64,000 nucleotides of DNA from Paraspadella gotoi (GCA_051294375.1 CM119266.1:21705875-21769874), one strand, 5' to 3'; positions 1 to 64,000 are shown, numbered from the stretch's first letter. The notes: generated by a model from the letters alone, not told the origin. Numbers and translations are program-made.

Positions 1-3000
1 ACCATAACCTGTACCATAACCAGTTTGGTTAAAACCCTGAAAAAAAAAGTTGATCAATTGATATTGCTGAATAAACATGCAATTATGAGAGGGATGGGAG
101 CGAGGAGAGTGTGTTAACCTTATTACCATAGCTCTGATATTGTTGAAAGGAACTCCTTTTAACCTGTAGCGACAAAAACAAGTTTGTTGGGATGGGGATG
201 ATTCGTGACAAAGGAAAGTTTAAATTTGCGACCAACATGAGCTTATTAAATTAAAAATCCGCAGTTCTGACCACATGTACATAATCGTCTGGACTTGGTA
301 TTTCTCGGCATGGAATCCTTTCATAGACAAGGTTTTCTTCAAGTCACTTTGATGAGACGACTGACTGTTGATTCATAATGGTTTTAGAAGCTGTCGTAAA
401 GGGTTTTAATTACCGGAGTTTGCGGTTTCTTGAGTTGGCCTTTGACCTTGAGCATGTCACGGTTCATGGACCTTGACTTGTTGGAACATCCATAGATCAG
501 GCCGAGGAAGAATTTGCTGACACATCCAGATTCTCAACCTCTGCACATCTGACCGAAAATAAGCCATCTAGGATAACATTTTGGTAGCATTATAACAAGC
601 AGGATATCAGGTGATACTGATAGCGACATCGGGTAAAACTTGTCAATTAGAAATAAACACATTCCAAATTACTAGGGAATAAAATTAGAAAAAGATTTAA
701 CTTGGCTAGCTATCTACATTTGGACATAACCGACATGTAAATAGAGGATATTTGTACAAACTTTACAGTTGACACCCTGGAGGAAAGGCTGTCACAATCA
801 GCAAGTACACTCCGGCGTAAAAAAAAAGTAACCACTTTTTTCACACAAATAAAACCATATTGGATAACCGAATTTTATTAAGATATAAACAAATGAAGAA
901 ACTATATGGAAAAACAATATTTTTATAATAAGAAAAAAAACAGTTAAATGATAACTTACCCTCTTGTATTAAAACAGACCCTTACAAATATATTAAAACT
1001 TAATAATTTATATTCTGTCATAAAATTATTATTTGAATTAAATATTATTAAAAAAGTTTTTAAGAATTAATATTAAAATATACTTTTTAACAACAATTTT
1101 ATTTTGATACTCTGACTTAAAAGTATTACTATATTGCATTGCCTAAACCAATTAAAAATTGTTTATACCAATTGATAGCTCTTTAAAAAAGCTATAATTT
1201 TTATAATTGTTTTTAATTAAAAAAAGAAAAGGGATGTATTTGAAGATAGCAAGTGCCTACTTTTTTTTGCGCCGCAGTGTAGAGAATAAAAGAAACAACT
1301 TGCTTATATTTTTCACCGGACAAAACAAGTTCAAACTTTAAAAAAATTTAGAACCCGTCATCCTTTATTCTGCAAAGAAATCTTAAAACCTACAAACTAC
1401 TCCAAAAATTTCAACCGCATAAAGGACCATTTCCCCCGTCTCCCTTCATATCACTAAGAATTACTGCGGCAGAAAATCAAATAATGCTGAAAATTTATTC
1501 ACCTTAGTAGATTATGGATTAGCCACAGGAGCCTGCCATCCGTCAAAACTCAAAATAAGCCCATTCTGTCCGAATCAACTGGTTTAGTTTTTTTAATGCT
1601 TGTAGCTACCAAAATGTATCCAAAAATAGCTCCTCGGTCAATTGGTAAAACCGGCGCAAAGAAAAACATTTGTATGTATTGTATTAATAAATCGTTAGGA
1701 AATTTCTCGACTATGTTGGGACAATTTCGAACATTCTGTAAATATCATTACTGATAGCAAGTTTCAAGTATCAATGAATGCAGCGAAAATAGGTTATCAA
1801 GAAACCGTCATAAATAGGGCCCAGTCGTATTACTGATAACATTTGACGACATAACAACATCAGTTTTTGATCGTTCTCTTCTTATCTCTTAACACGAAAA
1901 ATTTATTTAAAAAAGTTTATTACCTGATAGTTTTGGTGACTATAATTCGACCAGTTTTGTGGTTGGAACTGCTGTCCGTAATTGTTAAAACCAGAACCTT
2001 GGCCTTGAAACTGGGAATGGCTCGGAAATTGACCGCCTAACAACAATAATAATCATTATAATACGTGATTCCAAAATTGTGAATTCATCAAAAACTGGAA
2101 ATTTCTTTACCTCCTCTTTGTGATCGGTTATCTCTGAAACGATCGAATCCACCGCGTCCGCCTCGATCTGTTTTTAATAAATTCAAAAGAATGTATTGAT
2201 TAAAGTCAAACTCATACAATACGAGACGCTCTTTTCGCAGATTTTATAAAGGAACTAACCAAAGGAGCCGCGGTTGAATCCTCCGCGGTGAAAGTCCCCA
2301 CGACCTCGAAAATCCCTCCCACCTCTGGTTCCGAAACCGGAGCCTCTAAAGTCACGACGATCGTCGAATCTGTTGCTGAAAGAGACAAGGTGCGAACAGG
2401 ATTGCATTAAGTCACGGAAATGAAAGAACGATGCGCCTTTGCAACAGTCGTCCCGTTCGTACCCGAAGTTTCTGTTCCATCCACGGTCGTTTCTGCCTCG
2501 GAAATCCGAACGACCACCAAAGTTGGGAAGCCGCGGGATGTCGGAAGGCGCCGACTTGGCCTCGGTCCTGTATCTGGCGGAGGGAAATCGTGTGATCGAA
2601 TCATTATCATGATTATGATTAACACTATTATAGAAATTTAGAAAAATATGGGCGAAGTTATCTACTTTTCGATGAGCTCCTCGGCTTTTTCGCGATCGGC
2701 GACGCCGGCGAACAAGACTTCGTCGAAGACGGTATCCCCTTCTCCAGCTTTGGGAATGTTGAAGTTTATTTTAATCTCGTTCATGATACCACGCGGAACG
2801 CTGGATCCTTGTACTTCTAGCGTCTCGAGACGAGTCTACGTCAGGGTAAGAAAAAAGTGTCATAATAATTCGCAAATCGTCACGATTTATAACCAACACC
2901 ACACCTTAAACTCTTCTTCCTCTGGAAGGATAACGATTGCTTTGCGTTTGAAACCTTCGAAAGGTGTCATTTTACGACGTTGATTCAATTCGTATCTGCC

Positions 3001-6000
3001 CATCGAATAAAAAACATCAGTCCAATAACATTTTGTAACTTCGGGAAAAAGGTCTACAGTAGTTCTTAGCAAAAGACGCTGAACTCACGTGTTGGATTTT
3101 TCTTCGATTATATAGTTGCGCCTCTTCCTAGGAGCCATTTCTAGCAACCTGGCCAAACACTTGTTAGCCTTGTCTTGGAAGGACTCCTTGATGCCTTGAG
3201 TAAAACGCCGGTCGCGCACGAACGTGAAGTCGCGGGGGTTGCGGTCCACGCCGGCCGACGTCATCCGCTTGAACATTTCCGACGTCGATAAGACGTTGTA
3301 CCGCAAGGGCTCGGCCTCGCCGGCCACGAAATCCGACACCCACGTTGTTTTGCCTTAAGTGCGGAACAAAACTAAAGAATCAGTCAACGTCGATATTATT
3401 TTTAACTGAATTAGCTATGAAATACTACAACTTAGTTTCATACTGAATGTTTTTCCCTAATAAAGATTTTGACTTTCTTGTTACTCTGACCTGCAAATGG
3501 AAGGCCGACCAGGTAGATGACGGAGCAATCACTCTTTTCCTTTGGCGGTAGAGGGGAGCGAACTCGATCCTCTACGGGCAAACAATGAATGAATTGGAAG
3601 CCCTCGGGAGCGGGAAAAGCCGGATCTTTCTGGCCAAAATTGACTTCCACTCGGACATTCTGAGGGCAAGGAGGAGATTGAAGTTAGAGGCTGATGGCCT
3701 TTTGAATTTCACCAAACTGACCTTTAAAAGTACGTGAGGGAAAACAGGAAATCCGTGTGGAAAAGCGCAGGGTTTGGGGGGCTTCATCAGCGGAGTGACC
3801 GATTTGGAGAATCTCGATCGCGGATCTTGCGAAGCTAGCGTAAGCAAATTTAAGCTACAAATATGTTTAGGTAAATTATAACCAGTAAGTCAATAGACTT
3901 TACCCGGAAGTGGAGATTCCTCTTTTTTAGATGTCATTACTGGTTGGACTTTCTCATCTTCGTCGTCTTTGTTTTCTTTCTCTTTTTCTGCTACATTGTC
4001 TTTCTCGACCTAACAGAAAAACGGGCAATCGCGTTAATACTTAGTAATAGTTTTGCTGACAAAAATGTTTTACTGACCTGCAGGGAATCTTTGCTCTCAT
4101 CAAGGGGTTTTGCTTCGACAACTTCCTTAGAATCATCCGCAGCGACCTCCGACGCTTCTTCGACGTCTTTTTTTTCCATCTCATTCCCCTCTTCGTCTGT
4201 CGACTCTTTCGCAGTCTCATCCAAGGTTTTATCTGTGGATTCTTCTTCTTCTTTCGATTGCGTCTCTTCTTTTTGTTGCTCCTCGACTTTCTCTTTGCAC
4301 TCTTCTTCACCCTCCTTGACTTCTTCGCTGACCCCATTTACCGCCTTCTCGGTCTTCTCGCTCTCTTTAGACTCTCCATCTAATTTAGACTTCATCTCCT
4401 CGTCTTTAGCCTCTTCTGTCTTCTCTTCATCTTTGGCTTTCTCTTCCTCTTCTTCCTCTTCCGATTCTGGATCAACTTCGGGAATTTCAAAAACCGTCTT
4501 TAAATCTTCGCCGTTGACAAGAAATGAAATGATGCGAGGGGAAGCGTCGAGATCTAGGCAAGCGGTCAACACATCGTTGACGGCCAAAGGCGTTTCCAAA
4601 CAGTTCTGATCGGGGGAGAAAATGGTTACGACTTTAAAATTAGTTAGTGGATGAGTTGGTTAACTGATCGTTACCTCAAAATATTTTTGAGTACATTTCT
4701 TGCCGGACATGGTAAGGGCATAAGAGTGTTTGTCCTCGCCAAGCTGATTATTGGCTGATGACGCAGAAAATCCGATCCTTAATGAATTTAAAATGTGAAC
4801 GGCGTTATTAATTAGCGAAAAGAATTCGTATTGATAATTAACCTGATATCGTTAAGATTAATTTCAGGTTGGCGTCCAGCGGAGGTCGCTTGGGGAGCCG
4901 CAATGATTTCCGCGATTTTCACTTCAAAGCAGATTTTACCAGAAGTAACGCCCCAAGAAGATCGAGAGCCTTCGAAAACGTCGAAAAAGCCATTTTAAAA
5001 ACAAGCTTAAATGCGGGGAAGAAAGTTATCGTTCAACTTTTTATCATCATTTACCGGCATACATATAAGCCATTGCCTCAGACGAAATAGACTTGGCACC
5101 GAGTCCGTCTTTCTCAACAACCAGATTCATGTCGCACAAATATTTATCCAAGATGACGTCGTTAGGGTCGACTTCATCTGGATCTTCGTCGGGTAACGTT
5201 TCCCTTTTGACGATTCGTTAAAATATTCGTGATTTCGTAAATATTTCAATCGGAAACGAGTTATGGTAACTTACCGAACGTAACGTCTGTAACGAAATTC
5301 TCCGCCCTGGGAATCGGAAGACGCATTGTTCTCGTTTTCTTTTTTGGTTTCGGAATTAACTTCGTTTTTGTTTTCGACTTTGTCGGCGTCGCCGTCTCCA
5401 TCCTTCGCTTCGTCATTCGCTTCGTCATTCGCTTCGTCATTCGCTTCGTCATTCGCTTCGTCATTCGCTTCGTCATTCGCTTCGAGTTTTTTCTCTTCTT
5501 TTTCTTCGACTTTCTCTTCGACTTCGGATTCGTTCTCAGGTTTTTCCTTCTTTTCGTCTTTCGGATCGTTCATTTCATCGCTTTTGTCTTTGACTTCTTC
5601 TTCGTCTTGAGTCGCGACTTCTTTCTCTTTTAAGTCTTCGATATCTTTTTCCTTGAGCTCGTCCGACTTTCCCCTCTTTGGCCGAGGTGAAACCGTTTTG
5701 GAAGCGTCCTCCGCTTCGCCCTTTAAGAAATGGGTAAAGGTGTGCAATTCATTCGATAGATGGCGATATATGGCGATAATTTACCTCAGATTTCCGTTTC
5801 CGCTTTCTTGGCGAATCGTCCTTTCCACACGTGGTCGCAACAATCGGAGTCACCAGAGGTTCTTCAACTAAAGTATATGGTTGTATTTGTTATCAACAAC
5901 TTTTACCAACTGTTTGGACAAAGTCAACCAATTTCCTTACCTTCCTGCATTGCGTCGTCCGTTTTGTCACTAAAAAAAAAAGAAAAGAATCATTAACTTC

Positions 6001-6720
6001 TATAATTATTAAAGCAAATAAAAATAAAATTCAATCTCATAATTCTACTGCAATATATTTACCATTTATCTGGAGTAGCGATGTTGACACTCGTGTCTTC
6101 CAAAATACTGTCGCTAATCATTGAAGGAGGCTCGACCTACATAGCACCGAAAAAAAACCCCGTCAAAATAAAGGAACATTAAAATGCGAGCAAAATGAAC
6201 CTATGAAATCTACAGTAATGTAAAATCGTGAAAAACAAGTAACAGGGAAATATAACAATCAAAATTCGAGTTTTTGTTAAACCTGCATCGATGAATTTGG
6301 ATCATCATCTTCATCGAGAAGCGCGTCTTCTTCCTCGGTTATAGCGCTCTCGTTCTGGGGCTCCGATTCTGGTGCATCTTCGATCGATTCTGCAGAATAC
6401 GGAAAAAATTAAACAAAATTTCATGCCACTCCAAAACGCGAATAATTGATAGAAACCTGTTGGAGCTTCCTCAGCTGAAACGTCGTTGGATTCGTCGGCA
6501 TTTTCTAAAAAAAATTTAATCAAAAATGTTAGTACAATTTGGTTTATCTTGAGCAAGAACAATGATAAAATAGAGCACAGTAAAAGACCTTACCAGCCAA
6601 CCAGATGCCCAGCCTTTCAATTAAGACTTGCTTGGTTCCACTAATCGGCAACCCACGTTCTTTTAACAGCGATTTCAGTTCAGGAACTTTCAGTTTGGTG
6701 ATATCCCCGAGATCACTCAT
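1..6720 (-). CDS. HNRNPUL1: hnRNP U / hnRNP U-like protein (SAP, acidic region, SPRY/B30.2, P-loop AAA_33, RGG, Q/Y/G-rich tail); multi-exon, 3' end runs off the window
   Basis: ATG at 6720 opens MSDLGDITKLKVPELKSLLKERGLPISGTKQVLIERL (SAP). Later exons give SPRY-like FPHVLLK..VEVNFGQ, Walker A VIYLVGLPFAG|KTTW split by an intron, ANKCLARLLEMAPRKRRNYI, RRKMTPFEGFKRKAIVILP, RGG repeats (RGGRDFRGRGDFHRGGFNRG) and GFNQTGYGTGYG at the window edge. The U versus UL1 assignment is nominal. Confidence 0.9.
808..1279. mobile_element. MITE (Tc1/mariner-type non-autonomous DNA transposon) in the long hnRNP U intron
   Basis: Imperfect TIRs CACTCCGGCGT(A)nGTAACCAC and GTGCCTAC(T)nGCGCCGCAGTG, each flanked by TA (806-807, 1280-1281); AT-rich non-coding interior. 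Confidence 0.8.
5405..5483 (-). repeat. 12-bp coding tandem repeat (about 6 copies) encoding (NDEA)n in the hnRNP U acidic region
   Basis: (TCGTCATTCGCT)n on the + strand; ORF 5271-5747 reads ANDEANDEANDEA. Confidence 0.9.
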
Positions 6721-7545
6721 TTTGAAAAGTTTTCAAAAAGTCACGTCATATGCTTAACCCTCTAAAAAATGATAACAAAATAAATATTCGTAGCAAGTGA
6801 ATTTCGGTAATTCAATGAACAAGGTCAAGCAGTCGAGTTTTTTTTCGTGGTCGAGACTTTAATAAGAAAATCACGAAAGCGAGTTGTAAGTTAGGCTCAT
6901 TTTGCAGAGCGATTTTAGGAGATCATCAAGAGCGAGGCCGCGTTCCATCTGAAAAACAAGAAGTTAGCCGATAATCACAAAGGTCAAGATTTTATTTTCG
7001 TGCCACGCCCTACTCCCAATGAGTTTGAATACTGAATAGTACAAAATGATAATCGAGCCGAAAAGATTGTTTCATTGTAATGTATCCTTGTACCTGGTTC
7101 AGTTGTAGCTGTCTTTGTTCCGTCGCGTTCCCGTATTTTGTTTCGTCTTCATTGTCAGAAGTTTATTGGTTCACGTCTAAAAGGCTTGTGGTCGTCTTGA
7201 CGTTTTCGTGATTTTCTGTTCATTCTTCGTCGTAAACGGTGTTCTTTTATGCGGTATCGTTTTTTTAATATGTTTGGTTTGTTTTCATCGTCGCACAACT
7301 TTTTGTACTTTCGTTATGATAAACATTATTACTGTGCTTTGAAACGTTGAAGGAAATATGAAATATATACATACTTGCACACAAAAAATCAGCAGTTTAC
7401 TTTAAACAGGACAAAAGAAGAATAAGGAATACTATACCACACAAAAATAATTACTAAAGAATCCCTTTTATACACAAGAACGGCTTACCCCAGTCTAATT
7501 AACCTTGAGGAAACTTCAAAACTATAGCAGAGCTAGTCTGAAGGA

Positions 7546-10027
7546 TTAAGTTTTACGTCGTTTGGCGTCTGATCCGCCCTCGTGCGGTTTTTCTTCGTCG
7601 GCTTCGATGACCTAGTGACGATTGCAAGTACATATTAAGTGTATATTAAGTAATTATTTTACTAGAAGAGCTTTCCCCCACCCTCTTTTATTTTACCTTG
7701 AGTCTGCAGCCCGCGATCTCCGCTCCATTGAGTGTCTTGCGACAATCGTCGGCCGCCTGTCTTGAGTCGAACTTTGCGTAGCCGACAGTTTTGCCGGGTA
7801 ATGTGTAGACGTCGATGAGGGCGCCGAAGCGGCAGAACGCGTCTTCCAAGATAGGGCTCGTCAAAGCGCGAGGGGAGCAGATCAAGAAAAGGCGGGCCTT
7901 GTATTGGCGTCCGCTCTCCTTGTCGCCGTGAGGTTGCGGAACTGAGGAGTGAGAAGGGAAAGTTGGTTGTGTTAACACGGCTTCAAAAATACACATCCGA
8001 GGAAAAATGTATTAAAATATCTAAGTTAATTTCCACGCATCTGCTATTTTAAAGTAAATAAGTTCAAGGCGTCAATTACCCATTGGCTTCTTAGAGGGAA
8101 GCTCAACGCTGCACGGGTAGAAAGGCAGATCCATAGATTTTCCCGATCCGTGAGGATCAGGAATGTACTTCGCAACGATCCGACTTCCTAAAATAAGATT
8201 TCAGTTATTTCTCCTATTTCTGAAGCTAAATATCAAAAATACGTTTACCGGGAGGATATTCGAAACCATTCAGCTTCTTATGAGCGTATTGAGACCAATT
8301 TAGGGAGTTGAAAGATACATTTGCCACTCCTGGTGAAGTCATATCACATCTGTAAAACAATATAAACGAATTATTTTCGGATGACAAAAGTTAAGTAACT
8401 TAAGAATCTAACGGTGGGGCATCTTATATTATTATTTATTATTATTTATTATTTATTATTATTTATTTTTTCTTGGGTCGGACCTTTTAAATCCGGGAAT
8501 AATTTCGCAGAGAAAAGTAAGGTTCCTCTCGTCGATGTCTTGAGCGCATAAGAGGCGCAGAGAACAGGTCGCATCAGGATCGGACGGAGGGTGGGCCACG
8601 TCGGGCGGGAGGAGACCCAGCAAGCCGGCGGGGCTGTTAGGCAAGTATTCCAGACCCATGCAGTTTGGGTCACCACCACCATGATATCCTCCCGTGGAAC
8701 CGGGCAGGCCACCCCCGCCATCTGAACGGGGCCCGGGACCGCGTCCGCCGAATCCTCGGGAACCCCCGGTGTCGCGCGACTCAGCGAAGACGGCGCGAAA
8801 GGTTTGATCGCACTCTTCGAGGGCATAAGCGGCGTCGTAGAAGCGAAAGAACTTTACGTAAGCCACGCCTTAATTGAAAACGCATTTGCGTAAGATTAGG
8901 TTTTCTAAACCAAATAGTACCATACGATTTCTTCGTACCTTTCGGCTTGTTCGTCGCTCGGTCTTTGATCATGTTTATGTATTCGATTGAACCAAATTTG
9001 GAAAAACTTTCTTTGATGTCATCCTCGGTGAAATCGACTGGAACCTAGCCAAGAGAATTTTCATTTTATGAAAACAAAGAAATGAAAAATTATTTATGTC
9101 CACCGACGCTTACCCTTATGAATAAGCGAACCAATTCTTCCTCAGAAACCGAGTCCTTTCCAGTTCCGTATTTGGTGGCAACCATTACTTTCAATGGTTT
9201 GGGCGAACTAGGCAAAACCTGATTACCGTAAATGTTTTTACGTAGCTTCTTGTATAAAAAGACATTTTTCGCTAAACTAAACTGCAATTTCTTACTTTTC
9301 CGTTTAATCCCTCGATTGCCTTGGCTGCTTCAGAAGCTTTTGAAAACTTAACGAAAGCGATTCCCGTCAAAGATTCCTTGTCGCCGCGTTTTTTGACCTA
9401 AACAGTTTCATAGATGAGCAGGGGTTAAATTGACGTTCCGTCCTGCTGAAAAATTAAAGAATTGAGCAGGCACCATTCTAACGTCCTCCACATTTCCGTA
9501 GTCCTTGAAAGCCTTCCTTAATTCATCTTCGTCGATGCTCGATCCGTGAACGATGAAGAGACGAGAGTGAGTCACATCGTCTCGATCGCGATTTCCTTTA
9601 AGTAAATTTTATAGAGATTCAACTCCGCGGATTTAGTATTAAACATTTGAAGCTTACCGTAACGACTTTCGTATCGGTAATGACCGTCGTCCCTACTTCT
9701 TTCTTTTCCTCGGACGTAAGAACTGGGTGGATGAGAACTGAAATAGAAGAAAAACGTTTGGTTAGACTCAGTTTTAACAAACAAACGTCAATAATTTTCA
9801 TTTTTTTTAATTACGTGTAAACGTCGCGGGGATATGAATCTTTATAATAACCATTTCCGTATGGATCGCTTGAGTGCCTGGAACTGTTTTAACCATCAGG
9901 CTTATTTTCAAAAAACAACTTCGACAGAGGTAACAACTGAAAACTGAAAAGTTTCGTAAATTTACCTCGAATATCGATAGTCCCCTTCGTAGTCGTATTT
10001 TGGCGGCGAATGTGGATAACCTGACAT
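7546..10027 (-). CDS. RBM45: RNA-binding protein 45 (multi-RRM), multi-exon
   Basis: ATG 10027 (MSGYPHSPPKY). RRM1 HSRLFIVHG..GIAFVKFSKASEAAKAIEGLNG..KPLKVMVA; RRM2 EEELVRLFI..FTEDDIKESFSKFGSIEY..AYVKFFRFYDAAYALEECDQTFRAVFAE; YAHKKLNGFEYPPG; last RRM RLFLICSP..LEDAFCRFGALIDVY..GYAKF; basic end AKRRKT*. Confidence 0.92.
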
Positions 10028-10733
10028 GGTTTTACTTGTTTTCAATCTAAAAATAATATGAGGTAATAAAGTAATTAGCTATAGCAAATAGCAAACACAA
10101 AATATAACTTGTAAAAAAGTATACGGAATGTAATGAAAAAAATATAGCTAACAATTTCGTTATTTGTTATTGAACAAATGTTAAGCGAATTTAGAAAAGA
10201 ATGTTCGGTTATTCAATGAAACAAACGGTCTACTAAGTCATGAACGCTCAACGACATGTTAATAATTTAGTAAGAATCAATAAAATTAGTCACTTAAATT
10301 ATACAGTGGTTCATGAAGACACTAAGAAATTCTGTAAATATTGTAAGTAAGCGATAACTAAACAGGAATAGTAATAAAAATACTGATTTACGAGTCTTAA
10401 CTATCAAAAATACTGTCATAAAGTACTGTTGTCTACAAACAGAATCTTTAAAGCAAGGAATATTTTATCGAAAGGCACTAGCTGTCCAATTCCAATTTCA
10501 GCCTCAGAAAATCCGTATTTCTTTCAAAGGCACGACGCGTCGATCTTAACTGCAGTTAAGATGAAATCATACGAAATAATAGTTGTAACGAGGATCATTC
10601 ACGGCTTTATTTTGATGCCATACATTTTTCTTGCTGTTAAGCCCATCATTTGGTTCCACTGGAGTTAACAAAGCTCCTAAATTATAAAAAAGTAGAGGCA
10701 ATAAATCAATGTTACTTAGAGGGGTATCAATAT

Positions 10734-13700
10734 TCATTGGAAATACCAATTGGTTTTACCTTGCGCCTCTTGAAGAATTCTCATTCTGGGTCCCATTGGA
10801 ATGCCAAGACGTTGCAATCTTTCTTCACTAATATAAGGCAACTCTACCATGCCTATTTTTTCTTCTTCGAATTGCCGCAAGTAGCGTTCGTAACCCAGCT
10901 TTTGTAAAAACAATCCCAGTAAGGGTGGTTCCTCTCCAAAGAACTTTGTCAATTTGTGGACCCTTTAAAGATATTAAAAAAAATGACGTAAATTATGAAT
11001 TGTACTGTATATACATTACACTATATATACAAACCTGTGCGGATTTGCCAGTGAAGCAACCCAAGTAGATGTCGACCTTTCGTTTGAGCTCAGAAGCAAT
11101 TTTTTCTCTGGTTCAATTTCGTGCGATTTCATTTCCTTAAAATTTAACAAACAAATAAAGTAATATCCTTATACAACTTAAACCTGTCATCCCTTTCACC
11201 TCACCATCAAAGTTTGTTTAATGGCCTCGATATCTTGACACAACAAGTGCTGCGAACGAAGTTCCGACGATAAATGAGCGACGGACCTGGCTAAAGTCAC
11301 AACGTGACCTTCGAGCCTCGCCAGTCGCTTCAGACTTTTGTGGTGCAACCTCGTAGCCCTAACGTCATCGTCGCTCCCGGCGGATTCGCCGCCGCTCTTT
11401 CCCCCGCTTCCGATCAAATCCTTAACGTTTTTGTAAATTGTCTCCATGGCTACGAGCTGTTGTCGCAAAACAGCGCTTTCTTCATTGGAAGGGAGGCGGG
11501 AATCGATGGTGGCACCTCCGACGGAGGAATCGTCTGCAGTCGTCTCGTCACCGGGTTCGAATCCCGGTCGTGGTAATATTTTTTTTAAATCGATTCTGTC
11601 TGGCAGCAAGTGAGAAGAGTGACGGGTGGCGGAGGAGCCCGGGTTACGAGAACGGTCGTTTTTTAGCTCAGAACCTGTTATAAGTAGATAGAGTAAAGAT
11701 TAATCAAAAGAATGAATGATTTTTTTTTCATTTGAGCAGTACGAGTAAGAGAACCTTGAAGCAAATCCGGAGGCGGTCCTTTATTGATAGTCTCATGAAC
11801 GAAGGAACTTTCCACAGCGCGATTGTTTTTTCGCGAAGGTTTGGACGAACGGTTATCAAGCGACTGACGCCCGTTCGGCGGATGGGCGTAATGAGGAATT
11901 TCAATTGGAGGATTTCTAAGTAATAAAAACAAAACGAGTTGAGCAAAGTGAACCGGATTTTTCGTCGGTTGACTTCGAAAATCACCTGTCGAGATTTGGC
12001 GATTCTGGAGGAGTATCCCCGGGGGACAATGGTGGCAGCGGTGGAGTTACCGAAGACCCCACAGAACTGACATAAGTAACAAAACATTGAAGGATATAAC
12101 TTTAATATTGGTTACAAATTTTTGGCAAATCTGCCAATTCATAAACAAGGAAATATTAACATATTAACATTCCGAAGACGAAAACTAACCTCGGAGACGG
12201 AGGATATAATCTAAACGCTTCTTCCATCTGATGGTCAAGGCAGTTAAGAGAACTGGCGCTCGAGCCACCGGTGCTTCCCAAACTGCCCCGAAACCGAGGA
12301 CCTCCAAAACTATCCAAGCCTTCGAAGCGAAATTGATTATCGTCGACGCGGTGTGAGCGCTTCGACTTTTTTTGATTCTCGCGAGTATGGCCAGAGCTTG
12401 TGGGCTGTATGTCCATCGGCTGGGATCTAGATTTATAAAATAGAATGTAATTATATGTAGATTGGCCTTAAAATCAAATAGTTACTGTTTGATCGATCTT
12501 TGTCGTATATCCCCGGAAGACTCCTCGAAAGTCATCGTTGGAGCAGTCAGGGTCGTGTTTACAGTTATGTCCAGCGACGACGCAGTGGCGTCTACGCCGT
12601 AAGACGTCTCGTTGGTCGTCGTTTGTAAGTTTCCATTGACGTCCGCGTCGCCACGATGACGATGAGCGTGATTCTCCAAAGCGGACGGAACGTAACCCGA
12701 ATTTTCTTTTAGGAAAAACCAATTAGCGGAGCGTTATCTTTCATCATATGGAAAAAATTATTCAATATTCATGCTAAATAAACCTGCAGTTGTATAATCA
12801 AGGTGAAAGCGCGTGGAATTATGTGCGTGTTCCACCAACGATTCTTCACTGTTGCCTTTCAGTAAATCTTTTAACTGCTCCTCCATTGACGGGAAAGACG
12901 TGCTGGGTTTGGCCGATGGCCGCGATTTTGAAGACAATTGCAATTTAGATTCGAGAACGTTTGGGGCGCTTACGTTTTGCTTTCCTGTGAAGAAATAAAA
13001 AAATGTTGGATGCGAAAAAATTGAAAATTAGATTTTCAGCATTAACCTTTGAAGTCGTTAGTCAGCAAGTTTTGTTTTAATCTCATCTTTCTTTGCTCTA
13101 CAGACATTTTTGACATCTGTGTGCAAGACACTGATGGAACTCGAGAGACGTTAGTTGTTCCTGAACAAAGAGATAATTAGGTTTATTAATTATGATTTTA
13201 TAAATTAAATAATATGTAATAATATGTAATAATATAATTAAAAAATATGTACCGAAAATATACCTTTTTGATTTATCCCAGGGGTAAGATCTAGCATGGT
13301 TCCCGGCAACATATCCAATGAAGAATTCGTCGTGTAACCGCCTCCTGAAAATAAGCATTTGACGGAAAATAGTGCAACATAAAAAAAAAAATTTAAAGTA
13401 AAGGGAATTACCTAACGTTGTTGAATTTCTTGCTCCATAGAAAGAACTTGTGTTATTGTCTTTGTTAAAGGTAAAGTTGGAATCGGTCAAAGCAGATGCG
13501 TGAATGGAAGAATTTTGAGACATGGACGGATTTGAAGATAAATAGGACGCTGTAAAAAAATGGATAATAATGATTAATGAAAATAATAATTTAAGGAGAA
13601 ATTTGAAATTTAATTACTCATAAAGTCTTTGGTAATTACCGGAATGATTAAAAGATTCAGAAGGTAGATGGGACCCTCCTAAAGAGGAGGAAGACATCAT

Positions 13701-15676
13701 CATCGAGTTATGATAGCGGATGACAGAGTTCCCATTGGGATCGTAGGCGTCTTTGATGCAACGCACAAGAGCAGCGCAGGATGAAGGATCTCCGCGGCAA
13801 ACTTCCTCCGTCAACTCGTTCTCGCTCTGAATTAAGAAGTCGTTCCGCATTTCATCATTTAAATTGCAAAGAGAATCCGATTGGTTTCTTCTGAAGGTAA
13901 CATCTACCTGCGGCAGCGCGAGGCCCTTCCCCCGAAGAAACTCGATGGCGTTAATGATGTTTTCATGTTTCTGTTGCGGCGACATGACGCGCGATTCCAC
14001 GAGATTAGGGATACACTCCCCAGCGAGAATCTCGATCAAAGTTGGCAGCGTCGAGCCGTCCGAAACCGATTTAGATACCTCCGTTGCCTTTTAGAGAAAT
14101 TAAAAAGAAAATTAATGTTAGCAGGTGTACTAAAGTTGGAGACTAAGTAGTAAAAATAACTAAAAAAATTATACCTGATAAGGAATTCCCTGAGATCTGA
14201 AAATCCCATTCATCCAGGACAGAAGCCCATGAACATTCGATACAGGATTCAACCTTGTTCCCAGTGTCCCTGATTCAGCTCGATTCCGATGAGCAATGAG
14301 ATCGGCGGCGAAGTGACGAGGATGTGTCGGCGCCGAAACTGGACGCAATTCCTTGTCGTAGCGAGATGCGTACGAGTCCTACAAAGAAACGTTTTGATAA
14401 TTCGTAATCAAGATAGTATAGTGGACTAAAATCCACTAACCGTTCATCAGTGGCCATTGGTGCGGAGGCAAGTCATTCGCCTCCCAACCCAAAGGTCCGG
14501 GGTTCTAGCCCGGTGGTCGTCTGGCAGTTAAGAGGGACGGGGCGCTTAACCCGCCTGTAACATGGTGTTACAGCCTGATCCGAAGCTCAGGGACTGCTTA
14601 TATTGAACGGTTCTGTCATTAACACTTATCAATAATTACTGTCTCTTCATTGGTGAGCCCGACTTCCGAACACAACAGCAACAACAACACTTTCAGGCGA
14701 CATGCCTCAACCTGGCGATGCACTTTCCGCCCACAACACATTAGGCGACATGCCTCAACTTGGTGACGAACATTCCACCAACAACAATTCACTGAAGAGA
14801 CACAACAGACATCTTCCTATGGGAGGGGGGGATGTATAGTGGACTAAAATCCACTAACCGTTCATCAGTGGCCATTGGTGCCGGAGGCAAGTCATTCGCC
14901 TCCCAACCCAAAGGTCCGGGGTTCTAGCCCGGTGGTCGTCTGGCAGTTAAGAGGGACGGGGCGCTTAACCCGCCTGTAACATGGTGTTACAGCCTGATCC
15001 GAAGCTCAGGGACTGCTTATATTGAACGGTTTCTGTCATTAACACTTATCAATAATTACTGTCTCTTCAATAGAAAATAAGTACATTGTATATCACTCGA
15101 AGATTAAACCTGAGTTTTATCGTGGGTGAGATCAAAAGGGTTTAGAGAAGATGAGGACCATTCGCCACCGAATTGAACCGACGTAGGGGTATCCTTTGAG
15201 TACATAACCTGAAACCAAAGGCAGCACCGATGAAAACTAGAATAAACAAAACGATCGTACAAAATACATTGATTCAGCATTTATTGTAAAATGAGCGGAA
15301 TTTTGCCAAGATTAACTAACAATACTAAAGAAATCGCTTACATGAAAATGCTAAAATTCATACAGCGACTTAACTGCTCTGTTACCCCAGCTTTAAGTAC
15401 CTTAGCGATTCCCTGAGAAGCCCCCGAGGCCGCTCCTTTGAAAAACGTATGGACTTTTCTCGAGACTGAATGGTTACTTTCAGGCGTCTGTCCTTCATTT
15501 GTCCATGAAGCTTGGCGCGGGGGAGGGGGCCCGTCTTCGATTCTTTCAAAGGGTTTCTCCATTGTATTTGTAGATCCTAGAAATTAAATCAAAGAAATTA
15601 AATGAATAAAAGATGAAAGGAAAACAAAACAAAAATACTGACCTGAGCCTGAGGAATATTTGGGCCTCATATTCAT
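10734..15676 (-). CDS. Uncharacterised protein: N-terminal calponin-homology-like domain, low-complexity middle, coiled coil, C-terminal SAM domain
   Basis: CH-like WMNGIF..SDGSTLPTLIEILAGECIP..QKHENIINAIEFLR; coiled coil RLARLEGHVVTLARSVAHLSSELRSQ; SAM KFFGEEPPLLGLFLQKLGYERYLRQFEEEKIGMVELPYISEERLQRLGIPMGPRMRIL; GT-AG exon chain from ATG 15676. Exact 3' end uncertain. Confidence 0.75.
14450..14521 (+). promoter_or_regulatory. tRNA-derived Pol III internal promoter in the 5' LTR (second copy about 14868-14940)
   Basis: A-box-like TGGTGCGGAGG, B-box-like GGTTCTAGCCC within a CCGGG/CCCGG T-arm hairpin, wobble-rich acceptor stem GTGGCCA/TGGTCGT, Gly-like TCGCCTCCCA segment. The anticodon stem does not pair, so it is not a functional tRNA. 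Confidence 0.75.
14524..14597 (+). ncRNA. Candidate twister ribozyme, type-P5 permutation (5' LTR copy)
   Basis: P5 GCAGTT/GACTGC; AA; P2' GAGG; GA; T1' CGGG; P1 reduced to GCGC; T; T|AA; P2 CCC; GC; P3 CTGTAACA/TGTTACAG; P4 CCTGA/TCAGG closing the loop TCCG-AA-GC. Predicted cleavage 14547|14548. Confidence 0.72.
14943..15016 (+). ncRNA. Candidate twister ribozyme, type-P5 permutation (3' LTR copy)
   Basis: Identical to 14524-14597; predicted cleavage 14966|14967. Confidence 0.72.
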
Positions 15677-17699
15677 GATCACTTAATATTCACTCTAATA
15701 GTCAAGATTTCGCATTGCATCGCATTGCATTTTGCCCACACCGTAAGCGCGATAATACGAGTCAAAAAACGTAGACGAATACCAGAAGTTATTGCATTTC
15801 TTTATTATAAATTTTATAAAACATACATAAAATAAAGGTTTACTAAGATTTGTGCTGCAGATTTCGGGCGGTTAAGATGCTAACAGGAGCTGCAGTGACG
15901 CCGGTCAGCTGCGGTCTGCAGCTGCCTTTGCCGCAGCCATTTCCTTTTTTCCCTTCCTCGTCCCTCCTCTTCCTCTCATCTATTCGATGATGTTTTTCTG
16001 ATGGAAAAACAAATGAACACAGAGGAAAATGGACATTTGCGCAAATTGCATTGTGCTTTTTGCTTATGATATGGTTCTGGAAAGCGTCCCGAATTTAAGT
16101 GTACAGATATGCAGAGGTTATTAATGATGTTTATGAAAGATTGAAGAGTCTGGTTTTAATGGGCGCCAAACCTGCAGCGGTGTCACCATGTCTAATGTTT
16201 ATGTAGTACAGAGCTTTGAATATGGCGGCAAACCGGTGCCTACCGGTGGGTTACTCGTTCCGTCCCACTTTCTACACTGAGCAACTGAGGCGCAGCGGCG
16301 GAATTCGACAGAAAATAATATAGTAGATAAATAATGCATTGTTTATCATTTGAAAAAAACATTTGACGCCTATAGTTTATTAGTTGAGTGTTATGAACTC
16401 GGAGATTAGACTGTAGCTATAATGTCTTAATAGTTAATACTTAATAATAATCATAAAGATAATAAATAATGACAAGAAAGATTTCACAATGTTCTTGACT
16501 ATTTTGTGACTCAAATATGAATACTCATTGAATTCTGAATAGTGTATAAAGATTTTTGACATTTCTATCTTTTAACCATAATAAGAACGAACATCAGTCT
16601 CGTAATATAATGATCAATATATGTTTAATTCAGCAAAATTGAATTATTTTATTAGTTGCACTATAGAATCGGAGTTAAGAGTACTCGAACATGGAACAAG
16701 TTAGTTCGAAGATCTTTAATATATCGAAAATCTGAATCAAAACACAACTATATTAGACCCTTGACAAAGATAAACAAAATCATATATGAGTTATCTGATT
16801 CTTTATAGCTGGTGGCTAGAGAATAGGTGAATGATTGTAATACTAATAGAAAAAACATATGGCAGATACTAACTGTTCTATGTTCAATCGAATGATTTTA
16901 AAAAATAAGCTAGTACCTAAAAAACTTCTTGGTTAACTGATTAATCCGCTAAAGTAAAGATTGATTTGTTACCGATGTAAAATTTCATGTAAAATTTTAG
17001 CTTCGTTGTTCTTTTGTGCGTATCATTTCGTGCCTCATAGCGATCCTTTAATCCAGTTATCATAGCAACGACTGTTGCTTTTAGTTTCAAATTCATAGAG
17101 ATGATATCGATTTGCGGAATAATACTTAATATATTTCGTGTTATCAAGTTATTTTTAAATGGATTATTTTTCAAAAACTTTTTTATTTCGCTTGCTACTT
17201 TTTTAAATTTGTTTTTCTTTATTTCCCTCAAAAAGAATTCTTTTTTACGTCTTTCAAAAAGTTTATTTTATAAGTTTTTGCTCATATATGCATTTTAAGT
17301 TTCTTAGTTCTTGCTCTGTTTCATAATAACTTAAAGAAGAGCAGAGCTCGCAATTTCTCCCACAAACCTGCCTTTTCTTGAAGTTCAAAGAAATTTCATG
17401 ACATGAATTTAGACCGCTGAATCTTTTTTTCGTTTTACTCCAACACGAAATATCTTTTTCTTATTGATTTTTTTTTCTAGAAATCCGACCTTCATATAAC
17501 TTTGTTTTGTTATTTTTATTTATTTAAGAAAATGTAAAGCCTCGAATACATAGGAATATGAGATTAAAAGACAGTCTACGGCCCTTTTTTAAATCCGGAT
17601 AATGATAAAGATTTTATAAAATTAATAAGAAAATTTGTTAAAAAATAAAAATAAAAACAACGGGTGAACCCGAAGTGAACCCCACCCCGTAAAAAAGCA

Positions 17700-20400
17700 A
17701 TGGCGCTCCTGAAGGCGATCCTCGAAAAGGCAAGGGAAGAGGAAGAAGCCAGGCTCAATTTCGAACCCGAAGAAGAAAGCGAGGAGAAAAAGTTGGGCTT
17801 GATTCCTATCCCGAGAGGACCCATCACTCAGAAGAAGGGTAATAATGACACGGCTCTAAAGTGGACACATTAGAGCTCGATTCGTCAAACTGAGCCGTAA
17901 CAATTTTTTGTCAGGTGATTTGGATTTGAAATGCGTTCACGGAAAAGTAGTCACAAATGATGCCGTGCGTAATATTGAGCTCGAGGAGAAAGAGACGTCG
18001 TCTTTTTCGTCGTCGTCGTCGCCATCGCCGACGAAGTTGTCGTCGGGTTCACCACCTTCCACAAGACCCTCATCCGGCTTGGGGGGTTTTCAATCCGTAC
18101 AGCCTCCCGATATTCGCGTCCGATATCCACAGTACTCAGGTTTGTAAAATATTCAATTTCAATAAGTTATTTTACTTCCACGTATAAATTTTTTAACTTC
18201 ATTATCATCATCCGGTTTTTTTAAATTTATGCTCAAAGGTATTGAAACGAAAACCTACATGACCATCTGTTGAGCGTTTTTAAGTGTTTCACTTTTTTCG
18301 CTTAGCACGCTATGTCGTTAAGTAATTTTTCACAATTATAACTTTAAAAAATGACGAGGCTTGGAATACATTTGTAGAAAATTCAAGTAGAAAATTCTGT
18401 GTACACTTTTAGTACCAATAGTACTTAATTTAATTCTGGTTCACGCGATAAAAAAAAACTAATATTTATATCATCTTTGAGAGTGTAAAGGATTTGATAA
18501 ACGGGAAATCTCACTCAGACGACGTCGGCGTCGAAGATGAGAAGGAAAACGTCTACGAGGAAGATTTTGACGTAGATGAAGAGACGACGGAAATATCCGT
18601 GTCCAGATACAACATTGCTGATGCACTCAATCAGAAAGGAACGCACGGTGAATAAGACTATTTGAAACGGAGCATAACAACTACTTGAGTATGATGAGTT
18701 TTTTCGATTTTCGGCAATATTTTCTTTACAACAGGAGACCTGCCCATACGCAGACCGAGCTCTCGACCCGTTTCGGCCGCCAGCGCCTCCTCGCGCTCGT
18801 CTGCTTCATTACTACAGGTTTGTGTGGGGAAAATGCAAAAAATATTTAAGAGAGAGAATACTACTAGCGAGATCAAAAAGAGTAACGAATCTTCTGAAAA
18901 AAAAAAATCGACTAGAAACTTCCTTTTAAAACCTCTCTGAAAACATGAGATCGCTTTTGACCCGAGTTTTCATAAATCGATTCTTTCATTCCCGTGTTTT
19001 ACGCGTCTCCATCAAAAAAGTTTTCTTTTTCAATTCCGACGTTCATTTTTTCTTTCAACTCGTGCTTCCCCCATTGATAAATAAGAACAAAATGAGCCAT
19101 ATTCATTTGGATTATAATTGATATTGTAATATTTGTCTAATTAATTCTTAGAAACGAGCCAGAAAGGTGACGCCGGGTCTGAGGTCGGCGCCTCCAATGA
19201 GCAACGACTTTCACAAATACAAGCACGTTTTTATGCTGGATCCAAGATACAGGCAAGTCAACACAAGAAAAAAAAAATCTTAGAATATCAATAGCTCAAT
19301 TATTAATATTAATGATAGAGTTTCAGAGTCATGATACTGGTAGGATTTGTGTCTAGTAATAGTTTATTATTGATTCGGTCTTGCATACCAATCTAGTATG
19401 CAAGACCGAATCAATAATAAACTATTACTAAATATTAATGATGTTATTTTAAAACTTGGTTCACAGGGACTACTTCATGAGCACGGAACAACGACTTCAG
19501 ATCAAGTACCAGGAATTAAATCATTTACTCAACCGCGATCTCAATCTTCCCGAGGAAAAATATTCGAGCTACGCGTATCAAATTGGGCCAAGGGTGAGAA
19601 TAACACAACGCAATTTGAGCTAATATACCTACTACCTAGTCTCACCCAATATTACCGAATATTTTCGTCCTAACGTATTATTGTTAATGAGGCTTCAACG
19701 ACGCCTGCAACGACACGAGCCGGATCGCTTTCGCCGCGCCAAAGGCCGACGCCCCGCAACATTTCCATCTACTACCTAAGGAAAAAGAAAAAAGAAACAG
19801 AAACGCAACGCCCCACCTCGGCCCCTCCAGGTCTGTCGGGCGAAAATGGGTTTCTAATTACAAGAAACGTTAAAATACTTTTAAGGAACAGAACTAGTCT
19901 ATCAGCCTCTTAGATTTTACGTATGAGTTCTCATTCCGACATAAATCATGTATGATGTCTATTAGAAAACAGGGGCAAAAATTATTTTAACCTCTATTTC
20001 CAGAAGACAACACTAACAGAAAATAGAAAATAGAATAAATTAATAATAAAAAAGTAAAAGATAAAATATTAATATTATAAAATCTGCAAAGATAAAATGG
20101 TGAAACAATTATTTTTGCAATTTTTATATCTGCTTTTAATAATCTTTGTACTACTTATTATTTTAAAATCAAATGGAATGAGTTTTCAATTTCTTCATTT
20201 TTCTCCTTCAATTTTATTCAGGAGGTCTACCCAAAATCCAACTGACGAACTTCGAACGTCGGGCGTCGCCTTCGATACTCAAAGGAAAACATCAGAGGAA
20301 GCAAGAGGGCTACGAGAGCGACGCCAGCTCGGATCACGGCTCCGCCAAAAAAGTACGATCCAACTGTCATTGTGTGAAATCTTTCTTTCGTTGCATTTAG
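17700..20400 (+). CDS. Uncharacterised multi-exon, largely disordered S/P/E-rich protein
   Basis: ATG 17700 MALLKAILEKAREEEEARLNF, then GT-AG exons (ENVYEEDFDVDEE; RRPSSRPVSAASASSRSS; DYFMSTEQRLQIKYQELNHLLNRD) and last exon ..KKVRSNCHCVKSFFRCI* ending at 20400. No family recognised. Confidence 0.6.
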
Positions 20401-20629
20401 GAAATTTGTTTGAGAGAAAAAAAAAATTATTTTGTTTACAAACAACGATTTTATTATAAATGGTTATAAATGTTTATATTTATCAAATTACATGGTCAAA
20501 TGTATTCACTTTAACCCAAATATCTGATTAAATTTCATTTCTCTTTCACTCTCCTTCGCTTTATTGTCTTCAGTCTTAATCTGTCATAAAACTAGCACTG
20601 TCCTTTTTTAAATTCTTTGTTGGAAACCT

Positions 20630-21044
<415 letters not shown>

Positions 21045-21218
21045 GTAAACGATACCTCTTTATTCGAGGTGACTTTCGTGGAGCCCGAATGGAGGAAGGA
21101 AAAGGAGGCGAGAAAGAAAAGCGTCGACGGTGGTAAGTTACACTTTGGGCAACACTTACACTAACAGCCTCACACTTACTCTAAATCACCAATTTATAAC
21201 TTAAAAAAAAAAATTAAA

Positions 21219-24200
21219 ATGCCTTTCTTGAGCAAAGGTATTTTTCGTTGTCGTGTCATTTAATCCTCGGTACCTCCGACCCCTCTTCAGACGGGAGGAG
21301 ATCGACCCCGCCGCGAATATTGGAAGAGGACGACGACAGGGACGTCAGAGTCGGCGATCAGGAGGTAATAAGGACCCGAGGGAGACCGAGGAGTGGGTTT
21401 CGAAGGTCGCGGTTCGCGAACCCTGACGGAATTCTATTCGCCAAATAAAGAAAAACGTCAAAGGATTCCTCTTTTTTTTTTCTTCTTCTTCTTCTTCTTC
21501 ATCAGGAGGACGACTTCGTCAGCGAAATTCGGAAACTCCATTTTAGAGACTCGGACGAGGAGGAGGAGGAAGAGGAGGAGGAAAACAAGAGAGAGAGCGG
21601 AAGAAAAAGCGCTTTGGGTGTGGAAGTTAAAATTGGAAAAGATTCTTAAATTAATATAAATTATAATAATAGATATTTTTAAATCCTTCTAACGGTCCTG
21701 AGAATCAACACAATTAGTTTTTTTTTTTTTCTTTTTGACCACAATTTCTCCACGTTACCCATGTCTCATTAGCGTGTTTAGTACTACTAGAACTAAATGT
21801 GCTTTTCTCGTGCGATTAACCCTTGATCGATCGTAAGATATCATGATTAAACAAAAATTTTTGTCGTCTTTTTTTTTAAAGGATTCGTCGTTCCCCCGGA
21901 GGATGACAGGGAGAGCACCTCGGAAGGGGAGAAGGGTGAGGACGAAGACGAGGAAGAAGAGGAGAGCGGGAGGAGGGAAAGGGAGGAGAGACGAAAACGA
22001 AGAGCGAAAACCGCCAAGGGATATCGACAAAAGTCGGCCAGAGTCCGAAGCGAGGTTTGGAATTTAGTTTTTTTTTTCATGATCAGTCGGTTTCAATCAT
22101 TGACCTGTTGACATGTGCAAACTTTAAACAGAAAAAAAAAACCCCACTTTATGACGATATGACATATTTTTGTCATTTTAGTGGAAAGACGTCATCACTC
22201 ATCAGAATCGTTGGCCTTGATGGCTGGAATTGCGTTTTATATTTTCCAGGAGGAATCGGACGAGCCTGAATCTGGCGACAGCGGGATTTTGACGGACAAC
22301 GAGCGAGATCGAGAGTCGGACGAACGCCCGGGGAAAAAACACAAACAAGATCGCAGGGGTAAATAAGAGTCGGTTGGTCAGAACTATGGCTCGGCGAGGT
22401 TGTAGGGAGTCGGGGCCCATATGGTCCCATGTAGATAACTGACAAATTCGAACGTATTGCTATGAATTTTTTTTTTTGTGGGACAAAATTTGCATTGTGA
22501 GATGAGAAAAAAGTAAAAAAATGTCCCTGTGTGACTTTAAGAGACTTCTACATTACTAGGTTTCGTCGACCATCATCTAAAGTTTTCGCAGAATGAACGC
22601 TTAATTAATTGGTTAAGAAAAAAGAACAATGATCTTATGAAAGTAAGTTTGAATTTAGAATTGATTGGTTTTTTTTGTGTTTTTTTTGTTTTTGTTTTTT
22701 CCTGACGTGAGTAAATCTGTAAATAATTCTTAGCATGGTTAATATGGTTGTACCCTAAGAAGGTCTATGTTTCATCTGTTCGAATGCAATCTTATTGTTT
22801 TTAGGTGAAATCAAAAATACGAAAAGAAGAAAGAGACTATAAAAGGAGGGAGAAACAGAGACAGGTTTGTAAAGTATTTGGCCCTTTTTCCAATAGTATT
22901 CACAAATTTTTATTCGTGTAAAACTATCTTTTATAACTTTCAGGTGGAGGCTGAAGAAAAAAGGAAGCAATCTGAGGCTGCCGTCCAAGCTTGGTTCCTA
23001 AAGAAAAAAGAGGAGGAAAGGAGTTTACAAAGAAAATACCTGGAGATGCTCCAGATGACATCGGGTATTTCAAAGTCGTAGTACATGTATTTTTTATAAT
23101 ATGATTTTTATCATCGTGCTTCCATAAGGGTCTCGTGTCTCTCAAAAGATGAACTTGACCTTATACAACTTAATTTTTTACAGTGTAATATTTATGTTGT
23201 TTCATTAAATCTTAGAAAATGTAACCAGTATTTTGAAAATCGTAAATTTTTATTCATTTTATCAGGGAACGGTTGGGAGGCCATGTCAGAATCTCAGAAA
23301 CGGTTGTTGCGTCAAATGGTGATCAACGCAGAAGGTACACATTGTAACTTCTTTAGAGAAGTAAATTCTCTGGGCTTTTTTAATTTTGTAATTGTAATTG
23401 TAATAATCTCTCCCCTCAGGACGCGTGGGCGAGAGTTTGGAAAATGAAATGCGACGATTTAAGGAGGAAGAAGATTCGAGAGTCGAGGAGATGAAGAGAG
23501 AAAAGACCGAGGGAAAGAGAGAGGTAATTAATTAATTAATTTACATTAACTTATAGTCGTTGCATTGGAGATGTTGTTAAAAAAGATTTAAAAAGATAAA
23601 ATTGTCACTTTTGTCGTAGAGAGAATGATGATACAATAGAATTCAGTATTGTCCTTTACAAAGTATCCTTTCCTCGACTATTTTTCATTTTTGAAATTCA
23701 TGGTATATTCCTTTCTTTCGTTGTTTTTGAGAGAATAACAAAGTTTTTGATTTAATTTGTACAACGATTTTATTTTTTTTTATCTTAGCAGACATGTTTC
23801 GGCTCACAGTAAAACTGTAAAAAAGCGCTGATGAAGGCTCGAATTTGTGAGCCGAAACATGTCTGCTAAGATAAAAAATAAAATCGTTGTACAAATTAAA
23901 TCAAAAACTTTGTTATTTTTGAAATTAAAATATAGTCAGTAAAAATTAAGATATAATTAACGATCCTTTTTCTCCTACAGAAGCTGGTGAAAGAAGAGAA
24001 GAAAGAGAAGACTGAGGAAGAGATTGAGAGAGAAATGGAGGAAGCGCTGCAGAAGTTGGGCGAATGGGAAGGCGCCGACACCGGACAGGTACTTTTTGGA
24101 CTAGACTCGTGTAAAAAAATATTATAACAAGAACGGTAATTCAAATGTATTGCGCCGCAGTGACTGCCTTATCACGTGTATTTATTGTGACATAACTATA

Positions 24201-25201
24201 TGATTATAATAATTACAATAACGTTCTTAACCCGTGTATCTATGACATGCACTGCATCGGAAAACCGTCTTTTATTCTTTATAGTTTTAGGATTTCCTGA
24301 AGGCCGCGCTCGCAGTCCCTGAGATTTGAGGTTTTTTCCTGTCTTAATAAATGAGCATTGAATAACCAACTATATGCAAGATATATATATGAGCATTTTT
24401 AACGTAATTGGGACAGACCGATAGACAGACAGACCGACCGAAGACCGACCGAAAAGTGACTTATAGAGTTTCGCGGCGCAACTAAAAATAACCTTTACTA
24501 ATACTTCTTGAAATTTTATCCCAGGTTTTCGCTCAAGAGGAGGAAGACGAGTCCGAGTCGAAAGAGAAAGAGAAAGAAGAAAAGGAGGAAGAGGAGGAGG
24601 AAGAGGAAAATCCGGAAAAGCTGAAGGAACGTCTCCGATTGGCGGAGGAGCGAGGAAGGAGGCAAAAGATTTTACACAGGTCAAGAGCTGAGGAATTCGA
24701 TCGGAAATGACGAAGTGGCGCGTTAAGGCGTTAAGCATGAAATATTCTTCTATTTAAATCCCCTTTTTTTATATATATCACAGGAACATGCATGGCTATA
24801 AACAAGATGAAATAAAGAAAGACCCATATTACCAAAAACTCCTTCAAGTAATCTAGTTTTTTTTAAATCTTATTTATGTGGTAACTGGTAAGGGAGAAAG
24901 ACTTGGCCTCTTTTGTCTGACAAAAACTTTTCTTTTCTCGTGATAGGATATAAAGAATAATAAAGTTACGAAAGACTATCCTCGATTGGGTTCCCTTCAT
25001 CCCCAACCGATCAGATCCACCCACTCTCCGGCAACGACAAGTAAGCTAGGATTCCCGCCAAATTATTTTGTTAATTAACCCAATCGTCTATTTATGAATC
25101 CAGTTCAATTGACATCGAAAAAGTCGTCGAGACGAGCAGGAACGTCCGTGACAAGCAGATCATCTCGATCACAATCAAGAGCTTCAACTGCTTTGAAATA
25201 A
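21219..25201 (+). CDS. Uncharacterised E/K/R-rich coiled-coil protein with W-x-x-KK motifs reminiscent of CCDC34/CCDC181/MAP9
   Basis: ATG 21219 MPFLSK; exons EDDFVSEIRKLHFRDSDEEEE, QNERLINWLRKKNNDLMK, VEAEEKRKQSEAAVQAWFLKKKEEER, KLVKEEKKEKTEEEIEREMEEALQKLGEW; last exon ..SRSSRSQSRASTALK*. The family assignment is tentative. Confidence 0.62.
23734..23917. mobile_element. Penelope-like pseudo-LTR remnant: ~73 bp inverted repeat overlapping a hammerhead ribozyme
   Basis: Arm 23734-23808 is the reverse complement of arm 23846-23917 apart from A/T-tract length; the hammerhead core lies between and overlaps the right arm, followed by AATAAA. Confidence 0.75.
23824..23867 (+). ncRNA. Minimal type I hammerhead ribozyme (Penelope-type)
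   Basis: Stem I AGCG/TGCT, CTGATGA (23828-23834), A, stem II GGCTC/GAGCC, GAAA (23854-23857), palindromic stem III ACATGT, cleavage triplet GTC (23861-23863). Confidence 0.85.
24126..24488 (+). mobile_element. Helentron-associated (HINE/DINE-1-like) non-autonomous element, intronic
   Basis: Begins AACAAG, has subterminal inverted repeats TTGCGCCGC/GCGGCGCAA and an internal (GACA/GACC)n microsatellite, ends in TAAAAA; related inverted copies at 45801-46148 and 57030-57379. Confidence 0.65.
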
Positions 25202-26288
25202 GAGATATAAGCACAATTTTTGACAATTCTTACCGAATATGTGCCATACATAATTAAGGAAGACTTTTAACAGCAGAAAACCAAATATTAATTTTATTGT
25301 GCTTGCACTTGCATTTAACGCATTTATTCCGTTTAATATTATTTTCACTCATATTTTATTTCAAATTGCCATCTTTAATTGTAATAAAATATTTTTTTTA
25401 GAATTTATATAAAGAGAATATTTTATTCTCTTTCTTCTTGTCTAGTCATATGTTTAATTCAAATTTCATTTTAAAAACGGATAGAATACAAAACTATGTG
25501 AAATTAAGCATGTTTAAAACCCAGACTCTTTACATTCGTTTTATAAGTGTATATGTACTATTATGTAATAAACTTTGTCATTGGATGTTGTAATGGAACA
25601 AACCGATTGCTTTGCCTTGTACTGCATTCCTGTTATTTACTCTTACAATTTTAATAATTAACATTTCCATAGCCTGACAATATTTTGTCTATATTTTATA
25701 ACGAGATAAGAATTGAATAAAATTACCTATGTTCATTTTTTTTAATTTTCACTACGCAAAGATTAAGAGTATAAGTAGTAGAATTATCTTAAGTTTAAAA
25801 AAGAAAAAAACGCAGCTCCAGTGTTGTACAAAAGCATTATAATTAATTAGTTAATTTATTTAGAAACATGAAAAAAAATAGAGCTATTCTGTCAATTTAA
25901 AAAATAAGAGGAATGTCCTAGGTAATGAAATTGGTACAACCAATATAAAAATTATCCATTTATTTAAGTAAGCTATCTTGCCCCTGACTTTGGACAGGCT
26001 TTGGTGTTTTAAGGCCTCCATCACTCTTACAAGATAATGCAAGCTATAATTGTAACCAAAGGATCAATTTTGAAGTCTTTAACGCTATGAAATGTTTACC
26101 GTGTTTAAACGACGTAGCTAAAAAATCATGTTGGAATTAACTACGTATAATTTAACATAACATAACATACAGCAACATTAACTTTTATTTATCAAACAAT
26201 ATACATAAATTAAACGAAATTCAACTTCCAAAGGCTTTTCACATGTAAGATTGTTTTTATTTTCAAAAATATTTTAATTATTAGAAGT

Positions 26289-26739
26289 TCAAGCCTTTGT
26301 AGAGCTCTCCAAATAAGCAATAAGATCTTCTCTCTCTTTTTTCTTTTTAATTCCTAAAATAGAAAAAAATTAAAAAATAATATAAAAAGTAATAGGTAAT
26401 TTAAAGTGGAACAAACCTGCAAAAACCATCTTCGTTCCAGGGATGTACTTCTTGGGATTTTGCAAGTAAATTTCGAGTGTGTCTTCGCCCCAGATTATAC
26501 CTGTTCAAAGTAAAAAACCCAAATTATTTTTTCTTTATCAGAAATTCAACAATAAAACTAATTGTTCGACCTTTTTTAATGTTGGCTTCCGAGTATGGGA
26601 ATCCAGGTGCTCCGCCGGTTTGTCGGCCCCAAAATCCATTGAGATTAGGTCCAGTCTTGTGCTTCCCTCCTGCCTCCACTGTGTGACATTGGGAGCATTT
26701 TTGCACGAAAATCTTTTTTCCCTTTTCAACGTCTCCCAT
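26289..26739 (-). CDS. CYCS: Cytochrome c (3 coding exons)
   Basis: [33 protein letters not shown] (CxxCH); exon 2 [28 protein letters not shown] (Met80 ligand); exon 3 [20 protein letters not shown]; introns about 26501-26570 and 26355-26416. Confidence 0.97.
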
Positions 26740-27964
26740 GTTTATTTTCGAAAACGATTTTCACGTATCAATACGTCGATGTCAGATCTAAATCAAAAAG
26801 AAATTTTCCGAACGACTTAAATGTTTTTGTCACGTTAGTTTTCTGGTTTAAGGAAATTATGACCACAGGCCAAGTCTAAGATGAGATGATGAAATATATG
26901 AAATCAAAAGAAAGAAGTAAGAATGTGTGGATTTCAAAAGAATCGAAAAGGGTTAATCACGTTAATCACGTTAAAATATGGTTCACAGAACACTCGAAGG
27001 CAAGAAAAAACTTGAGCAATCGCTGACGACACTACCAAACATTCGGCAAGTCTTGAAAAGATTTTCAACTACTATTTGACGTTAGAATAAGATGCAAAAG
27101 TATATAATTAATTTCGTTCCACAAGTCGTCGGACAAGCAAAGAAAAAATGTAAAAAATTGAAACAAAAAAATGTCTACTTTGAAAGCAAAACTACACGCT
27201 GTAGGTTCTTCTTTCGCGTTTCAAAACTGACCTTGTGGTTGAGAATGAGGATTCAACATCGAGGCTTTCCTCGATCGTATTACCGAGCGGGTACATGGCT
27301 GCAAGATTCGGCAACGTGATGCAAGGCCGTTGCTAAGCAGACTGTTTTTCAATCTGCAGTAATAATGGCAATTAAACGAGGGTTAAGCTAAAGGTTAGGA
27401 TTTATTATTTTTCACGTATTTGAAAACGTTTAAGCATAACAAATACAAGTTATAACTTATATGGGCTTTTAAATTATTTTGATTCTTTCAGTTTCAAGGA
27501 GACTCAATTTGGGATACATACAGAAAGTGAAGCTTATGCGATATTTATTATATTAAATATGAATTGTTTCCTCTATTCCTCAAACAGTTGGACGTATTCA
27601 TTTGCGTAATGCGTATTTGACAATGAAAGTTGACCAGGGAAGATAGCAATATTAAATATTTGCTACATAATTTTTTTATGGCTAACACAGCATTAGTTCT
27701 ATTGAAAACACACGTATTCAATGGATTATAATTTTTTTTCTGAACCTTACCAATTGTCTAACTGGTTAGACGTAATCTCGGAGCATGAAACTCAAACAAG
27801 TTTGATCGCATGATCAAGTTGGTCGAAGGAAGAGCATAGGTACGGATCAGAGGAAAAAGTAAATACTGTAGTTGGCCTGGGATTCATTTTGCTTTTAAAA
27901 ATAAATACAATATGCTTTACTTGAACTTAATTGTCTATTTCTTTATGAAAATGAATTCATAAAA

Positions 27965-30700
27965 ATGGCAGCGGTCGATGTCTACGTTCATCCCGCGGGG
28001 GTCGTAACCGTGACTGGAATCGGGCAAGGTGATAAATAGATTATTTAATTAAATTATGAAATAGAAATGTATTGTTAACTTTAAAAAAAATTATGCTGTG
28101 AGTTAATAAATGAAGATATACGTATAAGATAAATAATAAAAAAATTAAAAAAATAAATAAAAAGAAAAAAAAATAAAGATAGTGAAACAAGTAATTTTGC
28201 AACTTTCATAGAACCAAAGAAAGCTCACACGACGTTGTTATGATATATGACTTTTCCTCCAGAAACGGAAAGGTGCGATGATCCCCCACCAGAATATACA
28301 AGATCAGTTGAACAACGAATACCGCCTCCAGAAGACCGACAACAACAACAACAAGGGGAGATCTATCGACGACCGGATATCGATTTGATTCGCATATTAA
28401 TTTCCGGAGGATCGTTATTGTATTACACGACATTGATTTACATTCCTGAAATTCCCTACTTCCTTAAAGATCCCAACTACGATTCCCAAAATGAACAAGC
28501 TCGAAGGGTATATTTGATATATTTATCTTAAAACTATCTATCGATTTATCTATTAAGCATCCATCTAATTCATTCGTCGATCTTTCTATCTGACGATTTT
28601 TCTGTCTAATCAGGCATTTAAATACTTTTATTTATCTATCTTTCTCTCTATTTATCTCTGATTCGTTCAATCGTTCAAACTCTCCCCCATACCAGGCCGG
28701 CCATATATTCCTCTACTGGGCCGAAGCTTGGGCGGCTCCCACCATCTTCTTTATCTCCGGCCTCAACGTTTTCTCTTCCTTTCATAAACGAGACTTGACC
28801 AGTTTCCGATGGGAGCGCTACCATCGGCTCCTCGTCCCGGCGTTTGCCATAATGGCGGTCACTCAGCTTCCCCTGTCTTTCGCGTTCCTCGCCAAACTCC
28901 CGCCGAATTGCCGGCGAAGTTCGGAGGCGAACACTAACGCTTCCGAGGTCAAAGACAATTCGACCCACGATCATGACCCGTGCCTGGTCACCAGGGGTGA
29001 CGAAACGGGTCTCACGGCCGCCAGTTACGTCGACGGGTTTTGGAACTCCCCGCCTCACGAACCTTCGCCGCTGCAGGGATGGATATTGGTGTATATCTTC
29101 CTTTACGCTGAGGTACAGGCGGAGTAATTAGTTTAGTAATAATGGCGATTAATATTTTAGATCTCTAAAACATTTTTAATATATTTTTTTTGCTAAAATT
29201 TACACACTGTCTTGCTCCAAGGTTCTGGCGGGAGTTCTCTACTTATGGCATCCCTCCTCACCCTTCGAATCTACGACCGGCTGCATCTGCATCCCCGATC
29301 GCAGTTTTCTCTGCTGCTGCTGCCGCCGCGCCGGGTCGCCGACAGCGTTCAGCAAGAGGGTCAACTCTTTCCTCGGTTCGGAAAAAAAACTTGCGTTGAT
29401 TCCCGGTGCCGTTCTCGCCGTTCCAGAGGTGCGCAAAGGCAGGGGTGTGTAGGTGGGGGGGCCCTGAAAAAGCTCATGGGCTAAGAGAAATTGTATAAAA
29501 TATATAAATAAGAGAAATATAGCTTTAAATTTTGTGAAATAATGTCTACCAGTATAAACAGAATGTGTGATTTTTAAAAGGACGCTTGTGGCGGTATATT
29601 CACACCGCCTCACATCCACCATTGTTCAGCCAATCGCATTGACTCAGAGGGGGAACGCACCATACCAGGTGTTGCGTTCCATCCACAGTCCTAACGACTT
29701 CCCTCTGCGTTGGCAAAGCGAAACCGTCCTTTGGGTAACCGAGCATGTGACAGGAGGCGTCACTGAGGGTCGGAAGCCCCTAAAGACGACAGTGAGATGA
29801 CCCATCCCAATGGACATCACAGGCAACCCGGCGGTTTCCACTTGTTAATGTTAATTTTAGTTCCGATTTCAGGGAGGCCCGGGCCCACAAAAAAAAAATG
29901 TGCAGGCGCGTGCATAGGCACAATCCCCTTTTTTAATTTTTAATTCTTAATTTTTAAGTTAAAAATTAAAACTACATTCCTCTTTCTTCAGATGATCCTT
30001 CGCCCTGTCTTTCCCGAGGTCGAGCGCCACTTCCTCTCCGTATTTTATGACATTCCCTCTGATCTCAACTTTGGCTTCGTCTTCTTCTTGGGATTCGCCT
30101 TCGCCGCCGACGACTCTCGTCTTCGCCCGATCGCGGCGAACATCTCTCGACTCTACTTTTGGGCGGGCAACGCCTCGCTCTTGTGCCACGCCCTCCTGAA
30201 GACGTTCTACGGCGACAAGTTCGTCGCCGCCTTCTTTAGCGGAATGTTTCGAGGATTCGGCGAGTGGATGTTTATCTTGGGCTTAGTAGGACTGTGTCGA
30301 AGGTAAGGGGCAAGGGATTTGTCAAATAGTAAACTCAAATTCTATCTTCATTCTTCAATTCAGTCGCTTCACGACGAACTCGACGAGATTGTCAACATTT
30401 TTCGAGATGTCGCTGCCCTTCTTCCTGACGAATCAGCAGATTCTCGTTGCCGTGGCGTCGGGTCTACTCAGCCTCCGAGTTATAAATAACTTTGTTTTCG
30501 TTTTCGTCATCGCCACTGTCGCCGCCGTCGTCATCGCCGGTTTCGTCGTCAAATCGGGCCCGCTTCGCTACTTTTTCGGACTCTCAGTTGAGCCCGATTC
30601 CCCCGTGCCCGGGAAGAAGTGGCACGGACTCGTGCCCGGAATATTTTTGGTTATTCTTCTTGTCTTAGAAATCATTTCCGTTGCGGGAGTGAGAGGTTAA
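27965..30700 (+). CDS. Acyltransferase-3 family multi-pass membrane protein, OpgC/MdoC-like; multi-exon
   Basis: Motifs YRRPDIDLIR, WAAPTIFFISG, SFRWERYHRLLVP, QGWILVYIFLY, FFLGFAF, EWMFILGLVGLC and EMSLPFFLTNQQILV occur in AT3 order among hydrophobic helices, separated by GT-AG introns. Confidence 0.78.
29570..29847 (-). other. GC-richer, extensively self-complementary ~280 bp element in an acyltransferase intron (ncRNA or HINE-like element)
   Basis: Three nested stem domains on the minus strand with G-T wobbles; starts TAACAAG and ends with a hairpin then TTTTAAAAAT. Confidence 0.45.
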
Positions 30701-33700
30701 AGGTTAAAGGTTTGGTACGCATTACTGAAATCCTTTCCCTTTTGTTTAAATGAGCCAATAACAGATACCCTCTGTATACTCTCACAACACTCTATTTTAA
30801 ACATGTGAGCATTTACAATTTTTAAATATTAGTGTGCAATTAGTTATTTTAAATTTAATATTAATTTGGTAAGTTTTACTTAAAAAATATTATCCACATA
30901 CATTTTTGCAAGATTGGTTTTTTGGGTAACTTTACTATTCGATGTCCGCAAACAACCTTAGGTACCACCGGTTAGTGGTTTGTTAATCCATTTAATTTTG
31001 TTTTCCCTCTACTAGCGTCGAGACTTAGTTTGCGCAATAATATAAATTTATTTTGTTCAGTAATATAAATTTTAAAATTTTATAATACATAATAATTGTT
31101 TTAAATTTATTTTAATTGTTATTTTTATGTTTGACGTAGAAAATTATTTTTTTTTTTTTACGTACAATGAGTTTTGTTAGGAAACATAAATTTCGGACAT
31201 CTTTCGGCTTCAATGTAAGCCTAAATCAGTAAAAACATGAATTGATTTCTGAAACAAATATTTTAGTAGGGAAAAACATTTGATATGTCTAGACATTGCT
31301 TTGAGAATCTCAAAGTGCAATTTATTATTTTCTTTGGTGGTTGGTGAATGGTGATGGCTCGTGAATGATTAATGAAGTCGTACTGATTGAAACTTTTCAA
31401 TGTTTTTCTTCGCATCTTCGTTCTTTCATCATTTTTGAGAGGAAATACTTCTTAACACTTTTGTCTGATCATAAAACCGGTATTTTTGGCCTAAATAAAG
31501 TTGTTGTTTTTTTCAAGAAGCTTTCTGGACTAACCGCCATTTATTTGTGGTTCGAAAAAGTTGATTTTTTTAAATCACATTAGGCTTTTTTCATGTTTTT
31601 TTGAATAAGTGATTTCAAGCTAAAAATATCACGAACATAAAAAGAACCCTTACAAATATTCATGATAATTGATCAAGTCATTTCGAACAGATATATGTGC
31701 AGTGTCAAAAGTCGAAAAAAACCAAGCCGTTCTTCTTTAAATAAATCGGGGAGGGGGGAAATTGGCGGAATTACTTCCAAGAAGGTAAAGAAAAATTTCC
31801 AGCCTCTTCTCTCTTTTCTTCATGAAAAAAAGGGAACCGAAAGCGAAGAAAATGCTTTGGCTTGGCTGGCGACCAAGCAAGAAACTGTGGAGGGTATTGG
31901 CTCTACGAATGGAATCACCTGATCTTGGCGAAAGGAGACTTACTTTTAGCCCGGGATTTTTCTTTTCTTTCGCTGAGGTTTGAGTTAAAGAGAAAGGAAA
32001 CTTAAAACCGTGACGTCGATGAAAGCGATCGATTGCGAAAATATTTTTTCAATTTATAATATTTTAAAGAAATGATAGTAATATTTCCGTTTTTCTCTCT
32101 CCACTGCCCAGGAAAAAAAATCATCTGAACCTGCCACAAAAAAAAACCATACCGGATTACGATTTGGGTACTTGTTGTAATCCTTAATGGTAATTTCATA
32201 ACCGCACGAGGAAGAGATTACCACTAATGATTAAGTGCGTTATTGATAAAATCCGAATTCCGGGTCATTCAGGATTCTTTTTCGAGAGAAGCACGAAAGT
32301 TTTATCGATTTCTCTTTTGAGCCTTTTTACATTTTTTTCCCTCTCAATAGAGAAGGAAACATTTTAACAAGGTTCCACTGGGAAAAAAATTCTTCTTTTC
32401 GTTATTAATAGTCTAGTTTGTTATTTTAGAATACTCGCGGGGAAGAAAACCTTTTTAGGTGTTTTTTTAAAAACTCACTCTCTGGATATTCTCATGAGAG
32501 AAGTAGCCAACTTTTTTTTCCTAAGTCTACTACCAGAAGACCCACTTGGAAATTTCTCAAACCCTACTCAGTTTTTTATTCGACGAAGTCAAAAAAGTGT
32601 CAGCGTCTTCAAAAAATTATTCTTCTTCTTTTGTTACTCATTAATCTTTTCTTGAGGCTTCTCATTGATCATTTGTCTTTTTTTTTATTTTTGTCAAATC
32701 CCGCTGTTAAATTTTAACTTAAATTTAACTTAAATTGAAATTGTTTTGAAAAAAAATTCGTAACTTGGTTCAAGCGGAAGTTTATCGACATTACTTACGA
32801 TGTTTCTCAAGCATGATGACCCCGAGGATTGTTTTCCTTCGTTTAATCCAATATAAATAGCATGTTTTAATTGCATTCGCGGCAAAAGACAAATATTTTC
32901 CCATCCTTGGAATCTTCTTAGCTTATCTTAAAATTAAGAACGAAACGTTATTTACCGCTTAGGTCCATTATCTGAACAAATGGTTTCTTCATGGCTTAGA
33001 TACATTGTAGCGTTATAAATTCTGATTTGTTGTTGGCGACTGAGGATTCGAAAGATATAAAAAATTACACGATCAAGGATGATTCATGAATCCAGCCAAA
33101 AAAAGAGTAATTTTTTTCACACACCTGTTCGTGGTAAAGAAAAAGGCAAATATGCAAATCTGAATCTCCTAATCCTTTTCCAAATCTCGCCAAAGATTTT
33201 TGATCCTCGTCTCGAAGAACTCAAAGCCCCAAAGCAATCAAACGATCTCGCCGCGAAAAATGGGATGCGCCCTTCCTCGAAACAGCTAGTATGCAAGTTA
33301 AAATAAAGACTAAATAATGTATAAACGTTGTTTTAATTTACAATTTATCTGATCGTAACAAAGGGGGGGGCAGGTAATAAAAAAAAAGCCTTTCACGGCA
33401 ATCTCAATGATTTGCATGACCGTTATTAGCGTCCGTGATTCGCAGGTGGCGGTCCGAGTCCCGTCGCTGCAACGAAGAGCAAGAAAGGAGGAGCTCTCAC
33501 TTGTGAAGTAGGTGACTCTCTCCGATTGAAAACCTTTTCCCGTCTCAGTTGGAAGAGAATTAGCGCTCACGATGGGGGAGAAAGGATCGTGACAGGAAAT
33601 TGCATATTCGCTATCGAAAACAGCGCGCTGAAAATAGGCCCTTGTGGACTTGCTCCAAACCCTTTTGTTTTCCTTGTTCCACCCATCTCCCCTTCTCAGG

Positions 33701-34334
33701 CTCTCGTTTTTTTTATCTTCGGCAAGGCCGTTGACATTCATTGCTCTCGCAAAACGGATTAAAAATCTTCAATCCTCAAACTTAAGCAGAATAGGCCCGT
33801 TTTTGACTGACAGCGCTTTTTCAATGGAGAAAGGAAAATGAGGTATTGTGCTTTTTGTTCGGCAACCTCGTCCTCATCTTGTGACAGATATTGTTTGTTT
33901 AAAAAAATTTATAAAAAAAAAAATTAGTCGTAAAATAAATTTAGAAAAAAAACTCTACTTCCAATACCTGGCTGACAATAATTCTTTAAATAACGGTGAA
34001 AATTAGAGTCGTTAGCGGCAACGCAGAGCTAGTTTACCCTCATAAAAACCTTAACGAAGAAAACCGCTGCGGGGACGAATTGTTTTCGCGGCGAAAACGC
34101 TCGTTACCGCCACAGCCTCCGCAATTTAAAAAAAAAAAATCCGGGGCTGACGACGACGACGACGCAGCTCGGAGTGGGCGTGGAGTAATGCAGCGACGCC
34201 ATCGAAGCGAAATGCGCATAACGGAAACCAACTTTGAGATAATGAGATGCGATTTTCGATTCTCTCGGGACAACGAGAGAAAAATGGGCCTGTCGCCGTT
34301 GCGCGTGAGCGACGTCCACTGGATACACACACAC

Positions 34335-34425
34335 TCTCTCTCGCTCTCGCTCTCTTTCTCTCTCTATTCGTCACTCTCCCTTTCTTTCTATTTTTCTCCC
34401 TCCTCCCTTTACGCTCGCATTCTCT

Positions 34426-34489
<64 letters not shown>

Positions 34490-34599
34490 TCTTCTCTCCT
34501 CTCTCTCTCTCTCTCTCTCTCCCTCTCTCTTTCTATTTTTCTCCCTCCTCCCTTTGCGTCTCTCTCTCTCTTCTCTCTCTCTCTCTCTCTCTTCTCTCT

Positions 34600-34636
<37 letters not shown>

Positions 34637-34665
34637 CTCTCTCTCTCCCTCTCTCTCTCTCTATC
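34335..34665. repeat. Imperfect (CT)n microsatellite array
   Basis: Directly visible; it generates the spurious SLSL/ERER ORFs. Confidence 0.95.
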
Positions 34666-34913
34666 ACCGACATCGATGGGCGCCTGCGTCTCTCCTCTTC
34701 GCAGAAAGAGGATTTAATGAACCTCTTTTTCATTCTGCTCTCCTTTTACGAAAACTCCCATAGAGACTTTTCAGTTCCGCGGGAAAAAGGAAAAAAAAAA
34801 CCGCGCGACTTTATTTCACTCTCGTTCAAAGAACATTTTCAAAATCTGGCGGGAGAATTTTAAATTCGTTTATTCTTAATCCAAAATGGCCTCGAGGGTG
34901 CATCCGAGAATTT

Positions 34914-36542
<1,629 letters not shown>

Positions 36543-37705
36543 TTTCGTGCGAGCTGTAGTAGTAGTTAACTAAATAAACAGAAAAAAAATAAAGAAGTGG
36601 GAGAAAAATACGGCGCGACGCTTTCAATTCAGTATGAGGTTATTTTAAGGATGATCTACAAGGAGTGCGTCATTATAAGACTTGGAATTTTAATGCTAAA
36701 ACACGGAAAGTAATAAGAGGGCGTTTGGCGTTATCGAGTTAAGAAAGAAATAATCTTGAGGTTTCCCCATCAAACAAAAAAACCCTTGCTCTTTCACATC
36801 TCTGTAATCTTTTTGTTTTCGTCGTAAAAAAATAATTGAGTCAGGAACCAAAATTGTTCTTTTATTTGAATGAGAGCGATAAAGACGACGACTGCGATAC
36901 GACGACGATAAAACTTACGGGTTTAATAAACTCGACCAAATAGTAAAACCAGAAATATAAACAAAAACGTAACATAAACTCTAAAACTGCCTGTTATTTT
37001 ACAGTAAAACCCAAATCTTTTCAAAAAGTTCAAAAAACTAACAGAAAAAGTTTCGTCGAAAAATTTGAAGCAGGTAAATCTGTTTGTTCACGGATCAATG
37101 CCGAAAATTCTTTACATGAATCCCCGTGGGGATCAGCGTTAGACTCTTTCCCTCAGCTTTTCCTTCGCTTTCCAGTCAAATCCGGAAGGCAACTGGAAAC
37201 AGGGTTAAAACATTCTCTTGATTTTTTTCTCCAAAGAACCAAACTCGATAAACACTTTTTCTTAAGAATAAAAAGTTTTTGTTTGAAAACCAAATAAAAA
37301 CCACTGGAGGCCATGACGATGAGAAAACAGTTAACATTAGGAACATGACACATCCTTATTGGTCCTAATTTGGGCAAACTTTTTCCCTTTTTTTTTAGAT
37401 GAGCTTTAAATTCTGATTTTTGGAGATATTTAGGCCTGACACCCTTTCGTTTTTTGCCTTGTCAATATTTCGTAATATCGGTCAAAGTTCGCTGCGAGTT
37501 TTATTGGTTTTTCGTTCCTGCGAGAAATTTGATATAACGATATTTCAAAATTTTTGATTTTAATTCACACCAGAATTTTTGTTTCATTTTTCGCACCTCA
37601 GAATGAACGGGATCGATTCACGCAAAATTCTTGTTTTCTTTTCAAGTAATGATGATAAAGAGTATAATAAATCAAGAAAGACTAACGTTCAATTTGTCAC
37701 GCCCT

Positions 37706-37748
37706 CTTTTTTTTTCTTTCTTTCTTTCTTTCTTTCTTTTCTTTCTTT

Positions 37749-37832
<84 letters not shown>

Positions 37833-37848
37833 TCCTTCGTTCTTTCTT
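37706..37848. repeat. (TTTC)n tetranucleotide microsatellite
   Basis: Directly visible. Confidence 0.95.
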
Positions 37849-38241
37849 TGTTCAATGTTCAGACAAAGATAAGAAAGAGAGGAAATTCGAGACTTTCCCC
37901 CATTAACATGAGTCACTCAATACCTCACTCGTCCTCGAACGACTGCATAAGCACACACGCACACATTACACATTTCATTTTCTCTTCCTCGGCCCCTCCG
38001 TCTCTCGCACTATTTTTCGATTGTTCGACACTTTAAATGTCTTTGTTTTCGCTCTCCGCGGCAATCCGTTAACATTTGATTTTCATTTCAGCCTCCATTT
38101 TAAGCTAACGGAAAATGGTTACGATTTTTCTACGTCGTTTTCAAAATTTGCGAATATGTTTTATGCGAGTGAAGGATACGCATGTCGCGTCTCTTTCTCT
38201 CTTTCTCTCTTTCTCTCTTTCTCACTTCTCTGTTTATGTTT

Positions 38242-38336
<95 letters not shown>

Positions 38337-38364
38337 GCTCGCTGTCGAGTTTTTGACGTTTTGA

Positions 38365-39597
38365 TTAAAAACTTTGAATCGAATTGGATGACGCCGAAAT
38401 TCGTCTCGCACCCCGACGACAATGACCCTTCGACGACACATCTGCTCCGTCACCGTTGGAACCCACTTTTTCCGTAGAAAAAGAAAGGAGTCCTTTCGAT
38501 CGTGCAACGCGACGCCCACTCCGGCCCCCATCGGCCAGTCCTACTTTAGTACAATTAAAAGATAGGAACAATTCTACTATACTATAGTATCGTCACAGGA
38601 AATGGACCAGTTGATGGATCTATCTATCCACTCTCACTCTGTCTGATATGAATTCGATTCTTCCGCTGATCTAATCGCCTCCACGTTTTAATGACTTTTA
38701 ACCGACGATCCAATTCAATCTTTTCAACGAGATTTAACTCAAAGTAACCGGCCTCGAACCCTTGCTTTCCCAGCCACACGAGCATTGCGAGCCAAACCCG
38801 ACCAGCGAAAGAGGAGGGTTGGTCGTTTCTCTTCGTAGCAGATGTCGTGCGGTTACCCTTCGGTCGGCGGACGACGACGACTGCAGACCACGATGACGAC
38901 GATAACAACGAGGACAGCAATGAGGACGATCGGCGATCGAAGGATTTGTAAACCGAGAACTGGACAAACGTTTGCCTCCCGTCGTTGACATGACAATCGG
39001 GAGTCTTTTGTCTCTTTTGTCGCTGACAATCATCGACGAGGGGTCACGAATAATGAGAGAAAGGCGGTCGATTCCGTCTAAATTTAGAACGAGGATTAGG
39101 TTTAGGACGGGGTCAAAAGGGCAACGAATTTTTGTATCATCTTTCTTGTTTTTTCCTTTCTTTAGAAACGTGTCGAGTATCTGTGTTTTGGATCGCGTGA
39201 ATTAGCAGAGAATAAAAATCATCTCGTCCGATTGGCTTCGCGTGTGGTCGTTGTCGTCATTTTTTTTTTGTCGTCGGCCCGGTCAACGTCGTCGCTCGGT
39301 CCCACGACTTCCTCCATGAGCCGTAAATCCCTTAACCACTTCTCCGCTGACCTCCGAGGTCAAACAGTTTGACCCTCGTTATCCGCGACATCTTACGCCG
39401 CAACCGGACTCGGGACAACAAAGATCGAATCGGGTCAAGATCGTAACAGATGATTTTTAAAGCCTCGGTTGCTGCTGTCCACAATTTCAGTTCTTGTAAG
39501 TTGTATTCTGTTTTAAACTCTGTTCTTTTGTTTCTTTTCTTTTCTTTCTTATTTTCGTTTCTCGTGATTTTTAAGTTTTACCATATATTTTATTTTC

Positions 39598-39685
<88 letters not shown>

Positions 39686-39832
39686 CTCCCTCCCTCCCCC
39701 CTCCCTCCCCTTTCTCGTTCTTTCTCTCCACCTTCCATATATCAACGTTCTTCCCTAATGCTTTTTCACTGGTTCTTGTAAAAATTCGTCTTTCGCCTCA
39801 CTTGTCTTCAAGAAGGGTCATAAAAAACCAAT

Positions 39833-39874
<42 letters not shown>

Positions 39875-40857
39875 AATAACGACAAGTCGACATGTTCTTT
39901 TTAGTGACCGTCGAAGGGAACAGGTTGCGACGATGACGCTGCCGATAACCATTCCGATAACGATGCTGATAAAAACCGTTGAGCCATTGGCCTCCACAGC
40001 AGCAAAAATAACTTTGACAACATCTCAAATCTGCTTTAGTACTTACTAACTTACTTACCCATTCTTTCTGGACTGGATCGAGTTTAAATCACATCCATTT
40101 TTTGACATACCTCGAAACTCTTAAGTTTGAATCACAACCTTTCCTTCCTCGCCCCGAACCGGCGAACCGCTTCGACCCGCATACATTTCGTCATCAACGG
40201 ACCTTGACCTTTTCGACGACTTCGACGATCTACTGCGACGACCGACGCCCGACTCCGGCGACATCTCGTATTTTAAAACGTCGCCGGGAGGCCCAGAGAC
40301 ATTCCGCCTTCCACTTGATGTCTTCATCGAGACTCTCGGCCAAGCCCTCGCCCGGGGGCTCGTTATTTTTTTTCCGACTCTTTTTACGAGAGAATCTCTC
40401 GTTAAAAAACATGTCACTCAGTCTCTCTTTTGAAAACTAAGCAAGTCGTATTGTTTATAGAACAAACGCCGAGTTTTGCTTATATAATATATTATAACAT
40501 TGTCTTTAAAGTAACTGGTATCAGTTTCTGTGTTAGTTGTGTTTGTTGATGTTTTTTGTCGGGACGGCGTTTATTATGTTTTCCTTCCCACTTCGCTCTT
40601 TCTATTTTCATCTCGTTTATCGTAGAAGGGCCGCGGAAGGAGTGGTTGTTTTACACGACGTGGTCATTGGTCAAGCGTCGAAGAGATTTTAAAGATGAGA
40701 CATGAGATGATATTGCTATTTGTCCAGAAAAATTAAATAGAATCAGTAGTAACGACGAACTAGAAATAAATTATATCGTAATACAAGACTTCCTAATTGC
40801 GATTATCACTTATTATCATTTAAGTCACAAGATTAGAGAAAGAGGGAGAGATTTATA

Positions 40858-40895
<38 letters not shown>

Positions 40896-41373
40896 TTCAG
40901 GAACCAATATTCAATTGCCATATCACAATTTTTATGGAACAATATGTTCACGATTAGAATTTTATGTTATTAAAACTCTTGTAAAATAAGTTCAAACGGT
41001 TCCCTCTCAGTTCATTAAATTTATAATTACGCCTCAAATATCTTGTAAATGGAATTTGGGCTGTTGTTTAAATTTTCGCCGTTTTAAATCGGCAAATCCC
41101 GCATGGAAATCGCAAATCCGGAACCAGATCCCATAAAAACGAGCATTACTCAAAATCGCGGTTAATTTTACTTTCCCTGCCTCCTCGGGGTCTTTTGGTT
41201 TTTAGTGGCGGGATAAAACCCGCGCCGTAAAAAAAAAAAGGGAAACTGAGGAGAATCGCGCGGAACCGAAGGGTGATCGCGTTTCCCTTAAGCCGAAATC
41301 CCTGTCGAGGAACAGCGACCCCGCTCTCACCTCCTCGCCGGGCGCTTATTCATTCGACGGAGCATGGTTCATA

Positions 41374-41427
<54 letters not shown>

Positions 41428-42020
41428 CTAAGAGGGAATTTTCTCCCTTTCATATCCGTCAAAGAGAGCGGCGGTAGCGAGGGAGAAAGAGGGCGAAGTA
41501 AAAGGGTCTTGGAAATGAGAAAAAAATAACCGCTCCGCCTCAATTGGATTTCGGGGCGGATTGGGGGAGGTGAGTGAGACACGAAAATGGAACCGTGTTG
41601 ATCGATGGTCTTTGCGTGGGCATAAACTAGTATTAACTAATGATGTATCGAACTAACGATTAATTGTGAATATTTCTTAACCAAGACTTTTACTTTTTTA
41701 TATCGTACCTTTTATATCTCCGTGGATCGCATTTCATTTTACCCAATATACAATATTTGATTTCACGGCTCCCCTTACTTTTCCCGTCTCCCCGGCGCTC
41801 TACCAGTTGAGTCTTTGGTTCCAATTTTCCTCTCTGTCCCCCGATTTCGTTTTCTTCCCCCCGATTGTCTCCCTCTCTCTTCGCGTCTTCCATTTGTCAT
41901 CGCGGTGCCGACCGTCTACGCCGCCGCAAAACGCCCATTCGAGGATGACAAATTCATTTCGGGCGACGATTTGACGGATTGTCGAGTCTTTGCTTTACAT
42001 TTGGGTTTTTCTTCGAACCT
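38365..42020 (-). CDS. Possible multi-exon gene for a disordered S/R/G-rich protein (may extend upstream into the duplicated block)
   Basis: GC-richer exon-like islands reading RSRSSKSSKRSRSVDDEMYAGRSGSPVR (40.1-40.4 kb), SDKRDKRLPIVMSTTGGKRLSSSR (38.8-39.0 kb) and a terminal GLADGGRSGRR..SIQSF*. No domain recognised. Confidence 0.3.
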
Positions 42021-43749
42021 CCAGTAATAAAATTGTAATTGTAATTCCGATTTAAAAAAAAAAAAAAATTCTTAAATAGTTGTTCTTATTCATGAATTAC
42101 CATTTTTTAAAACGAACGGTTTTAACACACGTGAGTTGAAGTTGACATTCACCTCGTTGGGCTTTAATGCTTGAGTGTTGTGGCCATTGAGTTCTCGTTC
42201 ATAAAGTTATACGAAACAGGAGTGTCTGACGACAAGACAACTTTTGTCTGCTGGAGAATGTGACGCCACTTCATTGTAGATGTATCTGATTAAATAGTGG
42301 GATAGGGATATATGTATCAAACCATGTTATGTTAATGGAATTGAAATTAATTAAATAGGAGCGTTTATGGGTTAATATATATTTATGAACAATCCTATAG
42401 CCGTGGGTAATGGAGTAGTTAGAAATAGTGTGTTGAAAAGCGAGAGGCTAAGATAGAGGTTAAGTAGGGGTATTTGAGAAATACGATTTTGGGTGTTGTA
42501 TTTGTTTAGGAAAAAAGACCTTTTTAATTGTACAAAACAAAGCTGAGAAGAAGTTATTTTTGTTATCGCCGGTTCGCCCGTCCGTCTTATTCTTTCCTCC
42601 TCTGCCTTAACTCTTATGAGTCATTGCGATTCTAGCGCTGACGTTTTGACTAGTATAGGGTGCGTCTTTGTATCGTTGTATCAAAGCAATAGGCCGTTAC
42701 TGTTTCGGGGTCCACGGCGTTTCAAATCCATACATTTTTTTTTTTTTTAAACATTTCCGCCCCCATCTCTTCTCTCTTCCTCGAATAATCTACATTTCCC
42801 ATGTATGTGTTTTCACCTTGTTTTATTATCAACCCCAAGGTTATCTTTGTCTTGAATATGAAAATTGTCTTACTTTATCTCTGCTTCTTTCAGTTCGTCG
42901 TTATGCCGCTACAATAACTATTAATGTATGTTTTTATAACCTTTTTTACTATCCGTTTCTTCCGTTTTCTTTCATTTATTCTCTATCTCTCTTTTCCCCT
43001 CCTTCCTTTTCCTCACCCCTAGTCGATATTATTTACTTTGTACATATTATCACCATGTATTTATTCTATCATTTATATCCATAAGCCACTTAAAGCCTAC
43101 CATGCCTACAGGTATAATCCTAGGAGACTCATAAATAAATATAGAGTCTTAAAGGCACATATGCGCTCCAGATGGCTCTGTAGTTACCTGTGTTAGTCGT
43201 TGAATATTTTCTTCCTTGTCACGTACGATGTTTGTGTTTTCTATACGCTGTGTGCTATATTTATGAGAACTATCCTCACTACGAGCTATTTTATAGGTTT
43301 GGCTCTCGGCAAACTTCATATATCTTTGTTTTTATTTCATATTAATAACACCAAGTCTCTGCTCTCTATTATGCAACTACAAATCGCATAAGTTGTTACA
43401 AATGTTGTGCGATAATAGTAGTTAAAATGCCTCTCCCTCAGTATATGGTCTCAGACAATAAACGTTCCGAACATAGGCTTGAATATTACTCTTCTTATTA
43501 GAGCAATAATGCGCCATTTGAGAGTATTATTTGTGCGTGTGAGAGATTTTCTCATCTTCATCAATAAGAACTGCATTTTTACTTAGAGCACAAATATGGC
43601 AACACAAAAAATGAGAAAATCTGAATTAGTGACTATCGGCATCATATTAGTGACACTCGAATTTAATTCCCCCAGCTATTTTGAGTTTCACTCACTTTGA
43701 TTAAAAAAAATGTCTATATCCACGATCTCTTTATAATCTTATTGCAGTT

Positions 43750-46700
43750 ATTATTAATTGTTTTATATACTAACAATTAGAACCATGAAAAAATATTACA
43801 AAATTATAACTTTTTGATAAAATTCTATCCAATAAAAATAGGGAATGACTAGAGCGAGGGAACGCTATCAATAAATATATGAAGGAAAAAAAAGTTAATA
43901 GCTCTCTCCAATTGATGTGTAGAATAACTCTAAAATTTCTAATCAATATATCTAATTAATTAACAAAATAGAAAAATATAGCTCAAAAATGTTGCTATAA
44001 ATCATTCTCTCCCTTCTATTCACTCTAGCCTTCAAGGAAGGGATAATAGTCGATATTTGAATGTTGATTAGATGGATGAAACAATAAACGTATTACGAAT
44101 CAATAGATTGGCAACAAAATTTTAAAATAAAATATATTTTTACCTTCATGTATTCCAATTGTACGAAAACAGAAGAATACTAATAGGCGTGCTAATTACA
44201 TGCTTTTTGACGAGCTTTCTTTTGCTCTCTCTGTGATCTAGCGCCCACACTTGGTCTTTATTGTCTTGGCGCAATTGATCTATCCACATTGCTTCCCCCT
44301 TTGTCTCCATCTCCGAGGTGAATCATGTATCATATAAGTGCTATAACTTTCATCTAAAACAAAATTTAGGAATTAGCAAAATATTCAGTGTTTCTCATTT
44401 TAGTTAATTCATACTGTGGTTCTGTAAACCTGTAAGGCTTAGGGAAAAGTAATAAAGGTAATAAACCGAGCGGGACTCGAAGGGGTTACCCGGTGCCAAT
44501 GTTTTCAGGCTTTGTTATTTTATAGTGTTGTTGGGTAACCGCGAATATTTAGATGTTTTTTTTTCCGGAAATAGTTGAAAATATTTCAATTCAATTTTTG
44601 CTTCGGTTAATCTTCACGTATAAATCAGAAAAAAAATGTCGTATAAAAAATCAACTAATTATATATAATAATACTTGCGTTTTATTAAAATTAATATTTA
44701 ATACTAAATGCAATGAAAAATTATTATAACACCTGGCAAAAAGATTAGACCACTGGGTGCGCTGACACTGAGTAGGTAAGACTCATAGATACCGACTGGG
44801 GAGTGGGCTCCAGTGGGCTGTGGGCACTGGACAGATTAGAGTTTCGGCTCCGAGCCGCTGTTTCTTGAGGCGAAAGACAATAGAGTTTCGGTGAAAATGG
44901 AATTCCCGTTCGTTGTTCTGTCAACGTTTGGTCGGCTCGCACTGTTTGCGTTAAGGTGTTGTTTAGCGTTCTGATGCTGAAAACAAAATAAATGCGGAGA
45001 GTACGTTTGTAAACAAGAAAACAGAAGCGCCTTCTCATTAATAAACAATTGTTTCACACTAAAATATTTGTATGTCCAAATTAGTATTCACGTCAACGTA
45101 GCCTATGTTTTTAAGGTTACATATGTTATAAATCACTCAACGCAAATTGCCACGTCTGAGTGTCATTATTTGCTTCCAAATCAATTATAAATTATCTATT
45201 CTTTTCGGTATATTTTTTTTAAATTGTAATGAAAATTTTATAAAAAAATTCAAATTGATTTGCTCTCCAGCTTTATCATCCTGGTTTATATCAGCTGTGG
45301 GCAAAAAGAGAAAAGTTTATACAGGGAAATTTCAGTTTCAAATGCAAATTAATATTAAAGAGAGTGAATCTTAAGGAATGGATAAAACTTTCCTTTATAA
45401 TGTGTGTTTGCCTCTTTGAAAGGATAAAGGTGTGAGAGATCTTATATCATATTTTATTATGATATTGGGAATTATTTGGTTAAGATTTTGTTTTTTTTTT
45501 TGCTTTTACCCTTCAACGATGTAAAGTTTGCGTTTGGTGATCCTTTAATTAATGCCTGAGCCTTTGTATAATTAAAACAACGAAATTCGTATAAAACACC
45601 TGAATTGGATGAAAAGTTGGAACGAGGAAGGCATCCTCAAGAGTTTACCTGTAAAGGTAGTTCGGAAAGCGGGACCACACGTCGTCGATCCATCTTGACG
45701 GAGATGGAATTTTGTCAAACCACATCTTAATTAATAAACAGTTATAAAATAAGCCCGTGAGGCGCTTAACAACGCCGATCGAGAGGCTTTCATTTCTTTG
45801 TTTTTAATTGCGCCGAGAGTACCGCGGAGAAACTCTATTAAGTAACTTTTCGGATCGGTCTGTCGTCGTGTGGTATGGTCCGTCTCGGTCGGTCTGTCCC
45901 ACTTACATAAAAATGCTATATTTGTTAGTTGCTCATTTGTTAAGACAGGTAAACCTGAAATCTACAGTGACTGCTAGCGCGCTTCAGGAAATCGCGAAAC
46001 TAAAGGAAAAAGAGACGGAATTTCGATGCATAAATAAATACAAGGGCTAAGGAAAGTTTTTTATTGTCATCATATCAGTATGTCATGTCATACACATAAA
46101 AATAAAGCACTACGCGACGCAACACATTGGACATCAACCGTTCTTGTTTAGATCTGTAAGAGTGGAAAAAAACATATATAAGGATCAATGATCGGTAAAA
46201 TAACTATTCCTCTACTTTAGGATGGTCTGGTCGAATGAAAGAATTAATCCGACAGAAATTGTGATCCATTTCCATTAAGTTCTTCTCTTTCCTTCGTAGT
46301 TTAAATAGAACACGAGGTGTATGTTTCTTGCATGATTGTGTGCGCGGCGGCACGCTGTGCTTGGCGGCGAAACAGAGAAATATGCGAGCTGCTTTACAAA
46401 AACGAATTGTTTCTCAGAGGTTTAGCTTTAAAAATAAGTAAACAAACGCAAAAAAAGAAGCCGTGAAAACGAGCAGAGCATCGGCAAAAATACCCTGGAA
46501 AAAATTTATTTTTCTCTTCTTCTTACGGGTTTGCGAGGCATCTCTTCTCTCTCTCCATCTCTCTCATCTGTCTCTCTCCTCTCTCTCTCTCTCATCTCCT
46601 CTCATCATAAAATGAATCTAATCCTATTTCCTCAGCTTCTTCCTTTTAACCGTCTCCATCCTGATAACAAGTGGTTTTGCTCTACTTCAAGCCAGGAAAC

Positions 46701-46975
46701 CTTTTCAAGGTTGTCAGTCTCTTTCTCGCTCACCTCTCTCTCTCTCTCCGTCTCCTCTTCTCTCGTCTCTCGCTCTCTCTCTCTCGTCTCTCTCTCTCTC
46801 TCTCTCTTCTCTGTGTTGTCCAAAATCTCGCTCATTATCCGAATGCATTTAAAAGGACGCCGGGGGTTGAGGTTTCGAGCCCAAACAAAAAGTCGCACCT
46901 TTTACGGGTTTGGAACCCGGGGAACCGCGTCCTCGTTTTTCCTTTCCGTATTTTTAAGTCGTTAGAGGGGGAAAG
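43750..46975 (+). repeat. Copy 1 of a ~3 kb direct duplication
   Basis: Colinear with about 55270-58176 (shared GGCTTAGGGAAAAGT, GATACCGACTGGGGAGTGGG, GAGGTTTCGAGCCCAAACAAAAAGTCGCACC); differences are mostly small indels. Confidence 0.9.
45801..46148 (-). mobile_element. HINE-like element, same family as 24126-24488
   Basis: Reverse-complement similarity over the whole length (CCGTTCTTGTT end, CTTCAGGAAATC, GGTCTGTCCCA, TTGCGCCG end). Confidence 0.65.
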
Positions 46976-48819
46976 AAGTAAAAACTAATTGATGATATAT
47001 ATGTGAGTGGGAGTCTTTATCTATACGCCTGTTCGATCATCGCGCCAGGCATGGCGAAGGGATTTAGACGCCTCAGAGAAGATAGAGTAGACAATATAGA
47101 AAGAAAGAGGATGAATGAAGATAGAATAGAAGAATAGAATCTTTAGTTTTTATTTTTGTTTGCGACCTGGCTTCATTGCAATGCGGATAGAATTTTTGCC
47201 CGTTTCCTCCTTTCATATTGGTAATCGCAAAGGATCAAGTCGTGAGGGATTCTCTTGATGTCTTCTCTTTCTCTGCTTCTCTGCCAGCTCCTTCCTTGGC
47301 AAGGACTTTTTTTTGCACTTGACCAGCACGCCTAGTCCGAATGTATAGGGAATCATGCGAGCAGACACGCACGCCGAAAGCACGCACTAGCACGTATACG
47401 GTTTCAGTTTTCGCGTGAAAAAAAAAATCATTGTCGTGCGGCCGTCTCATCTTGGTTGCCCTAATAGCAGAGGTCACTTGGACACTGCTCTGCAGTGTTG
47501 AGGAGAGAGAGAGAGAGAGAGAGTCACAGTTTTTTTCGCTCTGGCCGAAAGATATCTTTCCAGTTCGAACATAAAATGGGGCTGCAAGTCGTTTCGAACT
47601 AGACGTATTTAGAATCAAATTTGGTATCGTTGGAAACAGAAATGCGAAATTATGCGAAAATCCAAAATTTCCATGTTAAATCCGGACGACAACGCGTTCA
47701 AAAGTTAGTCGGCAAAAAAAAGAGAGACCTTTGTCGAAGAAACGCCTGTCTCGCGCGGATCAACTGCGCTATTAAAGCGATCCGTTTTGGCTTCTACAAA
47801 GGAGAAGTACTACGGTAGTTCAAATTCCATTAGACGGCCGAAGTTTAGCCTAAGCCTCGTAATGCGTGATCCGGGCCTCATAAGAATTAATTTTATACTA
47901 AGAATGCCTCGGACGAAGGAAGTATATACATCTAGATGTCAACGGAAATAGAGGGGAAGATAATTTTATTTTTATATTAAATTTATGCATAAAAGTAAAA
48001 CTAAGAAAACAGTATGTCAGAAAAATTAATAGCCGAAGAAAAGACTAAATTTAAGTAATGAAATGCATGGAGGAACGATTTCAATCTACCTGTAGAAGAC
48101 GAAAATAGTAATAATAAAAAGTAAAGAGGTGAAGAATTGTGACGATGTAAAGAGGAAGTAGCAAAGAAGTTGAGACGAGCACACTCCCTGATCCACTTTA
48201 TCATCGCGCGACCAACTTGACCTTACGGTCTCCTCGGCCTATTGTTGTCCGGTCAATCTAAGGTCATTGTCAAAGCTGGGCAAAGGGTGATCGTGTGGAT
48301 TGACTGGCAATTGGAGAAAGAGATGAATGAGTTAACAAAACTTAAAATGCCCCAAGCATAAGCTCTTGAGGGCAATACTTGTAATAGTTTTAAAGAAAAC
48401 GTTTTGATGGCCGCAACGAGCGGTCTTAGGGCCGGATTAACATAGAAATAAACTGGTTAATACTAGTTGAAAGGAGCAAAAGGTCGATGATATACATCCG
48501 AAGACTAAGAACAGGAGGACGCATAAAAAAGACATCATTAAGAAACATAACAGGAACATATAGGAATTAACCGCAGGACGCTACCGACACTATGCAAGCA
48601 ACAGGAAACAATCATATAGCTGACTACCGTAGTAGACAAGAAACACAGATCCGCGATATTGAAGCGGCCGTGATTAGTATGTGCACCTAACTGTTGTGTC
48701 GACCCGGTGACAACACAACGTCATATCGACGGGCCATGCCGAGCACGCGGCCTTCCAGCACTGTCCAGCTTATCTCTCTCCTGTTTCTCTCTGTTCCTCT
48801 GCTGTTCTCTCTCTGTCTC

Positions 48820-50150
48820 TCTCTCTCTCTCTGTACGCTGATCTCAATGCCTGATCGTTCGTTTTTTGAAAAATTCTGATTATTTTTTTCCTTCTAAAAT
48901 TTTTATTATCGCCATTTATTCCGCGCCTTCTTTCTCAATACAAAATCCCAAATTTACTCTGAGATTTTCGTGGAATTTTTTTAAGAAAATGTGAAGAAAA
49001 ATCTTACTTTGACCTGGACTTCGTGCCGTTTGCAGGGCACGAGTAACCAATGTCGAGGAACAGTGACGCTAATAACTCGTTACACGAAACGTACGATGTA
49101 TAAAAAATTCAACTTGACCGAGATCACGCCCGATATAAACGAAAGTGACCTACATATCTGCTTATCGTTGGCGGGAAAACTTCTCTCTCCGCTCTCCTCG
49201 TCCTCCTCTCCCCTCCCTTCGCCGGCTCCTCTCTCCTGCTCTCACGGACTACGACGACACTGCGTGGGATGCGGGAAGATCGTATGCTTAGCGTGTCGCG
49301 CAGGGCCGGAGCGTCGTATGTCACTAGTCTGGGTGCCAGTGGAACCCGGGGCTCCCTCGGAATATGACCCATCCCATAAAGGCCCTACCGTTCCTCCGTA
49401 GATCCAGGCGTCCCGCCTCGGGCGCTGTCTTCGCCGCGTCTCCGTCTCTCTCTCTCTATTTTTTTTTACAAAAAAAATTATTCACCTTTTTTTCTTTCAC
49501 CACACGTCACAAGGCGGACGAGGTAAATGTGTAAAACGAGTTCCGGCTCTCTCTCTCCTTATTCTAAGTCATCACTTTCTCTCTATTCTGTTCCATCTCT
49601 CCTCTCTTCTCTCTCGCTCTCCTTCTCTCTATCTGTCTCTCTCTCTTCTCTCTCTCTCTTTCTATCCTTTTTTTTTACAAAAATAATTGTTTTAGTCACT
49701 TTTTTTTCACCCAACCGTCCACTAGGCGACGAAGTAAATTAATCATCGAGTTTCGGCTCGTCTCTCTCTCTCTTCTCTCTCTCTCGTAATCTCTTTCTCT
49801 CTCCTATCTCTCCTTCTTCTATCTCTTTTTTTTACAACCAATAATTTTTTAGTCACTTTTTTCACCACCGTCACTAGCGCACCGATGTAAACGAGTAAAC
49901 GAGTTCCGGCTCTGCAGCGGTACGAGGATGTTCAGCTTCTTCTTTTCTCTCTCTCTCTCTCTCTCTGTCTTTCTGTCCTTCTGTCCTCTCTCTCTTCTTT
50001 CTGTCCTCTCTCTCTGATGTACGATCGTTCGTTTTTTGAAAAATTCTATTATCTTTTTATTTTGCTTCCAAAAACTTATTATCGCCATTTATTTTTTCTT
50101 TTCAAATACAAAATCCCAAATTTACATCCGAGATTTTCGTGTGATTCATC
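48820..50150. repeat. Composite repeat: ~130 bp unit at 48850 and 50020 (inverted at ~53670, partial at ~54570) around three ~190 bp CT-rich tandem units
   Basis: Repeated GATCGTTCGTTTTTTGAAAAATTC..ATACAAAATCCCAAATTTAC and TAGTCACTTTTTTCACC..CGAGTTCCGGCTC motifs. Confidence 0.75.
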
Positions 50151-50305
50151 TTAGAAAAAGGGAGAATAACTTTTAATGCAAGCAAGTCACAGTATACCTG
50201 CTATAGTCCGGCAATTATGCGCGATTATTTTAATTGTACTGTATGGTCCTCTCTCTCTCCCCATCTTCTACACAAATCTCTCTATATAATTTCAACAAAC
50301 TAAAT

Positions 50306-50350
50306 TGACGCTGAAGAAGGCTTGGTAAAAAGCCGAAAACATGTACGTTT
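50306..50350 (+). ncRNA. Minimal type I hammerhead ribozyme (Penelope-type), second instance
   Basis: GACG, CTGAAGA, A, stem II GGCTT/AAGCC, GAAA(A), CATGT, A, CGTT; AATAAA just downstream. Confidence 0.65.
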
Positions 50351-52864
50351 TCATCTTGAAAATAAATTGGTTTGCCACTTATTTAAACTCTCTCTAATCT
50401 CTAATCACAACGAAAGACGGATTACATAAACACAATGCACTTACATCAAATAATATTTTGAGAATATAATATCAAGATAGAAGGCTCACCCTACCGCTGA
50501 ACTCTCTCTCCCCCGGGGCCTTCTCTTCCCCCTCTCAACGCCTCTCCTCCCCTATCGTCCTCCTCTTCATTCCCGGAGTTTCACGGATAGAGATCTTGGA
50601 GATCGGAACAGACTCTCTCAACTTCTCCTCTCGGTCTCGGGGTCCTGCAAACCTTCCTTCCTTTCTTCCCTTTTATGTTATCCCTTGTTCCCTTTGTGTA
50701 TAGCCACTTACCTATATACCATATATTTCCTTACCCTTCCTTACCTCTATTTACCGCTGACTGAGCCGACTAGTGAGAACCCTACCTTTAGCTAGATACC
50801 CATCTTCCCAGAATATATATGCCAAATATGTGGACATAAACATCTCGTCGTAATCCGTCGATCTATTTACCTTTTGTAAATAATACATCAAATGACATCA
50901 AATACTACATTTATCTTCAAATTAAATTTTTACATTGAAAACTTTTTATTCTATTTTGTTGTTAACAAAAAAATAAATCTCTTTATCTCTCTTTCTTTCC
51001 CTTTAGAAACGAACAACGCAAATTAAATAAAACCGAATGAATGAAAAAAAAATTAATAAAAAATTATTATAAAAATTTAAGAATTAACAATAGAAAGGAG
51101 GGAATCGTCTTAAAAGGACATTAGGCTAACTAAAAATATCCTTCAATGATGATATACTTTCTTAATAAACGGAAAAAAATATTTATAATCATTAAATCTT
51201 TTGATCAATAGCTCAATCAATAAACATTCAATCAATAAACTAATATTCAATATTTTTTATTTATAATTATGGTCCATGGTTTATGAAAGATAACAACTAG
51301 AAACAATGAGAGAACGAGAAAGCGAAAGAGAGAAAGAGAAAAGAGAGAACGAGAAACTTAAATATAAAATTTAGAATTAAGTTGTACTTTTTTTATATTT
51401 GTATTTATGCTTAGGCAATAGAAAAACTTAGTATGCAAGATTAGCTTGATAAGCTTAATTATCATGGGGTAATTCAAGATACGTTTGCCTCAAACAATTT
51501 TTCTTTTACTAACCTATAATGTGTTTGTTTTGAAAATATTGTATTCTTAAATCATAAAGTTGAATTAATAAAATTAAAATGTTTAGTTTTTAACGTTTAA
51601 GCGAAATTTCCTGAAAAATTAACGGGTTAACGAACTCTGTCACAAACCACGACAAAAGCAATGACGTACGATGAGAATTGAAATGATATGATGAAATCGT
51701 TGAAATTTTGTCCCCGAATTTTTTTTTTCTTTGCATATGAGTTTTTACGCTTTTTTTTACTTTTTTCACTTCTTATTTTTTTTTCTTTTATTTTACATTA
51801 ATAAGTGTTAATGTTGTTTTTGTGCTCGTTTGGTGGCGAGTCGGACTAGGATACACGTGGCGTCCGCGACAATATCTGCTTCCGCGTTATTAACTTTTTG
51901 CGTTATCAGTCCGCGAACCGTTCCGAGTGATTTTCCCTACGCTTCTTCTCTTTTGGTGACTTTTGAACATTGGTTACATAAATCAATCGTGTATTTGTTT
52001 GTTGTAATAGTCCGTTGAGAGCTGCTAAGTTGTAAATCATGATAGCTTCGTCGGAGGTATTCTCTCTCCCTTCTACTCTCTCTCGTCTTCTCTCTCTCTC
52101 TTCTTCTTCTCCTCCTCTCTGCTCCTTACCTCTCTCTCTCCTTTCCTCCCTCCACACAGGACACGATTACTGAGATCAAACCAAAGAGGAGAATGCTGTT
52201 TCCCACTGGCTCACCACCGTTTATCCCGAAATGGACGAGATCAGCTCAATTGGACACCTTTCACCAAGATGGTTCACGCTGGTGGGCTGAATGGCAAAGG
52301 GCGGAAAACAGTAAGACTGTTCGCCCGTCTTTTCCGGAAAGCGGCCCATTGCAAGCTTAATTTCATGTATTAAATTGACTTTAAGGGGACCCAGTGATCG
52401 GGGGGGGTAAAAAGCTGAAAGCAATAACGGTTCTGGTCCCTAAAGCTACGATGGTTCAGATTAAATGATTCTTTTTCCCTTGGTATAAAAGGGAAAACTG
52501 GTCCAAAAATTCGATTTCTGGTCAGCTCCGCTGATTTGTTGTTGAAAATTCGGTTATGAGCAAATCTTTTCTCCGTGTTTATAGATTTTTCTCAGAAAGA
52601 ACGGTAAAGACATTGTTTTAAATTGTTTCTTTGTTTTCATTAATCGTTAATTATTGTCGCTGGTGGGCAATAAAGCAGCTTCACACTGAAGTTAGAAGAA
52701 AGTGTCAATCCAAACTTTTTCTGCGTCTTGTTCGGCGTAAGGGAATCATAATCTCAGGGTGGTAGTGTAAGCAATGGCTTTCCGTGAGTTTTTCTGAGCC
52801 ACTGTAGGGTTGATTGATTGATTGATTGGTTGACTTAGTTGTCAAGCCTGCAAATAAGTCTAAG

Positions 52865-54175
52865 GCCAAGATCAAGATCGATGAAAACGAAGACGCATGG
52901 CAAAGACGATGACTACAACAAACGTCGAGAAGACAACGAAATTCAACAACGAACTGAACGAGAAGACGACGAAGAAGACAGGAAAACGAGACGAAAGCGA
53001 CAACGACAACGACAAAGAACAGATAAAACGACGACTGAGACGAGACGAAAGGAAACGATGAAGAACGTACGACGAAAACAATGTCGAAGACGACGATGAA
53101 AACGCGGATGAAGACGAACAACACGACAACGGAAACACGGATGAAAGACGACGACGAAAACGACAAAGAAACGTCAAAGAAAACGGACACGAAAACGACG
53201 AGGGTGAAAGACGACGGATGAAAACGATGAAAACGACGATGAAGACCGACAAAAAACGCACACGACGAAAACTGACGAATGAAGACGACGACGAAAACGA
53301 ACAAAGAAAAGAAGCGACAACGAAAACGACAACGAAAACGACCAGAAAATGACAAAGAAAACGAAAAAACGACGACACGACGATGAACAGACCAAACGAC
53401 CGAAAACAATGAAGACGACGACGAAAACGATGAAAAGACGCCCGAAAGACAACGACGGAGACGAAAACGCATCAAAGACTACGACTAGACGAGGAAAACG
53501 ACAACTAAAAGAACTGAAAAAGACAAGAAGACGATGAAACGAAGAAACATCGACGAACGAAAACGATGGTAAAACAAAGCAAAGAAACCCACAAACGGAG
53601 AGAGACAGAGAGACGGAGAAAGCGTAACCATTTCTGCGTATGAAGTTTATTGCTATCACTTTTTCTAAATACAATCCACCGAAAATCTCGGACGTAAATT
53701 TGGGATTTTGTATTGAGAAACAAACGTGGAATAAATGGCATAAAAATTAAGGCAGAATTTTTTAAAAAAACGAACGATCACCCGCAAGAGATTGTACAGA
53801 GAAAGAGAGAGGAGAGAGTGAGAAGCTATACACACCCATTTTCGTCGCCTTTCTTGTCGTCTTCTTCCTTCTTCAATCGTCATTTTCATCTTCATTTTCC
53901 TCGTCGGTCTTCGACATCGTTGTCCGTCATTCTTCTTCATCATTTTCGTCGTCCAGTCGTTGTCATTGTCTCTTCCGTCGTTTCTGTCGTCTTCTTTCGC
54001 TTGTCCTTCGTCGTCGAAATATTTGTCGTCGTTTTCGTCGTCTTCTTTTGTTTGTCTTCCTTCATCGTCAGTTTTGTCCTTCCTCTTCGTCGTCAATTTT
54101 TTTTGTTGTCTTCCGTCGTCATTTTTCGCGTGCTCTTCGTCGCATTTTTCGCCTTCGTCCTCTGTGCATATTCAT
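52865..54175. repeat. Degenerate (GAC/GAA/AAC)-rich low-complexity arrays in opposite orientations
   Basis: GACGACGAAAAC-like units at 52865-53570 and TTTTCGTCGTC-like units at 53840-54175. Confidence 0.8.
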
Positions 54176-55269
54176 CAATCTATGGCCAGTCGTTTTAAAA
54201 TCGTTTTCCTCCTTGTTGTTGTCGGTCGGTTTCCTTACTAACCAAGTCAATCAAATCGCGAAACATTTGCAGAGTTTTTTGCAGATTTAGCCAGTTCGGA
54301 ACACTTTTTAAACTGATGTCACTGATTTCCTTACAAGAAAGGAAAAAAAAAGTAACTAAAAAGTTTTTTGGGTAAAAAATAAAGAGAGAGAGAAAGAAAG
54401 AAAAGCAGAGGAGAGACACAGGAGAGAGACAGAGAGAGAAGAAGAGACGTGGAGAGAGAGGGAGGAGAGAGGTGAGAGAGAGAGAGAAAGCTTGAAACTC
54501 GTTTTTTTAAACGATTCAGAAAAAGGCAGCGCCTGATATATTTTTTTTTAAGAAGAACAACAAATCATAATTTTTCAAAAAACCGAACGATCCGCAAGAG
54601 ATCGTACAGAGAGAGACAGCACAGAGAGAGAACGGAAGAGAGAAAGAGCAAAGGAGAGGAGAGGAGCAGAGAGAGAGAGGAGAGAGAGAGAGCCAGAACT
54701 CCTTTTTAAACGATTCGAAAAGGCAGCGCCTGAATAAAAAATGAAAAAAATATATTTAAATTTAAAAGAAAATAGGAGAGGGAAGGGAACCCGGGTTTTT
54801 CATCCCCCGTGTAATCCCCGCAAGATTTTTATGAGGTTTTTTTATCCCTNNNNNNNNNNNNNNNNNNNNNNNNNATGAAGTTTTTATTTTGTTTTTTTCT
54901 GTTTTTACTATTTCCTTAGATTACTTCGTTTCCAGGTAATATTTTGAATAAAAGATACAACAGCACTGAGACAAAAAGTTAAATAATAAAAAATAAATAA
55001 AATCTAAAATTCTTCAACGAGGGATCCTTATATATTTCTTGGACAGACAACTTTGTTTGCTTTTGTATTCCATCGAGATTTCGCAAACGCATTTTTTAAA
55101 CCGGTCCCCCAGCACCACCTAACCTTGACACCGCCTCCCTCTTCCAGAAAAACAGTCAACCGGCGCCTGATACACTAGCAAAACATTTCAATGGCCTTTA
55201 AACAAGGCAACAAAAAAAAAATCGATTAGATCGCATACTCGAATTAAATTCCCCTTGTCCTTTGATCCC

Positions 55270-57742
55270 TTTAATTGTATTTTAACTACAAGCCAAAATT
55301 AATTTTATTAATACAAATTGCAACAAAAAAATTGAAAAAAAGTTAAGCCATGCCGTAATAACTCTAAATATCTAATAATTATCTAATTATTCAAAATGAA
55401 AATGCTCAAATATGTTGCTATTCATCCCTATCTTATTGGCCTTCAAGAATGGATAATAGTGATTAGTGATTAATGGATAAAAAAACGTATTACGTCAAGA
55501 GATGTTCACATTTTTAAAATAAAATATGTTTTTTTCCTTCGACGAAGAAAAAATAAAGAGGAAAAGCTGCATTTGCTTTGTGACGAGCTTTCTTTTGCTG
55601 ATAAGGAATAGGGCCCCTTGTCCCCTTGTCCCCTTGTCCCATCCCGGATCAAGAAAAAGGAAACTCAAAAAAATTAGGATTAGCATTCAGGTCTAATTTA
55701 GTTAATCATACCGTGTCTCTTCCCCCTTAGGCTTAGGGAAAAGTAAATAAAGGAATAAACCGCGGGAATCGAAGGGGTTCACCGGTGCCAATGTTTTCAG
55801 GCTTTGTTATTTTTAGTGTTGTTGTGGTAACCGCGAATATTTAGATGTTTTTTTCCGGAAATAGTTGAAAATATTTCAATTCAATTTTTCTTCGGTTAAT
55901 CTTCACGTAATCAAAAGAAAAATGTCGTATAAAAATCAACTAATTTTATAATAATACTTGCGTTTATTAAAATTAATATTTAATACTAAATGCAATGAAA
56001 TTTTATAACACCTGGCAAAAAGATTAGACCACTGGTGCTGACACTGAGTAGGTAAGCTCTAGATACCGACTGGGGAGTGGGCAGTGGGCTGTGGGCACTG
56101 GACAGATTAGAGTTTCGGCTCGAGCCGCTGTTTCTGAGCGAAGACAATAGGATTTCGGTGAAAATGGAATCCCGTTGTTTGTTCTGTCCAAGCGTTGGTC
56201 GCTCGCACTGTTTGCGTTAAGGTTGTTTTAGCGTTCTGATGCTGAAAAACAAAATAAATGCGGAATACGTTTGTAAACAAGAAAACAGAAGCCCCTTCTC
56301 ATTAATAAACAATTGTTTCACTAAAATATTTGTATGCCAAATTAGTATCACGTCAACGTAGCTATGTTTAAGGTACATACGTATAAATCACTCAACGCAA
56401 ATGCCACGTCTGGTGTCATTATTTGCTTCCAAATCATTATAAATTATCTATTCTTTCGGTATATTTTTTTAAATTGTAATGAAAATTTTATAAAAAAATA
56501 TTCAATTGATTTCTCTCCAGCTTTATCATCCTGGTTTATATCCAGCTGTGGCAAAAAATCGAGAAAAAGTTTATACAGGGAAATTTCAGTTTCAATGCAA
56601 ATTTAATATTAAGAGAGTGAATCTAAGAATGATAAAACTTTCCTTTATAAGTGTGTTTGCCTCTTTGAAAGATAAGGGTGAGAGGATCTTTATCTTTTTT
56701 TTGATTGGGAATTATTTGGTTAAAGTTTTTTTTTTTTTGCTTTACCCTTCACGATGTACAGTTTGCGTTGGGATCCTTTGAATTAATGCCTGAGCCTTTG
56801 TATAATTAAAACAACGAAATTCGTATAAAACACCTGAAATTGGATGAAAAGTGGACGAGGACGCATCCTCAAGAGTTTCATCTGTAAAAGGTGTTCGGAA
56901 AGCGGGACCACCGTCGTCGATCCACTTGACGGAGATAGAATTTTGTCAGAACCACATCTTAATATAAAACAGTTATAAAATAAGCCCCGTACGCTTAACA
57001 ACGCCCGATCGAGAGGCTTCATTTCTTTGTTTTTAATTGCGCCGAGAGTACTCGCGGAGAAACTCTATAAGTAACTTTTCGGTCGGTCTGTCGGTCGGTC
57101 GGTATGTCCGTCCGTCGGTCTGTCCCACTTACATTAAAAATGCATATAATTTGTTAGTTGCTCATTTGTTAAGACAGGAAAAAACCTGAAATCTAAGTGA
57201 CTGCTAGCGCCGCCTTCAGGAAATCCGAAAACTAAAAGGAATAAAAGACGGAATTTCGATGCATAAATAAATACAAGGGCTAAGAAAGTTTTTTAGTCAT
57301 ATCATATCATGTTATGTCATGTCATACACATAAAAATAAAGTCACTGCGACGCAACACATTGGAATCACCGTTCTTGTTTAGATCTGTAAGAGTGGAAAA
57401 AAAATATAAGGTCAATGATCGGTAAATAACTATTCTCTACTTTAGGATCTGTCGAATGAATAGAATTTAATCCGACAGAAATTGTGATCCATTCCATTAA
57501 GTCTTCTCCTTTCTTCGTAGTTTAAAAATAGACACGAGGGTGTGTTTCTTGCATGATTGTGTGCGCGGCGCACGCTGTGCTTGGCGGCGACAGAGAAATA
57601 TGCGAGCTCTTACAAAAACGAATTGTTCTCGAGGGTTTAGCTTTAAAAAAGTAAACAAACCAAAAAAAAGAAGCGTGAAAAACGACAGCATCGCAAAATA
57701 CCCTGGAAAAATTTATTTTTCTCTTCTTCCTTACGGGTTGCG

Positions 57743-57784
<42 letters not shown>

Positions 57785-58176
57785 ATATCTCTCTCATCCT
57801 TCCTCTAGTCATAAATGATCTAATCCTATTTCCTCGCTCTTCTTTTTAACCACGTCTCCATCCTGATAACAAGTAGGTTTTGCTCTGACTTCAAGCCAGA
57901 AACCTTTTCATGGTTGGTCAGTCCCTCATTTCTCTGCTCTCACCTCGTCTCTCTCCTCTCTCGTCTCCCTCTCTCTCGTCTCGTCGCTCTCTCTCTCTCG
58001 TCTCTCTCTCTCTCTCTCTCTCCGTGTTGTCCAAATCTCGCTCTTATCCGAATCATTTAAAGGACGCCGGGGGTGAGGTTTCGAGCCCAAACAAAAAGTC
58101 GCACCTTTTACGGGTTTGAACCCGGGGAACCGCGTCCTGTTTTCTTTCTATTTTTAGTCGTCGAGGGGGAAAAGAT
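55270..58176 (+). repeat. Copy 2 of the ~3 kb direct duplication, lying between assembly gaps
   Basis: Colinear with 43750-46975; N-gaps at 54850-54874 and from 58177. Confidence 0.9.
57030..57379 (-). mobile_element. HINE-like element (copy within the duplication)
   Basis: As 45801-46148, with terminal near-palindrome CCGAGAGTACTCGCGG. Confidence 0.65.
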
Positions 58177-60017
58177 NNNNNNNNNNNNNNNNNNNNNNNN
58201 NNNNNNNNNNNNNNNNNNNNNNNNNNNNNNNNNNNNNNNNNNNNNNNNNNNNNNNNNNNNNNNNNNNNNNNNNNNNNNNNNNNNNNNNNNNNNNNNNNNN
58301 NNNNNNNNNNNNNNNNNNNNNNNNNNNNNNNNNNNNNNNNNNNNNNNNNNNNNNNNNNNNNNNNNNNNNNNNNNNNNNNNNNNNNNNNNNNNNNNNNNNN
58401 NNNNNNNNNNNNNNNNNNNNNNNNNNNNNNNNNNNNNNNNNNNNNNNNNNNNNNNNNNNNNNNNNNNNNNNNNNNNNNNNNNNNNNNNNNNNNNNNNNNN
58501 NNNNNNNNNNNNNNNNNNNNNNNNNNNNNNNNNNNNNNNNNNNNNNNNNNNNNNNNNNNNNNNNNNNNNNNNNNNNNNNNNNNNNNNNNNNTTTTTTTTC
58601 GGGCTTTTTATTCTCTTCAGAAAGGTACTCGAGTTGAATCAGTTCAAGCTCAAGTACCGAATAGCAAACGGAAAAGTTTACTGTTTACAATTTAATTATT
58701 GATACTCCCCTCGAGATATGAATTTTTATTTTTTCACTCTTGGCTCTGGCAAAGTTTNNNNNNNNNNNNNNNNNNNNNNNNNNNNNNNNNNNNNNNNNNN
58801 NNNNNNNNNNNNNNNNNNNNNNNNNNNNNNNNNNNNNNNNNNNNNNNNNNNNNNNNNNNNNNNNNNNNNNNNNNNNNNNNNNNNNNNNNNNNNNNNNNNN
58901 NNNNNNNNNNNNNNNNNNNNNNNNNNNNNNNNNNNNNNNNNNNNNNNNNNNNNNCGTCGTCGCCATCGTCATCGTCCTCTTCGATTCTTCCAGCGACTTT
59001 GTTTCGCCGAATCCCTTTTTATTTTAGGGTTACTTTTATCGACGGCGAGCAAAGCTTTTTTCTTCGAGTAACACAACCATTTTACGTTGTTTTTGTGCTT
59101 CCAATTTTTTTTATAATCTTAATCGNNNNNNNNNNNNNNNNNNNNNNNNNNNNNNNNNNNNNNNNNNNNNNNNNNNNNNNNNNNNNNNNNNNNNNNNNNN
59201 NNNNNNNNNNNNNNNNNNNNNNNNNNNNNNNNNNNNNNNNNNNNNNNNNNNNNNNNNNNNNNNNNNNNNNNNNNNNNNNNNNNNNNNNNNNNNNNNNNNN
59301 NNNNNNNNNNNNNNNNNNNNNNNNNNNNNNNNNNNNNNNNNNNNNNNNNNNNNNNNNNNNNNNNNNNNNNNNNNNNNNNNNNNNNNNNNNNNNNNNNNNN
59401 NNNNNNNNNNCGGGAGCTCGCGTCACGAGGCCTTATAGAAAAATATCCGATGAAGGTTAGAGGTTTATTTAAGAAAACACAGGTTACAGAGTAATAGAGA
59501 GAGAGAAAAGAGAAGAAGAGAGAGAGAAGAGAGAGAGAGAGAGAGGAGAGACCCGCCGAGACAAATTTATCTCCTGCTTTCGTCACAGTTTCTTTGTCAC
59601 GCCTGGAACGTTCATTTCGTGTGTGTTTTTTTCTTTCTCACGGCCTTAAGTCCTAGACGAATAACAGCTTTTTTTTTACACGCAGTTATTTAATAAAACT
59701 CTAACCTTTTGACTAACCATGGAGCTGATAATAAAGTTATAAAACCAAATATGAGCCGATTGGAACGGACGTTGCCAAATGATATTAATGTATCGATGGG
59801 TGGTTCTATGAGAATTCTTCGTCCATACTCTTCCGAGTTCGCTTGTCGCTTTTCTGCGTGTCAGTTTGCTCCTTGTCAATGTCACTTAATATTCAACTCA
59901 ACTTTTCTGAAGCTTCCTTCGTTTCCACAAAATTGGATTGAATTTCTTCCTTTTTTCCCCTTAGTTTTTCTCTTTGCTTTCTAAGTTATTTTTGTTTCAA
60001 GTTTTTTTTTCCGGCTT

Positions 60018-60075
<58 letters not shown>

Positions 60076-60859
60076 CTCTTCTTTCTCTCTCTTCTTCTCT
60101 CCTCTCTCTCTCTTTTCTTCCCTATTCGACTTATGGTACGATTTAGTTTCCACGGTCTTTTTTTTTTTTTCGGACTTATCTTGAGTCCAATTATTTCTCT
60201 TTCTCCTTCTATTTTCTCTCTCTCTCTCTCTCTTCTCTCTCCTCCTCTCGCTCTTCTCCCTCTCTCGTTTCGCGTGGTCATAACTAGCTTTCGCTTTCTG
60301 GCTGCTGTCATCGTTCGCTTGCTTGCTGGGTCTTCTCTTCTCTTTAACATGCGTTTTAGCGGTTGCAACGCTCTCCCCTCTCTCTCTCTCACGTGCGTAC
60401 TCGTTATGAACAAACGAATCACGAGTCTCCTCGAGATAAGATATTATTTTCGATCGCACGTTCATCTGTCACACCTCGAGAAGTGTAATAATATCGTTTC
60501 CTCTTTTTTTCCCAAGAGAGAGAGCTGATCAATTCTTAGGCTAAAAACAAAATATTCGTTCCACTCCATGCAATGTGGGATAGGCTAGAGAGTAGAACGA
60601 GACCGAGTTTTGAGAGTCTCGAGATTCTCGATGCCCATGCAACAAAGAGAAGAGACATAACGGAATGGATTGAGACCAAAGAGAATAGAGTAGTAAATAG
60701 AGGGCCGAAAGACTAGACTTGATAAAAGTACACAAGTTGGTTCTCAGAATGTTATACAAAGATTAAAATAACTATGTCTAATTATGAATTTATTTTTAAA
60801 GATTTCATATTATATTTTGCTTTCTAGGTGAATAAATTCTGTACTTATAACTTGTGCTA

Positions 60860-61100
60860 ACCCAGATTACGTGTCGCTGGCCAGATTGGGGAGTTAGCGC
60901 GATGGATGAAGCTGTGAAACACTATAATTGTAAGATAACAAGATTATCTTTTCTTCGACCGTCATACCAACAGGTATCAGTAGGCTTAGAATCTTGAGAG
61001 CAGAAGAAGATGAGGAGGAAATTAGACATTTATCTAGGATATGTTCTGGACAACCAAAGGTAGTGTCGTCCGGTAGCGGTACGCTAGTTGAGGGACCCTT
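60860..61100 (+). mobile_element. Possible degraded CR1/L2-type LINE 3' end
   Basis: Translates RRKLDIYLGYVLD, resembling the KxxLDxxL..PD C-terminus of CR1-group ORF2; short and frameshifted. Confidence 0.3.
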
Positions 61101-63049
61101 GTTACACTAATGTGCCCATATCTGTTTTTTATTCCCCATCTTTGTCTGCTCTCTACTCTTGTGTGTGTACTATTGCGTGTTGTTATTTGTCGGCTTAACA
61201 ATTGTGTGAACCGACAATTGGAATATCCCCACCGAAGCTCACCTGTTATTCTGTTCTCTCATAATCTAATTATCATTGTCACGAGGAACGGATACTAATG
61301 TTTGAAGAAATCGAGAAAATTCTTACTTTCCAATAAGTTTTAAGACGCACTAATTTGTCAATACGTCAATGTATTACCGAAGAAATAATACCATACAAAG
61401 AATAGATCCACAAGAATATGTATCTTTCGCTTTCCGAGACATATCGGAACTTTACCAGAGGGGAAGACAGAACCACGAAACACAATATTAAAAGTCGGCG
61501 CACTCACGCTGAACTTGTCTCTATTCTATACATAATTAATTCAAGTTGAATAAGCGCGTGAAGCTAATTCGTGCTGGCGACACAACCATCGTTCTCATCT
61601 ACTCTCTAACTCATTCTCCTCTTTTCGTCCCTCTCTCTACTCTCTTCTCTCTCTCTCTTTCTCTCGTCTTCTATCTCTATACTCCTCACGGTGGAGTTCC
61701 TGTACCTCCTGCTATCCGGTTACTTAATTATTATTCTATATTTCCTGCAGCCAACTATAGCGAGGGACACTGTACGTCATCGAACAAAGTTTAAATCTGA
61801 AATATGAATTACAAATTCCTGAGAGTCCCCAGATATTCATACGTTCTCTTGGAGTTTTTCTACCTATAGAGAGTAGAGTACGTACCCCGTGTACCGTGAA
61901 CAAAATTGTAAAGAAGCAAAAGAAGAGTACTGGTGAACTTCATTAGTCGAGACGAGAACGAAGACCTCAGCTCTCCCGAGATGATTGCGAATAATGTGGA
62001 ACTTTACGCCCGAGCTACCTGAAATTTTGAATCGTAGCATACAAGAGCCGATAAAGGTTTGGGAGAGAGGATAAAGAAGACGTGAATGATTGGTAATATA
62101 CCTTAGATTGACGACTCAGTTATATATATTTTACTCAATATTTTTCGCCCGAACCAACAAGTTACCGTCTATTGGCCTGTTAAAATTTAGAATTGGCGAA
62201 AACTTATCGCTCTCGAAAAAAACCACCGGTAATAACGTCTCCGTATATGAACAAACCCAACCGGAAAAGATAAATCTAATCAAATTTGGGTGCGTATCTG
62301 ACGAACTTAGGCTTATCTTAAATAATTAGATTCACAAGTTGTGCCTATCCGCCAATGGATTCAGTTAATAAACGAAATAACGTTTTTATCACTCAGCCCA
62401 CTCAACGGCTGTTCGAGCTCACCGTGAATGCGTTTTTAAGTCTAGCACGTGTTTCGAACGACATCGACAGTAATTTGAAGATCTGAAGACCGAAAGAAGT
62501 GGCGTCACGAGAGCGGCGATGCTGTGAAGGATCTCCTCCGTTTTAAATGGAATTATCGACGAAGATGAAGACGACGACGAAAACGACGAAGCGATAACGA
62601 CGATCAACAACGGGCATGTGACCCTCCTCTTTGGCACAAGTTGATAAAACCGAGTATAGTTTGAAAGCGATATCTAAGACATTTTATTTCGGAGAGATGT
62701 TAAGCTGTACATTGTGAAAAATGAACGTATCTATCTATAAAATTATGAGAGCGACTGAATACAAAAGGGGGATTTCGGATTTGTTCGAAATCTCTCGCAA
62801 GCTGCAATCCCACGATCGCCACCACCGGTCTCACGCGGCTGTAATTCGAACCTTGGCCCGACTTCTCCTCGGTGGGTTAGTGGAAGACTTTTATTTGCAG
62901 AGTCAATCTTTTCGTGCGAAGTCACGAATACTATACACAGAGACCTACGACAAGCTGTAAACGCTGCGCTAGAAGGCGTTAGCCTTATTTTGTTCAATAC
63001 AAACTGTTCCAATCTCGCGATCGAGGATGTCTCCGGTGTCTACTGTTCC

Positions 63050-63750
63050 GTGAAACACTTGTACTCTATTCTGACGAGAATTAGTAGAGGTCCGATTCAT
63101 CCGTACATCTTCCGATCGCCCGAGCCATTAACCGATGAACCACTTCACGCGCGGTGCCGTCTAGATCCCGCCGTAGTCCCTTCTGTCGAATATCGCTCAC
63201 CGTAACCCGCCGATGAATTGTATTGTGCGCGGATAGAGATAACGCAGGAGGGGGTTCTGTCCTCGTCACTTCGGTGCACCAAGAGGTGATTAGTTTAGGT
63301 AAAAGTTGTTAAATCTTATTATCCGGCGTGACCTGAGGATCGTCTGTCGAACTTCGTAAGATATCGTGTGTCTTCCGATGCTCGTTAAGACACGGCTGTT
63401 CGATTGCCCACGAAAAAACACGGAAAATTTTACTTCATACTCCATATGCAACTTCGAGCAAATAAAAAACAAGAAAAGTCTAATATTCAACATAAGGCTT
63501 GAGGGTATTAAAGAATTCACTCCTGCGTCCTTTCGCAGATTGCCTCCTGTTGCCGATTTTTGTTCGTAGTCCGACGATAGAAAGTTTATCTTTTTGGACC
63601 GTTCTTCCGCTGTGGTATAAGTAGACTTTTGATTTTAATTGCTCGCGTGGGTCCTGATGACGATCTCGTCAATTAGGGTGTGTTAGATGAACCATTGAGC
63701 GTCCTTATGTGTGCCGAACGTCAATAGGTCTTTGTTGCCGCATTGCTCCG
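63050..63750 (-). mobile_element. Possible highly degraded retroviral-type integrase remnant
   Basis: Broken-frame fragments in integrase order: PQRKNG, CSKLHMEYEVKF, GQSNSRV (cf. PQSNGxxER), AHNTIHRR (cf. YNxxxH). Confidence 0.3.
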
Positions 63751-64000
63751 CATCCCTTTTGCGGCCTCGCGGGAGAGGGTATTTGCAACGGTTCGAAGAA
63801 AGGGAACCAGGAACCGTCATTTCCGTGGCGTATATTTCTACCATTGTCGGTCGCACTTGGCTTCGGCTTCGTCTCTAGCGTCACGGAGGGGAATAATGAC
63901 CCTTGACGAGACGTTTGGTTCGTCGCTAAAAAAGCGTTTATACAAGAACATCGTGCGACGCGCAAGTGACACTGCACTCGAACGGTTATACGATATAAAA

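Follow-up and report, generated by a model that had tools for sequence, protein, structure and literature searches.

A gene-less, high-copy LTR element of Paraspadella gotoi with a tRNA-like head and a twister-type fold in each LTR: a candidate animal retrozyme

LTR retrozymes have been described with hammerhead ribozymes and primarily in plants, Helenus elements without ribozymes, and retroelement twisters at the 5′ ends of non-LTR elements; the three are joined in the element analyzed here. The accessible text of the Helenus paper (Kojima 2024, PMC10886601) reports no ribozyme: the word "twister" gave 0 matches and the word "ribozyme" one, in a reference title. A search of the open-licence literature found neither a twister-bearing LTR element nor a combination of Helenus, retrozyme, and twister.

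The mutation-sensitive parts of twisters are the catalytic bases, the pseudoknots, P3, P4, and P5, and imperfections in P1, P2, and P4 are tolerated (PMC5113685; accessible part of PMC11662667). P1 is dispensable according to the same two sources, in agreement with an earlier interpretation of this DNA from its letters alone (the sequence-only reading). The canonical P4 consists of four pairs and ends in an essentially invariant G-C (PMC5408937, in the part consulted); cleavage dropped from 0.76 to 0.58 when the fourth P4 pair was imperfect, and the loop-closing position of P4 is less tolerant of change (PMC11662667). As for P2, its imperfections were tolerated in the natural twisters tested (PMC11662667), and a review warns that an altered P2 length may disrupt the active site (PMC5408937).

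The window, i.e., the whole stretch of P. gotoi DNA that was analyzed, is 64 kb long (GCA_051294375.1 CM119266.1:21705875-21769874). Positions 14417–15069 of the window are occupied by a 653-bp LTR element, a gene-less TRIM of a high-copy family, whose features are listed in Table 1.

Table 1 Features of the LTR element, in positions of the 64-kb window.
Feature	Position	Strand	Basis or remark
5′ target-site duplication, ATAG	14413–14416	+	Same 4 nt at 15070–15073; empty-site contig
5′ LTR, 233 nt, ends TAT...TCA	14417–14649	+	99.2% identity to 3′ LTR
tRNA-Gly(CCC)-like head, box B GGTTC at 14501–14505	14450–14521	+	ARAGORN -ps90
Type-P5 twister fold, copy 1, 74 nt	14524–14597	+	Predicted cut between U14547 and A14548; sequence and published architecture
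P1 segment GGCGCU, loopless, self-complementary	14541–14546	+	Self-duplex −8.3 kcal/mol
Predicted 419-nt unit RNA, candidate circle	14548–14966	+	Inferred from the two predicted cut sites
Internal region, non-coding, 17-nt direct repeat at 14695 and 14743	14650–14834	+	Longest stop-to-stop frame 60–65 aa
Primer-binding site (PBS), tRNA-Trp type	14651–14663	+	12 of 13 positions as in the Trp PBS of Kojima Fig. S2 (PMC10886601), by eye
Polypurine tract (PPT)	14821–14832	+	Sequence
3′ LTR, 235 nt, TG at 14833–14834 just before	14835–15069	+	LTR comparison; contig loose ends
tRNA-Gly-like head, copy 2	14868–14940	+	ARAGORN -ps85
Type-P5 twister fold, copy 2, identical to copy 1	14943–15016	+	Predicted cut between U14966 and A14967
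3′ target-site duplication, ATAG	15070–15073	+	Matches 14413–14416; empty-site contig

The two LTRs differ by two single-base gaps only, and the internal region showed no coding potential on either strand beyond the short frame given in Table 1. The LTR borders were marked by loose ends of contigs, which numbered 142, 109, and 40 behind 14649 and 54, 45, and 10 before 14835 in runs X1, X5, and X9, respectively. One X1 contig represents the empty site, joining 14412 to 15070 with four letters that fit either side, which marks the insertion as recent or polymorphic. The element was matched by 17538 contigs of run X1, and the summed depth, which is not a copy number, reached millions inside it versus approximately 250 in the flanks. 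The element thus belongs to a very abundant family. The family insertion begins with TAT (14417), two bases inside the TG found just after the polypurine tract (14833–14835). In addition, ten internal nucleotides (14793–14802) are complementary to the 3′ end of the LTR (14640–14649), and the two segments pair in the predicted unit RNA.

The element likely lies inside an intron of a predicted minus-strand gene, as judged from the sequence. RBM45-like exons occur at 7688–9787 (minus strand), and the best Atlas cluster for a close relative was mostly arthropod, both of which identify the host as an animal; the homologue search with the exon at 13617–14090 was empty. Elsewhere in the window, we observed a weak match to Acyl_transf_3, short of the Pfam cut-off, at 28594–29127 (plus strand), a repeat of approximately 2.5 kb without a long ORF at 44361–46974 and 55669–58172 (86–91% identity), a 350-bp repeat at 24126–24478 with inverted copies inside both copies of the 2.5-kb repeat, and a near-perfect palindrome of 77 nt at 19354–19430.

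The tRNA-like head of the 5′ LTR, a decayed sequence as is that of the 3′ LTR, was the sole ARAGORN match in the window at -ps90, and its score was reached by 2 of 500 base-shuffled LTRs; at the default ARAGORN threshold the head was not detected. Its box B is present, and its box A deviates from the TRGCY consensus. The variants T14451C, T14517C, and T14520C, which convert G-U pairs of the acceptor stem to G-C pairs, are common in the family. From these sequence features, the head is likely an RNA polymerase III promoter. No T4 run occurs within 14417–15069, the first being at 15115, which is not significant as 19% of shuffles likewise lacked one. Since a tRNA-Gly-like head stands upstream of the ribozyme in each LTR, we regard the element as a Helenus-type element with the anatomy of a retrozyme. 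The sequence-only reading had recognized the twister and its residues, which were borne out, and had overlooked the tRNA-derived head and the Helenus-type context.

The twister landmarks, which that reading had placed in permuted type-P5 order, were confirmed at 14524–14597 and in an identical copy 419 nt downstream, in the 3′ LTR. P5 (14524–28/14593–97), P3 (14555–62/14566–73), and P4 (14574–78/14587–91) consist of five, eight, and five pairs, respectively, and all 18 are Watson–Crick pairs. In P2, the 5′ strand CCC (14550–52) faces the 3′ strand GAGG (14532–35). Both pseudoknots are intact: T1 is formed by CGG (14538–40) and CCG (14580–82) with three Watson–Crick pairs, and T2 by GC (14553–54) and GC (14585–86) with two G-C pairs. 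The loop reads U-CCG-AA-GC. The cut-site bases U14547, A14548, and A14549 directly follow the linker GGCGCU (14541–46), and the conserved bases of L1 and L4 are all present (G14536, A14537, A14548, A14549, U14579, A14583, and A14584). The assignment of G14536 as the general base and of A14548 to the predicted cut site agrees with the published architecture, as far as given in the consulted parts of PMC5408937 and PMC8501958. T1 had been read as TCCG/CGGG; the pseudoknot itself stood, and its length was reduced to the three pairs CCG/CGG because crystal structures show three Watson–Crick pairs plus one A-A pair (PMC5408937). The CCG/CGG form of T1 is natural, as it occurred in 9 of 15 unique phage twisters, one of which (L239) was confirmed by Rfam. 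Likewise, P1 is a loopless palindrome as proposed, not of GCGC alone, being the 6-nt segment GGCGCU whose self-pairing over 6 bp includes two G-U pairs. Self-complementary 6-mers of this kind make up 2.3–5.3% of all 6-mers.

A relaxed descriptor (GA, T1, AA, GC, U-NNN-AAGC, at least four pairs in P4, and at least two in P2, with P3 and P5 not required) matched only the two LTR sites in the window, and gave 20 matches when the whole window was dinucleotide-shuffled 3727 times. The fold z-score of the segment was −2.1, with 8 of 200 shuffles equally good. Rfam gave no twister match to the fold, neither at the gathering threshold nor at E up to 10, and found no hammerhead in the LTR element; twisters pulled from phage contigs as positive controls were recognized in the same kind of search. 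We concluded that the fold at 14524–14597 is real and beyond chance.

The fold departs from canonical twisters in three respects. The P1 segment has 6 nt and no hairpin closure, compared with a P1 region of 17–26 nt in 14 of the 15 unique phage matches, the 15th being a tandem pair of type P1; P2 has a 5′ strand of 3 nt instead of the four needed for four pairs; and P4 has five pairs closed by A14578-U14587 instead of four closed by G-C. The deviations of P1 and P2 had been noted earlier and were upheld, and that of P4 had been overlooked. Variation across the family was examined in contigs that cover the ribozyme (7973 in X1, 2791 in X2, 1059 in X7, and 1 in X11), with insertions and deletions counted from 1% upward; runs X10 (2 contigs) and X11 (1 contig) were excluded from claims on range. 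No insertion or deletion at this level was found inside the ribozyme among the family contigs of X1, X2, and X7, and therefore the CCTC form of P2 was not seen. This check for CCTC in other copies had been proposed together with the idea that P2 needs a CCC to CCTC repair, which is unsupported: CCC opposite GAGG is the family state, and P2 imperfections are tolerated (PMC11662667). These results revealed that the departures are the state of the family and not damage to a single copy.

Only one position of the ribozyme, base 14563 in the P3 loop, had a variant above 20% (54, 32, and 30% in X1, X2, and X7, respectively). The loop-closing base 14562 of P3 varied in 12, 3, and 3% and A14533G was rare (1.3, 0.3, and 0.0%); low-level changes in the ribozyme were mostly C>T or G>A, many of them at CpG. 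G14582A, which breaks T1, was found in 13, 5, and 2%, and C14538T in 7, 1, and 1%. The two sites are the partners of one T1 pair and the contigs cannot phase them; the changes could represent a subfamily with a compensatory U-A pair, or CpG decay that struck the two sites independently. Among the variants listed, the neighboring LTR positions 14517, 14520, 14523, 14619, 14626, and 14629 varied by 19–68%. The contrast in common variants between the ribozyme and the flanking LTR, again among those listed, is post hoc and weak (0 of 71 versus 9–10 of 162 positions, p = 0.03–0.06), and two of the sites that enter the count seem to be peculiar to the present copy.

The phage comparison set comprised 15 unique sequences, from 41 of 120 loci that passed the pairing filter, and its search pattern allowed only a P2 of 4 nt and only G-C as the closing pair. 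An exact 17-mer was found at six loci of viral contigs, none with the fold, and the family-specific pattern had 0 matches in metagenomes. A relaxed pattern with a 6-nt P1 gave 115 loci in 58 of 64 metagenome parts, and among the 114 of these that could be parsed, not one was convincing; the strongest candidate (L164) had no Rfam match. Viral scans were negative for the fold (0 of 49 loci), for type P1 with a 3-nt P2 (0 of 34), and for a P1 of 4–9 nt (0 of 119 parsed loci, in 23 of 64 parts), as was the scan of prokaryote genomes for a 6-nt P1 (0 of 57). The collections searched hold few animal genomes, and hence these blanks say little. In a search for precedents of a 3-nt P2, one of 71 loci passed (L449), and it was rejected when Rfam aligned it with a 4-bp P2 and a changed T2; L458, with a 3-nt P2 and a 5-bp P4, was also rejected, at only 25.3 bits and E 0.023. 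These two phage type-P5 candidates (L449:58-125; L458:57-111, minus strand) show single-base loss around P2/T2. Two further candidates were reassigned: L581 is of type P1, and L427, in which P1 had seemed to be of 6 nt, turned out to hold two type-P1 twisters arranged in direct tandem on a phage contig (L427:40-139, minus strand).

We consider it fairly probable that the element works as a retrozyme, in which an RNA polymerase III transcript would be cut at the two twister sites and the resulting 419-nt RNA would be circularized and copied with the help of a Gypsy element. Transcription would start near 14450 and read through, and cleavage at 14547/14548 and 14966/14967 would free an RNA that contains the primer site, the polypurine tract, and a single LTR in permuted form. 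A host ligase would then close this RNA into a circle, as proposed for retrozymes (PMC4918200), and tRNA-Trp priming together with a Gypsy-type helper would copy and mobilize it; no helper ORF was found among the window ORFs scanned. Cutting is suggested by the distribution of changes, in that the intact parts are the mutation-sensitive ones and the altered P1, P2, and P4 the tolerant ones. Against cutting stand the three deviations taken together, the warning on P2 length, the Rfam miss, and the folding predictions. In pseudoknot-free folding, the T1 strand of a lone copy was placed in a blocking CGGG/CCCG hairpin with probability 0.99, and the active-compatible monomer lay 9.4 kcal/mol above the blocking fold (energies without pseudoknots and Mg2+). 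A lone copy is thus predicted to fall into this hairpin. It is this hairpin that would compete with the active fold, and not the GTTAAG/CTTAAC pairing of the sequence-only reading, which had a predicted probability of 0.00 and was rejected. P2 had a probability of 0.00, versus 0.87–0.99 for three of the four P2 pairs in 14 of 14 phage type-P5 twisters, also without pseudoknots. When the unit RNA was folded as a circle, the ribozyme was blocked as well, with an energy of −126.0 kcal/mol, compared with −109.6 ± 5.4 kcal/mol for 40 base-shuffled sequences; plant retrozymes are likewise reported to have their ribozyme blocked in the unit RNA (PMC4918200).

Three other possibilities, concerning what the fold is and how it might act, were weighed against one another. 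The element could be an ordinary Helenus-type TRIM that is not cut and moves by the standard LTR route, its captured twister having decayed by collapse of P1, shortening of P2, and lengthening of P4; we give this a serious but minority chance. The three deviations, the predicted blocking hairpin (0.99), and the Rfam miss fit such a vestige, and most Helenus LTRs examined in the supplement of PMC10886601 carry no ribozyme, so none would be needed. A young burst of copies would also hold any master sequence uniform. Decay is harder to reconcile with catalytic and pseudoknot positions that are all intact, with 18 of 18 Watson–Crick pairs in P3, P4, and P5, with common variants that, among those listed, avoid paired and catalytic positions, and with deviations confined to change-tolerant parts (PMC11662667, as far as accessible). 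It is very improbable that the segment is not a twister, i.e., that it is a structured LTR RNA such as a packaging or dimerization signal with a chance resemblance. Such a signal would explain the lack of an Rfam match, and pairing from copy to copy could be served by the P3 hairpin as well as by the GCGC that the blocking hairpin exposes in its loop. It is opposed by the descriptor null of 0.005 per window, in which P3 and P5 are not yet counted, by the lack of helices at loci with chance landmark matches (0 of 49 and 0 of 57), and by a P3 akin, by eye, to that of Schistosoma twisters in a published table (PMC8501958).

The retrozyme reading itself was divided about evenly between a ribozyme that acts as a single copy without a P1 helix, which taken by itself is a possible but lesser outcome, and one that depends on LTR-to-LTR pairing through GGCGCU, which we think unlikely. 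In the latter, an obligate two-copy ribozyme, pairing of GGCGCU between copies would force P2, P5, and T1 to be swapped along with P1, and therefore each active site would combine 5′ sequence from one LTR copy with 3′ sequence from its partner; only two-LTR transcripts would be cut, and the released monomer would be protected. GGCGCU lies exactly at the place of P1, where a hairpin of 6–11 bp was found in each of the 14 unique phage sequences of type P5 that have a true P1, and its self-pairing covers 6 bp (−8.3 kcal/mol). Even with its strands swapped, the two-copy structure remains fully nested, P1 adds 8.6 kcal/mol to it (−47.5 versus −38.9), and its gap to two blocked monomers is approximately 3.7 kcal/mol per ribozyme, versus 9.4 kcal/mol for the lone monomer; a variant with P3 swapped as well was not nested and was discarded. 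Those Penelope hammerheads whose stem III is palindromic work as dimers (PMC6765202), and the remark in the sequence-only reading that minimal hammerheads dimerize via palindromic stems is in line with this review, in the part seen. Dependence on two copies is weakened by the dispensability of P1, by 6 nt plausibly spanning the gap inside one copy, and by the possibility that symmetric collapse of a P1 hairpin yields a palindrome without selection. Moreover, in the best predicted two-copy fold (−66.0 kcal/mol), P3 and P5 are exchanged between the copies and the ribozyme is off; this fold is more stable than the swapped active-compatible one by 18.5 kcal/mol. No second palindrome-P1 family that could show covariation was found in the viral, metagenome, and prokaryote collections, which hold few animal genomes. 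More doubtful still is the complete picture of an animal Pol III-driven LTR retrozyme with a two-copy twister, in which the LTRs would pair via the palindromic P1, two crossed active sites would form, and only full-length transcripts would be cut; that the released 419-nt circle could not re-cut itself belongs to this picture and is put forward just as tentatively.

Among known systems, Helenus (TRIMp3) resembles the element in being a TRIM of less than 1 kb with tRNA-derived LTR sequence, a tRNA-type PBS, and a PPT (Kojima 2024, PMC10886601). Features by which Helenus is recognized were found here: two LTRs, a PBS, a PPT, no coding capacity, and a length below about 1.3 kb. The 4-bp TSD, here ATAG and backed by the empty-site contig, is that of animal Helenus, and the LTR start TAT also occurs in some published Helenus LTRs, including some of wasps (PMC10886601). 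Most of the Helenus LTRs examined differ from the present ones, in that their tRNA part sits close to the 3′ end and a T-rich stretch comes after it, whereas here it lies in the 5′ half of the LTR and is followed by the twister. Zebrafish and Nasonia Helenus as twister carriers were not borne out by the LTRs examined, and the twister and PBS motifs of the element matched none of the Helenus consensuses in the supplement of PMC10886601, where line breaks could hide a match. Two gall-wasp LTRs, Helenus-2_SyJa-LTR and Helenus-2_SyUm-LTR, combine a Trp PBS with a hammerhead-like motif that directly follows the tRNA head (PMC10886601, by eye); the accessible parts of that paper do not mention the motif. 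Judged from sequence, the two look like unreported insect LTR retrozymes. We take their motif to be type III hammerhead-like by its core; the loops of its stems I and II are complementary. By analogy, this layout supports that of a tRNA head followed by a ribozyme in the present element.

Plant LTR retrozymes (Cervera et al. 2016, PMC4918200) are likewise non-coding, with a ribozyme in each LTR, a 4-bp TSD, a PBS, and a PPT, and their ribozyme is also blocked in the predicted unit RNA. They differ in their type III hammerheads, larger size, tRNA-Met priming, and primarily plant hosts, whereas the present element is from an animal and combines a tRNA-like head and a Trp-type PBS with a twister, its circle being a prediction. 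The Perere-3 T-variant twisters (Liu et al. 2021, PMC8501958) are retrotransposon twisters with a similar P3 and junction by eye, but they belong to type P1, occupy the 5′ end of an element without LTRs, and rely on the target site to complete P1. The minimal hammerheads of Penelope-like elements share a short palindrome in place of a helix and an element with two repeat copies (PMC6765202); they are of another ribozyme class that needs this helix, in contrast to the dispensable P1 of twisters, and dimer action is hypothetical here. With the type-P5 twister (Rfam RF02684) the fold shares the order of its parts, the catalytic G and A, T1, T2, and the L4 loop, and it differs in the missing P1 hairpin, the 3-nt P2 strand, the 5-bp A-U-closed P4, and the lack of a model match. 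Because it lacks three canonical features and a match to the Rfam model, we did not file the ribozyme as canonical type P5.

If the element cuts, the circular-RNA retrotransposon cycle would extend to an animal LTR element and to a second ribozyme class, with a built-in promoter. If cutting needs a pair of copies, it would be a natural dimer-gated twister, of which the open-licence literature gave no example, and a compact two-copy sensor. Together with the hammerhead-bearing gall-wasp Helenus, it would define a class of animal retrozymes that share a tRNA head and whose ribozymes are interchangeable. In comparison with the described systems, the element thus has the tested features of Helenus and a retrozyme-like working model, its twister-type fold standing where LTR retrozymes have a type III hammerhead, and its ribozyme is best described as twister-derived and not as a canonical type-P5 member.
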